NCBI GenBank assembly: GCA_965655095.1
Contig: OZ296649.1
Coordinates: forward strand, 37,696,001-37,760,000
DNA: 64,000 nucleotides
Source of the DNA: Haplodiscus bocki
Lineage: Eukaryota
Direction: 5' to 3'
The position numbers and the translations under genes are program-made. The notes beneath the pieces are model-generated. The model was not told the origin of the DNA and did not search any database. It saw only the letters and a program-made list of their open reading frames with translations. The first letter of the stretch is position 1; each line of letters begins with the position of its first letter. This document shows, in pieces, positions 1 through 64,000 of this stretch.

Positions 1-359
1 AATTTCATTTAAATGGTTTTGGTTAGTTTGAAAAAATCTGAAATTGTTTAAGTTTTTGGATTTTCATCTAGCTTATGTATCCGATCAATGTCAGGCAAAA
101 ATTTTCCAACCGAAAAATTAGTTGAGACTTCGAAAAAGCTATGTTTGTGAATTTGGACTTCAAAATGGGTTATATTGTGATTACCATGTCAAATATGCAA
201 TTTTGGCCAATTGTATACTTGTGGAAGAAATATTAAACGATTCCTTCAAATTTCTTGATTTTCGCTAAATCAAAAGGATGCTTTAAAATAATGTAAATCA
301 CTAAGCCTGTTGGCCTCTAAATCCCTTGGTGGTTTCAGTCGTTTTGGTGTTTGTTTCAG

Positions 360-688
360 ATTTGAATATTAAAATTTTCAACTTGTTCGACAATAATCCA
401 ATTTTATGGAATTTGTTAGAGTTCATTGCCGAAGTGCGACCCACTCTCTGTCACGTCTCTAGACTGGTGTCAGCTTTACTTCACGTTCTAATAACCCTGT
501 GGGAGTCCAGTAGATCCCCAAATTGTGCGTTAGAGGAAAAATGGGTCGATGAAAGCTGCCGACTTTTGACTCTTCTTCATAAAGCGCAATTCATTCCGAA
601 ACAGTTGTCAAGTTTAAAAGAAATTCTACCATTGGTGACACCTTATGAGACTATGACTATTTTGACTTTCTGTTGGAGATACATTCAG
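360..688 (+). CDS. INTS5: Integrator complex subunit 5, penultimate exon
   Basis: Acceptor ttgtttcag|360 and donor CAG|gtaatt at 688/689 (phase 0). Translation DLNIKIFNLFDNNPILWNLLEFIAEVRPTLCHVS...LITLWESSR...LVTPYETMTILTFCWRYIQ matches my recollection of the INTS5 C-terminus (DLRI..RF..QPLLFELL..VAAAPPALCYCS...LLGHWEASR...LAPFEVRLLLLSVW). Confidence 0.75.
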
Positions 689-1044
689 GTAATTTTCCAT
701 TTAATAGAGTTGTAGATACCAAAAACTAGAAAGCAAGAGTTTTCGGAAGTTTTTGGTCATATAATTGTTCCCGCAACAAAGTCTGTCTGTATTACGATCG
801 TATGAATTCACAACTGTTGATATTGTTCGAAGCATTTCAAATAATTTTATGATTCTTACCTGAGTTTCTACTTCTTGAAAATTTAGTGTTCAAATTTCAA
901 CTATTAGATGAAAAAGTGAAGGAAAAAATTGATAGAAATGATTGACAGGCTTCAAGCGTATCTTCTTTAAAAAAAGTATCTCAAGTCAGCTTTTGTGCCC
1001 GAGTCAAATGATCGTTTGTTTATTTGATTGAGATTTTGTTTCAG

Positions 1045-1218
1045 GAAAGTCCTCCGGAAACTTCGAATTACATCAGCAGCTCTTCGAAAGGATATCCTGA
1101 CAGAAACTTTTTGAAGAATCTTCCCCAACAACAATCAGATGCAATTCATTTAATTTTTCTGTCAAACATGTCAAACTTGGGGCTTCATTTCGAAAAATAT
1201 TTTTTCAGTGCAATTTAG
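1045..1218 (+). CDS. INTS5: Integrator complex subunit 5, last exon
   Basis: Acceptor ttttgtttcag|1045 in phase 0, matching the upstream donor. ESPP...GYPDRNF...IHLIFLSNMSNLGLHFEKYF resembles the INTS5 end (GRFIRDF...LHSVLHRNIDRLGLF). TAG at 1216-1218. Confidence 0.72.
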   Translation, partial: ESPPETSNYISSSSKGYPDRNFLKNLPQQQSDAIHLIFLSNMSNLGLHFEKYFFSAI

Positions 1219-1984
1219 ATTATAAAACTCGCGTTGTTTTCAAATTACAGATTGGCGGACGTTGATGTTCTAGTGTAATGGGCTCCTTAGTTTTGGCCAC
1301 GCGATCTCCAATGTTCAGTTGAATCGTGGTTTATTATCTTCATTGGAGACTAACTGAACGTTTACTTTTCATAAGTTTATCTGAGTGGAAAGTGTTTTTT
1401 TCGAGTTTTATTAGGGCTTCCAGAAATTTTCGGAAGGGTTAAAGGCGTTTCTCGTACGCAAAATATTCATTTTTCCCTTGAATTACCCCTAAACAAGGTA
1501 GGGGCAAAAGAGAAGGTCGAAAATTCGTGGGATCACAAAAAAATTATCGGAGTAAAAATTGAAGTCTGGAATTTTTCATCTCAAATTTGAGTACTTGAAA
1601 CATTAGTCGGCTGGAAATTCATTTGAATATCGAGCCGAAGGTTTCGGTTTTATTTCTGCTTACGGCTGGACTTTTTTCTATATAAGTATAGGAATTGTAA
1701 TGTCAAAATTACAAATTAAGGAGTTGGGCTTATTTTTTTGTGAGCTAGATATGAAATGTTTATATGCACTCAGTCGAGCTGATATCCTGTTTGAAGGGCG
1801 AAAGAAGGTTGAATGACTATTTAGTCTAGGATTTCAGGTATTGCTAGTCGGCGCTTTGAAAACAGAACGACTATTGCAGTATTACCGTGACTGTTTTTTT
1901 TTCGTAAGACGCTCTTACTCCGAATCGATTCACTCTTCTTTATCGCAAAAAAACTTCATACGAAAAGTTGCCAAAACACCCGTG

Positions 1985-3210
1985 TATCCGCCCAAAAAAC
2001 TGCTAAACTATCGGCGGAATATCGAGAGATTAATGAACGTTTTTTCGGTATGTTTAAGTTGTCTTCCAAAACAAAAACTATGGTTTCGAAAGACTAATTT
2101 TAGTACCTGGTTCTCTCTCGAACATCCGCCACTAGAATTTGCGCCAATTAGGTCTGCCAGCGCCTGAATGTTGGCGGAAAAGCGAGTGGTGTCTTCGATA
2201 TCTTTTGAATTTCTTTTGCTATGCTGAATTTTCCAAAACAGAAACTCTTGTTTCGAAAATAATAATTTAGTTCCGGGCTTTCCCTTGAATATCAACCGCT
2301 CCAACTGCGGCCAACCAGGTTTATCAGCGCCAGAATGTTGGAGAAAAATTGAGTGGTGGTTAATCAAAGTTTACTCAATTTCTCTTGCTATACTGAATTT
2401 TCTTCCAAAACAAGAAAATAATACTTGTACGTGGTTTTCTCTTGAATTCTGTCACTCTAATTTCCGCCAACTAAGTCTGACAACGCGCTAAGGTTGGCAG
2501 TAAACGAGGGTTTACTGAACTTCCGTTTGGATATATTGAAAACCAAAACTGGCTTCGAGACAATAATTATCTGGATTTCTATCGAACATTCGCCGCTCCA
2601 GTTTCCGCCAATGAGGTCAGAGAACGGGCGAATGTTGGCGAAAAGTCAAGTGGTGATTAGTTAAGAGTTTATTGAAGTTTTCTTCTATACTGAATTTTCT
2701 CCCAAAAACAAAAAATAATTGTTCTACCTGGTTTTCCCTCGAACATTCGCCACTGGAATTTCCGCCAAATAGGTCTTTCAACACGGAAATGTTGGCGGAA
2801 AATCGAGTGGCTGATAATCGAGAGATTACTGAACTTCATTTTTGGTATATTGAAAACAATTATGGTTTCGAAAAAATAATTGTAGTGTATGGTTTCACGT
2901 TGAATATCCGTCACTCAAATTTCCGCGAACTGGGTGTGCTAACGCAAGCATGTTGGCGGAAAACGGAGTCGTGGATAATCTAGGGTTTACTGAATTTCAC
3001 TTTGGGTATATTCAAAACAAAAACTGGTTTCGAGACACTAATTGTCTGGATTTCTATCGAACATCCAATTTCCGCCAATTAAGTTTGAAAACGGGCAGAT
3101 GTTGGCGAAAATTCGAGTGGCCAATAATCGATAGTTTATTCAAGTTCTCTTTTGCTATTCCGAATTTTCCTCCAGAACAATTGGAAAAATAATTAGTACC
3201 TGGTTTTCCA
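1985..3210. repeat. Degenerate ~155-bp tandem repeat (7-8 units), each unit with an internal inverted repeat TTTCCGCCAA-N23-TTGGCGGAAA
   Basis: Left arms at 2138, 2305, 2461, 2602, 2759, 2920 and 3069; unit spacing 141-167 bp; shared flanking motifs (gaacatccgcc, gagtgg, tactgaa). Confidence 0.85.
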
Positions 3211-3784
3211 ATTATTTCAAACATCAAGTCCGTTCTGAGTATTCTGAGCCATATGGGCGGCGCCCACTTTGGCAATTCTTGGCTTGTTTAGGCATTAAGC
3301 TTGCTTAAGGCCTCTATTTTTTTTCTTTGCGACTTTTCGAGCGTCTCTTGCAAACGGACTCATAGCTGGCCACATAAACAATAATTAGAAGTCTTTCATG
3401 TTGGTTATATACTTTCTTTCATTCGCATTTGATTTCTTTCGCTTCCAAGAAGTACTTTTCGTTTTGAAGTAAATTAAAATCAATGAAAGATCAGCACAGT
3501 TAAAATATTCTTCACTTCATCGCTATGTACGTCATTATTCACTCTTCGTTTTCAATTCCATGTAACAATTGATTCAGATAGTCTCTGAAATTTGTCAATT
3601 TAATTCACATCCTTTTTTCTGGTTTTTCTGAATTAATTCAGTTTTTAATAATTTGCTCAATTCCATTTTTTTACTATGCTTAAATCTGAGCGCTTAATGC
3701 CTATGCTTGAGTGGTCGGATGCGTGATAAACTGGATCGGAATAATTTTGACGTAACTTACTTTCAATCACTTCTATTTATTTGC

Positions 3785-5090
3785 TGCGCTTCTGCAAGGT
3801 AGAGCGAATGTCATTATTTTCTCTTCGATTTCAAGTTTATGTAGTTTTTTCAATTCAAATTTTCTCAAATTTGTCAGTTTATTTCGTTTCCTATTTCCTA
3901 CTTTTTCAAAAGTATCAGCAAATTTTTGCTAAATTCTCTCATTTCCAATTTTGTACCCCTTCAAATTCTTAGCGTTTAATACCTGGCATCGTTGATGCCT
4001 ATATTTCGAATTACGTTATTTGTCGAATCTTCTGTGATTGTCGCTTTAATACTGCGACCAGGGTTTCAATGTGAATTATACTTCGGTTGCGACTGAACAT
4101 TTTTAAACGTTACTTTCCGAGAATGGGTTCAAAATATTTCACTTGGAAAACTTTGGATTTTTCCGTATTGTTTTCCCGAGCCTGCTAATCTAATTGTTTT
4201 TTGCAGTTCTTGAATGGCCAGAGAAAGGTAATTCTACAATTTTTCCGGCCATGTGGAAGGGGGTGTTTGACATTAAAACTTTGAACTGGTTGTTGCTTGC
4301 AAGCTTGAGCATTTTTGAGTTGTGGCGTCGCTAAAGGGAGCTCCCTGAATTGATTCACTGGATTGTTACCGGAGCATGTTCGAGTAGCTTTTGAAGGCTG
4401 CATGACGAATGTTAATTGCTTAGAAGTTTAGAATTGTGAAATTTTTCCTCAAAGCGTTTTTTATATGACTCATCTGTTGATTCTGTTCCCAATCTACTAG
4501 GTTTCGGTTTGAAGCAAGGGTTTTTTTCAGTGAAATTATCTTACAGGATGCTGAAATGTCTCATTTTTCTGGATGACCATCTGCTTTCCTTTGTTGGTAT
4601 CAAAAATTGCCTCTGTTTTCGTCTTTGGCATCAAGTGAAAGCTTGAGGCCTGTTGCTTTTGATTTTTCTTTTCGGTCTTAAGCTGATTTTTGGGATCTCC
4701 TCGATGTGAATTTCATTCATTACGATTAATTTTGCTTATCAAGTGGGCGTCACTATTCACTCTAATCGCTTGCGAAGTAGATGTTAAGTGGTTCAAATTT
4801 TCTGTGAAAGTTTGTTTTTCACCATCATAATCCAAAAGTGTCAGTTAGTATTAATTCATCTTTTCACCATCATAATCCAAAAGTGTCAGTTAGTATTAAT
4901 TCATCTTTTTTTCCACCCAGCTAACTTAGCTCTTAATTCCATAGCGTCCTTGATTTCTATGCTTTACAGATGGGGCAAAACCTAGGTTTCACCTGGGAAG
5001 CGCTGATACGGTTTGTTGAAACTAACTAAAAGAAATTAGTATGTGCGACTTCAGAATGTGTACCTTATTTCGAATAAAAGTGGAACTTCA
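3785..5090 (+). repeat. Dispersed repeat A, copy 1 (probable TE remnant)
   Basis: Collinear with 16890-17895, e.g. ttatttgtcgaatct, ttagtattaattcatc and gatggggcaaaacctaggttt occur in both copies. Confidence 0.8.
4816..4905 (+). repeat. Perfect 45-bp tandem duplication
   Basis: ttttcaccatcataatccaaaagtgtcagttagtattaattcatc occurs twice; repeat A copy 2 has only one such unit. Confidence 0.95.
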
Positions 5091-5829
5091 TCGCCGGTTT
5101 CAGAAAAATTCTATTTCAGTTATCGTGCTAATGGACCAAAAAAAACCAGAATAGCGTTATTATTTTGTTCCCTTGTTTTAATATGGGAAGAAATCCTTCC
5201 CTCGCTGCGTGCGTTTCTAGTGCACTTGCTGATTGCTCGATTCAGCGACTCTGACAAATTTTAGGATTCTATCCTGGATTTTTGTCACAAATTGCAGGTT
5301 TGCTGAAAGTTTGTTTAAACTGCGAGTATTTTTCAAAATTACCAGAACCTCATCAGAATTTCTCTTTGGAGTTAAGTGAAGCAAATTTTGGTCGACATGT
5401 CCCTTCTTTTCCACCCGGTCAAAACGCTTTTTTCCGGCATTCTAATGTCCGAGAAAATTTTTACATTTGTATAGGGCTCGAAGCTGGAACGTGTGACTTT
5501 CAAAGCGTTCGCTGTATCGAACGCCATCTAATCCGGCAGGCTGAGATTACTCGTATAAATATATATTACAGAAGCTCTTCTTCTGGAATTGAAGGAAGTT
5601 TTTTACGAAATTAAATGCGCTTTTTGGAGACTATCGATTGGATTGTGACCGTTTTATGATTTTCCAAACACTTTCGAGCCGGTAAATTGGTTGGTGTCGC
5701 GAACTTCATTCGATGATTTTTTGCGAAATATCTTCAGTTATAATCGAAATTTAATGTTTTTACTTGTCTCAATTGTTGACTTTTCTCAATGATCAGTAGT
5801 CAGACGGGGTCCATCTACCACTGATTCAA

Positions 5830-6600
5830 TTACTTGTGAGCGATAGGTTTTGTGGAATAGCTTGTAGGCTGTATTCTAATTATATTGCTTAAAATCTTCA
5901 CTAGAAATTGAAAAAATTGAAGATCTTTATACTTGCATTGTTCGTAAAAATTATTTTCCCCTCTAGAAAGTAATCGCATTGCGTACACATTGCTCCCTTG
6001 CAAATACTCACTGTCTGGAGCTTTTGTTGAACATAGAGAAAGGTCTTTTTCGACTTTTCGTACGAGAAATCGCAGCTTGTAATAAAAAAAAATGAAGTTT
6101 TCTTTCGCATTGATCGATGTAGGTAATTTTCTTGATGACCAGTTCTTCGGTTGCTCCCCCCTATCCAGAGTTGTTTTGACTTCTTTTGTTTGGAAGTTTT
6201 CTTTGGAGGCAGGGGGATGTCTGTTTTGCCGTTTTCCTGCATAATTTTTGAACTTGCAAATGGAAAATGTTGCTTTTATCTTGCGGCTTTGATCAAATGC
6301 TGGTTTCTCTGTGCCTATTTGATGAATTGTGCTAGCCAGCGAGCAATCAGGTACCGTTCCCTCGAGGATTGGTGTAGTATCAGCGGTTGTCTGTTTTTGC
6401 TGTACGTAGCCAATAGAACGTTGTTGCACATTTCTGTGCTGTTCCGACAGCTCTCTGACAGAAGAGTTCCTTCAGGCTTCGCCAATCGTTTGTAGTTCGT
6501 GCCGTGGTTATAGTGTGGCTTTCGATTCTATCTTGTTAATTCGGAATAAGGCATTAAAAATCTGATGTTTTCGTTAGGGGTGGCGATGTTCAAAAAATGT
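5830..6600 (-). pseudogene. Possible decayed integrase C-terminal fragment (Polinton/Ginger-like)
   Basis: Minus-strand RNVQQRSIGYVQQKQT...TIHQIGTEKPA...KENFIFFYYKL weakly resembles the RTLK.RL.RY...T.H.SIG..P...G.FY..EL pattern; frameshifted. Confidence 0.3.
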
Positions 6601-7127
6601 GTCTTTTGCGACTTCTGCTAGATGCTCTACCAACGAAGTTGTTTTCGCTCGAGAATTGAAAATTGTATCTTGATTATGAAATTTTACTTTTTACACTAGC
6701 GTTCCGTTGGCGCAAGTGTTGCAAAGCCCAGCTTCGCTTCTGTGTGAAATTTGACTAATTGATCATTGTGATAAAAGTTGTTGAATTTTTGTCATATTTT
6801 GTTCATTTTTTTTCTGAGCGTTCAATTGTCCATGTCTTTTTTCGGCAAAACTTTATTTTTGATCATTCTTCTTTTTGATTGTTTAATTGTCCAAGTCTCT
6901 TTGCTACTAATTCTTGAATGTCATGCCTTTTTTTGATTATACGAGTTCATTCGAAAATTGTTGATAAAATTGTAGCTTCATTATGGAAAGCTCGCCTCTT
7001 GTGTTTGTTTAAGATACGAATCTGGTAAAAGTAGCACATTGAGTTCATTATGTTGCCTATTTTAAATTTTCTGTTGGAATCTTTATCCAATCTCAAAAAT
7101 ACCAATTTCAGTTGAAAATTCTTTCAG

Positions 7128-7175
7128 GTGCCTAAGAGCTGGAATATTTTTTCAAGATTGCCTTTTTCAGACGAA
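7128..7175 (+). CDS. NOLC1: Candidate 48-nt upstream exon of Nopp140 (coding VPKSWNIFSRLPFSDE, or 5' UTR)
   Basis: Strong splice sites attctttcag|...GAA|gtaagt; length is a multiple of 3 and in phase with the acceptor at 7739/7740. Confidence 0.5.
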
Positions 7176-7191
7176 GTAAGTTGTTTTTTAA

Positions 7192-7315
7192 GTATATATC
7201 TTTATATGTATATTTATATGTATATGTTAATGTATATGGTAATGTATATGTATAGGTATATGTTAATGTATATGTTTATGTATATATTTATGTGTATATG
7301 TATGTATATATATTT
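7192..7315. repeat. Degenerate (TATATG)n microsatellite, intronic
   Basis: Run of tatatg/tgtata/ttaatg hexamers. Confidence 0.9.
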
Positions 7316-7739
7316 AGAAGATGAGAATTAAACTTTTTCACGAGACTTTTTACACTTCTTGGCTGAAAGGAAGAATGTGTATTCGAAACGGTTTATGCCG
7401 TTTTTTGCCCTGTGCAAAATTTTACATTTGTACCCTGGCTTCCGAATTTGTACCCACCGATAGGTACTACACACTATACGCTATTTCAGGAGCTAACTTT
7501 TTATCCATTTCTGAAAATTTTTTTCATACAAGATGTCCGCGAATACTTTTTGAATGTAAGTTTCCCAAAAAAGTCGTAACCCAATTTAAGTCTTTGAAAG
7601 CAAGTTTTCATAGGTTTTCTCTTCGTCCTAGTTGATAACTGCTTCCGTTTAGGGCTTTTCTAATATATGCTTACCATGAAAAATATGCATTTGTTTTTTA
7701 CCTAGTCGTGTTCTATATTTGAAGACTGCAACTTTTTAG

Positions 7740-10700
7740 ACCTTGATGAGAGACGTTAGTAAAGTGAAAGGACAACAAGCGGGTGCCTTGAAACATGTCA
7801 ACGGAAAATTAGGAAATCTGAAATTTAACGGAAAAGCTGTGCATAAAGCTCCAGTTGTGAAAACTTGTACGCCCAAGAAACCCAATGTTCCTCAAGAATC
7901 TTCTGATGACGATTCCGACGACGAAATACCGAACAAACGGGGCCTTGTCAACACTGCAAATAATGAAAGAAAAACAATACAAAAAGCACAACAACCTTCT
8001 GATGAGGACACTTTTGATGATCCTCCTGCAAAACCGCCAGCTGCGAAGAAACTATCACCGAAGAAACCGATGCCAAGGTCACCACAGCCTGAATCCTCTG
8101 AAGAGGACTCTGACGATGAGCCACCTGTAAAGCCAGTTGCTTCAAAAAAATCTACAGTTAATAAACCAAAAGCATTACAACAGAAGCAATCATCTTATGA
8201 CGGTCCTCCAAAGGTCCCAACTACAAAGAAAACTGGCACTACTCGAACGAAGCCATTGCCAAAACCGACACAGCCTGAAAATTCTGACGAGGATTCTGAT
8301 GATGAACTTCCTACAAAGCCTACAATTCCGAAAAAAAATGCTGTCGACGCCGCAACACTAGTACAAAAACAGCGGCAACCATCATCTGACGAAGACTCTG
8401 ATGACAGCACTCCTCAGAAACCGCCACTTCCGACAAAGCTTACTATAACTTCGGGAAAGACCATACTTAACCTACAAAATACATCTGATGAAGACTCAGA
8501 TAAACCGGCAGCAAAGTCTATAGCAGATAAACCTGTTGCACCCGCGAAACCAGTGCAGAAAATGAAGCAGCAAGAATCTTCTGACGAGACATCGGACAAT
8601 GAACCACCCGTCAAGCCATATGTTGCAACGAAACCTACTGTTGCTCCGACTAAACCCGAGCAGAAGACAAAGCAGCAAGAATCTTCTGACGAGGAGTCTG
8701 ACGATGAACCCCCCGTCAAGCCACCTGTTGCAAAAAAACCTGCTGCTGCTCCGACTGAAACCGTGCGGAAGACAAAGCAACAAGAATCTTCTGATGAGGA
8801 TTCTGACGATGAACCACCCGCGAAGCCACAAGTTGCTAAGAAACCCGATATTTCCCCTGCGAAACCCGTGCAGAAAACGCAGCAACCAGAATCTTCTGAT
8901 GAGGATTCTGACGATGAACCACCAGCGAAGCCACAAGTTGCTAAGAAATCCGCTGTTGCCCCTGCGAAACCCGTACAGAAAACGAAGCAACAGGAATCTT
9001 CTGACGAAACATCTGACAATGAACTACCCGTCAAGCCTCCTGTTGCAAAGAAACCTACTGTTGCTCCGATTAAACCCGTGCAGAAGACAAAGCAACCAGA
9101 ATCTTCTGATGAGGATTCTGACGATGAACCACCAGCGAAGTCACAAGTTGCTAAGAAACCCGCTGTTTCCTCTGCGAAACCCGTGCAGAAAACGCAGCAA
9201 CCAGAATCTTCTGATGAGGATTCTGACAATGAGCCACCAGCGAAGCCACAAGTTGCTAAGAAACCCGCTGTTGCCCCTGCGAAACCCGTACAGAAAACCA
9301 AGCAACAGGAATCTTCTGACGAAACATCTGACAATGAACTACCCGTCAAGCCTCCTGTTGCAAAGAAACCTGCTGTTGCTCCGACTAAACCCGTGCAGAA
9401 GACAAAGCAACCAGAATCTTCTGATGAGGATTCTGACGATGAACCACCAGCGAAGCAACAAGTTGCTAAGAAACCCGCTGTTGCCCCTGCGAAACCCGTA
9501 CAGAAAACGAGGCAACAGGAATCTTCTGACGAAACATCTGACAATGAACTACCCGTCAAGCCTCCTGTTGCAAAGAAACCTACTGTTGCTCCGACTAAAC
9601 CCGTGCAGAAGACAAAGCAACCAGAATCTTCTGATGCGGTTTCTGACGATGAACCACCAGCGAAACTACAAGTTGCTAAGAAACCCGCTGTTGCTCCGAA
9701 GAAACCCGTGCAGAAGACAAAACAACAAGAATCTTCTGATGAGGAGTCTGACGATGATTCACCAGCGATACCACAAGTTGCTAAAAAACCCGCTGTTGCC
9801 CCTGCGAAACCCGTGCAGAAAACGAAGCAACAAGAATCTTCTGACGAGACATCTGACAATGAACCACAGGTCAAGCCACCTGTTGCAAAGAAACCTTCTG
9901 TTGCTCCGACTAAACCCGTACAGAAAACGAAGCAACATGAATCTTCTGACGAAACATCTGACAATGAACTACCCGTCAAGCCTCCTGCTGCAAAGAAACC
10001 TGCTGTTGCTCCGACTAAACCCGTGCAGAAGACAAAGCAAACAGAATCTTCTGATGAGGATTCTGACGATGAACCACCAGCGAAGCCACAAGTTGCTGAG
10101 AAACCCGCTGTTGCCCCTGCGAAACCCGTGCAGAAAACGAAGCAACAAGAATCTTCTGACGAGACATCTGACAATGAACCACCCGTCAAGCCACCTGTTG
10201 CAAAGAAACCTGCTGTTGCTCCGACTAAACCCGTACAGAAAGCGAAGCAACAGGAATCTTCTGACGAGACATCTGACAATGAACCACCCGTCAAGCCACC
10301 TGTTGCAAAGAAACCTGCTGTTGCTCCGACTAAACCCGTACAGAAAACGAAGCAACATGAATCTTCTGACAAAACATCTGACAATGAACTACCCGTCAAG
10401 CCTCCTGTTGCAAAGAAACCTGTTGCTCCGACTAAACCCGTGCAGAAGACAAAGCAACCAGAATCTTCTGATGAGGATTCTGACGATGAACCACCAGCGA
10501 AACTACAAGTTGCTAAGAAACCCGCTGTTGCGCCTGCGAAATCGGTGCAGAAAACGAAGCAACAAGAATCTTCTGACGAGACGTCTGACAATGAACCACC
10601 CGTCAAGCCACCTGTTGCAAAGAAACCTGCTGTTGCTCCGACTAAAGCCGTACAGAAAACGAAGCAACATGAATCGTCTGACGAAACATCTGACAATGAA

Positions 10701-13700
10701 CCACCCGTCAAGCCACCTGCTGCAAAGAAACCTGCTGTTGCTCCGACTAAACCCGTACAGAAAGCGAAGCAACAGGAATCTCCTGACGAGACATCTGACA
10801 ATGAACCACCCGTCAAGCCACCTGTTGCAAAGAAACCTGCTGTTGCTCCGACTAAACCCGTACAGAAAACGAAGCAACATGAATCTTCTGACGAAACATC
10901 TGACAATGAACTACCCTTCAAGCCACCTGTTGCAAAGAAACCTGCTGTTGCTCCGACTAAACCCGTGCAGAAGACAGAGCAACCAGAATCTTCTGATGCG
11001 GATTCTGACGATGAACCACCAGCGAAACTACAAGTTGCTAAGAAACCCGCTGTTGCGCCTGCGAAATCCGTGCAGAAAACGAAGCAACAAGAATCTTCTG
11101 ACGAGACGTCTGACAATGAACCACCCGTCAAGCCACCTGTTGCAAAGAAACCCGCTGTTGCCCCTGCGAAACCCGTGCAGAAAACGAAGCAACAGGAATC
11201 TTCTGACGAGACATCTGACAATGAACCACCCGTCAAGCCACCTGTTGCAAAGAAACCTGCTGTTGCTCCGACTAAACCCGTGCAGAAAACGAAGCAACAA
11301 GAATCTTCTGACGAGACATCTGACAATGAACCAGCCGTCAAGCCACCTGTTGCAAAGAAACCTGCTGTTGCTCCGACTAAACCCGTACAGAAAACGAAGC
11401 AACAAGAATCTTCTGACGAGACATCTGACAATGAACCAGCCGTCAAGCCACCTGTTGCAAAGAAACCTGCTGTTGCTCCGAGTAAACCCGTACAGAAAAC
11501 GAAGCAACATGAGTCTTCTGACGAAACATCTGACAATGAACCACCCGTCAAGCCACCTGTTGGAAAGAAACCTGCTGTTGCTCCGACTAAACCCGTGCAG
11601 AAGACAAAGCAACCAGAATCTTCTGATGCGGATTCTGACGATGAACCACCAGCGAAACTACAAGTTGCTAAGAAACCCGCTGTTGCGCCTGCGAAACCCG
11701 TGCAGAAAACGAAGCAACAAGAATCTTCTGACGAGACGTCTGACAATGAACCACCCGTCAAGCCACCTGTTGCAAAGAAACCCGCTGTTGCCCCTGCGAA
11801 ACCCGTGCAGAAAACGAAGCAACAGGAATCTTCTGACGAGACATCTGACAATGAACCACCCGTCAAGCCACCTGTTGCAAAGAAACCTGCTGTTGCTCCG
11901 ACTAAACCCGTGCAGAAAACGAAGCAACAAGAATCTTCTGACGAGACATCTGACAATGAACCAGCCGTCAAGCCACCTGTTGCAAAGAAACCTGCTGTTG
12001 CTCCGACTATACCCGTACAGAAAACGAAGCAACATGAATCTTCTGACGAAACATCTGACAATGAACCACCCGTCAAGCCACCTGTTGCAAAGAAACCTGC
12101 TGTTGCTCCGACTAAACCCGTGCAGAAAACGAAGCAACAAGAATCTTCTGACGAGACATCTGACAATGAACCAGCCGTCAAGCCACCTGTTGCAAAGAAA
12201 CCTGCTGTTGCTCCGACTAAACCCGTGCAGAAGACAAAGCAACCAGAATCTTCTGATGAGGCTTCTGACGACGAACCACCAGCGAAGCCACAAGGTGCTA
12301 AGAAACCCGCTGTTGCCCCTGCGAAACCCGTGCAGAAAACGAAGCAACAAGAATCTTCTGACGAGACGTCTGACAATGAACCACCCGTCAAGCCACCTGT
12401 TGCAAAGAAACCTGCTGTTGCTCCGACTAAACCCGTGCAGAAGACAAAGCAACCAGAATCTTCTGACGAAACATCTGACAATGAACTACCCGTCAAGCCT
12501 CCTGTTGCAAAGAAACCTACTGTTGCTCCGACTAAACCCGTGCAGAAGACAAAGCAACGAGAATCTTCTGATGAGGCTTCTGACGACGAACCACCAGCGA
12601 AGCCACAAGGTGCTAAGAAACCCGCTGTTGCCCCTGCGAAACCCGTGCAGAAAACGAAGCAACAAGAATCTTCTGACGAGACGTCTGACAATGAACCACC
12701 CGTCAAGCCACCTGTTGCAAAGAAACCTGCTGTTGCTCCGACTAAACCCGTGCAGAAGACAAAGCAACCAGAATCTTCTGACGAGGATTCTGACGATGAA
12801 CCACCAGCGAAGCCACAGGTTGCTAAGAAACCCGCTGTTGCCCCTGCGAAACCCGTGCAGAAAACGAAGCAACAGGAATCTTCTGATGAGACATCTGACA
12901 ATGAACCAGCCGTCAAGCCACCTGTTGCAAAGAAACCTGCTGTTGCTCCGACTAAACCCGTACAGAAAACGAAGCAACAAGAATCTTCTGACGAGACGTC
13001 TGACAATGAACTACCCGTCAAGCCACCTGTTGCAAAGAAACCTGCTGTTGCTCCGACTAAACCCGTGCAGAAGACAAAGCAACCAGAATCTTCTGATGAG
13101 GATTCTGACGATGAACCACCAGCGAAGCCACAAGTTGCTAAGAAACCCGCTATTTCCCCTGCGAAACCCGTGCAGAAAACGCAGCAACCAGAATCTGATG
13201 AGGATTCTGACGATGAACCACCAGCGAAGCCACAAGTTGCTAAGAAATCCGCTGTTGCCCCTGCGAAACCCGTACAGAAAACGAAGCAACAGGAATCTTC
13301 TGACGAAACATCTGACAATGAACTACCCTTCAAGCCTCCTGTTGCAAAGAAACCTGCTGTTGCTCCGATTAAACCCGTGCAGAAGACAAAGCAACCAGAA
13401 TCTTCTGATGAGGATTCTGACGATGAACCACCAGCGAAGTCACAAGTTGCTAAGAAACCCGCTGTTTCCCCTGCGAAACCCGTGCAGAAAACGCAGCAAC
13501 CAGAATCTTCTGATGAGGATTCTGACGATGAGCCACCCGTCAAGCCACCTGTTGCAAAGAAACCCGCTGTTGCCCCTGCGAAACCCGTACAGAAAACGAA
13601 GCAACAGGAATCTTCTGACGAAACATCTGACAATGAACTACCCTTCAAGCCTCCTGTTGCAAAGAAACCTGCTGTTGCTCCGATTAAACCCGTGCAGAAG

Positions 13701-15029
13701 ACAAAGCAACCAGAATCTTCTGATGAGGATTCTGACGATGAACCACCAGCGAAGTCACAAGTTGCTAAGAAACCCGCTGTTTCCCCTGCGAAACCCGTGC
13801 AGAAAACGCAGCAACCAGAATCTTCTGATGAGGATTCTGACGATGAGCCACCAGCGAAGCCACAAGTTGCTAAGAAACCTGCTCTTGCTCCGAAGAAACC
13901 CGTGCAGAAGACAAAACAACAAGAATCTTCTGATGAGGAGTCTGACGATGATTCACCAGCGAAACCACAAGTTGCTAAAAAACCTGTTGCTCCGACTAGA
14001 CCCGTGCAGAAAACAAGGCAACAAGATTCTTCTGACGACGAGTGTGATGATGAACCGCCCGCGAAGCCACAAGTTGCTGAGAAACCTGTTATTGCTGCGA
14101 CGAAATCTGTGCAGAAAACGAAGCAAGATGAATCTTCTGACGAGGAGTCTGACGATGAACCACCGTTGAAGCCGCCGGTTTCAATGAAGCTTGCTGTTGC
14201 TCCTGCGAAACCGGTGCAGAAAAGGAAGCAACAAGAATCTTCTGACGATGAACCACATACGAAGCCACAAATTGCTAAGAAACCTGCTGTTGCTCCGGTG
14301 AAACCCGTGCAGAAAACGAAGCAAGATGAATCTTTTGACAAGGAGTCTGCCAATGAACCACTGACGAAGCCACAACTTTTGAAGAAACCTGAAACTACTC
14401 CGGTAAAGCCAGCTCAGAAACGAAAACAACAAGGATTTCCGGACGAGGAATCTGGCAATGGAGCCCCAGGAAAACCACCCGTTGCGAAAAGACCTACTTT
14501 TGCTTTCCCGAAACCAATGGGGAAACCGCAGAACCAAGAATCGTCCGATGAGGACTCCGAAGTTGATACACTAGGAAAAGCGCCAGGTGGAAAAACTTCT
14601 GTATTTGCCACCGCAAAATTAGTCTCCAAGCCTCAGCAGCAAGACTCATATGAAGAAGACTCTGATGATTTATCGCCAGTTACAAATCAATTTGCAGCCA
14701 CTCATACAACGGCAAAAGTTATTCCAGGAAGAAAGTCAAATATGACAGCAAATGAGGAGTCATATGATGATTCAGATAATGAGATATCGTTTAAAGCACA
14801 AGTTATGAAAAAATCAGCTGTTTCAGAAGGAAAAACTGTTAGTCGCAATGAAACGTTGCTGAAAAATCCTCCACAATCGTCCGACGAAGTGTCAACTGAT
14901 GGCCCCGAGCCTGAAGTGCTTCCTAAAGTGACACCAGTTAATAACTCAAACAAACATCCGGGCAATTCTAATGACGACTCTGATGACTCCGCTAATAGTA
15001 GAAAGAATGGGAATGCAGTTTTTTCAAAG
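7740..15029 (+). CDS. NOLC1: Nopp140/NOLC1 giant central exon (alternating acidic-serine and K/P/A-rich basic repeats)
   Basis: Uninterrupted ORF of more than 2,400 aa. Acceptor tttttag|7740, first ATG at 7746, donor AAG|gtaatt at 15029/15030 (phase 0). SSDEDSDDE CK2-type clusters alternate with PAKP..AKKPA tracts. Splices in frame to the SRP40_C exon. Confidence 0.85.
8567..14360 (+). repeat. Coding minisatellite, 105-bp (35-aa) unit, about 55 copies
   Basis: Unit QQESSDETSDNEPPVKPPVAKKPAVAPTKPVQKTK and variant QPESSDEDSDDEPPAKPQVAKKPAVAPAKPVQKTK. Confidence 0.97.
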
Positions 15030-16889
15030 GTAATTTATCGTCCAAATTATAAGAGCAACGGGGGCGGCTTCTGACTTCACAGAGACTCCCAATATTTCCA
15101 TATCTACTGAGAATTTGGAAAAGAGGCTAAGTTAAAAGTGTCTGAATTACTTTTAGTCAACCTTATTGAAACTTGTCATTATTTCTTAGAAGTCGGAAAC
15201 TATTAATTTTCACCAAAGCTGCTATAATTTTTTACTGGGTATGGAGAAGCTATTTAAATTATTCGAAATGCTTGTCCATTGTAAAAATCGAAAGTTGTCT
15301 GCGACTCTTGCTTTTTTGGAAATTATTGTGCTCGAGCTGTATTTATAAATGGGGCTGTAAAATATCTGGGGAGTAAGATCATATTTTAGTCGGCGCTGTG
15401 TGGAAAAGCCAACATTTTGCTGTGATATTTTTCTAAAACCACATCGAATTGTACATTTTGGTGACCAAAAATTTAGCCTTAAGTGGGCAATTGTACCATT
15501 TCTCGTACATATAGCTATTTTCTCAATTTTAATGTGGTATTTTTGCACTGAAAAAAATATACGTTCTGCCTCGTTGGAAGGTTTGCGACCAGTGCAAGTT
15601 TGGAAGCTTTTTGCGCGGTGCTTTCGCATTCGTTTTTGTGATGAGACTGAACTAGGTAAACTATTATGAAATATTACAAATTTATTTACTAATTTTTAAC
15701 CTAATCCTTTAAATCAGCTCATTTTGCCAGCCCTAAATGTTGGCGATGAACCCAGTGCCTTCTGAACCCAATATCATCCTCTGGTACTGCAAGCCCTGGG
15801 GTCTCCCCGAAGAAAAGCCTATAATTCTAACTAAGGGATGCGCGGCGACAAGGTTATCAGAACAAAAGTAAAGCTAATTGATAGGCCTTTATAATGAGTT
15901 GTGGATTGTTTTGTCAACTTGCAACAGTCTAAAAATTTGAGTTTCCCTTTTATTTAGACACTAAGCGTTGCTTATAGATTTTATTTTCTCTCTGTCACTC
16001 ATTTTCGCAAAGCGGCGTGACTGCATGGCTGAGCGATGAAAGTGAAGCATTATAATTTGACTTATTTACATATTTACATACAGTCATGATTTTATTTAAT
16101 GCGACTAAGCAATTTTGTTTGATACTCTTTACAAAATCCTAAGTGAGGAAGTAAATAAAGGAGATCAGAGTAAGCAAAGGTACTCTGAAAAAGCTCAATA
16201 AAAGGGCTAACACATGCCTATTATTTGCCAAAACAAGTACTTCAAAGAGATAGAAAATAGCATCCCAAATTTCAGTAAATATACTATGCAAGCATTTCGA
16301 ATATTGACTAATTTTGAGTTTTAGTTAGAAATCTTGACAATGACGTAAGTTAGCAAGAAACAATTTATATAATTTGTTAGTTTTGGTTATTCTCCAAAGC
16401 TTTTATCTTTATCACTTTTTTCAAAACTAGGAACTTTGCAGAGGAAATTGCAAAAAGTAAAAGTAATTTCAACCTCCTATTTTAATACATTGATTTTCAA
16501 ATTAAATAGATTCGAGATGAATTTTGGAATTGTTTTTGAAAACTTTTCCACCAACAGATGATATCAGCTGTCGCAGAAACATCAGAGGCATCTATTGATG
16601 AAATAAAATTCCTCAATTATTTTTTTGAAGTTACGATATTCTCAAGAGAATGGAAAATTCGGCCAAAAACGCATTTTCTAGTTTTTGCTCTATTCTTTTC
16701 CAGAAACTTTTTTTCGAATTATTAAAAAAACACCATTATAATCTTCTAAAATTTCTAAGAATATTTTGTTTCTGGTACTTTTGTCCAAAATAATTCTTCC
16801 CGAAGTTATTCGTATTTAAAGTTGACTTATGCGTTAAAGTTGTCGCATTAATTTAAATCATGGCTGTACATTTGTTGTTTTTCTTTTCC

Positions 16890-17895
16890 TTCGCTTCTCC
16901 AAGCTAGAGCAAACTTCATTATTTTTTCTCGATTTCAAGTACATGTAGTTATAGATTTCGCATCTTCGTTATAATTTAATTCGCATCTTCAGCTTTCTGA
17001 AAATTATCATTCAATTTTCGCTTAATTCCGTTTTTGTACTTTTCGAACTTAGCGCTTAATACTTAGCACCATTGGAGCCTATGTTTCAAATTACATTATT
17101 TGTCGAATCTTTGCAGTACTCGCTTGTAAATTGTGACCAGACTTTCAATATGAATAATACTAAACATTGGTTGAGATTGAACATTTTTTAACCGTTACGT
17201 TCCGAAAATGGATTCAAACTACTTGACTTGCGAAAACTTTTAGATTTCTGAGCAGTGGATTGTTGATGACGCATGTTCGAGGAACTTTTGACGGTTACAT
17301 GGCCATTGTTAATTTCATAGTAATTGAAAAATGTAAAATTTTTTCTACAGGCGTCTTTCATCTACTTGCTTCCTATGACCTGGTTGTTGATTCTCCACCC
17401 ACTCGCATAGGTTTCCGGTATGAAGCAAATTGCCTTACAGGAAGATGCCGATTCATCTTTCTTTTCTGGATCACTATCTCCTTTCGTTTGTTGTTATCAA
17501 AAATGCCTCTATTCTTTTGCATCGAGCGAAAATTTGACGCCTATTGAATTTTATTTTTCAGTCACAAGCTCATTTTTGGGAAAATGGACGTCATTATTCA
17601 CCCTGATCGCTTGCAAGTAATAGATGTTAAGAGATTTAATTTTTCTCTGAAAGTTTTAGTTTTTAACCATAATAATCTAGAAGTATCAGTTAGTATTAAT
17701 TCATCTTTATTTCTACCCAGCTAATGTCTTAGCCCTTAATGCCTAGCGTCTGTGAATCTTATTCTTTATAGATGGGGCAAAACCTAGGTTTAACCTGATA
17801 AGCACTGACCAGGCTTGTTGAAACTAATTTGATGAAATAATTATGTGCAATTTCAGATTGTGTAGGATTTTTGTTGGAATAGAAGTCGAATTACC
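16890..17895 (+). repeat. Dispersed repeat A, copy 2 (in the last Nopp140 intron)
   Basis: Diverged direct copy of 3785-5090 with an internal deletion. Confidence 0.8.
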
Positions 17896-18010
17896 ATTTT
17901 TACTCTAATAATCTTTTTTGATCCCGTCAGCTGATTATTCTTGTTATCTATTTCGAATTTTGGTTTTTTGTGAAATAGATCAAGAATGTTGTGAGTCAAT
18001 TTCATTCCAG

Positions 18011-18400
18011 GTGACGCTAGGTCGAAATTGCGCCGATAATTCTGGATCACATCATGGAGGAACATACAACCCCCTACAGAGCGAGAAAAAGTATAACAGA
18101 AGTCAATGGAATTATGATTCTGCATTCGAAAGAAGCGATTCTTTGAATCATAAAACGGAAAGAAGAAAAAGCGAGCCTTTCAGAAGAGTAAAGGCCGAAG
18201 ATTATTCGTCACATGAAATGGGAAAGTTAGACAACCGCTTCAACTCTTTACCCAATGCCAGACAGAGTTGGGGCTACAAAGCCAATGAGCAATTGTCAGT
18301 TGTTGTTGGGAAGAATTTCAAGCACGAGAAAACAAAGAAGAAGAAGGGATTCTATATGGGTGGCCAAATTGACACAACTGTGAAGTCCATCAAATTTTAA
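18011..18400 (+). CDS. NOLC1: Nopp140/NOLC1 last exon, SRP40 C-terminal domain
   Basis: Acceptor ttcattccag|18011, phase 0. PFRRVK...LDNRF...SWGYKANEQLSVVVGKNFKHEKTKKKKGFYMGGQIDTTVKSIKF* is the SRP40_C signature (PFRRV..., WG.KA...L....GK.F.HEKTKKKRGSY.GG.I...V.SIKF). Confidence 0.93.
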   Translation: MTLGRNCADNSGSHHGGTYNPLQSEKKYNRSQWNYDSAFERSDSLNHKTERRKSEPFRRVKAEDYSSHEMGKLDNRFNSLPNARQSWGYKANEQLSVVVGKNFKHEKTKKKKGFYMGGQIDTTVKSIKF

Positions 18401-18673
18401 GTTTTGTTTTTTTTTGTGATTGCAGAAAACTCCAAGTTTTTTGCAATTGATGCATTGCTTTTGATGAAATTGGTTTACTCTATTTGCTTTTGGGAATTAA
18501 ATTGTATTCCATGGCATTTATTGCAGACAAATGTGAACAAAAATCAGTTTATCGATCTAGTGTTATAATTAACAAAGACAGGTGTTGGAAGAATCCGTAG
18601 TAAATGTAGCTCAACTAAAACTGGCAATGTAAGAATACTCAACAATCGAAGATAAAAGACTTTTTTGATAGTA

Positions 18674-18679
18674 AATAAA
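18674..18679 (+). promoter_or_regulatory. Candidate polyadenylation signal of Nopp140
   Basis: AATAAA about 270 nt after the stop, followed by a GT/T-rich tract. Confidence 0.45.
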
Positions 18680-19599
18680 GTGTGTGTTTTTTTTCAACCA
18701 TCTTTTACTGGGAATTTTTTAACTGGCAGAGTTAGGGCTGTATCTGCCTACATAGGAACAAATTTAGTTTTTCAAAAGTTTGCGACTTTTTTTGGTCAAG
18801 GACGCAATGAATACTCACTAAGCAGCTGAAACGAAGCATGAATTTTTTTCTGGAACATCCTTATAAGTTGAATGAGATTAAATGGGTTTTGAAAAACCTC
18901 TAAGATGGCATTGAATTGAAGGTTAACTTTGTTTCATAATGTTCTTCGTAACATTCATAATGTTTCATTTTAACCAACTGATATAGCGTTTTTTGATTTC
19001 GCAATTTGATTTTTGGCCTGTAGGGAACTATTTTCTATATTAGTTATGTTTTTAGTGATGATCACTTCATGAAAAACGACAATGAAAGCTTCGCGCCTGG
19101 GATCAGTTTATGAAGGAAGTTAAATAGTCGCGAGGGGGGGGGGGGGGTTGATGGTGCAGTGCAAAAGGGCCAGGTTACAAGAAGTAAAAGTTGTTCATTT
19201 CTTGAATCACACCCCCCCCCCCACCCAAAAAACCATGTTACTGGAAAAGTTTGACTCAGCTGCAGACGTCAAAAGTAATAGATAAAAAGCAAGTGGCCTC
19301 CAGAGTTATTTCTGAGTGAAGAATTTTCGAGAAAAACTTCCTATTTCCAATATTCTTTCTACACAGGCTAGAACAGATAGCAACTATAATTTTTTTAAAT
19401 CTCTGTTGGCTTCATGGAACTCGCCTATCAAATTAAAAATAAAATAATTGTTTCAATTATTATCAACTGATGGGAGTACAAGGTAATGTACTATTGGACA
19501 GCAAAACAGCGAAGCTCACGTGTCACTTAACTTCTTAATCAAGTTTCACACAAAGCACTGAATTTGAAGGCGCATGAAGCTGAAATTTGTAGTTGAAGT

Positions 19600-22130
19600 G
19601 AGTAGTTGATATTTTTCTCTGTTCCCAAGTTGACAGCCTCCCCTTGTGTCTGTGAATTGTTCGTTAATCCATTCATGGGGATATCTGGTAAACAACAAAG
19701 CTTTAGATCTCCGAAAGTGATTACAAGTCTTTGACTACCTTTTAGAGACCTTTTATTACATTTTTTCAGAAAACAAAACGGAACTTTCAAGCATATGAAA
19801 TCTGTTCCTCTCTATTCAGCTCGGCAGACCTCTTTTTATCAAGAAATTTGAATTTTATTTTATCGTAATTTGAATTGGCTAGTAGAAATCTTGAATTTCC
19901 AAATAAAAGTACTCATTTACTTTTAATTTGCTTTTTGCAATTTGAGAAAAACTTATAAATGCATCTATCAAGGCCATATAGAAAGAATCCGTTTTTAATT
20001 CAACTCGACGAAATTTTTAGAGTCTCATTATCTGCCTCCGGGAAGTCATATCTGGATTCCAATCTTTTGCATTAATGAGATTACAAGAACCACTCAAATC
20101 GGTTCGTTTTGAATTAGTCTTTTTTAGCCATATTAGCCTTATGAAAATGATCAATTACAACATCATGGCTACAAAATTTTAGTGAAGTGATCTTCTTATG
20201 GACATTTCTTTTGTCAACGAACTGAGTGTTTTCAATTTTAGCTTTGTTGAGGAGCTCCCCTCAATACGCACTGTTCACAAAAGAATTTGGAGAGTTCAAC
20301 AACAACGCTTAAAGACATCAATAGATCGTTTTTGTGTTATTAGTTAAACTCGTAAAAGTTAAATTAAATCGTTTCTGCTTTCCTGTTGGATGAAACTAAC
20401 TTTTGAGATACTCTAATCTTTGCTTGTGACGACTTGTGGTAAACTGTAGATAACGTAAATTTCTCGCCAAAAAATTTGCCAAGAAACTTTTCATCAAAAC
20501 ATTCTGTTGACCTTACCCATGCCTTTCGGAGAAAAATTGTTGGTGCCCAATTGTTTTATTTTTGATAAATTGATGGGATTTCGTTCATAATTTTTTGCAA
20601 GTTTCCAGATTCTACGCCAAATTTGGCACTGCCATATATTTTTGCCATCCAGAATCTTTTCAAGCAGTTAATCGTTGAAATCTTTGCCGCTTTCTGGTCC
20701 AAAGTGCAAAACAATGTTTGAACTCGGAGTCCATAAACAGTCTTTTCTTCCCGAGGCAATCTCTTTGCTCGCATGCGCAATAACGCTTGCTCCCGGAACC
20801 GTTAAGTTTGCTAGTGTGTTCCATTTATGGCCTGTGGCTAAAACACATTGCAATATTTGGTATGAACAAATGCGTTAAAAAGCAACCAATTGAAAAATTA
20901 CACGTGCATGATGAAAGCCAACAAAAAATTCCCACATTTTTTCCATGTGACATAAGCGTCTGGACGAAAGTCCTATTTCGAGGTGAGTGTCCACAACAAA
21001 CAAAAGTTCCTTTGTTGGTTCAGTTGAACAAAGATCGCCTTTAAATGTGAAATCTGCAAATTATTCCAATAAATGCATGAACAATCCTACTTGTGCATCA
21101 GTATCTTCTGTTGAAAATGTCAAAAAAATGTTGGCAAATCAGTCAACTGAAACCACGGGAATCTGTTCTAGAAAACTACGTTGCCAAGGTTTTGATGTGC
21201 TCCAGCTGATACTGCCAGGTATCAGTGTTGTTTACATTTGTTGCTAGATCGATTGTTGGTTTGCACTTGCGTAGCGATTCAAAATCGAGAGATACAAAAT
21301 ATTTGTGGCTGTTCTTTGACGTCGCAACGATGACATTCAAAAAACTCAACTGTTCAGAAAGTAATGCTCGGAACAAACTTTCCCGAATGCTGCATTTTTT
21401 TGTTGGAATGACGCACTGTTTCAAATGCCTGTTCAGGTTTCTGGTGTTGGTTAACTATTGGTCAAAAGTGATAAATCATAGTCACGAGGCGTTGCATATC
21501 TCTAATCAAATAAGTATGGTTACCGGAAGACAGCAGGTTTGTATGCTGTTTCTGATTTTCAAATCTAAACTCAATTTGATACTTCTTCACACAAACTCTG
21601 ATCTTGTCAAGTTCAGACAAAGAAACGAAGGCGTTGCAACTTTTATTACACGTCCTGCAAATCTGTATGTCCTACTCGAGATTTCAAAAAAAATTTCAAA
21701 AAAATCTCTCTACACCGTCTCGGTAACTTTGAAACGACATTCTAGATAGTTTCGAAGATCCGCTGACTTTTTGAGAAAAGTGTTGCGAAAACTTGAACGA
21801 TGTAAACATCGTCATTAAGCAATTTTGTTGCTTCGTTTGCCTCCAAAGTCTAAATACATAGTGTGAATATGCATGCTAATGAAGTTGCGCGTGATCAAAT
21901 CCCCATGGTATATGAGGCAAAAAAACTAGCAACAAAATCTTTAGTGGCCAGACAAACTGACAAAGACTGTGAACTTCAGAAAATTCATCTTTTTGAAATA
22001 GCGCTTCTTTGATAAGCTGGAATTTTTTTGCTTTCGTTATGATACAGCTTCGACGAAAGTCCAGTGTTTTTACTAGAATGGAAGTAACGGTAGTCGTTTG
22101 CTTCAATTTCTGGCATAATGTATTCAAAAT
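19600..22130 (-). pseudogene. Decayed Polinton/Maverick-type DNA polymerase B gene
   Basis: Minus-strand motifs in the expected order: LPHIPWG (N-terminal region, ~21900), LDFES (exonuclease I, 21275-21289), VNSAY* (motif B NSxYG, 20261-20278), EPI...AK, and VELKTDSFYMAL (motif C DTDS, 19969-20004). Many stops and frameshifts. Confidence 0.7.
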
Positions 22131-23599
22131 TAGTAATGAACTTGGATGCCCGCAAGATGTTTGCGAAAACCAGACCTAACAGTTCGGTAATATAGTTTTG
22201 TCTTTCGTTTTCGTGACGAAAGTTAAATCATTGATGAGAGTAGGAAGACCAGCTGATCACCCTCGAAATGGACCTTTCTTCCCAAAGGCTCGCGCAGAAA
22301 TAATAGCGCAAAAGATTTTCATGAAATAAGTATCAGCTGGTTGCTGCAGCTCATGCTCACTGCTTGTGTAAAACTACTTTTTGCATCCAAGGGAAATCAG
22401 CAACACAGAATCAACGTCTAAAGTTCGTCTTTTTCACCTGCTTTACTCTACTGCGCAGATGCAGCTCTCTGGAATTTTTCTTCGTATTGTTTCACTGGTG
22501 AGACAGTTAAAAATTTTTTTATAATGATGAACCTAATGTTTTAGTTTGAAGCTTTCACAGCTTTTAGCAAAAGGGAAGTTTCAAAATGGGAGTTCATAGC
22601 AGTTAGTTAGTTATGTCATGTCTTTTCAATACGATTTTGACTAGATTTCCATTCGAAGCTTTTGCATTTGCTGCAATTGAGATTTTCGGTCTCAGAGCTT
22701 GTTGTTGCAGAAGAATCAGACCGCTACACATCTTCAAAAGTCTTCTGATGTCGACGCGGTTGATAATTTTGTCTGTGGATTTTGTTACATTTTTTGAAAT
22801 TGAATTCTCTGTGTAGAGATCGATGTTGTGCGATCGAACTTTGATACTTTTGACATGTCCTTTTATACGGGTGCAAAAAATATATTTTTTCTTAAATGCT
22901 TCGCCAAACTTGGTACAGTAAAAACCTGCGAGATAGGGAGTTGTTATTGAAGATAAACTTGATATGAAATGAAGTCAGATTTGCACCTTTTACCGGACAA
23001 CTTGAATCTGAATGAAAACAACAAATCGAAAAGTTACCAGTAGACGTTTGCTAGAAAGTACCACTTTAAAAACGTACAAGTGTGTCGGGGAATTTATATA
23101 TGTGAAAAAGTCACCGGTGAAAAAACTAGCCAATAGTTAAATGACTGGAAATAACCAAAAAAGATTTTGAAGATTCAGAATCAAAAAAAAACAATCAGTG
23201 TTTTACTCAAAATTCCATCAACCACAAAACAGCCTCTCTTTGGACTGGATAGCTGAATCTTTTTTTTCAATCTTCATCTAAAGGAGGAAGAGATTTCAAA
23301 AAAAGCCTGGTTCTATTTCAAGGCATTGAAAATGAAAACAATTGATTGGCGTTCCAACCCCTCCGGAAAAAGAAGAAAAACGTTGTACAATGCATAATAG
23401 GCGGAAGATCGAGTTCTTAATCACTACCATTGGATTGGCTTAAATTTGGTTGTTTGCTGTAACTTTGACATACTACCATTCTTCGTTGGAATTAGTCTCA
23501 GAATTTTTTTTTCCTTTCCGAAACATAAACTCCCAGTAGTATCTAATCACAACAACTATCACAGCAATTGTTCATATTTCAATGTCCAAAAGCTTCCGT

Positions 23600-26500
23600 G
23601 AAATACGAATCTATAAGATAAGATGAATCGGAAAACGGAACAACTACAAAAAACATGTATCGAGTGATTTGGATTTTTGAAGTTTTACCGATAGAACTCT
23701 AGACAAATATAACAAGCGCAGCAGTCTTTATTCCAAACCAGTATCGCAACAAGCAAATTTGTCAGTGGAGTTTCTTTTGCAACAAATGAGAGCTTCGAAA
23801 ATTTTACTTGATGGAGAATCCAGTGTCGGATCGAAAATGACAATGAAGACTTTCACTCGAACGCGCGAAACCTGGAGTAATTGAACCGTTGTTGCTTCTA
23901 TAGGTACTGTGAATCAAATGCCGTTAACTGTATCATTCTCCAGTACCCAAAAAATTTTAATTTTTTGAGACTCTACAAAATTCCCAACGATTAACATACC
24001 GTTCACAATCCAAGCGATACTGGCTTCAGCATACTATCACAATAACTTATTAGGAACGAACTGGAGACACTTTGGTTCCAGCTGAATTTTTCCTGCTAAT
24101 TTTCGTACGCTCTCAAATGAAACCACGATTCAGTATGAAACAGATGAGATTTTTCGAGACATTATCTATCGAATTAGACTTTATTCTCAATAATGATCAG
24201 AGCAATGGGAGTTTCAGATGGGAAAAGTTTCTTATAAAAGTCCCTAATTACATCAAATACCCAACAACCATCAAATATGTGAAGACATTGAAAAGACATG
24301 GGACTCCAACGACCAAATCAGACCAAAAATTCCAAACGGAATCACTTCCCACATTTGAAAATGAGCTAGTGAAACAGTTAACGCTGACATCAAAGCAGCA
24401 GTATCTGCTCCAATCCTTTATCACTGCCATTTTATCCGGAGATGATGATGACACCTCAGCAAGGTCAGCAAAAAGAATTCTACATAGAGAAGTCACTACC
24501 CAATATTTCTGAACATGCAAGTCTTGCTGATGGAAAAAACAGAACCGACAGTTTTTTTTCTAAGTAACAATACCAAAAGGAAAAACTACAACAGAAGCTA
24601 TCTCGGTGACCAGGACGGAATGCTCAAAAAAACGGAACATCAGCGATAACAGTACTCTATTCGCTACCGATGTCACCGCAAACGAAATTTTAGATGGCAA
24701 AAGTTTCCAGTAAAAGACCCTTGGTACATCGATAATCCAAAATTCATCACAGACAAAAAACGCATTGAAAACACAGAAACACAGGGAAACCGAGGACGGA
24801 AAAACATAAAAAACCTAAAACTCAACCACCGGAAATTAGTGAAATCATGGTAACAAAAACATTTGTCAGTGCCCACGAAACAAAAGTAGCTACTCCGAAG
24901 CACAACCTTGACGAGAAGTCTTTATGTTGAAAAGACAGTTCAACAAAGATGCATAAGAAAAGTGCTTCATCCAGCGTTCGAAACTCAGACAATTTGATCC
25001 TGCAATTTATGCCGATGATGGAAGAGTTAGACTCCTAAGTACAAAGAACAACAAACTCTACAAAAACGTTCTTTACAACACAAACACAATGAATCTGGAG
25101 CTCAACATACGTTCTGAAATATCAACAGTCAGAGTACTCGTTATTCCAAAACGATATCACAACAAACGGAACTTTAGATTAAGGAGGCCTCTACTGACAG
25201 ACTCAAGACTTGTTGGACACCATGTAATCACGAAGGGCACCAGACACACTGGAAACAAAACTTTCAATTACTTTCATCTGTTGATAATATTCCAACCATC
25301 ACGGCCGGTTACCAACGGCTTCATTTGCTCCTTCCCACTTTTGTAAGGAAATTTTTTTAGAAAGATAATGTTTCTTTTTCGAGGAAAAATATTCATTTTT
25401 CATATTTTTTTCTGACATTTTGCCGAGAAAAAACATGATTAGGGCGGGAAAAAAATAATTTTAGGACACAAGATCATTTGATATCCATTCTAATGCAACC
25501 TAGCCACTTCTAGCTATTTTGAAGAAAAATCTAGTCTTTTTAGGAAAACACATCCATCTGTTTTTTCAAAAGTTCAACTTTCAGACCTTTTTGAGGAATC
25601 TTACTATATCAGTCGCATTCGACGGCAAGTTTGATAGTTTGGCGGGACAAAAATCACGTTCACAAACGTCAATGAAAATTTTGAACGCACTTGGCAAATA
25701 TACACTAAAAGAAGTTCTCGTTGAGTGGAAGACTGTGCTCGCGTGTTAATTGTGATGTCGTAAGGAAATGAACACTTTACCCTGACATAAAACAGCAAGG
25801 TCTACTCCAGACAACCATGCAAACACGCCCTTCTAAGGAAGCGACTCTTCAAAAAAGTAAAATGGAAAAACTTTTACAAAAAGAAGAAAAAACCTACCCA
25901 TTTCGAACTTGAAAAATCTGCTGATGAAAAATAACATCACCAAATTTTGTTTTTATGAGCAAAACAACAAAAATGCCGGGATCCTTCTTCAAAAACAAAA
26001 GTGCTTCATAAACAATCATACCACTACTGTACTTTGTTCGGGGTAGTTATCGCAGCAATCAAATTTCTGAATGGAGAAAGCTTTGGACAAAAAAAGACAG
26101 TCGAAATTCTCTGTCCATCAAATCCTATGAAAACGCCGAAAACAACACAGAGCAATAAACCGAAACAAAGCCGGACCTCAAGACGTTTATTTTTCAAAAT
26201 CAAAAAATTGTGTAGCTGAAACATTCGACAAGGACAAAAACGCAGCAGCATCTACTCGAAACTAGTATCAATGACAAATAAGACCTGACTTTGAAGTGAC
26301 AATTGAACGATGTTCCACGAGAATTGGTGCTAGACGGGAATCACAGTAACAAACGATTTTGAATCTGCGACAGGACATCTACTGCTACAGGAAGTTACCA
26401 AACTGATTTGAACAAGGAAGTTCTGTTGATGAAGTAACAGAAAACCAAAATTGGTTTAATAAAGCTCAGGGTTCAAAAAGCACCCCAAAAACATTCCTCA

Positions 26501-29500
26501 ATACAAAAAAGTACCTTGGGCTCAACAAAAATCCGCCGCATCAGCCAACACAGAATTCCAGTTCTCAACCACTGTCACGGTAATTGAAATTTCAAATGTA
26601 GGAGGTTTCCAGTTGAAGACCCTAGATGCAACTAAGTTAATTGTTTCGCTGAATTGCATCGAAAACAGAACGGACGTGAAAAACGTAACAAAAATGTAAA
26701 CTCACAATTGCTCCGTTTTGGAATTTTTTGAGTGTGGTATTGAAACTTTTGACAGCGACATCAAAGCTGCAGTATCTACTCCAACCCATTATCACAACAA
26801 AGACGTCTTCGAGTTGCTTTGACAGTCAACAAAATTGTATGAAAAACATTGCGAAAACAAAAAACCAGTAACCGGTCATCCAAATTGGGAAGTTTTTCTG
26901 AAGATTTAAAAAACTCGAGTTTTTCTGCTAAGTGTGAAGGTTGAAAAACGACATCAAAACAAACTCCAAACTTTAAAAAAAAAACAATTTTGAGCTCAAC
27001 ATTGTTCTGAAACTCGGGCCATCAGAGTACTCTACTGGCATGACAAAAAATCTTCACTCCGGAATGACAAATCAACAAAAAAACATGAGAAACAGTGCTA
27101 CATAAAAAAACCAAAACCAAGCCGATTTGCAAATGGAATTTTTTGAGGAACCAAAACAACATCAAAAGATTAAATTGCAAGGAAATGAAAAAACAATCCT
27201 GGGAGTTTTACCAAAATAAAATCAGAGCGATTGTACTGCTGACAAATTTTCAAAACATCAGCATTTACAGCACTCCAGATTCACCTTTAAAAATACAGCT
27301 GTTGAAACTTTAGATGGAGTGAGCTGTTTGTGAAAAAAAGTTAGGTACATTGAAAAATCTACAATAATCAGTGACCCACGACACAACGAGAACACACAAT
27401 TCAATAACTTTCAGCTGACCATACTGAGCCAATGAGTCAATTGACAATGACAACAAAGAAGCAGTGTCTGCTCCAAAAAATTATCACGACAAAAATGTCT
27501 TCAAATTGAAGTAACAGTTTCACTTTTACATGGAGGACACTGCTACACGAAGAGCCCTTTAATCACGGATTTGAACTAGGAATCTCTGTTGAAAAAGGAA
27601 GAGAACACTATGAAGTCGTTGAAAAAGTACAAAGTATTGAAACCTACAGCAGCATCAATTGGCAAAGTGTAGGAACAGTAAACTTTGGGCTAAGGAAGTT
27701 CTGGGGCATCACCAATCGCAGAACTTCTCTTTTCAACCAATACAAAAACAATTGGAAGATCAGATGCAGGAAGCCTCGAATTAAACACCCTAGACTCATA
27801 TAAGACCCTCGTTGAATCAAACTACAACGAAAAATCGAAAGCACGGGGAATTTCAAATACTTAACATATGTCGAAAATTTACAAATCCAACCATTTTTAG
27901 TGAACAAACTGTGTCATTGAAGCATTTGACAGTAATAGGAGATCAGCAGTTTTTTCTCCCAAACATATTCATCACTGAAAGGTTTCAAACATTATTTGAC
28001 TGGTAACAATGTTCCACGAGAAGTAGTGCTGCACCAAAAGAAAATTTACGCTGCCAGTTTGAACCGTGAACCACTAATAAAGAAAGAAAAGAGCACCAAA
28101 AGGCTTTTTGCTAAGTACAGACGCTGAATTGATAGTTCCAGAGATTTCCCAGAAAAAACAACAGTGATGTGTTGACCTGAAAGATATCTGAAATGTCAGC
28201 AATCACGGTACATTTTTACCCCAAAACAATCCTAAATATTTTACTCCAGATCAAAAACGGATAAGACTATCAAAGAGTCAACAGATGTGGGATTTTCAAC
28301 AACGCTTCCTACCGGAGTTGGGAAAAGGTTTTGACGAAGCATTTGACAGTGGCTATAACACTTCAGTAAAAAATCCAGACGAAAATCACGACAAAAAAAA
28401 AGATTTTTCCGCGGTGACAGTTCAACGATGTTACATGAGAAGGAGTGCTGCATGGTAATTACAATACCCAGGCACTTTCATCGCAGAAATACTTGTGAAA
28501 GTTGAAAACAACAAAGTTATGTTTGTTGAGCACAAAAAAGGCTGAAAACCTATTGAAAATATTTTCCCAAGTGAACAGGACAGCCAATGCTGGAATTGGA
28601 AAATTTATAAAAATATCGGCAATCACATTAGTCCGTCTTCCAACGAAGTTCACACGAATTGAAATTTCAGAAGCTAGAAATTTCGAGAAATGTCCCCGAT
28701 ACAACCATGACCTACTTTCCATCAAATTCTGAAAACTCATCGATAACACACAAGAAACATCGAAAACAGAGCTTATGTCGGAAATTCGAGACTACTTGAC
28801 TTCAGAACAACAATGTTGTATTGATGAACCGTTTGACAGTGGCTACGATGCTCAAGTATCTAGTCGAAGCAAAAAACATGAGAAAAAATCAAAATTTTTA
28901 GGTGACAGTTCAACAATTTTAGACTAGAAAGAGTGCTACATGCTGAGCACAATACTCAGACATTCTGAACCAATAGGTTCTTCCAAAGAACGAAAAGGAC
29001 TCTAAAGATTCGCTTATAGACTACAAAGGCCCCAAAGAACTCCAAAAAATATCCACAAAACATGGGGACAACCATTTTGGTCAAAATCGTTTTTGAAATA
29101 TTAGTAATAACCTTACTCCGATTCGCAAACACTACAATAACAACACAACAATACAGGCTTTGGTTTTTCGAACTTTCGGTCCTTTGATCCATCGAAAACT
29201 ATAAATCCAATCAAATTCCAAAACACAACAAAAGTTAGACGTCAGAGACCTAACATAAACCAAAAACACAAAAAACTTCCACTATGTCATTGAACTTTTG
29301 AGAGTGACAACATTACCGCAGTGTCTACTCCAACAAATTATCACGGCAAAGTGTCTTCAAAAAGAAGTAAGAGTTTCATTTTTACATGGAGGACACTGCT
29401 ACACGAAGAGCCCTTTAATCACGGATTTGAACTAGGAATCTCTGTTGAAAAAGGAAGAGAACACTATGAAGTCGTTGAAAAAGTACAAAGTATTGAAACC

Positions 29501-32500
29501 TACAGCAGCATCAATTGGCAAAGTGTAGGAACAGTAAACTTTGGGCTAAGGAAGTTCTGGGGCATCACCAATCGCAGAACTTCTCTTTTCAACCAATACA
29601 AAAACAATTGGAAGATCAGATGCAGGAAGCCTCGAATTAAACACCCTAGACTCATATAAGACCCTCGTTGAATCAAACTACAACGAAAAATCGAAAGCAC
29701 GGGGAATTTCAAATACTTAACATATGTCGAAAATTTACAAATCCAACCATTTTTAGTGAACAAACTGTGTCATTGAAGCATTTGACAGTAATAGGAGATC
29801 AGCAGTTTTTTCTCCCAAACATATTCATCACTGAAAGGTTTCAAACATTATTTGACTGGTAACAATGTTCCACGAGAAGTAGTGCTGCACCAAAAGAAAA
29901 TTTACGCTGCCAGTTTGAACCGTGAACCACCAATAAAGAAAGAAAAGAGCACCAAAAGGCTTTTTGCTAAGTACAGACGCTGAATTGATAGTTCCAGAGA
30001 TTTCCCAGAAAAAACAACAGTGATGTGTTGACCTGAAAGATATCTGAAATGTCAGCAATCACGGTACATTTTTACCCCAAAACAATCCTAAATATTTTAC
30101 TCCAGATCAAAAACGGATAAGACTATCAAAGAGTCAACAGATGTGGGATTTTCAACAACGCTTCCTACCGGAGTTGGGAAAAGGTTTTGACGAAGCATTT
30201 GACAGTGGCTATAACACTTCAGTAAAAAATCCAGACGAAAATCACGACAAAAAAAAAGATTTTTCCGCGGTGACAGTTCAACGATGTTACATGAGAAGGA
30301 GTGCTGCATGGTAATTACAATACCCAGGCACTTTCATCGCAGAAGTACTTGTGAAAATTGAAAACAACAAAGTTATGTTTGTTGAGCACAAAAAAAGCTG
30401 AAAACCTATTGAAAATATTTTCCCAAATGAACAGGACAGCCAATGCTGGAATTGGAAATTTTTTTAAAAAATATCAGCAATTACATTAGTCCGGCTTCCA
30501 ACGAAGTTCACACGAATTGAAATTTCAGAAGCTAGAAATTTCGAGAAACGTCCCCGATACAACCATGACCTAATTTTCATCAAATTCTGAAAACTCATCG
30601 ATAACAAAAGAAACATCAAAAACCGACCTTACATCGGAAACTCGAGACTACTTGACTTCAGAACATCAGTTTTGTGTTGATGAACCGTTTGACAGTGGCT
30701 ACGATACTCAAGTATCCTGTCGCAGCTGGAAACATTAAAAAAATCAAAATTTCTAGGTGACACTTCAACAATATTAGACTAGAAAAAATGCTACATGCTG
30801 AGCACAATGCTCAGCCATTCTGGACCAATAGGTTCTGCTGAAGAACGAAAAGAAGTCTAAGGATTCGCTTATAGACTACAGAGACCTCAAAACATCTCCG
30901 AATTTTTTCACAAATTTTGGGGACAATGATATTTGGTCAAAATCGTTTTTGAGACTTTAGTAATAACCTTATTCCGATTCGCAAACACTATCAGAATAAC
31001 ACAACAATAGAAACCATGAATTTTCGGAGCTTCGCTCCTTTGATGCACACAAGACTCTTTTTCCATTGAAACCGCAAAACACAATAAAAATTGCATCACA
31101 CAAATAACGTAAATCGAAAGAAAGAGACACCATCACTGTGTCATGAAATTTTGGAGTATGACAACAACGCTGCAGTATCTACTGCAAACCAGCATCACGG
31201 CAAAAATGTGTGCATACTGAATTAACTGATAACTTTGTGGCATGAACAACACTGCTGCAGGAAGATCTCAATAATCCCAGGCTTGAATTTGAAGGTTCGG
31301 TTGGAGACTCAAACGAACGTCAAAAATTGGTTTCTTTAGCACAACTTTTCGGAAACAAAACGAACACTTTTCCCAAATTGAAGTGACGCCAAAAGTTGAA
31401 CTCCAAACAGTTTCAAAAATTCAGTAAAGATATGACGCCATTGGCAGGAGACAAAAATCAGACAGAAACAAAAAATCAACAAGGGTACATAAGAAACAGT
31501 GCCACATTAACGAATCAAAACCAGGCCGACTTGGAAAAATATATCCTTCGAAGAACGATAACAAACTCAATAGTTAGTTTTCTTAAAAAAACGAATAACA
31601 CAACTGCTGGAAGATGTCCTGAAATTAAAAGAGATTGAACGTTCAGCTTAGGAACATCTGAAACATCCGTTTTCACGGTACACATATTCTCAACCACTCT
31701 CAAAGCAATTTTACTTTTTAGATGTTTGAATATTTCGGTAGAAAACCCTCAACAAGTTCTTGTCCCATTTTCATCAAACCCCAATAGCACACCAAAAGAA
31801 CTTACGTTAACTTACGTTAACTAGTTAACTTACGTAAGAAACTCAAGATCGTTTCTCACCGGACTAAAAAAATGTGTTGTCGAGGCATTTGACAAAGGCT
31901 ACATAGCAGCAGTACAGATTCCGATCAAAATCCTCAAAAAAATGGAATTTTAGACTTGACACACGAACAAGGTTACATGAGAAAGTGTGATGCATGGTGA
32001 TTACAAAACCCAGGCATTTTGATCCTGGAAGCACTATTGGAGATTTAAAAAACACACAATTACGTTCGTTGATCACAAAGGTTGAGATTCTAGTGAAAAA
32101 ATTTCCCATATAAAAAAGGACAGTCAATGTTGGGCTGGAAAGCAATTTGAAGTTTTGACAAACGCATTTCTCCTGTTCCCAACGACATTTACAGGAAATG
32201 AGAATTTAGAGCCTGGAAGCTTCCGGGAAAGGCCCCGATACATCCGAGGCCTACTTGTCATCGAACTCTGAAAACTCATCGATAACAGAATGAACATCAA
32301 AAACCAGGATTAAGTCAGAAGCTAGGGACTACTCCACTTCAAAACAACAATTTTGTGTTGATGAACCGTTTGACACTGGCTACAAGGCTCAGGTATCTAG
32401 TCGAAGGAATATTCAGGAAAAAAATCAAAACCTCTAAGTGACAGTGCAACAGTGTCAGAGTGGAAAGCGTGCTACAAGCTGAGCACAAAACTCAGCCACC

Positions 32501-35500
32501 CTGAACCTACAGGTTCCTCCGAATAAATAAAAGAACTCTAAAGTTTCGCCTGTAGACTAAAAAGACCGCAAAAGAACTCAACAAATTTTCCATAAAACAT
32601 GTGGACAATGACGTTTGGTCGAGATCTTTTTTGAACCCTTAGTATTAACCTTAGTCCAATTCTCAAACACTACCACAAAACAACAAAAAAAGCATCTCTT
32701 TTGGAAACTTTGATCCTGCGATACATACAATCATTCATTCCCATTCAAACTCCAAAACACAAGAGAAACGAAGAAACAACAAATTTTTATCAAAAACCAA
32801 AAATACAAGACACTTTCACTATGTCATTGAAATTTTTGAGGGTGACACCAACGCAGCAGTATCTACTCCAAAACTTTATCCTGACGGAAATGTCTTTATT
32901 TTGAATTGGCAGCTAAAAATGGACATCAAAAGCACTGTTACAAGAGAATTCCAATATCCCCAGCCTGATTTTAATAATCTGTTGAAAAACCAAGAGAACA
33001 ACACAATAAACGGTTTTTCTAGTTGAAAAGTTGAAAACTTAATATAATCTTTCCCCAAGCTGAAGATGAAGCAAATGTTGGTCTGGGAACAGTTTTGCAA
33101 CTTCAGCAATGACAGTACAACAAAAGCGCGACAGAACAACTTCAGATAGAAGCAAAAAGATCTACAATGATACAAAAAAACACTGCTGCATCATTATATC
33201 AAAACCATGTCGGTTTGGAAGAAGATTTTCGTTGAAAAACGAAAACGAAATCGAGAGATAACTTATGTTTAAAAAATGAAGAACACAATTGCCGGAAAAA
33301 TTCTTGAAACGTACACAGAGTGAACATTAAGCTGATGAATGCTGAAAAATCAGTTTTCACGGTACACATATTCTCAACAACTCTTCAAGCCTTTCACATG
33401 TTAGATGTTTGAATTTTCCGGCAACAAATCCTAAACACGTTCCAGTTCCATTTTCGTCAATCTCAAACAGGATATCAAAAAAAGGTAAAGTTACCAAAGA
33501 CTTAACATTCGTTGAGAACTCAAAGTCCCTTCATACAGGAGTTGAAAAACGTGTTGACGAAGCATTTGACAGAGGCTGCAACAGATCCGTATAAATTCTA
33601 AACCCAAATTTCGACAAAAAAATGATTCTTAGAGGTTACAGTTCAACAATGTTACATGAGAAAGAGTTCCGCATGTTGATTACAAAACTCAGGCATCTTG
33701 AATCTGCAAGTACTAGTGAAGAATGAAAAGAACGCAAAGATCACGTTTGTCGAGCACAAAAGCTGAAGACGTACTCCAAAAAGATACCATTTTGAAATGA
33801 CAATCAATGATGGGCTGAAAAAAAATTTGAACAACCGACAGTCACAAGACTCTTGTTCCCAAAGACGTTCAAGGGAAAGGAGAAGTTAGAAGCTGGAGGT
33901 CTCAGTGAAAGTTCCCCGGTACATCCCAGACCTATTTTTCATTAATTTCTGAAAACTCATCGATAACACACAAGAAACATCGAAAACAGAGCTTATGTCG
34001 GAAAGTCGAGACTACTTGACTTCAGAACAACAATGTTGTATTGATGAACCGTTTGACAGTGGCTACGATGCTCAAGTATCTAGTCGAAGCAAAAAACATG
34101 AGAAAAAATCAAAATTTTTAGGTGACAGTTCAACAATTTTAGACTAGAAAGAGTGCTACATGCTGAGCACAATACTCAGACATTCTGAACCAATAGGTTC
34201 TTCCAAAGAACGAAAAGGACTCTAAAGATTCGCTTATAGACTACAAAGGCCCCAAAGAACTCCAAAAAATATCCACAAAACATGGGGACAACCATTTTGG
34301 TCAAAATCGTTTTTGAAATATTAGTAATAACCTTACTCCGATTCGCAAACACTACAATAACAACACAACAATACAGGCTTTGGTTTTTCGAACTTTCGGT
34401 CCTTTGATCCATCGAAAACTATAAATCCAATCAAATTCCAAAACACAACAAAAGTTAGACGTCAGAGACCTAACATAAACCAAAAACACAAAAAACTTCC
34501 ACTATGTCATTGAACTTTTGAGAGTGACAACATTACCGCAGTGTCTACTCCAACAAATTATCACGGCAAAGTGTCTTCAAAAAGAAGTAAGAGTTTCATT
34601 TTTACATGGAGGACACTGCTACACGAAGAGCCCTTTAATCACGGATTTGAACTAGGAATCTCTGTTGAAAAAGGAAGAGAACACTATGAAGTCGTTGAAA
34701 AAGTACAAAGTATTGAAACCTACAGCAGCATCAATTGGCAAAGTGTAGGAACAGTAAACTTTGGGCTAAGGAAGTTCTGGGGCATCACCAATCGCAGAAC
34801 TTCTCTTTTCAACCAATACAAAAACAATTGGAAGATCAGATGCAGGAAGCCTCGAATTAAACACCCTAGACTCATATAAGACCCTCGTTGAATCAAACTA
34901 CAACGAAAAATCGAAAGCACGGGGAATTTCAAATACTTAACATATGTCGAAAATTTACAAATCCAACCATTTTTAGTGAACAAACTGTGTCATTGAAGCA
35001 TTTGACAGTAATAGGAGATCAGCAGTTTTTTCTCCCAAACATATTCATCACTGAAAGGTTTCAAACATTATTTGACTGGTAACAATGTTCCACGAGAAGT
35101 AGTGCTGCACCAAAAGAAAATTTACGCTGCCAGTTTGAACCGTGAACCACTAATAAAGAAAGAAAAGAGCACCAAAAGGCTTTTTGCTAAGTACAGACGC
35201 TGAATTGATAGTTCCAGAGATTTCCCAGAAAAAACAACAGTGATGTGTTGACCTGAAAGATATCTGAAATGTCAGCAATCACGGTACATTTTTACCCAAA
35301 AACAATCATAGTTTTTTTTACTCCAGATCAAAAATGGGTAAGACTATCAAAGAGTCAACAGATGTGGGATTTTCAAGAACCCTTCTTACCGGAATTATGA
35401 AAATGTTTTGACGAAGCATTTGACAGTGGTTATAACACTTCAGTATAAAATCCAGACGAAAAACACGACAAAAAAAAGAATTTTCCGCAGTGACAGTTCA

Positions 35501-38500
35501 ACAATGTTACATGAGAAGGAGTGCTCTATGGTAATTACAATACCCAGGCACTTCGATCCCAGGAGTACTAGTGAAAATTGAAATCAACACAAAGTTATGT
35601 TTGTTGAGCACAAAAAAAGCCGAAAAGTAGCTGAGAAATTTTTCCCATTTGAACAGGGCAGTCATTGCTGGAATAGGAAAAAGTATGAAATATCGGCAAT
35701 CACATTAGTCCTGCTCCCAACGAAGTTCACACGAATTGAAATTTCAGAAGCTAGAAGCTTCCGAGAAAGGTCCCCGATACAACCCAGACCTACTTTTCAT
35801 CAAACTCCGAAAACTCAACGATAACAGAAGAAACAACAGAGAGACCAACTTTACGTCGGAAGCTCAAAAGTATTTCACTTCAGAAGAACTATCTTGTGTT
35901 GATGAACCGTTTGACAGTGGCTAAAATGCTCAGGTATCTAGTCGAAGCAAAAAACAGGAGAAAAAAATCAAAATTTCTCGGTGACAGCTCAACAATATTA
36001 GACTAGAAAGAGTGCTGCATGCTGAGCACAAAAATCAGCCACTCCGAAACGAATACTTCTTTTGAAGAATGAAGAAAACCCTAAATATACGCATGTAGAC
36101 TACAGGGGCTTCAAAACAACTCCAAAAAACTTCCACAAAACACGTGGACACTGAATGTTGCGCAGGATCTGCTTTGGAGTTTTAGAATTTACCGTGATTC
36201 CGTTCACGAACACTACCACAAAACAGCGAAAAATCGCATTGGATTTTAGAAACTTCGATCTTGCGATAAATACAATCCCATAATCCCATTCAAACTCCAA
36301 AACACAGAAAAAAGAAGAGAAAACAAACACCTATCAAAAACCAAAAATACAAGACAGCTTCACTATGTCATTGAAAGTTTTCAGAATGACTACAACGCTG
36401 CAGTATCTACGAAAATCGTAATCATGACAAATATGTCCTGATTTTGAAGTGACAGATAACAATATGAAATCGAAAGCACTGTTGAAGGAAAACCCAATAT
36501 TCTCAAGCTTGTTTTTTGACCTTCTGTTGAAAAATCAAAAGAAAAACGAAAAAACACTCCAGTACAAAGCTTGAAAAACCAAAATTTACTTTTCTTTAGC
36601 GGAAATGGAATCAAATGTTGTTCTGAAAACAATTCTGAGACTTCAGCAAAGACACTTCGCCACTGGCACGACAAAGAACTCTCAGACAGAAACAAAAATG
36701 TCAGCAAAGATACAAAAAGACGGTGCTGCATCATTAAATCAAAACCAGGGCGATTGCAAAAAGGATATTTGTTGAAGAACGAAAACGAAATCAAGAGAAA
36801 ACTTTCGTTTAGAAAACGAGTGGCACAAGTGCTGGAAAACTTCCTGAAATTTAAACATTGTGGATGCTTAGCCGACAATTTCTAAAACAACAGCTTTCAC
36901 GGTACACAAATTCTCAACCACTCTCCAAGCAACTTTCATTTCAGATGTTTGAATTTTCCGGCAAAAAACCCTAAACACCTTCATGTTTCCCTTTCATCAA
37001 ACCCCAGCAGCACACCGAAAGAAAAAGAATTTTATCAAAGTTTTAACTTATGTAAGAAACTCAAGATCGTTTGTTACCGGAATATAAAAAAGGTGTTGAC
37101 GAGGCATTTGACGAAGGCTACATAGCATCAGTATAGATACCACACAAAAGTCGCGAAAAAATAGACTTTTTAGAGGAGATATTCAATTAATGTTAAATGA
37201 GAAAAAATGCCGCATGGTGACTACAATACCTAGGCATTTTGAGCCTGGAACTACTGGGGACGAAAGATTGGAACACAAAGATTACGTTTGTTGGGCACGA
37301 AGGCTCATAACTTACTCCAAAAGTTTCCACAAATGAAAAAGACAATCAATGATGGGCTGAAAAAGAAATTAAATATCGACAATCTTATTACCCTGTTCCC
37401 AGCGACGTTCACAGGAAAAGAGACGTTAGAGGCTGGAAGCTTCCGTGAAAGGTACATCCGAGACCTACTTTTCAACAAACTTTGAAAACTCCTCTATAAC
37501 AGCAGAAACATCGAGAAAACCAAGCTTAAGTCGGAAGCTTGAGACCAATTCTGTTATAATGCTCTCAGGTGTCTAGTCGAAGCAGAAAACACGACAAAAA
37601 ATTGTTAGACTAAAAAGAAGGCTACATGCTGAGCATCATACTCAGACACTCTGGACGGATAAATTCCTTTGAAGAAAGAAAAGAACTCTACCGACCCGCC
37701 TATACAAAACAAAGACCGGAAAGCAACTCCAAAAAAATCACATAACATAAAGAAGGTGAATTTTGGTCAAAATCTTTTCCGAAAATTCAGTGATGACCTT
37801 ATTCCGATTTGCGAACACTATCACAATAACACAACAACAGAAACTTTGAATTTTTGCAGCTTCGGTCCTTCGAAACATACAGTCTTATATTTCCCTTGAA
37901 ACTCCATAACACAATAAAAAAGAAGAGACATGCCTGACCTATCATCTATAAATCAAGAACACCAGACATTTTCATATTGTTATAGAAAAATTTGAGAATG
38001 ACAACAATGATGCAGTATCTACTCCAGACACTTATCACGACAAACATGTCCCCATATTTAAATGACAGATGACTCTGTGACATCAAACAAAATGCAGCAG
38101 GAAGAACCCAATAATCCCAGGCTTGGAGTTCGATGTTATGTTGAGGAGCCAAAAGAACAACACAAGAAATAGTTTCTTTAACTTTTGTTGATGCAAAATG
38201 AAAACGATAGAAGTAAGTTTTCTATTCGCAAAAATTTCAAAATACTTCCCCAAAACTCAGCAGCACTGCAAAACTCCTTGAAAATTCAACCATTACTTTG
38301 TTCCTGGCCCCTATCCCTGCAATCGAAACATTCAATGAAAGAAGCTAGCGATAAAAAACCTTTGACACATTGAAGTCTCCAAGTTCATCAAATGCCATAA
38401 AATCACAAAAAACCTCAGATACAGCAGACACACTAAAGATATCAAAACTTTCAGTCTGGTTCATACTGGAGTCACGAAATATTGATTAACAAGCTTTCAA

Positions 38501-39400
38501 CAGTGACAAAAATTCGGCATTACCTAGTTATATCAAACCAAAATCACGATAAATAAATCAAAATAAGGAAATGAGAGTACAACAATTTTAAATTAAAAGC
38601 ATGTGTTACACAGATTGTCCGAAAAACAACCACTTTTAGCATAATAGTCCTGTTGATGATTGAAAATTGCTACATGTCACTACTCGAGAAACATCCTCAA
38701 AACAAAAAAAACACTGCAACTAGGATGCACCAAAATTTCTGGAACATCTGCAATCCCAACAAGCTCTATTTCGAACTATCGAAGCTTCAGGTGGAGCAAG
38801 CCCCCCGTGAAATCTCTGGATATATAAAAGACCATACATTGTTCAACGACAACAGACACATCAAACACACGAACTACTTTCACTTCAAAAGAGTGAAACT
38901 GTGTGCCTAATACTTTTGACAGTGACAATAAGGCAGCATTTTCTACACGAAAACGTCGCAACGACCAAAAAAATCTTTGGATGGAAGCAGCAACTCATCG
39001 TTACAGCTCATTGGAAGTAGCAGTCATATAAAAACGCAAGTATAAAATACAAAACTAAGTCAAATTTGAAATTGGAAGTTCTCTTGACGGGATAAAAAGT
39101 AACCCAGAGTCGTTTTCAGGAGTACAAAGACTAAAATTTTGTCCAAGAACAATCCCTAAAATGCAACAATAGCGAATAAAGGGCTCCAATCGCTTCACGA
39201 GAAATGAACACTAAGAGTACTTTTATTGCCAACCTTTATCGCAGCAGTTGGCACTTTGCATGGAAAAAGCTTCCAGTAAAAGAACCTAGAGAATTGAAGA
39301 TGCTATGTTCATCGATTTTCGAAGACACATCTAAGACACAAAATATAATAAAGGACTCAAGATACAAGGTAACTTCTAGTCTTTAGTGATCTGATGAGAG
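23600..39400. repeat. Hierarchical macrosatellite (~420-490-bp subrepeats within 1.68-1.86-kb units), A-rich plus strand
   Basis: Marker gaaaactcatcgataac or a close variant at ~28731, 30589, 32271, 33951, 35809 and 37484. Near-identical blocks at offsets 1856 (27524 vs 29380) and 5220 (28731-30075 vs 33951-35295). Identical short ORFs recur in the ORF track. Edges are approximate. Confidence 0.9.
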
Positions 39401-40719
39401 AAGCATTTACTATTATTGTCTTCGCAATTGTCAATTCCCGTAGCCATCGTCTGGGCAAAAATTATGTGCATTATGGCTCCGAGAGACCCTTGCTTCAGCA
39501 TGAAGTTCACCATGTGAGTCGTTCTCTGCTTTATACCATATGGGTTATGCTTGTTTTCGCCTTTTTCTCAGAGTTATTTTTCCCTACAAGAAAATATATG
39601 ACACTGGTGAAGATTGAATTACTTTTTTTTAAGTGAAAAACAACTTGATAATGGTTGAATGATCGTCATAGGAAAACAAAATTGACTTATTATTATCGTT
39701 AGTACTAACAAAAATTGTGTGTTGGTACATTATCTTTCTTAATTATACATTTTCCTCGGCGAAAAAGATACTCGTTTACACGCCAATTCAATGAGCAAAT
39801 AGGGAAAAGTACTTTTTAAAAATACGACATCAAAAGCCGAAATACCGACTCTGGTGCGAAGTAAACACCTTTCGTTCTATTTCTTCCCAGATGAGACCCG
39901 ACCTTCCCTTCTTTGGACAGAAACTGAAGGAACCCAATCCGACAAAATTGGACAGCGAAGTGCTTATTCCCACGCCGACATCTCATTTTACAAAAACAAC
40001 TCATTTCTTTATTTGAAAAATGGGAAAAACAATGATGAAAAAATAAGGAAATTCATGGAGTATTGGCAACTATCACGGAAAAATGAAAAACAAAAGTAAA
40101 ACATTCATCAAATTCATGTACATTTCATCACATGTTAAATCATTAGTCTTTCAAAAATGAGAATCAACTAGTAGCACTACTAGATTACTCCTCATTCAAA
40201 TGAGTCTCAACTAGTTGTTTCCTGAATATTTCCGTAGCCATTAGTAGTAGCAAATGAATTAGAATGGCTGTGTTGAAATGAGGAGTGAATACGGAGTCAC
40301 TCCGTATTCAGCACAGCATTGCAGCACAGCATTGTTATTAGAATGGAAGTGACGTCACCAGACTAGTAGTGACGGAACACATACGGAACAAATATTCAAT
40401 CCGAGAGTCAATTTCTCTGCAATTAACTCATTACTTGTACCTCAATTTTGATTAAAAGCACTGCTCTAAATTGCACTTATTGCAACGAATCAAGTTGCTT
40501 ACACTGAAAAAGTGGATATATAGTTAATATTTAAGTAAATATATTAATATGAAAATAGCTCCTTCTAGGTTAAAATACTCTGTGAATACACGTTTGTTCC
40601 GTAACGGTTCCGTCTTAGTCCAGGATCAGTCTAGTAAAGTGATCCGTATAAGGTACGTATCAGTATGTATGTACGGTAGCTAAAATTGCGTATGAAAATT
40701 TAATAATTCAATGCAAGTT

Positions 40720-43700
40720 TAATTTTCATTGTGAGTCCTGGGTAGTCTTTTTTTAGGCAGGGGTTGACCACAGGCTTCGCAGAAGTGCTGCGACAGCAAC
40801 ATAGGCAACATCATCATTTCCGAGTTATAAATCCAAAGTTTTAGTAAGAGGCAGGTTTAGGGGCACTGTCTTGTCTTCCACGTCAAAAACCGGTCCATTC
40901 TATTGAATTTGCTGGCTAGTTTACCTCTATTTTTATAAAGCCTGGAAGTGGTTGATCTAAACAAGTAAAGTTTAAAAATTTTCAATGCAGCATAGTAGTT
41001 TTTCCGATAATTTTCGTCAGGTGGTACATCATCGACTACACTCCGGCCTCTCGCAATCCTCCGAAGTGTAGAGCTCTTGGTGGTTTCCATGTCCTTTGCA
41101 TTCTGATGCTTGTCTCATGTTAATGTAGTGAATGTTTTATCCGGAGGAAAAATAATTCTCATGTTGAATCAGTACGTTTCATGACCGACTAAGTTGGACG
41201 CACTGTTGCAGGAAACTGCCTCTGGTTCTCCGACCATTGCTTTGCTTCCAACATTTTTGAGGATAGCAACACCCGATTTTGTTTTGAGAGAAGATACAAT
41301 CTCCACATCAATCGCTTCTATTTTTTTTCACCAAAACGCACTAATAAAGAAATGCAAAATTTCTTTCTATTCTTTAGAAAAGTGTCCCATTTTGAACTCA
41401 AAACCTCCAATGAACTCCAATCTACAGTCATGAAAGCACTTACTACGACTAATGCTATTTTGACGTAGTGGTCCCATTACTTGTTGAATAACAACATCGG
41501 AAAAAGTGGAACATACGCTAAATATTTGGCTGGCAAGATGAACAATGTTTCGAGCAATAAAATACCAAAAGGCCGGACTGATACTGAACACAGTTGCTCG
41601 ACAACCAGCATGCTGACAAGAAAGTGATGATGTCTTTCCAGAAGTTTGGTTAAATGTTAGCGAGCTACCAAAAAAGGGCGCGTCATACTGTCAATTAACG
41701 TTAAATGGTAAAATCGTCTGCCAATTTTGAGAAGACAACCGTCGTCGACGAAAGATAGGAGACTGGAAAACTGGTCTGAAGCATTTTTTCTTACCGTTGG
41801 CTTGAGAGTGAGTAGCGAAGAAACAACTGTGGTGATCCTAGAAAAAACTTTATTGAACCTCCCTCATCTCTGTCGAGGTCATTGGCAAAGAAATTGGCTA
41901 GTGATTTGCTCAACTCAGTTGCTGCACTACTCGCAAAATGGAACGAAGCATGTGAATTTGAAACAATCGGTTTAGTTTTCCCAATGATTGCTCAACGTTC
42001 AATTTTATGAGTAAGCACTGAACAAACTGATCACTTCACAGCCAGGTACAGCGGATGGAAATGGTTCAATCAAGGAAGGTTCTTTTGCGACCCATTTCCT
42101 TAATTGGAGATTCTCTATCTTTAGTGTTCAAATCAAACAGACTTGAGGAGCATGGCAGTCATCTAAAAAGTTGTGATCTGACAAAGTGTCGTCAGCTTAT
42201 AAACAGATTATATATGCTTGACGCTTTCGTTCTTTAGCGCCACGTTTCGGTCTTTTTTGAAGAGAACGTATTGAAAAAAAGTACTTGGTTTGGAAAAGTA
42301 TGCTGCTCTAGTGAATACAATTGTAGTAAAACATCTTGCGGACAAACATAGATGAAACGGTTTGCTGTTTGATGACAGAACCTACTTACGGATTGGTTAC
42401 ATCTGCTGGAAATGCAAGTTCTAAAAATCAAAATCTACCGATGAGAGGACATAAGTCTGACTGCAATGTGAAACCAGCCCCTGAAATGTCATTTGTCGTT
42501 CTAAGAGCTTGTTACTGCAGGCACTTCCAAAACTGCTCTGTGCTTTGTGGTTATACTAGATTCTTTAACAACTGCGAGATGAAGTAGATAAAAATTATAA
42601 TTTCTATAGCAAGAAGAAACCTCGAAACAGAAATCAGAAAGCAAGAGAAAGCAACAATTTCAGTATATTGAACAACAACCTGCAGAGGAAACCTCGAGGT
42701 TTCTTCTTGTTATTGGAAAAGTCTCTCGAGTGAGCGAACCTCCCAGGGTTGGAGTTGATTTGACAATTGCCTTTTCAACAACAAAATGTCCATCGCCATC
42801 TTGTCTTGTCGTAAAAGTTGGACACCGCTAACTCTTTGTTGTTGCAGTCATCTCCAGTCGACGCGACTTCTTCATATCTCGAAACGGTTGGGAGCAGTCA
42901 TCTCGAGCGGTGATGTGAATAACTTCAGGCATTGACCTCAAGGTGTTTAAATGATAAGTGGAACTTGCCTGAATCTTCGTAACCAAAAAACTGTTAGTGA
43001 TAATTCAACATCTTTAAATAATTTCTGTTCTAGGAATCGTAAAACTGAGCGCCAACTAAATCAATGTTCGATGGAAAAATGAATTTGACATGTCAATTGT
43101 ACCTTTGAAAATATTATCACTTTGTGGAATCGAATCGAAGGTAGGTGCATCGTCAACTTCCCCACATTTCCACAGCTTGCGTTGCCGTTACTGATTTCGT
43201 CTCCAAAAAATGGATCTTGGTGTGTCCATCTTACAAGATTTCCCTGGATGCGACAATTCCAATTGAAGAAGCTTACTTCGCAAAGGCTTTGCGATTAACT
43301 TTATTTGGGATCCAGAATTCAGTAAAAGGCGATATTCGACTAGCTTGCTTTTTGTTCATCACTTTTATGGAAGCTGTTTGTATTGAAACTCGAAAGATTG
43401 CATTTGCAGTTGTGTTTAATTGGCCAAAAATGTCCATAGTTGAGCAGCTTGTTCAGGATGCAGCCAAGTAATATGAGAATGCTTTCAAAGTTTGCACTGT
43501 TTTTGTTATCTTCGGTCTATGACTGCAAGACTATAAGAAAAACAGTTGCTACACAATAGCTCTTTTGGAGGAACTCTCTGTCCGCTCAACAGTGCTACAA
43601 CTGTCAAAAACATCACTGGTAAAAGAACGATGATTCGCGTGCACTTAGGACGCTTTGCTTCTTCATCCTGGATCATGCGAATGCGCCCGTTTTTTGGTGA

Positions 43701-44330
43701 CATGAGCTCATTGTTTTGAGTGTTTACTTGATGACTGCTCAAAGCCTAATCTTTTCATGTTAAGGCTGTTATGTTTCGATGGCTTGTGCCCATGCATGGC
43801 ACTTGGTCTTTGAAACATCATTTCAAACGGGATGTAGTTGAGAACGGCAGTTCCGAGGTTGAGCAAGTTCACACTGACGCCCTGATTCAGCGTCCATCTT
43901 CTCAACGACATGATAAACTGTATGAAAATCCATTTCAGCTGTAGATAAACTGAAGGCTACCACAGCTCATCTATGTTTGTCAACCATCTAGCAGAATTTG
44001 CGTAATTCACGAATATGTGGGAAATGTGTTCTCGAACGATGACTCTGAATGTCTTACACCGCTTCTTTAGAATCACCTGAGCTACATTGTAAAAACCATC
44101 TGTGATTGATAATGTTGACAGGCGTTTGCAGCATCTCCTGTCAGTAATCTTTTCATATCGAAAACTTTTCGAGATCTTCCCACACTGGTGTTGGGTGTAC
44201 AGCTCCATCGAACAGACCAAAGAAAGTTGATTAAATTGAGTAACTATCAAAAAGTTTCGACACATCCAGTTTTGGTACATTGGGCCGTGCATGCTCCAGA
44301 TTAGCTGCAAGAGAGGTCAACTGACGACAT
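40720..44330 (-). mobile_element. Decayed, internally deleted BEL/Pao LTR retrotransposon (gag-pol)
   Basis: In order on the minus strand: DUF1759-like gag (PKLDVSK...FDGAVH...LSITDGFYNVAQVILKKR), knuckle remnant LCSNCF, protease RLLLNSGSQ (43305-43331), RT entry VVKESSITTKHRAV...LQSDL, and integrase HAG...FW...QQVMGPL, AIDVEIVSSL, SCNSASNLVG and PPRALHFGGLREAGV (41039-41083). Confidence 0.85.
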
Positions 44331-45031
44331 TCTTTTGATGACGTCGTCGGGCATAGAGGATTCCTCAGGAAGCTGGATTGATGCTTCTTAAGGTAAAAAA
44401 CAATCTTAACGGTAAATTCGTCACAGACCGTCTAATCAGTGGCATTTTCAACTGCGTTGATGATACCTCTGACTTCTGCGTTGATTGCACTTATTGATAA
44501 CCTGAGTTTCGCAAACATGTCTCCTAGTCTAGCCAGTTTCCATTGTTTATGCCAATAGATTCTTTTTGATTAACCTGATCCAGTTGATTCAATTTTTTGT
44601 TTCATTTGTTCGCAACCCCTGTCTTGAGTGTTTCAATCTAATACTCCGTTGAACGATTGTTTCTTGACCCCTTACAGTCAGAAGGAATACAAATTTAACT
44701 CAGAGAGTGGCAGTTCGGATTTGAAACATCCCTGCATCTCAATGGCCATCGAGACTTTTTCGTGGTAATAGAAGGTGTTAATTAGTATTGACTTGATTGC
44801 TACAAAATTAGAATGACAATCCACAAAAGCGGGGGAAAATTTAGATAAAAACTCATGAAAAAAAAGACATTTTGAAAATGGCGCATTCAGAAAGAATCAT
44901 TTCAAACTTTGAATCATATGAGCAAGTCTATAAAAAGCGTCCATTTTCAAAGTTTGCGCAAGATCCCTCTTTTAGAAATCCAATAAGTAACATTTAGCTT
45001 CAGATCTTCTTTAGATTGCAACGCAGTTCAC

Positions 45032-46450
45032 CGATGATCATGACGGTCCCAGCGTGCCCCTTGATTGCCATGGTGATCTCTGGCCAGCGCTGGTTTAGCG
45101 ATGGTTGATTGATGGTCTTGAGAAAATTCCGGGAAAAAAATTCGTTCGTGTTGTAAATGGCTATGATCTGGTGAGAAATAACTCAGATAAAAGAAAATAG
45201 GTTTTTTCCGGATGCTGAGATTTTGCTCTGAAAATGAAAAACCTCGGGGTGGTGATTTTTTAGTCCCCCATACTGAACCAGGCTTTGCATGACCTTATTT
45301 TTGTCTGAACGTTTTGAAAATGCGGAACTTTTTTGTATCCCCCGCACATAAAAAATTTAATTAAATTGTGTCGTGGATAACCAGCTGAACAATGGAAACA
45401 ATTTCCAAAATTTATTCGCGTATTGGTAAAACTTTGTATAATATTTTCGAAATAATTCTTTATGAAGAAAATTACATTGAAATTTTATTAGGGAACGTGC
45501 GGTGGAAGAAGAATAAATTCCAAAAACGCTACGGATTTTTGATCTTTCAGGGGTTTAATTTATTGATTTTTGAAACGAAAGCTCTCATAAAAAAAACTTG
45601 TTATACCAAACAAATGTAGATAGTTTCCTGTAATCGTTTGTGAACTATGTTTTCTTCGAGATCTGTGATAGATCACTCCTTTACTTTTTTCAGTTTTTGC
45701 AAAGAATGCCCTAAAAATGCTGTATTTTAGACCACAATCAATGATCTTTTCAATTATAATTCTTTTGCAAAGTTCTGTGCATCTGATATTTCTGCTGATC
45801 TTTCTGCATCATTTCCAGCTCGTTTTTTCTTCGAGATCTGCGATAGATTGAGTTTTTTTCTGAAGTTTTCAGAAAAATGCCCTAAAAATCTAAAAATGCT
45901 GTATTATAGGTCAAATTGCATATTTTTTTTGAACTGAAACTGCTTTTAAAGGCCTTACTAAAGTGGACACGTGTACATAATAGTCTGCAACAGTGTGAGA
46001 ACGTTATTTCCTTCGGAATCATGGCACAGCGTTTTTTTCTGCCGTTATTGCAAAAAGTACCATAAAATTTGCTGTATTTTTGGTTAAAATCGATACTTTT
46101 TGAGTGACAGTTGGAAAGCTCATTAAAAAGGTCATTGCACTAGACAATCGTTTGGCATTTTGGGTAGAAATGAATAGTTTGGAGGAAATCACATTGAAAA
46201 AGCAACAAACTTTTGTTGAAGTTTTGAGGAAAATTAGACCCTGAGTGATTCCTGTACGCTTACGCTGAATTTGGTAATTTGCGTTATTTGCAAATCAAAA
46301 TCATGAAGAATCAACGCATTAGGGGCAACCGACCAGTTCCTAGAATCAAAATTCTATCGCTCACCATCTCCAAACGATCGAACTCCTACAAAGAAAAGTT
46401 GTCAGGTCTGGCCAGAGGCAAAACCGTTAATGGGATTGTCATGGCCATCG
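45032..46450. mobile_element. Non-autonomous element with imperfect terminal inverted repeats (MITE-like)
   Basis: cgatgatcatgacggtccc...ctctggccag (45032-45087) versus ctggccagag...gggattgtcatggccatcg (46408-46450). AT-rich interior with an internal repeat ttttcttcgagatctg.gatagat; no coding capacity; no TSD seen. Confidence 0.45.
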
Positions 46451-47054
46451 ATGGTCCCAGATAATGTCTCAGTAAGGGTGTCTTCAGCTAAAGTTTTCGT
46501 CACATAGAAGAAGAATCAAAAATTCGAAATATAGGTTTAGAAGTTTTGTTGAGTAGAGAAAATTGCCATGAAAATTCATTCTAGAAAACCAATGCAAAAT
46601 CAATGGTGCAACATTTTGTGGGGCAATTTAATGGCAATACAAAGTATTGCATTGACATTCAATGCGTTTTGATGCAGCTTACAACCCTAGAAGACAAGCA
46701 CAATCAATTGAATCGATGCACTCAAAGTTCATCAGATAAGCCTGCTGAATGGCGTCTAGTACCAAAAGAATAACTCTACGAGGGAGTAAGGACCAGCTCA
46801 GCCTGAGATGGCATGCTTTACCATATAATAGCAAAAATCCTGCCTGTGGAAAGTCACATTGTGAAAAATATTCGTGCAGATTTGCGAATTGACAGAAACT
46901 GCTGAAATGAATGTACTTTTCAAAATACTTGAGAGCAAACATAATTCTACTCAGAATTGATTCCAGCAATATTTTTGAAGTATTCTCACTGCAGTATCTT
47001 TTTGCTTCGACTTCAAACTGAGTTTTCACTTTGGCAGGAATTAAATTTTGAAAA

Positions 47055-48148
47055 TCATTTGTCTCCCAAATATGACTCAGCAATCTCGAGATCTTCTTGA
47101 GACTGCAAGTACTCTTCGCTGCTTTTGCCATGCAGATTGCCAGCCAACGTCAATGTCCTTTTAAAGTAGTTGACTGCTTCAGGATAATTCTTTGTTCTGA
47201 AGTACGTTGCCGCTAGGTTGTTCAAGCACCAAAGTAGATCACTTTTCCCACTGATGCCATTTTTGGCATTATGCTCACAAATTTTGAGATCTTTCAATCG
47301 ATAAATTATGCTTTTTTCCGCATCACCCATTTCTCCATAAAGGGTTGACATGTTGCTATACAGTGTACTAGCAGTAGAGTCAAATTGCGGCATTTTTGAA
47401 ACAATCTCTTCAGCTTCTTGATATTGCGTCAAAGCTTCTTCATGTTTGCCGCTTCTTTTGAGAGCTAATCCTAGAGTAGTTTTAGCTGCACCTACATTCG
47501 GGTGATCGGGTCCCAGGTTGGTCCGATTTATTCCAATCGATTTCTCCAAATGAGCAATTGCTTTGCCATAATCTCCTTCGGTCAGATAAATAGTTCCTGA
47601 ATTCTCATAAATTTTTCCCAATCCGTGATGGTCATCGCCGAAACATTCAATCACCAGTTTGATTGCCTTATCACAGAGTTGACGAGCACCTGAAACGTCA
47701 CCAGCGTAATGCAGTTTATGCATCGACAAGTTATTGAACGTTGTGGCCAACGAATACTTTTCAGTTGTATCAGATTTCTCTTTGATGGCCAAATCTTTCT
47801 CGTAATATTCCAGAGCTTTTTCCTGCTGGCCCAACTTGGAGTAAATTGAGCCAATATTGTTGTAAATGGAAGCTATTTCAAGAGTATCTGGATCCGTTTT
47901 GGAACTCAAATCGATTGCTTCGTTGTAGAGTTGCAGCGATCTTTGGAGTTGCCCCATTTCTTGATACATGAATCCCTGATTGTTTTTCATACTGGCTAAG
48001 GCTGTGCTTTTGCTTGGCACTGAATCGTCAACTGTTTTGTAAATTTTCTCGGCTTTGGCAAAAACGGATTCAGCATCTGTGAGTTTTCCAACTTGTGAGT
48101 ACCAAGACCCCACTTGCACCAATAAGTTGGCCGTTGGCATCGTTTGAT
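47055..48148 (-). CDS. TIR/HET-like-TPR protein, coding exon 4 (about 8 TPRs at ~42-aa spacing)
   Basis: Acceptor ctgtttcag|48148 in phase 1 (G|AT = Asp). Repeats such as IASIYNNIGSIYSKLGQQEKALEYYEKDLAI and LGPDHPNVG. Stop at 47055-47057. Confidence 0.92.
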
Positions 48149-48347
48149 CTGAAACAGATCTCACATTGAAATTTTTCAGAACAAGATTAAAGTTTTCGAA
48201 GCAACCATTCCAAAGCAATGAAAGTTAAACTGTCAAAATCAGAACGTTGTATTCAAGTTGTTCCCTAAACTTGACTGAGTGAGGAAGATATCCATGTCAA
48301 AAATTTATGACGTAATTTGGAAAGAAAGTTACGGACGTTTGAATTAC

Positions 48348-48504
48348 CTTGAGAAGATTTGACAACTTTTTCAGCATTCTCGTACAGCCATGATCGCATT
48401 TGGTCCTTGACTAAGGAGTCTAATTGATGGAAAGACATTGTTGTTTGAATCTGTTGAAAAATCATTTTCTTGTCATCTTCCCTTGTCGCTTCTGCTTTCT
48501 TTGA
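48348..48504 (-). CDS. TIR/HET-like-TPR protein, coding exon 3 (helical linker)
   Basis: ttcttgtttag|TCA...CAAG|gtaatt; 157 nt, phase 0 to 1. SKKAEATREDDKKMIFQQI...VKDQMRSWL; phases fit both neighbouring exons. Confidence 0.88.
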
Positions 48505-48998
48505 CTAAACAAGAATAGACTGATAAATTTCTAACTCTGTCAAGTTCTGGTCAGCTTTTATGAATTGGAATGTTTCTTTTCGAAAAAGAATACCGAAGAG
48601 CATTAACATTTATCAGAACTGAGTGACTTGAAGCTAATCTTGTGTCATTTATCAGTTTGAAGCTTCGAGAAAAAAACAACTTTTAACTATCAATGATTCT
48701 ACCTAACGGACGAAACTATTCATTCCCTAAAAACATACACTTTATTTATTTAATTTTTAACTTTATTTATAAAGATGAATTCAACAGATTAGGTAGGATG
48801 AATCTACCAATCAAGAAGAGTATATTTGGTCGAATATAAAAAATGTCCCATTTCGACAAAACTTCGAAACGAAACTGAACTTCGGCCCAAAAATCAACAT
48901 ACAAAATTTGCAAATTCTGGCTTCAACTTAAAAAACTGGCAAGTGGCTAGTCCAAATTGCCCTCTCGGTTTCATTCCAGTAATCCAAAACTGATAAGA

Positions 48999-49428
48999 TG
49001 TTGAAGATGTCTAAATATTATCGATGAATTAAGTAAATCTGAACAAATTATCGTATTACAGAACTACCACATTTCGTAGTCAGAGAATCCACAATTCAGC
49101 CAACTAAGGTTCGCTCATCAACATGCAGGTGCTGAAGCTCCAACTTCAACTAAGTCGCAAAATCCAGGCTTTTTATTTAATGGAGAAAATGTCCTCGAAT
49201 TTGCAGCTATCGGAGCTAGCGACAACACAATCTTCTAGTGAAGTATTTTACCTCCGCGAGACTCAACTTGCCCCTAGCTCCCTAACTCGGTTGTTTGGCT
49301 TTCAGTATATATAAACTCCTCCTTAGGTATATTTGCTTATTGCACGTGTTTACATTTACCATTACGGCGTATCAAGCGCTTTTAAAAACTTACTTAAACA
49401 CCTGAATAAACATTCCTCGCTGTCAACG
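48999..49428 (+). mobile_element. Possible solo or 5' LTR within the long intron
   Basis: Begins TGTTGA and ends TCAACG followed by TGG; contains TATATAAA (~49307) and AATAAA (49405); no TSD. Confidence 0.3.
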
Positions 49429-50952
49429 TGGTTCCATTCCTGACTAAATTTCATATTCCTTAATATTTCGAGTCCTCCGAGGTTTTATCGAAAAAGAAGC
49501 GATTATTCTATGACCTTCGGTTACATGGTTTCACAAGCTTCTTACACCTTGGGAGTCGTTTCACTTCACATTTTGGCATCCTGTACGTAGAACTTTCCGT
49601 TGAACTGAATTGCATAAATTACCGCGTTGCCGAAGCTACTTTACATATTTTGAGGTATATTCTCCTGAGTAGGCAAACATCACTGTGCAATGACCCTGAG
49701 GTCCATTCTTGACCTTGAATATAACCCGTAATATCTATAGCTACCATTTGCCAACTTATATACTCCTTGGGTCAAAGGTTTCCGATTTACATGGTTTGCG
49801 CATGACTTGTTTTTTAAGGCGGATACCCCCGGGTGGGTTACTAATACAGTTCCATACTTAGTAAAAATCCACTACATTCGTTTTTACCACCTGTTTGAGA
49901 TATCACAAGCAAAAGTCAAAGGTGACTTCTCCGCCGCGCCCGCGTGCTCTGTCCCGCGCTTTCTAAACAAACAATATGCCGCGCGCGTTGAAGTGGTGAC
50001 AATTGAATTTTTCATGTGCTTTACTTAGGTTTGGTAGGTGAATATTTTAGACAAGTTCCATGCTCCTAGGTTCGACCGGTGAAGATTTACATAACATTCA
50101 GTGTTCGTTTACATAGGGTCAGTTCCTTTACTACACTTCCCTTAGAGGTTCAAAACTATACGGTTTTTGTGATGCAAGGTCTCCCAGAAGCAATTTTTAG
50201 ATTTTGGTCCAAAAAAACTCAGTAAATTTTGCCTTCGCTTGTTCAATTGAGCGCATCTTTTCCTAGCATTAATAAATTTGACGTCGTCCAATTTGCTCAC
50301 TAATTGTGCTGTACCGTTCATTTTCTTTCCGTCACTTCTTAACAACATCAAATTTCATGAATAAGTAACGGCGATTCACGGTATGGTCAGCCCTTTTAGC
50401 TGACCTGCTTCTACCTAAGCATAACGAAACGTGCTGAACACCGTTCTGCTAACAATCTGGGCTGCGCGCATAAATCAAATGGTTTTTACAGTACTGCCAA
50501 AATAAAAAAAAATTTAGGATATGTACGGTATAAGCTGCTGAGCATAAGCTTTAGTTCGAAATATTTAACTTGGCTACAACAAAGGTTCCTGTTTCTTGCT
50601 TTTCAAAGTTTTCGGAATAAGCATATAAGGGCTCCCGAGAAAATTTATTCATTAAAAGAAGGTAGTGTTCGTGTTCCACGCCTTCAGTCCTTGTTCCCAA
50701 ACTTGTTTTCAAAGTTTGGAGTCTAAACAATGTGAACATTTTGTCAAATTTACGATGAAAAAAGTAGAAGCCACAGTGATGATTGTGGTCAGATACGTGT
50801 CAATATATATTGATGAGGAAAATTAACTAATTACTGTAAAAAATGGAGCATAGTGTTGATTTCGTTTTTTAACATGATGTGTTTATACATTCGGAAGTAG
50901 TGGATTTTTAGCCAACGTTTAGGCTATCACAAAACAATCTGACTTTAGTATT

Positions 50953-52799
50953 TGTGATGAGTGTGTGTTTGTCGGTCAAAGTTTCTTTCGTGGACCGACA
51001 AGTCACCTCCTTCTACAGTAAAACTACCACAAGTCTCATCAATCTTATTTGAATCTGTGTTCGAGTCTATTCTACTCGAGGCGGTCATCTGCAGGCTTTC
51101 GATTTTTTTCTGAAAAATCTCTCTGGTCTGAGTCTGGTATAACGCTATCAACATCCCGTCCAGAAGACGCGTTGAATGACTTCACTGTTAGTTTCACCCT
51201 AGGAATCACCAAACATTCTTTTGCAGTTAAGGTTGCCTCCTGTTTTCTAGTTTGAACTGTTGTCATTACGCTATCCACTTTGCTACGCACTTTGATAACA
51301 ATGCTCGTCTCATGAGTATGCACATCCACTTGAGAGTCATTCACTCGAGCTGGGTTTTTAGTGTGATTTGAAGTAATATTTTTTCCACGGACCTAGTTCT
51401 ATCTTCAATTTGGGCTTCATGATTGTATTGTCCAATCATGAAGTCTGTATCGGACTCACTTAAGTGACTAAGAAGCCGTTTTTTGTTTTCTCTTCTTTCG
51501 AGTGGAAATTACAGTAAAATCAACATTCGAATTAACCAAAAGTATTGAAGGAGGTTATACAAACGAATAGGAAACAGTGATGATTGGAAAGTGAAAACAA
51601 TCAGTTTAAAGGGCTTTGGAAGCAACTTTTCGATAATCTCCCGGCATTCCAAATGAAATTACCTCCTTGGGTCAGCTTTCGGTCGCGTCTGCTTTCTTGG
51701 CCAGCGGTTCGTTTTTCAATCAGAGTACGTCTTTTCGTGATGTCAACACTGCACGTTTAACTAGAGTTACAACCATAATTAAAATCAAAAAAAAGAATTT
51801 GCCGGGATTTCATGACGTCATTAACTTTTTACTATAAACTGCAACAATGTAAAAAAAAACACTGTTGAGGTTCAAATATGGTTTTCCTCAAATACATCTT
51901 CTAAAAATGGAACACATGTACTAAGCTGAGCTAGCGTCCAAACATAGTGATATATCGATCTAGGCAGTTAAAGTTGCAATGGAGTGTCTTAGTTGGTAGT
52001 TTGAGGCTCAAATATCTCGCTATGTAATTTTTTTGTAAACGACATGCGTTTGACTATAGGACTAGGTCAAACACTGGTTGCAAAGTTATTTTGATCGTCA
52101 TTTCTAAAAAAGCGCCTGAGTTTTGACATATCACTGAATAAATGCTTTGTGAGCCTCAGTAAGGTTAATTCGAAATTTTAGTGCCGGACTCAGTTAGCCT
52201 GACTTTTGGGGTCTTTCATTTCGTACAAGGTTTCGTAAAACACATATATAATGCACAGCTTCAATTATCGATCAAAAAAAGTCACATGAACATGCTGAGA
52301 CCTCTTAGTTATGTCACCAGTTGGCAGTTTTCCGATCGTCGAATGCCTACTGGCCTACTTTACGCGCATTACATTGCATGTACGGGTGGTTCAAATATAA
52401 CATTGTTCTGACTAGATAAATGGACTTTTGAGATCGTTTACTACAAGTACGCGTGGTTATGACGTTTTTACCACCTTCACGTCCGGATATAGCATCCTTA
52501 ATAGCCGTATTCCTTGTTTGGTCATAAGCCGGTCGAAAGACAAATTGTCGACTCGCTTTACTCCACTGGTTTATTTTTGTTCGGTCAAATGGCAGTCAAC
52601 GAATCCTATTTTGACCAGACATCAAATGAAAGCGTCTAGCACTTCCCATAGTGGATGAAATGGCTTAATATGTTGAAGTAAGCCAATAAGATTAAAGCAG
52701 CACCAATATTTAATTGTTTTCGTTTCAACACAGTGTTTTGAGCACATTCACCTTCAAATTGTTAATTACGTTTGGTGTATGGATTTGCTATACTTTACA
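50953..52799 (-). mobile_element. Dispersed repeat B, copy 1 (~1.85 kb, TG...CA ends, long-LTR-like), intronic
   Basis: Reverse complement is collinear with 56048-57796 (tgtaaag start, ggtcgaaagac, catgacgtca, gaaaagacgt, actcgaaagaa, ctcatcaca end). Confidence 0.78.
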
Positions 52800-54096
52800 T
52801 GTGTTTTTTATTTTTACATATACATAAATCTAGACTTTTACTAGCGTAAAAATCTACTAGGTTGAGCTACATGTAAGAGTTCTAGTTGCTGTTTGCATCC
52901 TGGAATAGGGGTTATTATCCCCTGTTCGGCCCGCTGCAAGGGTTACAATACGTAATATGATACGTTTGTCCGCCGCATACGGCAGCTTGCTACAATAATC
53001 TTTTGTTTTTTTTTAAGATGACAGAGGTCATTCTGTATACGAGGTTTTTTGTAACCAACACTTTTACTAATCGGCATTACCCAATACACCTACAGAATCG
53101 CTACAGTTCCGTAGAACGTTCCAAATACCTTTGAAAATCGTATACAGAAACTGAACATTTTTCGCAGCAGAAAATATGAAAACTTTTGTGAGACCCTCTA
53201 TGCAATATTGAATTTTTTTCAAGACACCAATATCAAAAACTTTTTTGATACCCCTTTATGTCTAATACAACATTTTTTGAGAGAAAAATGAAACGAAATC
53301 TTTTAATACTCCCCTTTATTGGTTTTTTAAAGACCGACCTTCTTTGCAAAATTTCTTTGGCGATAACGATTGAATATAACAAGGTTTTCAAAAAACACTA
53401 AACTCCCCCACCCTTGAGTATTTTGATCATCCCGGTGACACTGACTCGGTTGTTTGCGGTTTGTTGGATAAGTGAAATCAGCTATGAATAACCGAAGATT
53501 TTTGACTGGAAAAAATTTCAAAATGTCAAGTTACTTTAGTAGCGCAGTAGCTATTCTAATGAAAGGTATGATTACTAAATTGGACGTGGTTTTTGTTTTC
53601 ATGGCCAGTTTCTTGTAAAAATTTCAAAAATACATATAAAAACCTTAGAAAGTTCCCATGTTTAACAAATGTTTAAAAACGCCAAAGTTTAGCTTAGGCA
53701 AAAATATCTACAAACTGTTGAATTGCTTCTTGTAGCACAGTTAATAAAGACCCCGACAAGGTAGATTTAACTCCATCTGACCATAAAAAATTAACCAAAA
53801 AAACCAAAAAGTTCTCGGCCAGAGATGAGAGACATAAGTCGGAGTGGAACGTTAAGAAAAACATCTATATTTCTTCAAAAAACTGCTAAATTTCTACAAC
53901 TCATTCCTCGAAAAAAAACGGCTCCTTCAATGACCACAGGATCTTTGAAAAAAGTAACAGCTTGTTGTACCAGCAGCAGCAAAATTGCTTTGAGCAGAGA
54001 AAAGACATTGATTTTGTTTCGGGTGCCAGTGCATGTTTTCGGGGTATCTTCTTAAAAATATTTTGCTTCTCAGAACCATTTCGCATTCACGTTAAC

Positions 54097-54353
54097 CTGA
54101 ATGTTACTGAAATCAGTAAGAATGGTCCGGAAGTCGTCTTTGATTGCGGCTAAGAAGGAGTCATACTCTTGTGAAGACATGCCGACAGAGAGGACGGCTT
54201 TTTCTTGAACTGTGCACAGAATCTCCCACAAACACCAAGCGCGGGTGAAGGGAATGGGATTGTTCCAAGGGGATAAAACCAACAGCGTGTGACCAATTTT
54301 GCCGATTGTGCTCTTGAAGATGTTACTCCACCACGACTGATCTTTGGAAGTAG
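54097..54353 (-). CDS. TIR/HET-like-TPR protein, coding exon 2 (LLVLSPW...TRAWCLWEI)
   Basis: ccaatttgcag|CT...CAG|gttaac; 257 nt, phase 1 to 0. Reads ATSKDQSWWSNIFKSTIGKIGHTLLVLSPWNNPIPFTRAWCLWEILCT. Confidence 0.9.
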
Positions 54354-54609
54354 CTGCAAATTGGAAAAAGTGCTACAAATTCTTTCACTTGAGCCTGAAT
54401 TATTTCGAATCACAAATTTTCGGGGTGAAATACTCTCTCAAGAATTGCCTCTGCTTATTGCTTTATCACAATTGGTTTCAAAATCAAGTTTGCATGTTTT
54501 TTACAGTTCATTATGATTCCTTTACTCCACAATTATTATGTTTACATTTAAAAAATGATATTTTCCTGATGAATCTTTAGAAATTGAGAAGTGGTTTTGA
54601 AAGGGTAAC

Positions 54610-54964
54610 CTGTGTTTTGATTGTTAATGAATAGATCTATCCAGAAGTAAAACTTTTTTGCTGGGTTTGTCTTCTGCTCCGTCTCAGCATGCTCCAGACA
54701 CGTCGTGATCAAATCCGATAGTTTATAGCGCCAAGCATGACTCACAAAAACATTGGCAGTTCCCACCAACCAGTTGCCCTTTGAATCTTTCTTGTTTTCA
54801 AACAAGGAATAATAAGCGCTTTTATCTTTCTTCGTTGCGGGCAAAACTATTGTTGTAAGTGCTTGTGTTGTGCTGATGCTTTTGTCTTTCACCGTTTGGG
54901 ACATGAACTGTTTCAGAAACTCGCAACTCACCCCTTTAGGGGCTGTTGACTTTTTAGGAGGCAT
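54610..54964 (-). CDS. TIR/HET-like-TPR protein, coding exon 1 (FVSHAW, FYFWIDLFINNQ)
   Basis: ATG at 54964; donor ACAG|gttacc; 355 nt, phase 1; joins exon 2 in frame. Confidence 0.9.
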
Positions 54965-56047
54965 AAGGTGAGAGTTTTGTGTAATCTGATGAAAACGTAA
55001 CCCAATCAGTACAGTATGAGTTACCTTCAGTAGGTAATAAAAATTAGAAGACTTATTTATTATAATTTTTACCAGTAGAAAATACTCGAAAATTTTGGAT
55101 AGAACAAGATTTCAATGTTTCATGTAGTAAAACAATATATGTACATGTTCACTCAAAGATGCAAAGGTATGTTTGTTTGGATTGAAAGGCTTTCAAAACT
55201 CGATTTGTAAAAAACAAAAAAATAATCACTGTTAGCTGAGACAAAAGAAAATAATTGCTGGATAATATGAGTTGGAGTCTTTTAGTAAATTAGAAATGAA
55301 TTCAGCGGACTGGTAATATAAACCAAAACCAGAAAAAAGGCGTTGTTAGATTGACATATCAAAAATTCACATGCGTTGTGTGGTGTAATGCCAATGTATG
55401 TTGAATGCAGCACTGATTTATACAATTTTTGAGATATGCAGAGAAACGTGTACAACTGCGCACCGAATGCTTAAAATAAACCAAAATGTTGAGCTGACTG
55501 GATGATTGAAAATTATTCCAGAGGCACCTGCTCTAGAGACAGCAAACACTTCTATAGAGATGATCAGAAACAATGAAAGAAAGAAGCTCGCTTTTGGTTC
55601 AAAAAGTAGTTTCCAGAAGAATGGAAAATGAAAACATTTGAAGTGCAGAATCGAAACAGAAACGTAGTATTTTTCAAAATTCCGATTAGATTAAGAGATG
55701 ATTCATTTTCCACTTGCACAAAAACTCGCCGAAAATGGTTTTAAGTTGTTACATGTTTTCCCGGAAGTGACTCTCAAAGAATTAAAAAGATCCGTCAGAT
55801 CTTGTTTCGCTTCAACCTCGTGTGTATCGGTTATAGTCAACACGTCAGTATTTTTTTTACACTTCTTACCCAGTGTCAAAAGCTGCCGCCTGCGAAGGAC
55901 AAGTATACGACATTATGTGTTGAAGTGTCCACAAAGGAAACCATGGAAAATATTTGCCCCTTTTTCAAGACGGAAGCAACAACTAAAAACTTTTGAATAG
56001 TGTTACATATTACCTTTCATGTAAATATTACTTTATAATAATGTACA

Positions 56048-57796
56048 TGTAAAGCAAATCCATACAATAGACGGAAACATCAAACTGAAGGCGATCATAA
56101 ATCTAAATACTATACCGGGACGTAAACAATTGATTTTGGCGCTACTCTATCCTCATTGGCTAATAGCCTAATATTATAGTTATTCAATTATGGAGGTGCT
56201 TGATGCTCAAATTTATTCTGCGGTCAAAACAGAGAGCATTGACTGCTTTTTGACCGGCGTGAAATGAAGCGACCCAGACGAAGTATCTCAGCAGACGGTC
56301 TTTCGACCGACCTACGACCTAGCAAAGAAATACCGTCCTACGCAGTAAAATAACCATTTGGAGGATTTTTATTGCGCTGTATTTAACCTTTTTGATCTAA
56401 TCAAAAGTCTTTTGGTGAGCAATAAAATATTTCACTAAAACTACCCCTACATGAAGTTATACAAGCCCAATTATCACATACAATCATGTTGTAACCAACA
56501 ACCATAAATTTGTGTTGTGCATGTATTTCATGAAACATTTCGTTCAACAAGATAAAACATACGAAGGATGCTTCAATACGTAAAAAGAGCCCTATTGAAT
56601 CTCCGCAGATTGCATAATGACTGACATTTTGTCATTCTGGAACTATTTTATAAATGTCGTTCAAAATATTCTCTATGGCCACTCTTTGACCTGACTTTAC
56701 GAACATACACCAGTAACCCACCATAATTTAGACGTAAACCAGAAAAAAGTCCCAAAACACCACTAAAGGTGTTCCAACACAGTTTCTAGCCATACAATCA
56801 CTTATTATGACCGCGTTGATGTTTTAAATTTCAAGTACATGCATTTCCCATGAAAAGTATTATGTTGTAGAAAAACTATGTTTACGACATATTGATAATT
56901 TTTGCTGTGTTTCCATTTATAGCATGTTTCCACTGACGTCATGTGAACGCGGTAGTTTTTTCCTTGATGCAATTTATATCTTCAGTTATGGTTAAAGCTA
57001 TAGTTGTGACGTCATGAAAAGACGTGTTTTGATTGGGAGCCGAACAAGAGGTCAACAAAGAAGTCACGACTGACGACTGACCCGAGAAAAGGACACAACA
57101 AAATAAAGAGAACGAGAACAAGTTGCTTCCGAAAACATTTTATATTGATTTGTTTCCAATTCCCTGATTAATTTTCATTCTCTGTTCCTTCACGTTGATT
57201 CGGTCATAACTATTGGTTATTTAAACTGTTGATTTTCAAATGGTTTCTACTCGAAAGAAAAGACAGCAAAATAGGAGGCTTCTTAGGCAGTTAAGTGAAT
57301 CTGACGCTGATTTTGTGATTGGACAATGCAATCATGGTTTTCAAACTGAAAGTGAAGTTAATGCAGCAGACAAATGTTTTTTTAGGCAACACAAATAACC
57401 CAAATCAAGTTAATTATCCACAAGCGGACATGCTTACACTAAAAAAACATTGATAGTAAAGTACGAATTGAAGTGGATTGTGTGATGACGAGGGTCGAAA
57501 CTAGAGTCCAAGACGCAGTATTGACTGCGATAGAGGGTTTGGTGATGCCGAAAGTAGCATTGGCTATGAAATCAGCCAATGCGTCTTCAGGATGAAGCCT
57601 AGACGGTAATGTGTTGGAACGTGACCAAAGAGATTTTTCAGGAAATATCGAAGGCCTACAAATGACCGTTTCAAATAGAAAAACTCGCACACAGATTTAA
57701 ACAAGATCGATGAGACTCGTGGCAATAGCACCGTAGACGTAGGTGATTCGTTGGTCAACGAAAGATATATTGACCGAAAAACACACGCTCATCACA
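56048..57796 (+). mobile_element. Dispersed repeat B, copy 2 (~1.75 kb), containing a decayed ORF MVSTRKKRQQNRRLL...
   Basis: Inverted, diverged homolog of 50953-52799; starts TGTAAAG and ends CATCACA; no TSD seen. Confidence 0.78.
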
Positions 57797-58088
57797 CCCA
57801 GCCATAAGAAGATGCGAATCGGAACCTTTTCGATCGTTTGGATTTTCCGTACAAATGTTTCATTTCCATTTTTGCGCGAAATGAGGTCTCAAAAAAGTGC
57901 GTTGAAAAACGAAAGCTAAGTTTTAAATAATACCTAATTTCCTATTTTCAGAGTGGGAAAAATATTCTGTTCCGCATAAATTTGGACCAAATGTTCAAAC
58001 GCAATCTCGATGTGAAGCAATTTGAGGGGAAAATTTTGAATTCAATAAATATAATAAGGAAGCACTTCTGAAATGGAAGCAGCAAATG

Positions 58089-59106
58089 GATTCGCGCGCT
58101 AATCTACATCAGACTGGAACTTTTGTGAGTACACATCGGCGCAGTCAATATCAAAGGTCTTTTCCTCATTTCATTGAAAGCACCGAGAAAAATGGAACCA
58201 CTTCCAGAAATATTGAGACTTGGAGCAACAAGGCGAGCAACAAACCATCATGCACATGACAAACAGTGGTCTGTAGACAACGACTCGGACAGCTCAAAGG
58301 GGCCTGAAGGAGTTACAACACTTATGCAAAGATAGACATACCGTAAAACTTATATGCTCTCAGTTGGAACAAATAGGCTGATATATTTGAAACCCACGGT
58401 CATGAAAGGATTTTAAAATCGTGCAAAGAAGGCCCTCGGGCCAACTAAAATTTGCTAACTAAAATGCTTAGATATTTACCACCAGATTAGCGGCAAAGAA
58501 ATAGTACTTCGGCAGGTAACCAAGTAGACGACGAAGTGCAACAACACAGAAAGTCTACTGAACGAGGATTCTTGTGTAGTCGGTACCCGAATTTTGGCAT
58601 TCGATATGACAATATTATGTTGTGTGTATGTTTGCTCAGTGTGGTCATCGGTAGCGAAGGCTTTTATAACAAAATTTTCCAATTAGGAATTGTAAATGGC
58701 AGCCTCGACAAGATCGCAGAAATATTGAACCCATTGAAGGAATGTTTACGCAAACTGCAAACTCTGAAGGTAGTCAAAATGCTTCTTTTTCGTCAGTAAA
58801 ACTGCTAAAGGCGTCGAAATTTTCCAGTTCGTTGGTCTTTTTTTGGTAACAAAATGCTTTTTTGGATCGCAAATTTTTTCCCAGGCAAATGGGCCTTGAT
58901 TTTGTTTTTTGATTGCCTACAGACCGCTGTTTGGAATGTTTATGACGGCTTATTGCACGCCCTGTTACCCTGATTCTCATTGCTTCTGAAAACGGTTTCA
59001 ACTTTTTTGGCGCATCTTCATGGTTGAGGAAAAGACCTTCGATATTGACTGCGCCGATCTGCATACACAATTCTTGCAGTCTGGTGTACATTTGTGCGCC
59101 AAATCA
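58089..59106. repeat. Diverged ~190-bp inverted repeat pair (58089-58281 and 58912-59106)
   Basis: atcggcgcagtcaatatc.aaggtcttttcctca and aaacag.ggtctgtag occur on opposite strands. Confidence 0.75.
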
Positions 59107-59224
59107 CGGGCTGCTCACTTTGCAGTGGTGCTTGAGAAAGGATAATTCATTCGTTCAAGCGAGCGATTTCGATAAATGTTGGATCTGAAAATCTGACCCG
59201 CGATGTGATTAGCACAATTGCCGT

Positions 59225-59650
59225 GAAATTTGAGTGCTAGGTGAATTTCTGCCCACTGACGCATGTTCTCCACGACAGCAAGCATGCCGACCCCCTGACC
59301 CCTTACCATCTTTTTTCCGATCATGCGTTTTTTGATATCCTTTCCGTTGAACAGGAGGAGAAAGGGACTATCAACTTCCTGACTGAAGAAATGCACAAGA
59401 GTTGTCACCTCTCAACTAGTCGGCTCTAAAGGTACGTCCCAACTCTAAGTTCTAGATTCAAAAGGGAGAAACAATGAGGCACCCTTGGAATTGAGAGATC
59501 TGGCGTTGCCATTGAAGCAAAATACTACCAAAGGAATCTGGCCATTCGAGAGACGCAATCAAACTCAAACCGGGCCTGACGACATCGCTCAGTCGTGTAA
59601 AATCAGAACTACTTTAGTCGCATTAACAATATCAGCGTCAAGCCAGCCCT
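59225..59650 (+). mobile_element. BEL/Pao retrotransposon 3' fragment (integrase end plus DUF5641-like tail)
   Basis: VNFCPLTHV...DPLTPYHLF (cf. LNSRPLT...PLTP.HFL), YVPTLSSR, and LRDLAL...KGIWPF.R....TGPDDIA...IRT; frameshifted. Confidence 0.75.
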
Positions 59651-59653
59651 GTT

Positions 59654-60958
59654 AGTAGTAGTGTAGTGAGCAGACCAGACGGGGGGTGGAAGACCCCATG
59701 TATTAAGATAGGCTATAGGGAGCCGAGAGGAGCCGAGAGCCGAGAGGGGTCTTCTACCCTAGCCAAGAGCTCTCGGGTGACGTAATACTCGATTCTGATT
59801 GGCTGACGACTCGGGTGACGTAATACTCGAATTTGATTGGCTGCCGACGGTAATGTATTAAGATAGGGGATAGTTCGGCTCAATGTATCAAGATAGGGTA
59901 TAGTTCGGCTCAATGTATTAAGATTGGGTATAGTTCGGCTAAATGTATTAAGAAAGGGTATAGTTCGGCTCAATGTATTAAAATAGGGTATAGTTCGGCA
60001 ATGTATTAAGTTAGTGTATAGTTCGGCTGCATGTATAAAGATAGGGAGTGGGCTGAATGACACATTTTCGGCACTGTGAGAGTTTTTCGAAATTTTTTCT
60101 TCGACCCCCGCCGCGCGGACTAATTAGTCTGCATAACTGTAAGATGCCACAACGAATTTGTGAAAGTTGACAGTTAAACTGTGTTTTCAGGCTTTCTTTG
60201 GGTGTGTGTACACAAATCAGGGAGTTTGAGTACAAGCAAGCATATCCAATCATTGAGTAAGAGGTCTTAGTTTGAAAATCAAAAAACATGAAGCCATATC
60301 AACCGATTTTTTTGGTAGCAATATGCTTAAAACTAAATGATGAACTCATGTGTTTTACGGCTTCTCTTAATTTGAATGCCAAATAATGCCGAGACTATAT
60401 GCAAGAAGGTGGGCGAAAAGTTGAAGTGACCGGCTCTACACGCTTTCATAATACACTTTGGAACAAAATCAGCTCGGATCGCATCTCCTAAAACATTGAC
60501 GGACTCATACACTCGCTTTTTGCCGAAAACCCAACCCTATCTCAATTTTATGACTCGGATACCCAAACCCAAACCATATATTTTTACGTTACCGAAGTTT
60601 ACCCTATTAATACATTCGTGGGTAGTCTACGCTGTCTTATTCCTTTGCTGAAGTACACCCTGTTTTATCACATTGTTGAGCTGAACACCAACAAAATCAC
60701 ATTGCTGACCTATACCCAATCCTAACACATTGTTGAGGTATACCCTATCTTATTACAATGCTGAGCAATTCCCAATTTGAATACATTGCTGAGCTATACC
60801 CAATTCCAACACATTGTTGAGCTAAAGCCAACATTAACACATTGCTGAGCTATAACCTCTTTTAGTACATTGTCGAACTATGATCGATTTTGCTATAATG
60901 CTGTCAGTTTTCGCGAAATGTTGTCGACAGCCAATCAGAATCGAGTACTACGTCACCC
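59654..60958. mobile_element. Inverted-repeat element with 30-bp subterminal tandem arrays and an AGTAGTAGT left end
   Basis: About 6.5 copies of aatgtattaagatagggtatagttcggctc (59852-60046) and a 38-bp duplication (59772-59849). A diverged reverse-complement array lies at ~60600-60885, and cagccaatcagaatcgagtactacgtcaccc at 60928-60958. Confidence 0.7.
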
Positions 60959-63213
60959 AATAGCACAATCGAAAATCAACCTAACTAAATTACAAACAGA
61001 CAACCTAATACCTACATGTCTTTATATTGACACAAATTTGAAATCATTGCCATAAAGGGAAATCCTGCAGACCAATCATCAACCAAAAGTTTTAGCGAGC
61101 TGATTGACAAGTTTCATGTATATAAAACAGTTCCATAAGTGGTTGGAAGAGAGAGACGATCAACAATCAGCGAAAAAAGAGTAGAGTGACTACATTGGTA
61201 ATTGTTTTATAAAGAAAATGGCCTAAACCTGTGATAGGAAGCCGTTTCCATTTAGAGATATTAACCAGACTGACTTGAACTACATATATAGAAAGTAGTG
61301 TAATATGTGTTCTTACCGGTCAAGTTTGTAGAGTCCGGACACTCAATAGAAGATACGAAATTTAATGTGTAGATAAATCGGATGAAAATTGCATGAAGGG
61401 TTCATTGTAACCTGTTACTTGCAAAAGAATAAGTTCCAGTTCAGAACCACTTGAATGTTGTCAAGCAAAAGTGCAGCCAAGTTTCAACGGTCAATTGAGA
61501 AAGCTAAAGAAGTAGAGCGAGGTAAGTCGGGGAGGCTTTAGAGAAATTGGAACGCCAAGTGAAATGAAGCGTCCCAGTTGAACGTCTCATATAACGTCAG
61601 AAAATGCTTCTTCTAGTTTGTGTTCCACACTTTTCACGAGTAATTGTTTTTGTTGCGTTTGGTGGAAGACATTTGAGTAATAGTAGTGTAAGAGAAGTTT
61701 CTGATGTAAACGTAAAGTTTGTAGCAATTTGCCTGCAGCAGTGAAAAAAAATAATGGCGAAAATATGTAGCCAGTGTTACTCAATAATTTTTATCAGAGA
61801 TGGAATGTCCAAAAAGGGAAAGGCCAACCATGAGATGAGCTGTCAATCAATTTCTTTCATTTTGAAAACGGACTTTTTACATTCAAAAACTAGCTATAAG
61901 GAAGAAAGTGCTTGTCTGTGAAAAGAACTCAAGTGGAACAAGTCCCTTTTCATGGTGACAGACTGTCGGGGAATTTTTTTCACGGGGATTCACAGCGTGT
62001 CTGAGAAAATTACTTAAGAGGAACAAAGTCCTCTGATAAGGCGACAAGTTGTCTGGAGAAGTTACTCTGAACAAATGACTGAAAAACAAAATAGTGTTAA
62101 AACTTGCACCAAGTCCCCAGAAAAGGAAACACCTCTCATATATGGAAATCGTTGTAGCTTCGACCAAAAAAGGAAAACTTGTCCATATATAGCAGGCATG
62201 AATAGGTTAAAACCATATAAAAGCACCAGCTTGCTACTCTGATTAATCAATCTTTAAAACTCGTTCCCAACAACAGCAACTCGCTTCGTCCAGCTACGAG
62301 CGTACCCAACCACTGGTGAAGTTTCTCATCACTACCTGCTTACGATCAGAATTCACTGCTAAACTTTGTCGAAATTGAATAACTTTTACCTTTGCCGGAA
62401 GAGATGTGCAGCTACAACAAAACCCAAGTCTCTCCTTATGATCCTACAAAGCTTGCAATTCATTCTATTTTGGATCCCGAAGATAATCTTGTATCAAATT
62501 GTGGCCAGAATTTCGAAAAGATTTTTTCTTTCGATGGCATTGTGCACTTCATTGACGCGGAGAACATCGTGACGTATGAAGATTTTGATTGTGGCTTTAC
62601 TTTCTACCCTGAAACTCCTACAAATATTAGGCAGATCAACCGAGAATGGAGTTACATTTCCAGATCCTGTAAAAAACCCAAGTGCATTCCAAGTAACGAT
62701 CAACAAAACTGTTTTATTGATGAGCAGCATAACTCTAATATCTTTCTGAACCCGTACAATTTATAAGACATGGTTCCAGAAGCTCTTATGTCAATCAACC
62801 ACACTAATGATGGATACTCTATGTCCAATCAGTACCCTCAAGCAACAACTCACCAACCTAGAAACAGACTCATGTCCGGTGTTCTCTTCATTGAGAAGGA
62901 CCGACAGTCAAAGGAAGGGATTGCGGGTCAGTTTTGCATTCTTTCAATGAAATTACCTACCAGACGGACGAGTGAACGAGACAGTTGCTACGGTTGAAGA
63001 GTTGAGTGATCTCTGGAAACCCGGAGCAATTGATGGAACTCCGCCATTTGTGATGAACTGTAGTTGTATTTACATGTAGCAATTTGCTTCAGTTGTTTGA
63101 TTTGTATTCTCTGCTGGAGCAATATTTGTTGCTATTTTTTTTGAAAATTTATGTTTTTGTTCCCTTTTTTTGATGACTTTGAGTGAGAAGTAAAAACTGA
63201 ACGACAACTTCTA

Positions 63214-63555
63214 TGTAAGGTAACATTCCGTTAGGCAGCCGAAGCCGCAACCTATCTTAGCACATTGCAAAAGTTCACCCTAGCGTAATACATAGGTGCA
63301 CACCCTCCTCAGCCACCACTCTCTATAACCTACTTCAGTACTTGATCAGGTCGGTTCTCTGCCTGATCAAACAAGATGACGTCATCATAAACGCGTCATT
63401 GAAATTAGACTACGTATCTCTGCGCGTTGCAAACCTCATAGTCTCTAGTAGAACCTTGTTAATTAGCATTCTTTATCTACGTATACCGATGAAGAAACTC
63501 GGACCGGCCTGGCTGCCCTAATATGTTTTGTTACGTGGATCACACTTGGGTTACA
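63214..63555. mobile_element. Possible solo LTR
   Basis: TGTAA...TTACA termini, 342 bp, more GC-rich than the flanks, internal hairpin ttgatcagg/cctgatcaa; no TSD. Confidence 0.35.
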
Positions 63556-63682
63556 CAAAACCTAACCTAACAGATTATCTTGACTAACCTAACCCACACC
63601 ATGAGTTAAAGCATCACCGCAATTTGCCCTGTTTTGATGAACTCAAGAAAGTTTGGCAAACTCCAAAAGAAGTACACTCAAT

Positions 63683-63905
63683 ATCTCACACGTTGTAAAA
63701 TATTCAATTCGAAATCTGACGCGTGTTCAAGAAGTCGATTTAAAATCTAATACGTCGTACATTTTTTAACTCAAAATCTGACGCGTTGTTTTTTTTCCAA
63801 TTCAGAGTATGACGCGTTGTATTTTTTAAAATTCAAAATCTGGCGCGTTGTATTTTTTAAAAAATCACAATCTGACAATTAATGAATTTTTCAATTCAAA
63901 TTAAC
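63683..63905. repeat. ~31-bp degenerate minisatellite, about 7 copies
   Basis: Unit of the form aaaatctgacgcgttgtattttttaaaattc. Confidence 0.85.
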
Positions 63906-64000
63906 GCTTTTTAAGAAAGCACAAAAATTGCAAAATATATCGTTTTCACGGATTAAAGAGAACCAAAACATGATTTTTTGGAAGCAAATATTTTTTTCAA

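What the first reader, a model, noticed from the sequence alone, without database searches (positions are those of the whole stretch)
47055..54964. Intact spliced gene fusing a catalytic-type TIR/HET-like domain directly to a TPR array: candidate minimal immune receptor in an animal-like genome
Seen: four exons (54964-54610, 54353-54097, 48504-48348, 48148-47055) with GT-AG ends and matching phases give one 620-aa ORF, which the ORF track shows only as unrelated fragments. The N-terminal ~200 aa carry FVSHAW, FYFWIDLFINNQ, LLVLSPW and TRAWCLWEI; the C-terminus has about 8 TPRs; there is no NTPase/STAND domain between them. Established: this motif order matches the TIR fold (FxS, xFxD, VLSP, WCxxE) and the related fungal HET domain (LSY.W, LWIDAICINQ, R.W..QE). 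The WCxxE glutamate (here E162, codon 54223-54225) is the catalytic residue of NAD+-cleaving TIRs (SARM1, plant TIR-NLRs, bacterial Thoeris). TPRs act as ligand sensors in bacterial and fungal immune receptors. Canonical animal TIR proteins pair with LRR, Ig, DEATH or ARM/SAM domains, not TPRs. Inference: ligand binding to the TPRs clusters the TIR/HET-like domain and triggers NADase or second-messenger activity. I recall similar architectures in protists such as choanoflagellates and algae, often mislabelled kinesin light chain, so ancient retention or horizontal gain are both possible.
Basis: partly seen in the sequence, partly recalled or inferred. Interest (0 to 1): 0.88.

Follow-up and report, generated by a model that had tools for sequence, protein, structure and literature searches.

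The report
Divergent TIR-like domain fused to TPRs
This is a real, intact four-exon gene whose protein joins a very divergent TIR-like domain, from a large unnamed family found mostly in protists, directly to eight TPR repeats; it may be a signalling enzyme, but its immune role and NAD-cleaving activity are only inferred.

Summary
The four minus-strand exons have GT-AG introns and join into a 620-aa ORF. The ORF is colinear with an uninterrupted 624-aa homologue (P0003). The gene recurs, with the same three intron positions, in at least three other assemblies. Against the closest one (L003), synonymous sites are saturated and introns cannot be aligned, yet the protein is 83% identical, so the gene is under strong purifying selection.

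The C-terminal half is eight 42-residue kinesin-light-chain-type TPRs. There is no NTPase domain.

The N-terminal ~255 aa match no Pfam model. They belong to a large family (4,789 50%-identity clusters at E<=0.001), almost all eukaryotic and usually fused to the same TPRs. Named members come from choanoflagellates, chytrids, oomycetes and a diatom.

HET membership is not supported. Immune function and NADase activity are untested, and the slow evolution of both halves argues against a fast-evolving sensor. I read this as a new variant of a known kind.

The parts
54610..54964 (-). Exon 1: start codon at 54964-54962, aa 1-118 plus one base. Holds the N-terminal strand and helices, strand A (FVSHAW; S75, H76, W78) and strand B (FYFWIDLFINNQ; W108, D110, Q116).
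   Evidence: The ATG agrees with the N-termini of P0003 and the L003 orthologue.
54354..54609 (-). Intron 1 (256 nt, GT..AG, phase 1).
   Evidence: The same position is interrupted in L003 and L006/L007.
54097..54353 (-). Exon 2: aa 119-204. Holds helix B, strand C (LLVLSPW) and helix C (TRAWCLWEI; R156, W158, C159, E162), then strand D and helices.
   Evidence: This exon is 95% identical to L003 at the protein level.
54223..54225 (-). Codon of E162, the family-invariant glutamate at the start of helix C (E156 in P0003).
48505..54096 (-). Intron 2 (5,592 nt, GT..AG, phase 0). It is inflated by interspersed high-copy repeats; the orthologous intron in L003 is 1,102 nt.
48348..48504 (-). Exon 3: aa 205-256 plus one base. 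Holds the C-terminal helices of the N-terminal domain.
48149..48347 (-). Intron 3 (199 nt, GT..AG, phase 1).
   Evidence: the position is shared with L003 and L006/L007.
47055..48148 (-). Exon 4: aa 257-620 plus the stop codon. Eight 42-residue TPRs of the TPR_12/TPR_10 (kinesin-light-chain/NPHP3) type.

Best explanation
The locus is an expressed-type, selectively maintained gene for a 620-aa protein with no recognisable signal peptide, so probably cytosolic. Residues 1-255 form a very divergent member of the TIR / nucleoside-deoxyribosyltransferase fold class. This domain belongs to a large, mainly protist family that has no Pfam model. Residues 257-620 form eight KLC-type TPRs joined to that domain by a long helix, with no NTPase between them.

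Shown: the gene structure, the architecture, the size and spread of the family, the purifying selection, the predicted fold class, and the set of invariant residues. In the sequence order of the model's secondary structure, those residues sit at the C-terminal ends of strands A, B and C and at the start of helix C: F-x-S-H-x-W, W-x-D-x5-Q, P-W-x-x-P-x-P, and R-x-W-C-x-x-E.

Inferred: the invariant residues form an active site on the face where TIRs bind NAD+. E162 would act as the catalytic glutamate of an N-glycosidic-bond-cleaving enzyme, acting on NAD(P)+ or another nucleotide, possibly to make a signal. The TPR array would bind a partner or ligand and control self-association and activity. 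Whether the trigger is microbial (immunity) or endogenous (regulation) is open. The slow evolution of both halves in this animal lineage leans towards a conserved partner.
For: Gene: splice sites, ORF; colinear with P0003; L003 orthologue with the same intron positions and phases, pS 0.76, pN 0.097, introns unalignable; L006/L007 orthologue shares all three intron positions.

Architecture.

Family: 4,789 clusters at E<=1e-3, 2,760 at <=1e-10; 10 of 10 full-length relatives carry TPR_12/TPR_10; 8 Salpingoeca rosetta paralogues, plus Chaetoceros, chytrids, Aphanomyces and a chrysophyte; Atlas clusters labelled oomycete, haptophyte, chlorophyte and ciliate, TM by the model 0.50-0.87.

Sequence-level hint: TIR_2 is the only Pfam family that recurs below threshold, in 2 of 56 and 8 of 60 relatives, best E 0.0019. 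The hhalign comparisons are not significant, but they place strands B and C and helix C in the expected register, with W152/E156 on the W..E of a TIR_2 domain.

Invariant residues, all kept in the window protein.
Confidence: 0.55

Rival explanations
1. Non-catalytic adaptor. The TIR-like domain works only by homotypic or heterotypic assembly, as in MyD88 or MAL, and the TPRs dock cargo or partners. The invariant residues would then be structural or interface residues.
Against: An invariant polar set (H, D, Q, R, C, E) clustered at strand ends across very distant eukaryotes is more typical of an active site than of an interface. The best matches include catalytic TIRs (SARM1, RUN1, RPP1, AbTir, ThsB, SPARTA).
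Confidence: 0.2
2. Housekeeping or regulatory enzyme, not an immune receptor. A conserved nucleotide- or nucleoside-processing enzyme is recruited by its TPRs to a fixed cellular partner.
Against: The family is hugely expanded and architecturally shuffled in protists: at least 8 paralogues in S. rosetta, two or three separately matched stretches in some proteins, and fusions to DUF285, methyltransferase and HNOB. That is the pattern of conflict or signalling systems. The paralogue number in this genome could not be measured.
Confidence: 0.3
3. A true member of the fungal HET (PF06985) cell-death domain family.
For: HET has published remote similarity to TIR and reported homologues in stramenopiles, haptophytes, choanoflagellates and green algae (PMC4986451), which is the same taxa as this family. 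One relative hits HET at E 0.025.
Against: HET appears in only 1 of 115 relatives, against 10 for TIR_2. None of 116 profile hits carries PF06985. The ten full-length relatives scanned, five of them S. rosetta proteins, show no HET at E<=0.01.
Confidence: 0.1
4. The TIR resemblance is only a generic three-layer alpha/beta arrangement, and the domain is an unrelated enzyme, for example one using the invariant Cys, His and Asp.
Against: Of 48,161 representative chains, the top of the list is almost purely TIR/NDT rather than CheY, Rossmann or GTPase folds. Out of 24,736 Pfam models, TIR_2 is the only one that recurs.
Confidence: 0.1
5. Contaminant, or recent horizontal transfer from a protist.
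For: Named relatives are all protists or fungi. The family is patchy, and one copy sits on a contig labelled as a Verrucomicrobiaceae MAG.
Against: The gene has host-like GC and spliceosomal introns. Genomic contigs of four runs cover it continuously at ordinary depth. Orthologues with shared intron positions exist in at least three other large-contig assemblies, with saturated synonymous divergence. In the tree the clade is a long-stemmed sister to the group that holds the choanoflagellate copies.
Confidence: 0.04

Closest known systems
Catalytic TIR domains (SARM1, plant TIR-NLRs such as RUN1 and RPP1, bacterial ThsB, AbTir, SPARTA TIR-APAZ)
   Different: It fails the Pfam TIR, TIR_2 and ThsB_TIR models. 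It has an extra ~60-residue N-terminal strand-plus-helices element and a ~85-residue C-terminal helical extension. It has its own invariant set (H76, D110, Q116, R156, C159). No activity has been shown.
Fungal HET domain (PF06985)
   Same: Both have remote TIR similarity. Both have reported homologues in the same protist groups (PMC4986451). Both sit N-terminally in front of repeat arrays.
   Different: The HET HMM is not matched. In fungi HET usually sits on NACHT/NB-ARC NLRs or stands alone, whereas here it is fused straight to TPRs. HET's own mechanism is unknown (PMC10890737).
TIR-TPR proteins of invertebrate immune-gene surveys (an oyster survey that also compares sea urchin and human; an Aplysia survey) and bacterial TIR_2-TPR_12 proteins
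   Same: The two-part architecture is the same, with no NTPase. Examples are P0082, P0389 and P0391, which are TIR_2 plus TPR_12 proteins found. The TIR-TPR class is listed in PMC4346834 and PMC9334734. A bacterial Tir/Tpr pair defends against phage (bioRxiv 10.1101/2023.05.26.542521).
   Different: Those proteins carry canonical, Pfam-detectable TIR domains. This family would have been missed by such surveys.
Kinesin light chain / nephrocystin-3 TPR proteins
   Same: The 42-residue TPR_12/TPR_10 repeats are the same. Several relatives are auto-annotated 'Kinesin light chain 3'.
   Different: There is no KLC N-terminal heptad-repeat region; the N-terminus is the TIR-like domain. The KLC label on relatives reflects the TPRs only.
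NLR / STAND receptors, including plant TIR-NB-ARC-TPR proteins
   Same: An effector domain at the N-terminus and a repeat sensor at the C-terminus.
   Different: The defining NTPase switch is absent.

Membership tests
Pfam TIR / TIR_2 / ThsB_TIR | The sequence scores above the curated HMM threshold. | tested here: not met
   No hit for the exon pieces or for P0003:1-255, even at E<=10. Only sub-threshold TIR_2 hits were found, in 10 of 115 relatives, best E 0.0019.
TIR superfamily (fold level) | A flavodoxin-like alpha/beta fold that superposes on solved TIR domains better than on other folds. | tested here: met
TIR superfamily (fold level) | Significant profile-profile similarity to a TIR family. 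| tested here: inconclusive
   hhalign of A1 against one TIR_2 domain gave E 0.33, and against a 5-sequence TIR_2 alignment E 0.078. The registers are sensible but not significant. The TIR profile was shallow.
Catalytic (NADase-type) TIR | A conserved glutamate at the start of helix C that lies in the substrate cleft. | tested here: inconclusive
   E162 is invariant in 115 relatives and lies in helix 151-162 of the model, directly after strand C. Its 3D superposition on SARM1 E642 or RUN1 E100 could not be inspected.
Catalytic (NADase-type) TIR | NAD+ cleavage or production of cADPR isomers or other signal molecules. | not testable with these tools
   This needs biochemistry.
HET (PF06985) | The sequence scores above the curated HMM threshold. 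| tested here: not met
   One of 115 relatives hits at E 0.025 and none hits above threshold. No PF06985 label occurs among 116 profile hits.
NLR / STAND | A central P-loop NTPase (NACHT or NB-ARC). | tested here: not met
   There is no Walker A motif and no NTPase Pfam hit. The TPRs start within about 10 residues of the end of the N-terminal domain.
Kinesin light chain | An N-terminal heptad-repeat region that binds kinesin heavy chain, followed by six TPRs. | tested here: not met
   The N-terminal 255 aa fold as an alpha/beta domain. Only the TPR type is shared.
The unnamed 'SHxW / WxD..Q / RxWCxxE' domain family (A1, A3) | Full-length, highly significant match and retention of all invariant residues. 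| tested here: met
   P0003 finds 419 clusters at E<=1e-30. The window protein keeps all 8 positions invariant in A1 and all but one of the 18 nearly invariant ones, with S at the usual G222.

The most novel reading that the evidence does not exclude
The family is a previously unrecognised, eukaryote-wide branch of catalytic TIR-type enzymes. It would signal or kill through NAD+/nucleotide cleavage under direct TPR control, without any NTPase switch. The animal copy would be a vertical survivor from the common ancestor of choanoflagellates and animals. That would make it an ancient TIR effector class that domain-based immune-gene surveys have missed because no model detects it.
Probability: 0.3. 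Interest if true: 0.75.

Novelty: new variant of a known kind. Interest (0 to 1): 0.52.

Why it matters
TIR domains are the shared enzymatic core of immune signalling in bacteria, plants and animals, and surveys of them rely on Pfam models. Here a family of several thousand sequence clusters has a confidently predicted TIR-like fold and its own invariant polar residues. It is invisible to those models, is expanded in the closest unicellular relatives of animals, and is kept under strong constraint in at least one animal lineage. If it proves catalytic, it would add a new TIR branch and a simple two-part design (TIR-like domain plus TPRs, no NTPase) that can be tested directly with NAD+-cleavage and E162A assays. 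It would also bear on the unknown mechanism of the fungal HET domain. If it is not catalytic, it is still an unannotated domain worth a family model.

Tried and rejected
- Pfam on the exon pieces and on the N-terminal domain of P0003 gave nothing relevant. The only hit was a short, probably spurious Rad26-like_N match at E 4.5e-4.
- PDB sequence searches with the single sequence and with the profile found nothing.
- PADLOC defence models found nothing.
- The ESM Atlas feature search gave no usable hit.
- The Atlas shape search returned only the family itself, not HET or TIR clusters.
- hhalign against TIR_2 was not significant. The search meant to build a deep TIR profile returned only four proteins.
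- I could not obtain any HET sequences through the tools, so no profile-profile test against HET was run.
- The scan of viral contigs found no relative.
- The scan of 185,579 prokaryotic genomes used one motif pattern and found one contig, so distant prokaryotic relatives may have been missed.
- Sequencing runs: only four genomic runs hold the locus and none is RNA, so junction reads could not be checked.
- Rfam and tRNA scans of the window were empty.
- The organism was not identified. Another agent's note calls it an animal, probably a coral; I did not verify this.
- The paralogue count in this genome could not be measured; the look-up by sequence in earlier findings was blank, which means nothing.
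- Searches for papers naming five of the Salpingoeca proteins found none, and I found no paper describing this domain family.
Full report
**Observation**

I joined the four proposed minus-strand exons (54964-54610, 54353-54097, 48504-48348, 48148-47055). Each intron starts GT and ends AG. The phases fit and the joined CDS is 1,863 nt, giving 620 aa and a stop. The window holds no N.

**Support for the gene model**

- Searching the exon-4 product found P0003, a 624-aa protein encoded without interruption on two ~2-kb Logan contigs. The spliced window protein aligns with it from residue 7 to 617 at 55% identity, with no break at any exon junction. I could not tell whether those contigs are cDNA or genomic, and no poly(A) tail is visible.
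- A 256-kb ENA contig (L003) carries the same four exons at 77-95% protein identity, with GT-AG introns at the same positions and phases.
- Between the window and L003, synonymous sites are saturated (pS 0.76) and the three introns share no detectable similarity. The proteins are nevertheless 83% identical, with pN 0.097. pN/pS is 0.12 for the N-terminal domain, 0.105 for its core and 0.13 for the TPRs.
- A further orthologue lies on contigs of 634 kb and 105 kb (L006, L007). An exon-1-like ORF of the same 90% cluster sits on a 438-kb contig that I did not fetch. The L006/L007 gene is split into about eight pieces, and its breaks include all three of the window's intron positions (residues 118/119, 204/205, 256/257).
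- The gene is therefore old in this lineage, vertically inherited there, and under strong purifying selection.
- The four public runs that hold the locus are genomic. Their contigs cover intron 2 continuously and show no splicing. There is thus no RNA evidence from this organism.

**Architecture**

- Exon 4 is a TPR_12/TPR_10 array (E 1.4e-53 and 8.4e-39).
- Helix-A motifs recur every 41-43 residues. Five match a strict pattern, and three more are visible at about 267, 393 and 564, which makes eight repeats.
- There is no Walker A motif and no NTPase hit, and the TPRs begin within about 10 residues of the end of the N-terminal domain.

**The N-terminal domain: sequence searches**

- Neither the exon pieces nor P0003:1-255 match any Pfam model of relevance.
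- Neither matches any PDB sequence.
- An exhaustive phmmer search of 1.84 billion cluster representatives found 4,789 proteins at E<=0.001, 2,760 at <=1e-10 and 419 at <=1e-30. The matched domain sits at many positions in proteins of 200-2,100 aa, and some proteins match in two or three separate stretches.
- All ten full-length relatives I scanned carry TPR_12/TPR_10 arrays and nothing else recognisable.
- Named members are eight Salpingoeca rosetta paralogues, a Chaetoceros 'TPR-like protein', chytrid proteins auto-named 'Kinesin light chain 3', Aphanomyces proteins and a chrysophyte.
- The ESM Atlas shape search found the same domain (TM by the model 0.50-0.87) in clusters labelled oomycete, haptophyte, chlorophyte and ciliate. 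Fusion partners there are TPRs, DUF285, methyltransferases or HNOB.
- None of 116 profile hits carries any Pfam label on this domain.
- A motif-based scan of 185,579 prokaryotic genomes found one contig, labelled a Verrucomicrobiaceae MAG. It holds an intronless 836-aa ORF of the same architecture.
- A scan of viral contigs found nothing.

**Fold**

- With a 56-sequence alignment (A1), AlphaFold2 gives a confident model of P0003:1-255: pLDDT 96.1, pTM 0.92.
- Its core runs strand (69-72), helix, strand (100-102), helix, strand (134-138), helix (151-162), strand (166-170), then helices. An N-terminal strand and three helices come first, and a long helical tail follows.
- Foldseek against the PDB gives no match at E<=0.001 (best 0.022). 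Of the 50 best rows, 47 are TIR-class chains (RPP1, RPPT, RPV1, RUN1, SNC1, SPARTA, MAL, SARM1, ThsB, AbTir, SpbK) and a 48th, 4nux, may be a SEFIR domain by my recollection.

**Sequence-level support for a TIR relationship**

- I scanned 115 family members one by one against 24,736 Pfam models at E<=1.
- TIR_2 was the only family to recur: 2 of 56 in A1 and 8 of 60 in an independent set, A3, with best E 0.0019. No other family hit more than two members in either set (DUF1949 had three over both sets).
- HET appeared once, at E 0.025.
- hhalign of A1 against a bona fide TIR_2 domain (P0036) and against a five-sequence TIR_2 alignment was not significant (E 0.33 and 0.078).
- The segments it chose are the expected ones. 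YFWIDLF aligns with the strand-B 'VWFD' block, LLVLSP with strand C, and W152/E156 with the W..E at the start of helix C.
- PADLOC models gave nothing.

**Conserved residues**

- Across A1 and A3 the invariant or nearly invariant residues, in window numbering, are F73, S75, H76, W78, W108, D110, Q116, P147, W148, P151, P153, R156, W158, C159 and E162.
- In the sequence order of the model's secondary structure, they all lie at the C-terminal ends of strands A, B and C or at the start of helix C.
- From established knowledge of TIR enzymes, that is the face that binds NAD+ and carries the catalytic glutamate (SARM1 E642, RUN1 E100; my own knowledge).
- This favours an active site.

**Mechanism (inferred)**

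- The most likely reading is a TIR-type N-glycosidic-bond-cleaving domain, acting on NAD(P)+ or another nucleotide, with E162 as the catalytic residue.
- The TPR array would bind a protein or ligand and govern self-association.
- Bacterial proteins with canonical TIR_2 fused straight to TPR_12 turned up in my own searches (P0082, P0389, P0391).
- A bacterial Tir/Tpr pair is reported to protect against phage through NAD+ chemistry (bioRxiv 10.1101/2023.05.26.542521).
- What triggers the animal protein is open.
- The large expansion and domain shuffling in protists look like a conflict system.
- In this animal lineage, however, both halves are strongly constrained and I saw one copy per orthologous locus. 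That fits a fixed partner better than an arms race.

**Comparison with what is known**

- It is not a Pfam TIR or HET member, not an NLR and not a kinesin light chain (see the membership tests).
- Dyrka et al. (PMC4986451) reported HET homologues in stramenopiles, haptophytes, choanoflagellates and green algae, and a remote HET-TIR link. The present family has the same spread but does not score on the HET model, so I treat HET as a cousin at most.
- HET's own mechanism is still unknown (PMC10890737, PMC10197012).
- The statement that animal TIRs do not pair with TPRs is too strong. A 'TIR-TPR' class is listed in an oyster survey that also compares sea urchin and human (PMC4346834) and in an Aplysia survey (PMC9334734). 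Those are canonical TIRs.
- I found no paper describing this domain family or five of the Salpingoeca proteins that I searched by name.

**Origin**

- In a quick maximum-likelihood tree of 58 domains, the window, L003 and P0003 form a clade with SH-aLRT support of 100 on a long stem.
- That clade is sister (support 91) to a large group that holds the Salpingoeca paralogues and many unlabelled environmental sequences.
- Together with the shared introns, this fits retention from a holozoan ancestor. Most rows are unlabelled, so ancient horizontal gain is not excluded.
- The host was not identified here. Another agent's note calls it an animal, probably a coral.

**Verdict**

- This locus is one constrained member of a large, unannotated, TIR-like domain family fused to TPRs.
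- I rate it a new variant of a known kind, of moderate interest.
- A clear biochemical test is available: wild type against E162A.

Noticed in passing
window:48960-49160 and window:50760-51160 (inside intron 2): Summed contig depth rises from about 30 to between 900 and 6,000 in the genomic runs. These are interspersed high-copy repeats, and they help explain why intron 2 is 5.6 kb here against 1.1 kb in the L003 orthologue.
   Followed up: partly
L005:2605-5115 (JAIYDP010000031.1, labelled Verrucomicrobiaceae MAG): This is the only hit among 185,579 prokaryotic genomes. It is an intronless 836-aa ORF with the same TIR-like domain plus TPR_10/TPR_12 array. It could be transfer into a bacterium or a eukaryotic contig binned by mistake.
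   Followed up: partly
L006:10103-18680 and L007:10103-18617: A further orthologue in two other assemblies (GC 0.34) is split into about eight exons. It shares the window's three intron positions and has about four more. It is closer to P0003 than to the window gene.
   Followed up: partly
L003:13244-18815: A Ty3/gypsy-type retroelement (RVT_1, RNase H, integrase) lies about 2 kb downstream of the orthologous gene. No protein hit from this region of the window was seen in the few ORFs I scanned.
   Followed up: no
P0004, P0005, P0009: Proteins of about 560-610 aa from ENA metagenomic records, organism unknown. Their N-terminal ~150 aa are alike; for P0004 they give weak TIR_2 and DUF4062 hits. 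KLC-type TPRs follow. This looks like another TIR-like-plus-TPR design without an NTPase.
   Followed up: partly
window:24000-40000: About 16 kb shows a steady AT skew of +0.16 to +0.25 and GC of 0.37, with almost no long ORFs. I did not look at what it is.
   Followed up: no
window:17918-18397 (+): This ORF ends in an SRP40_C domain (E 7e-23), which fits the C-terminus of the giant Nopp140-like gene that another note on this window describes.
   Followed up: partly
window:46632 (-): The only poly(A)-signal-like hexamer (ATTAAA) within 650 nt downstream of the stop codon lies about 420 nt past it. The 3' UTR end is therefore unknown.
   Followed up: no
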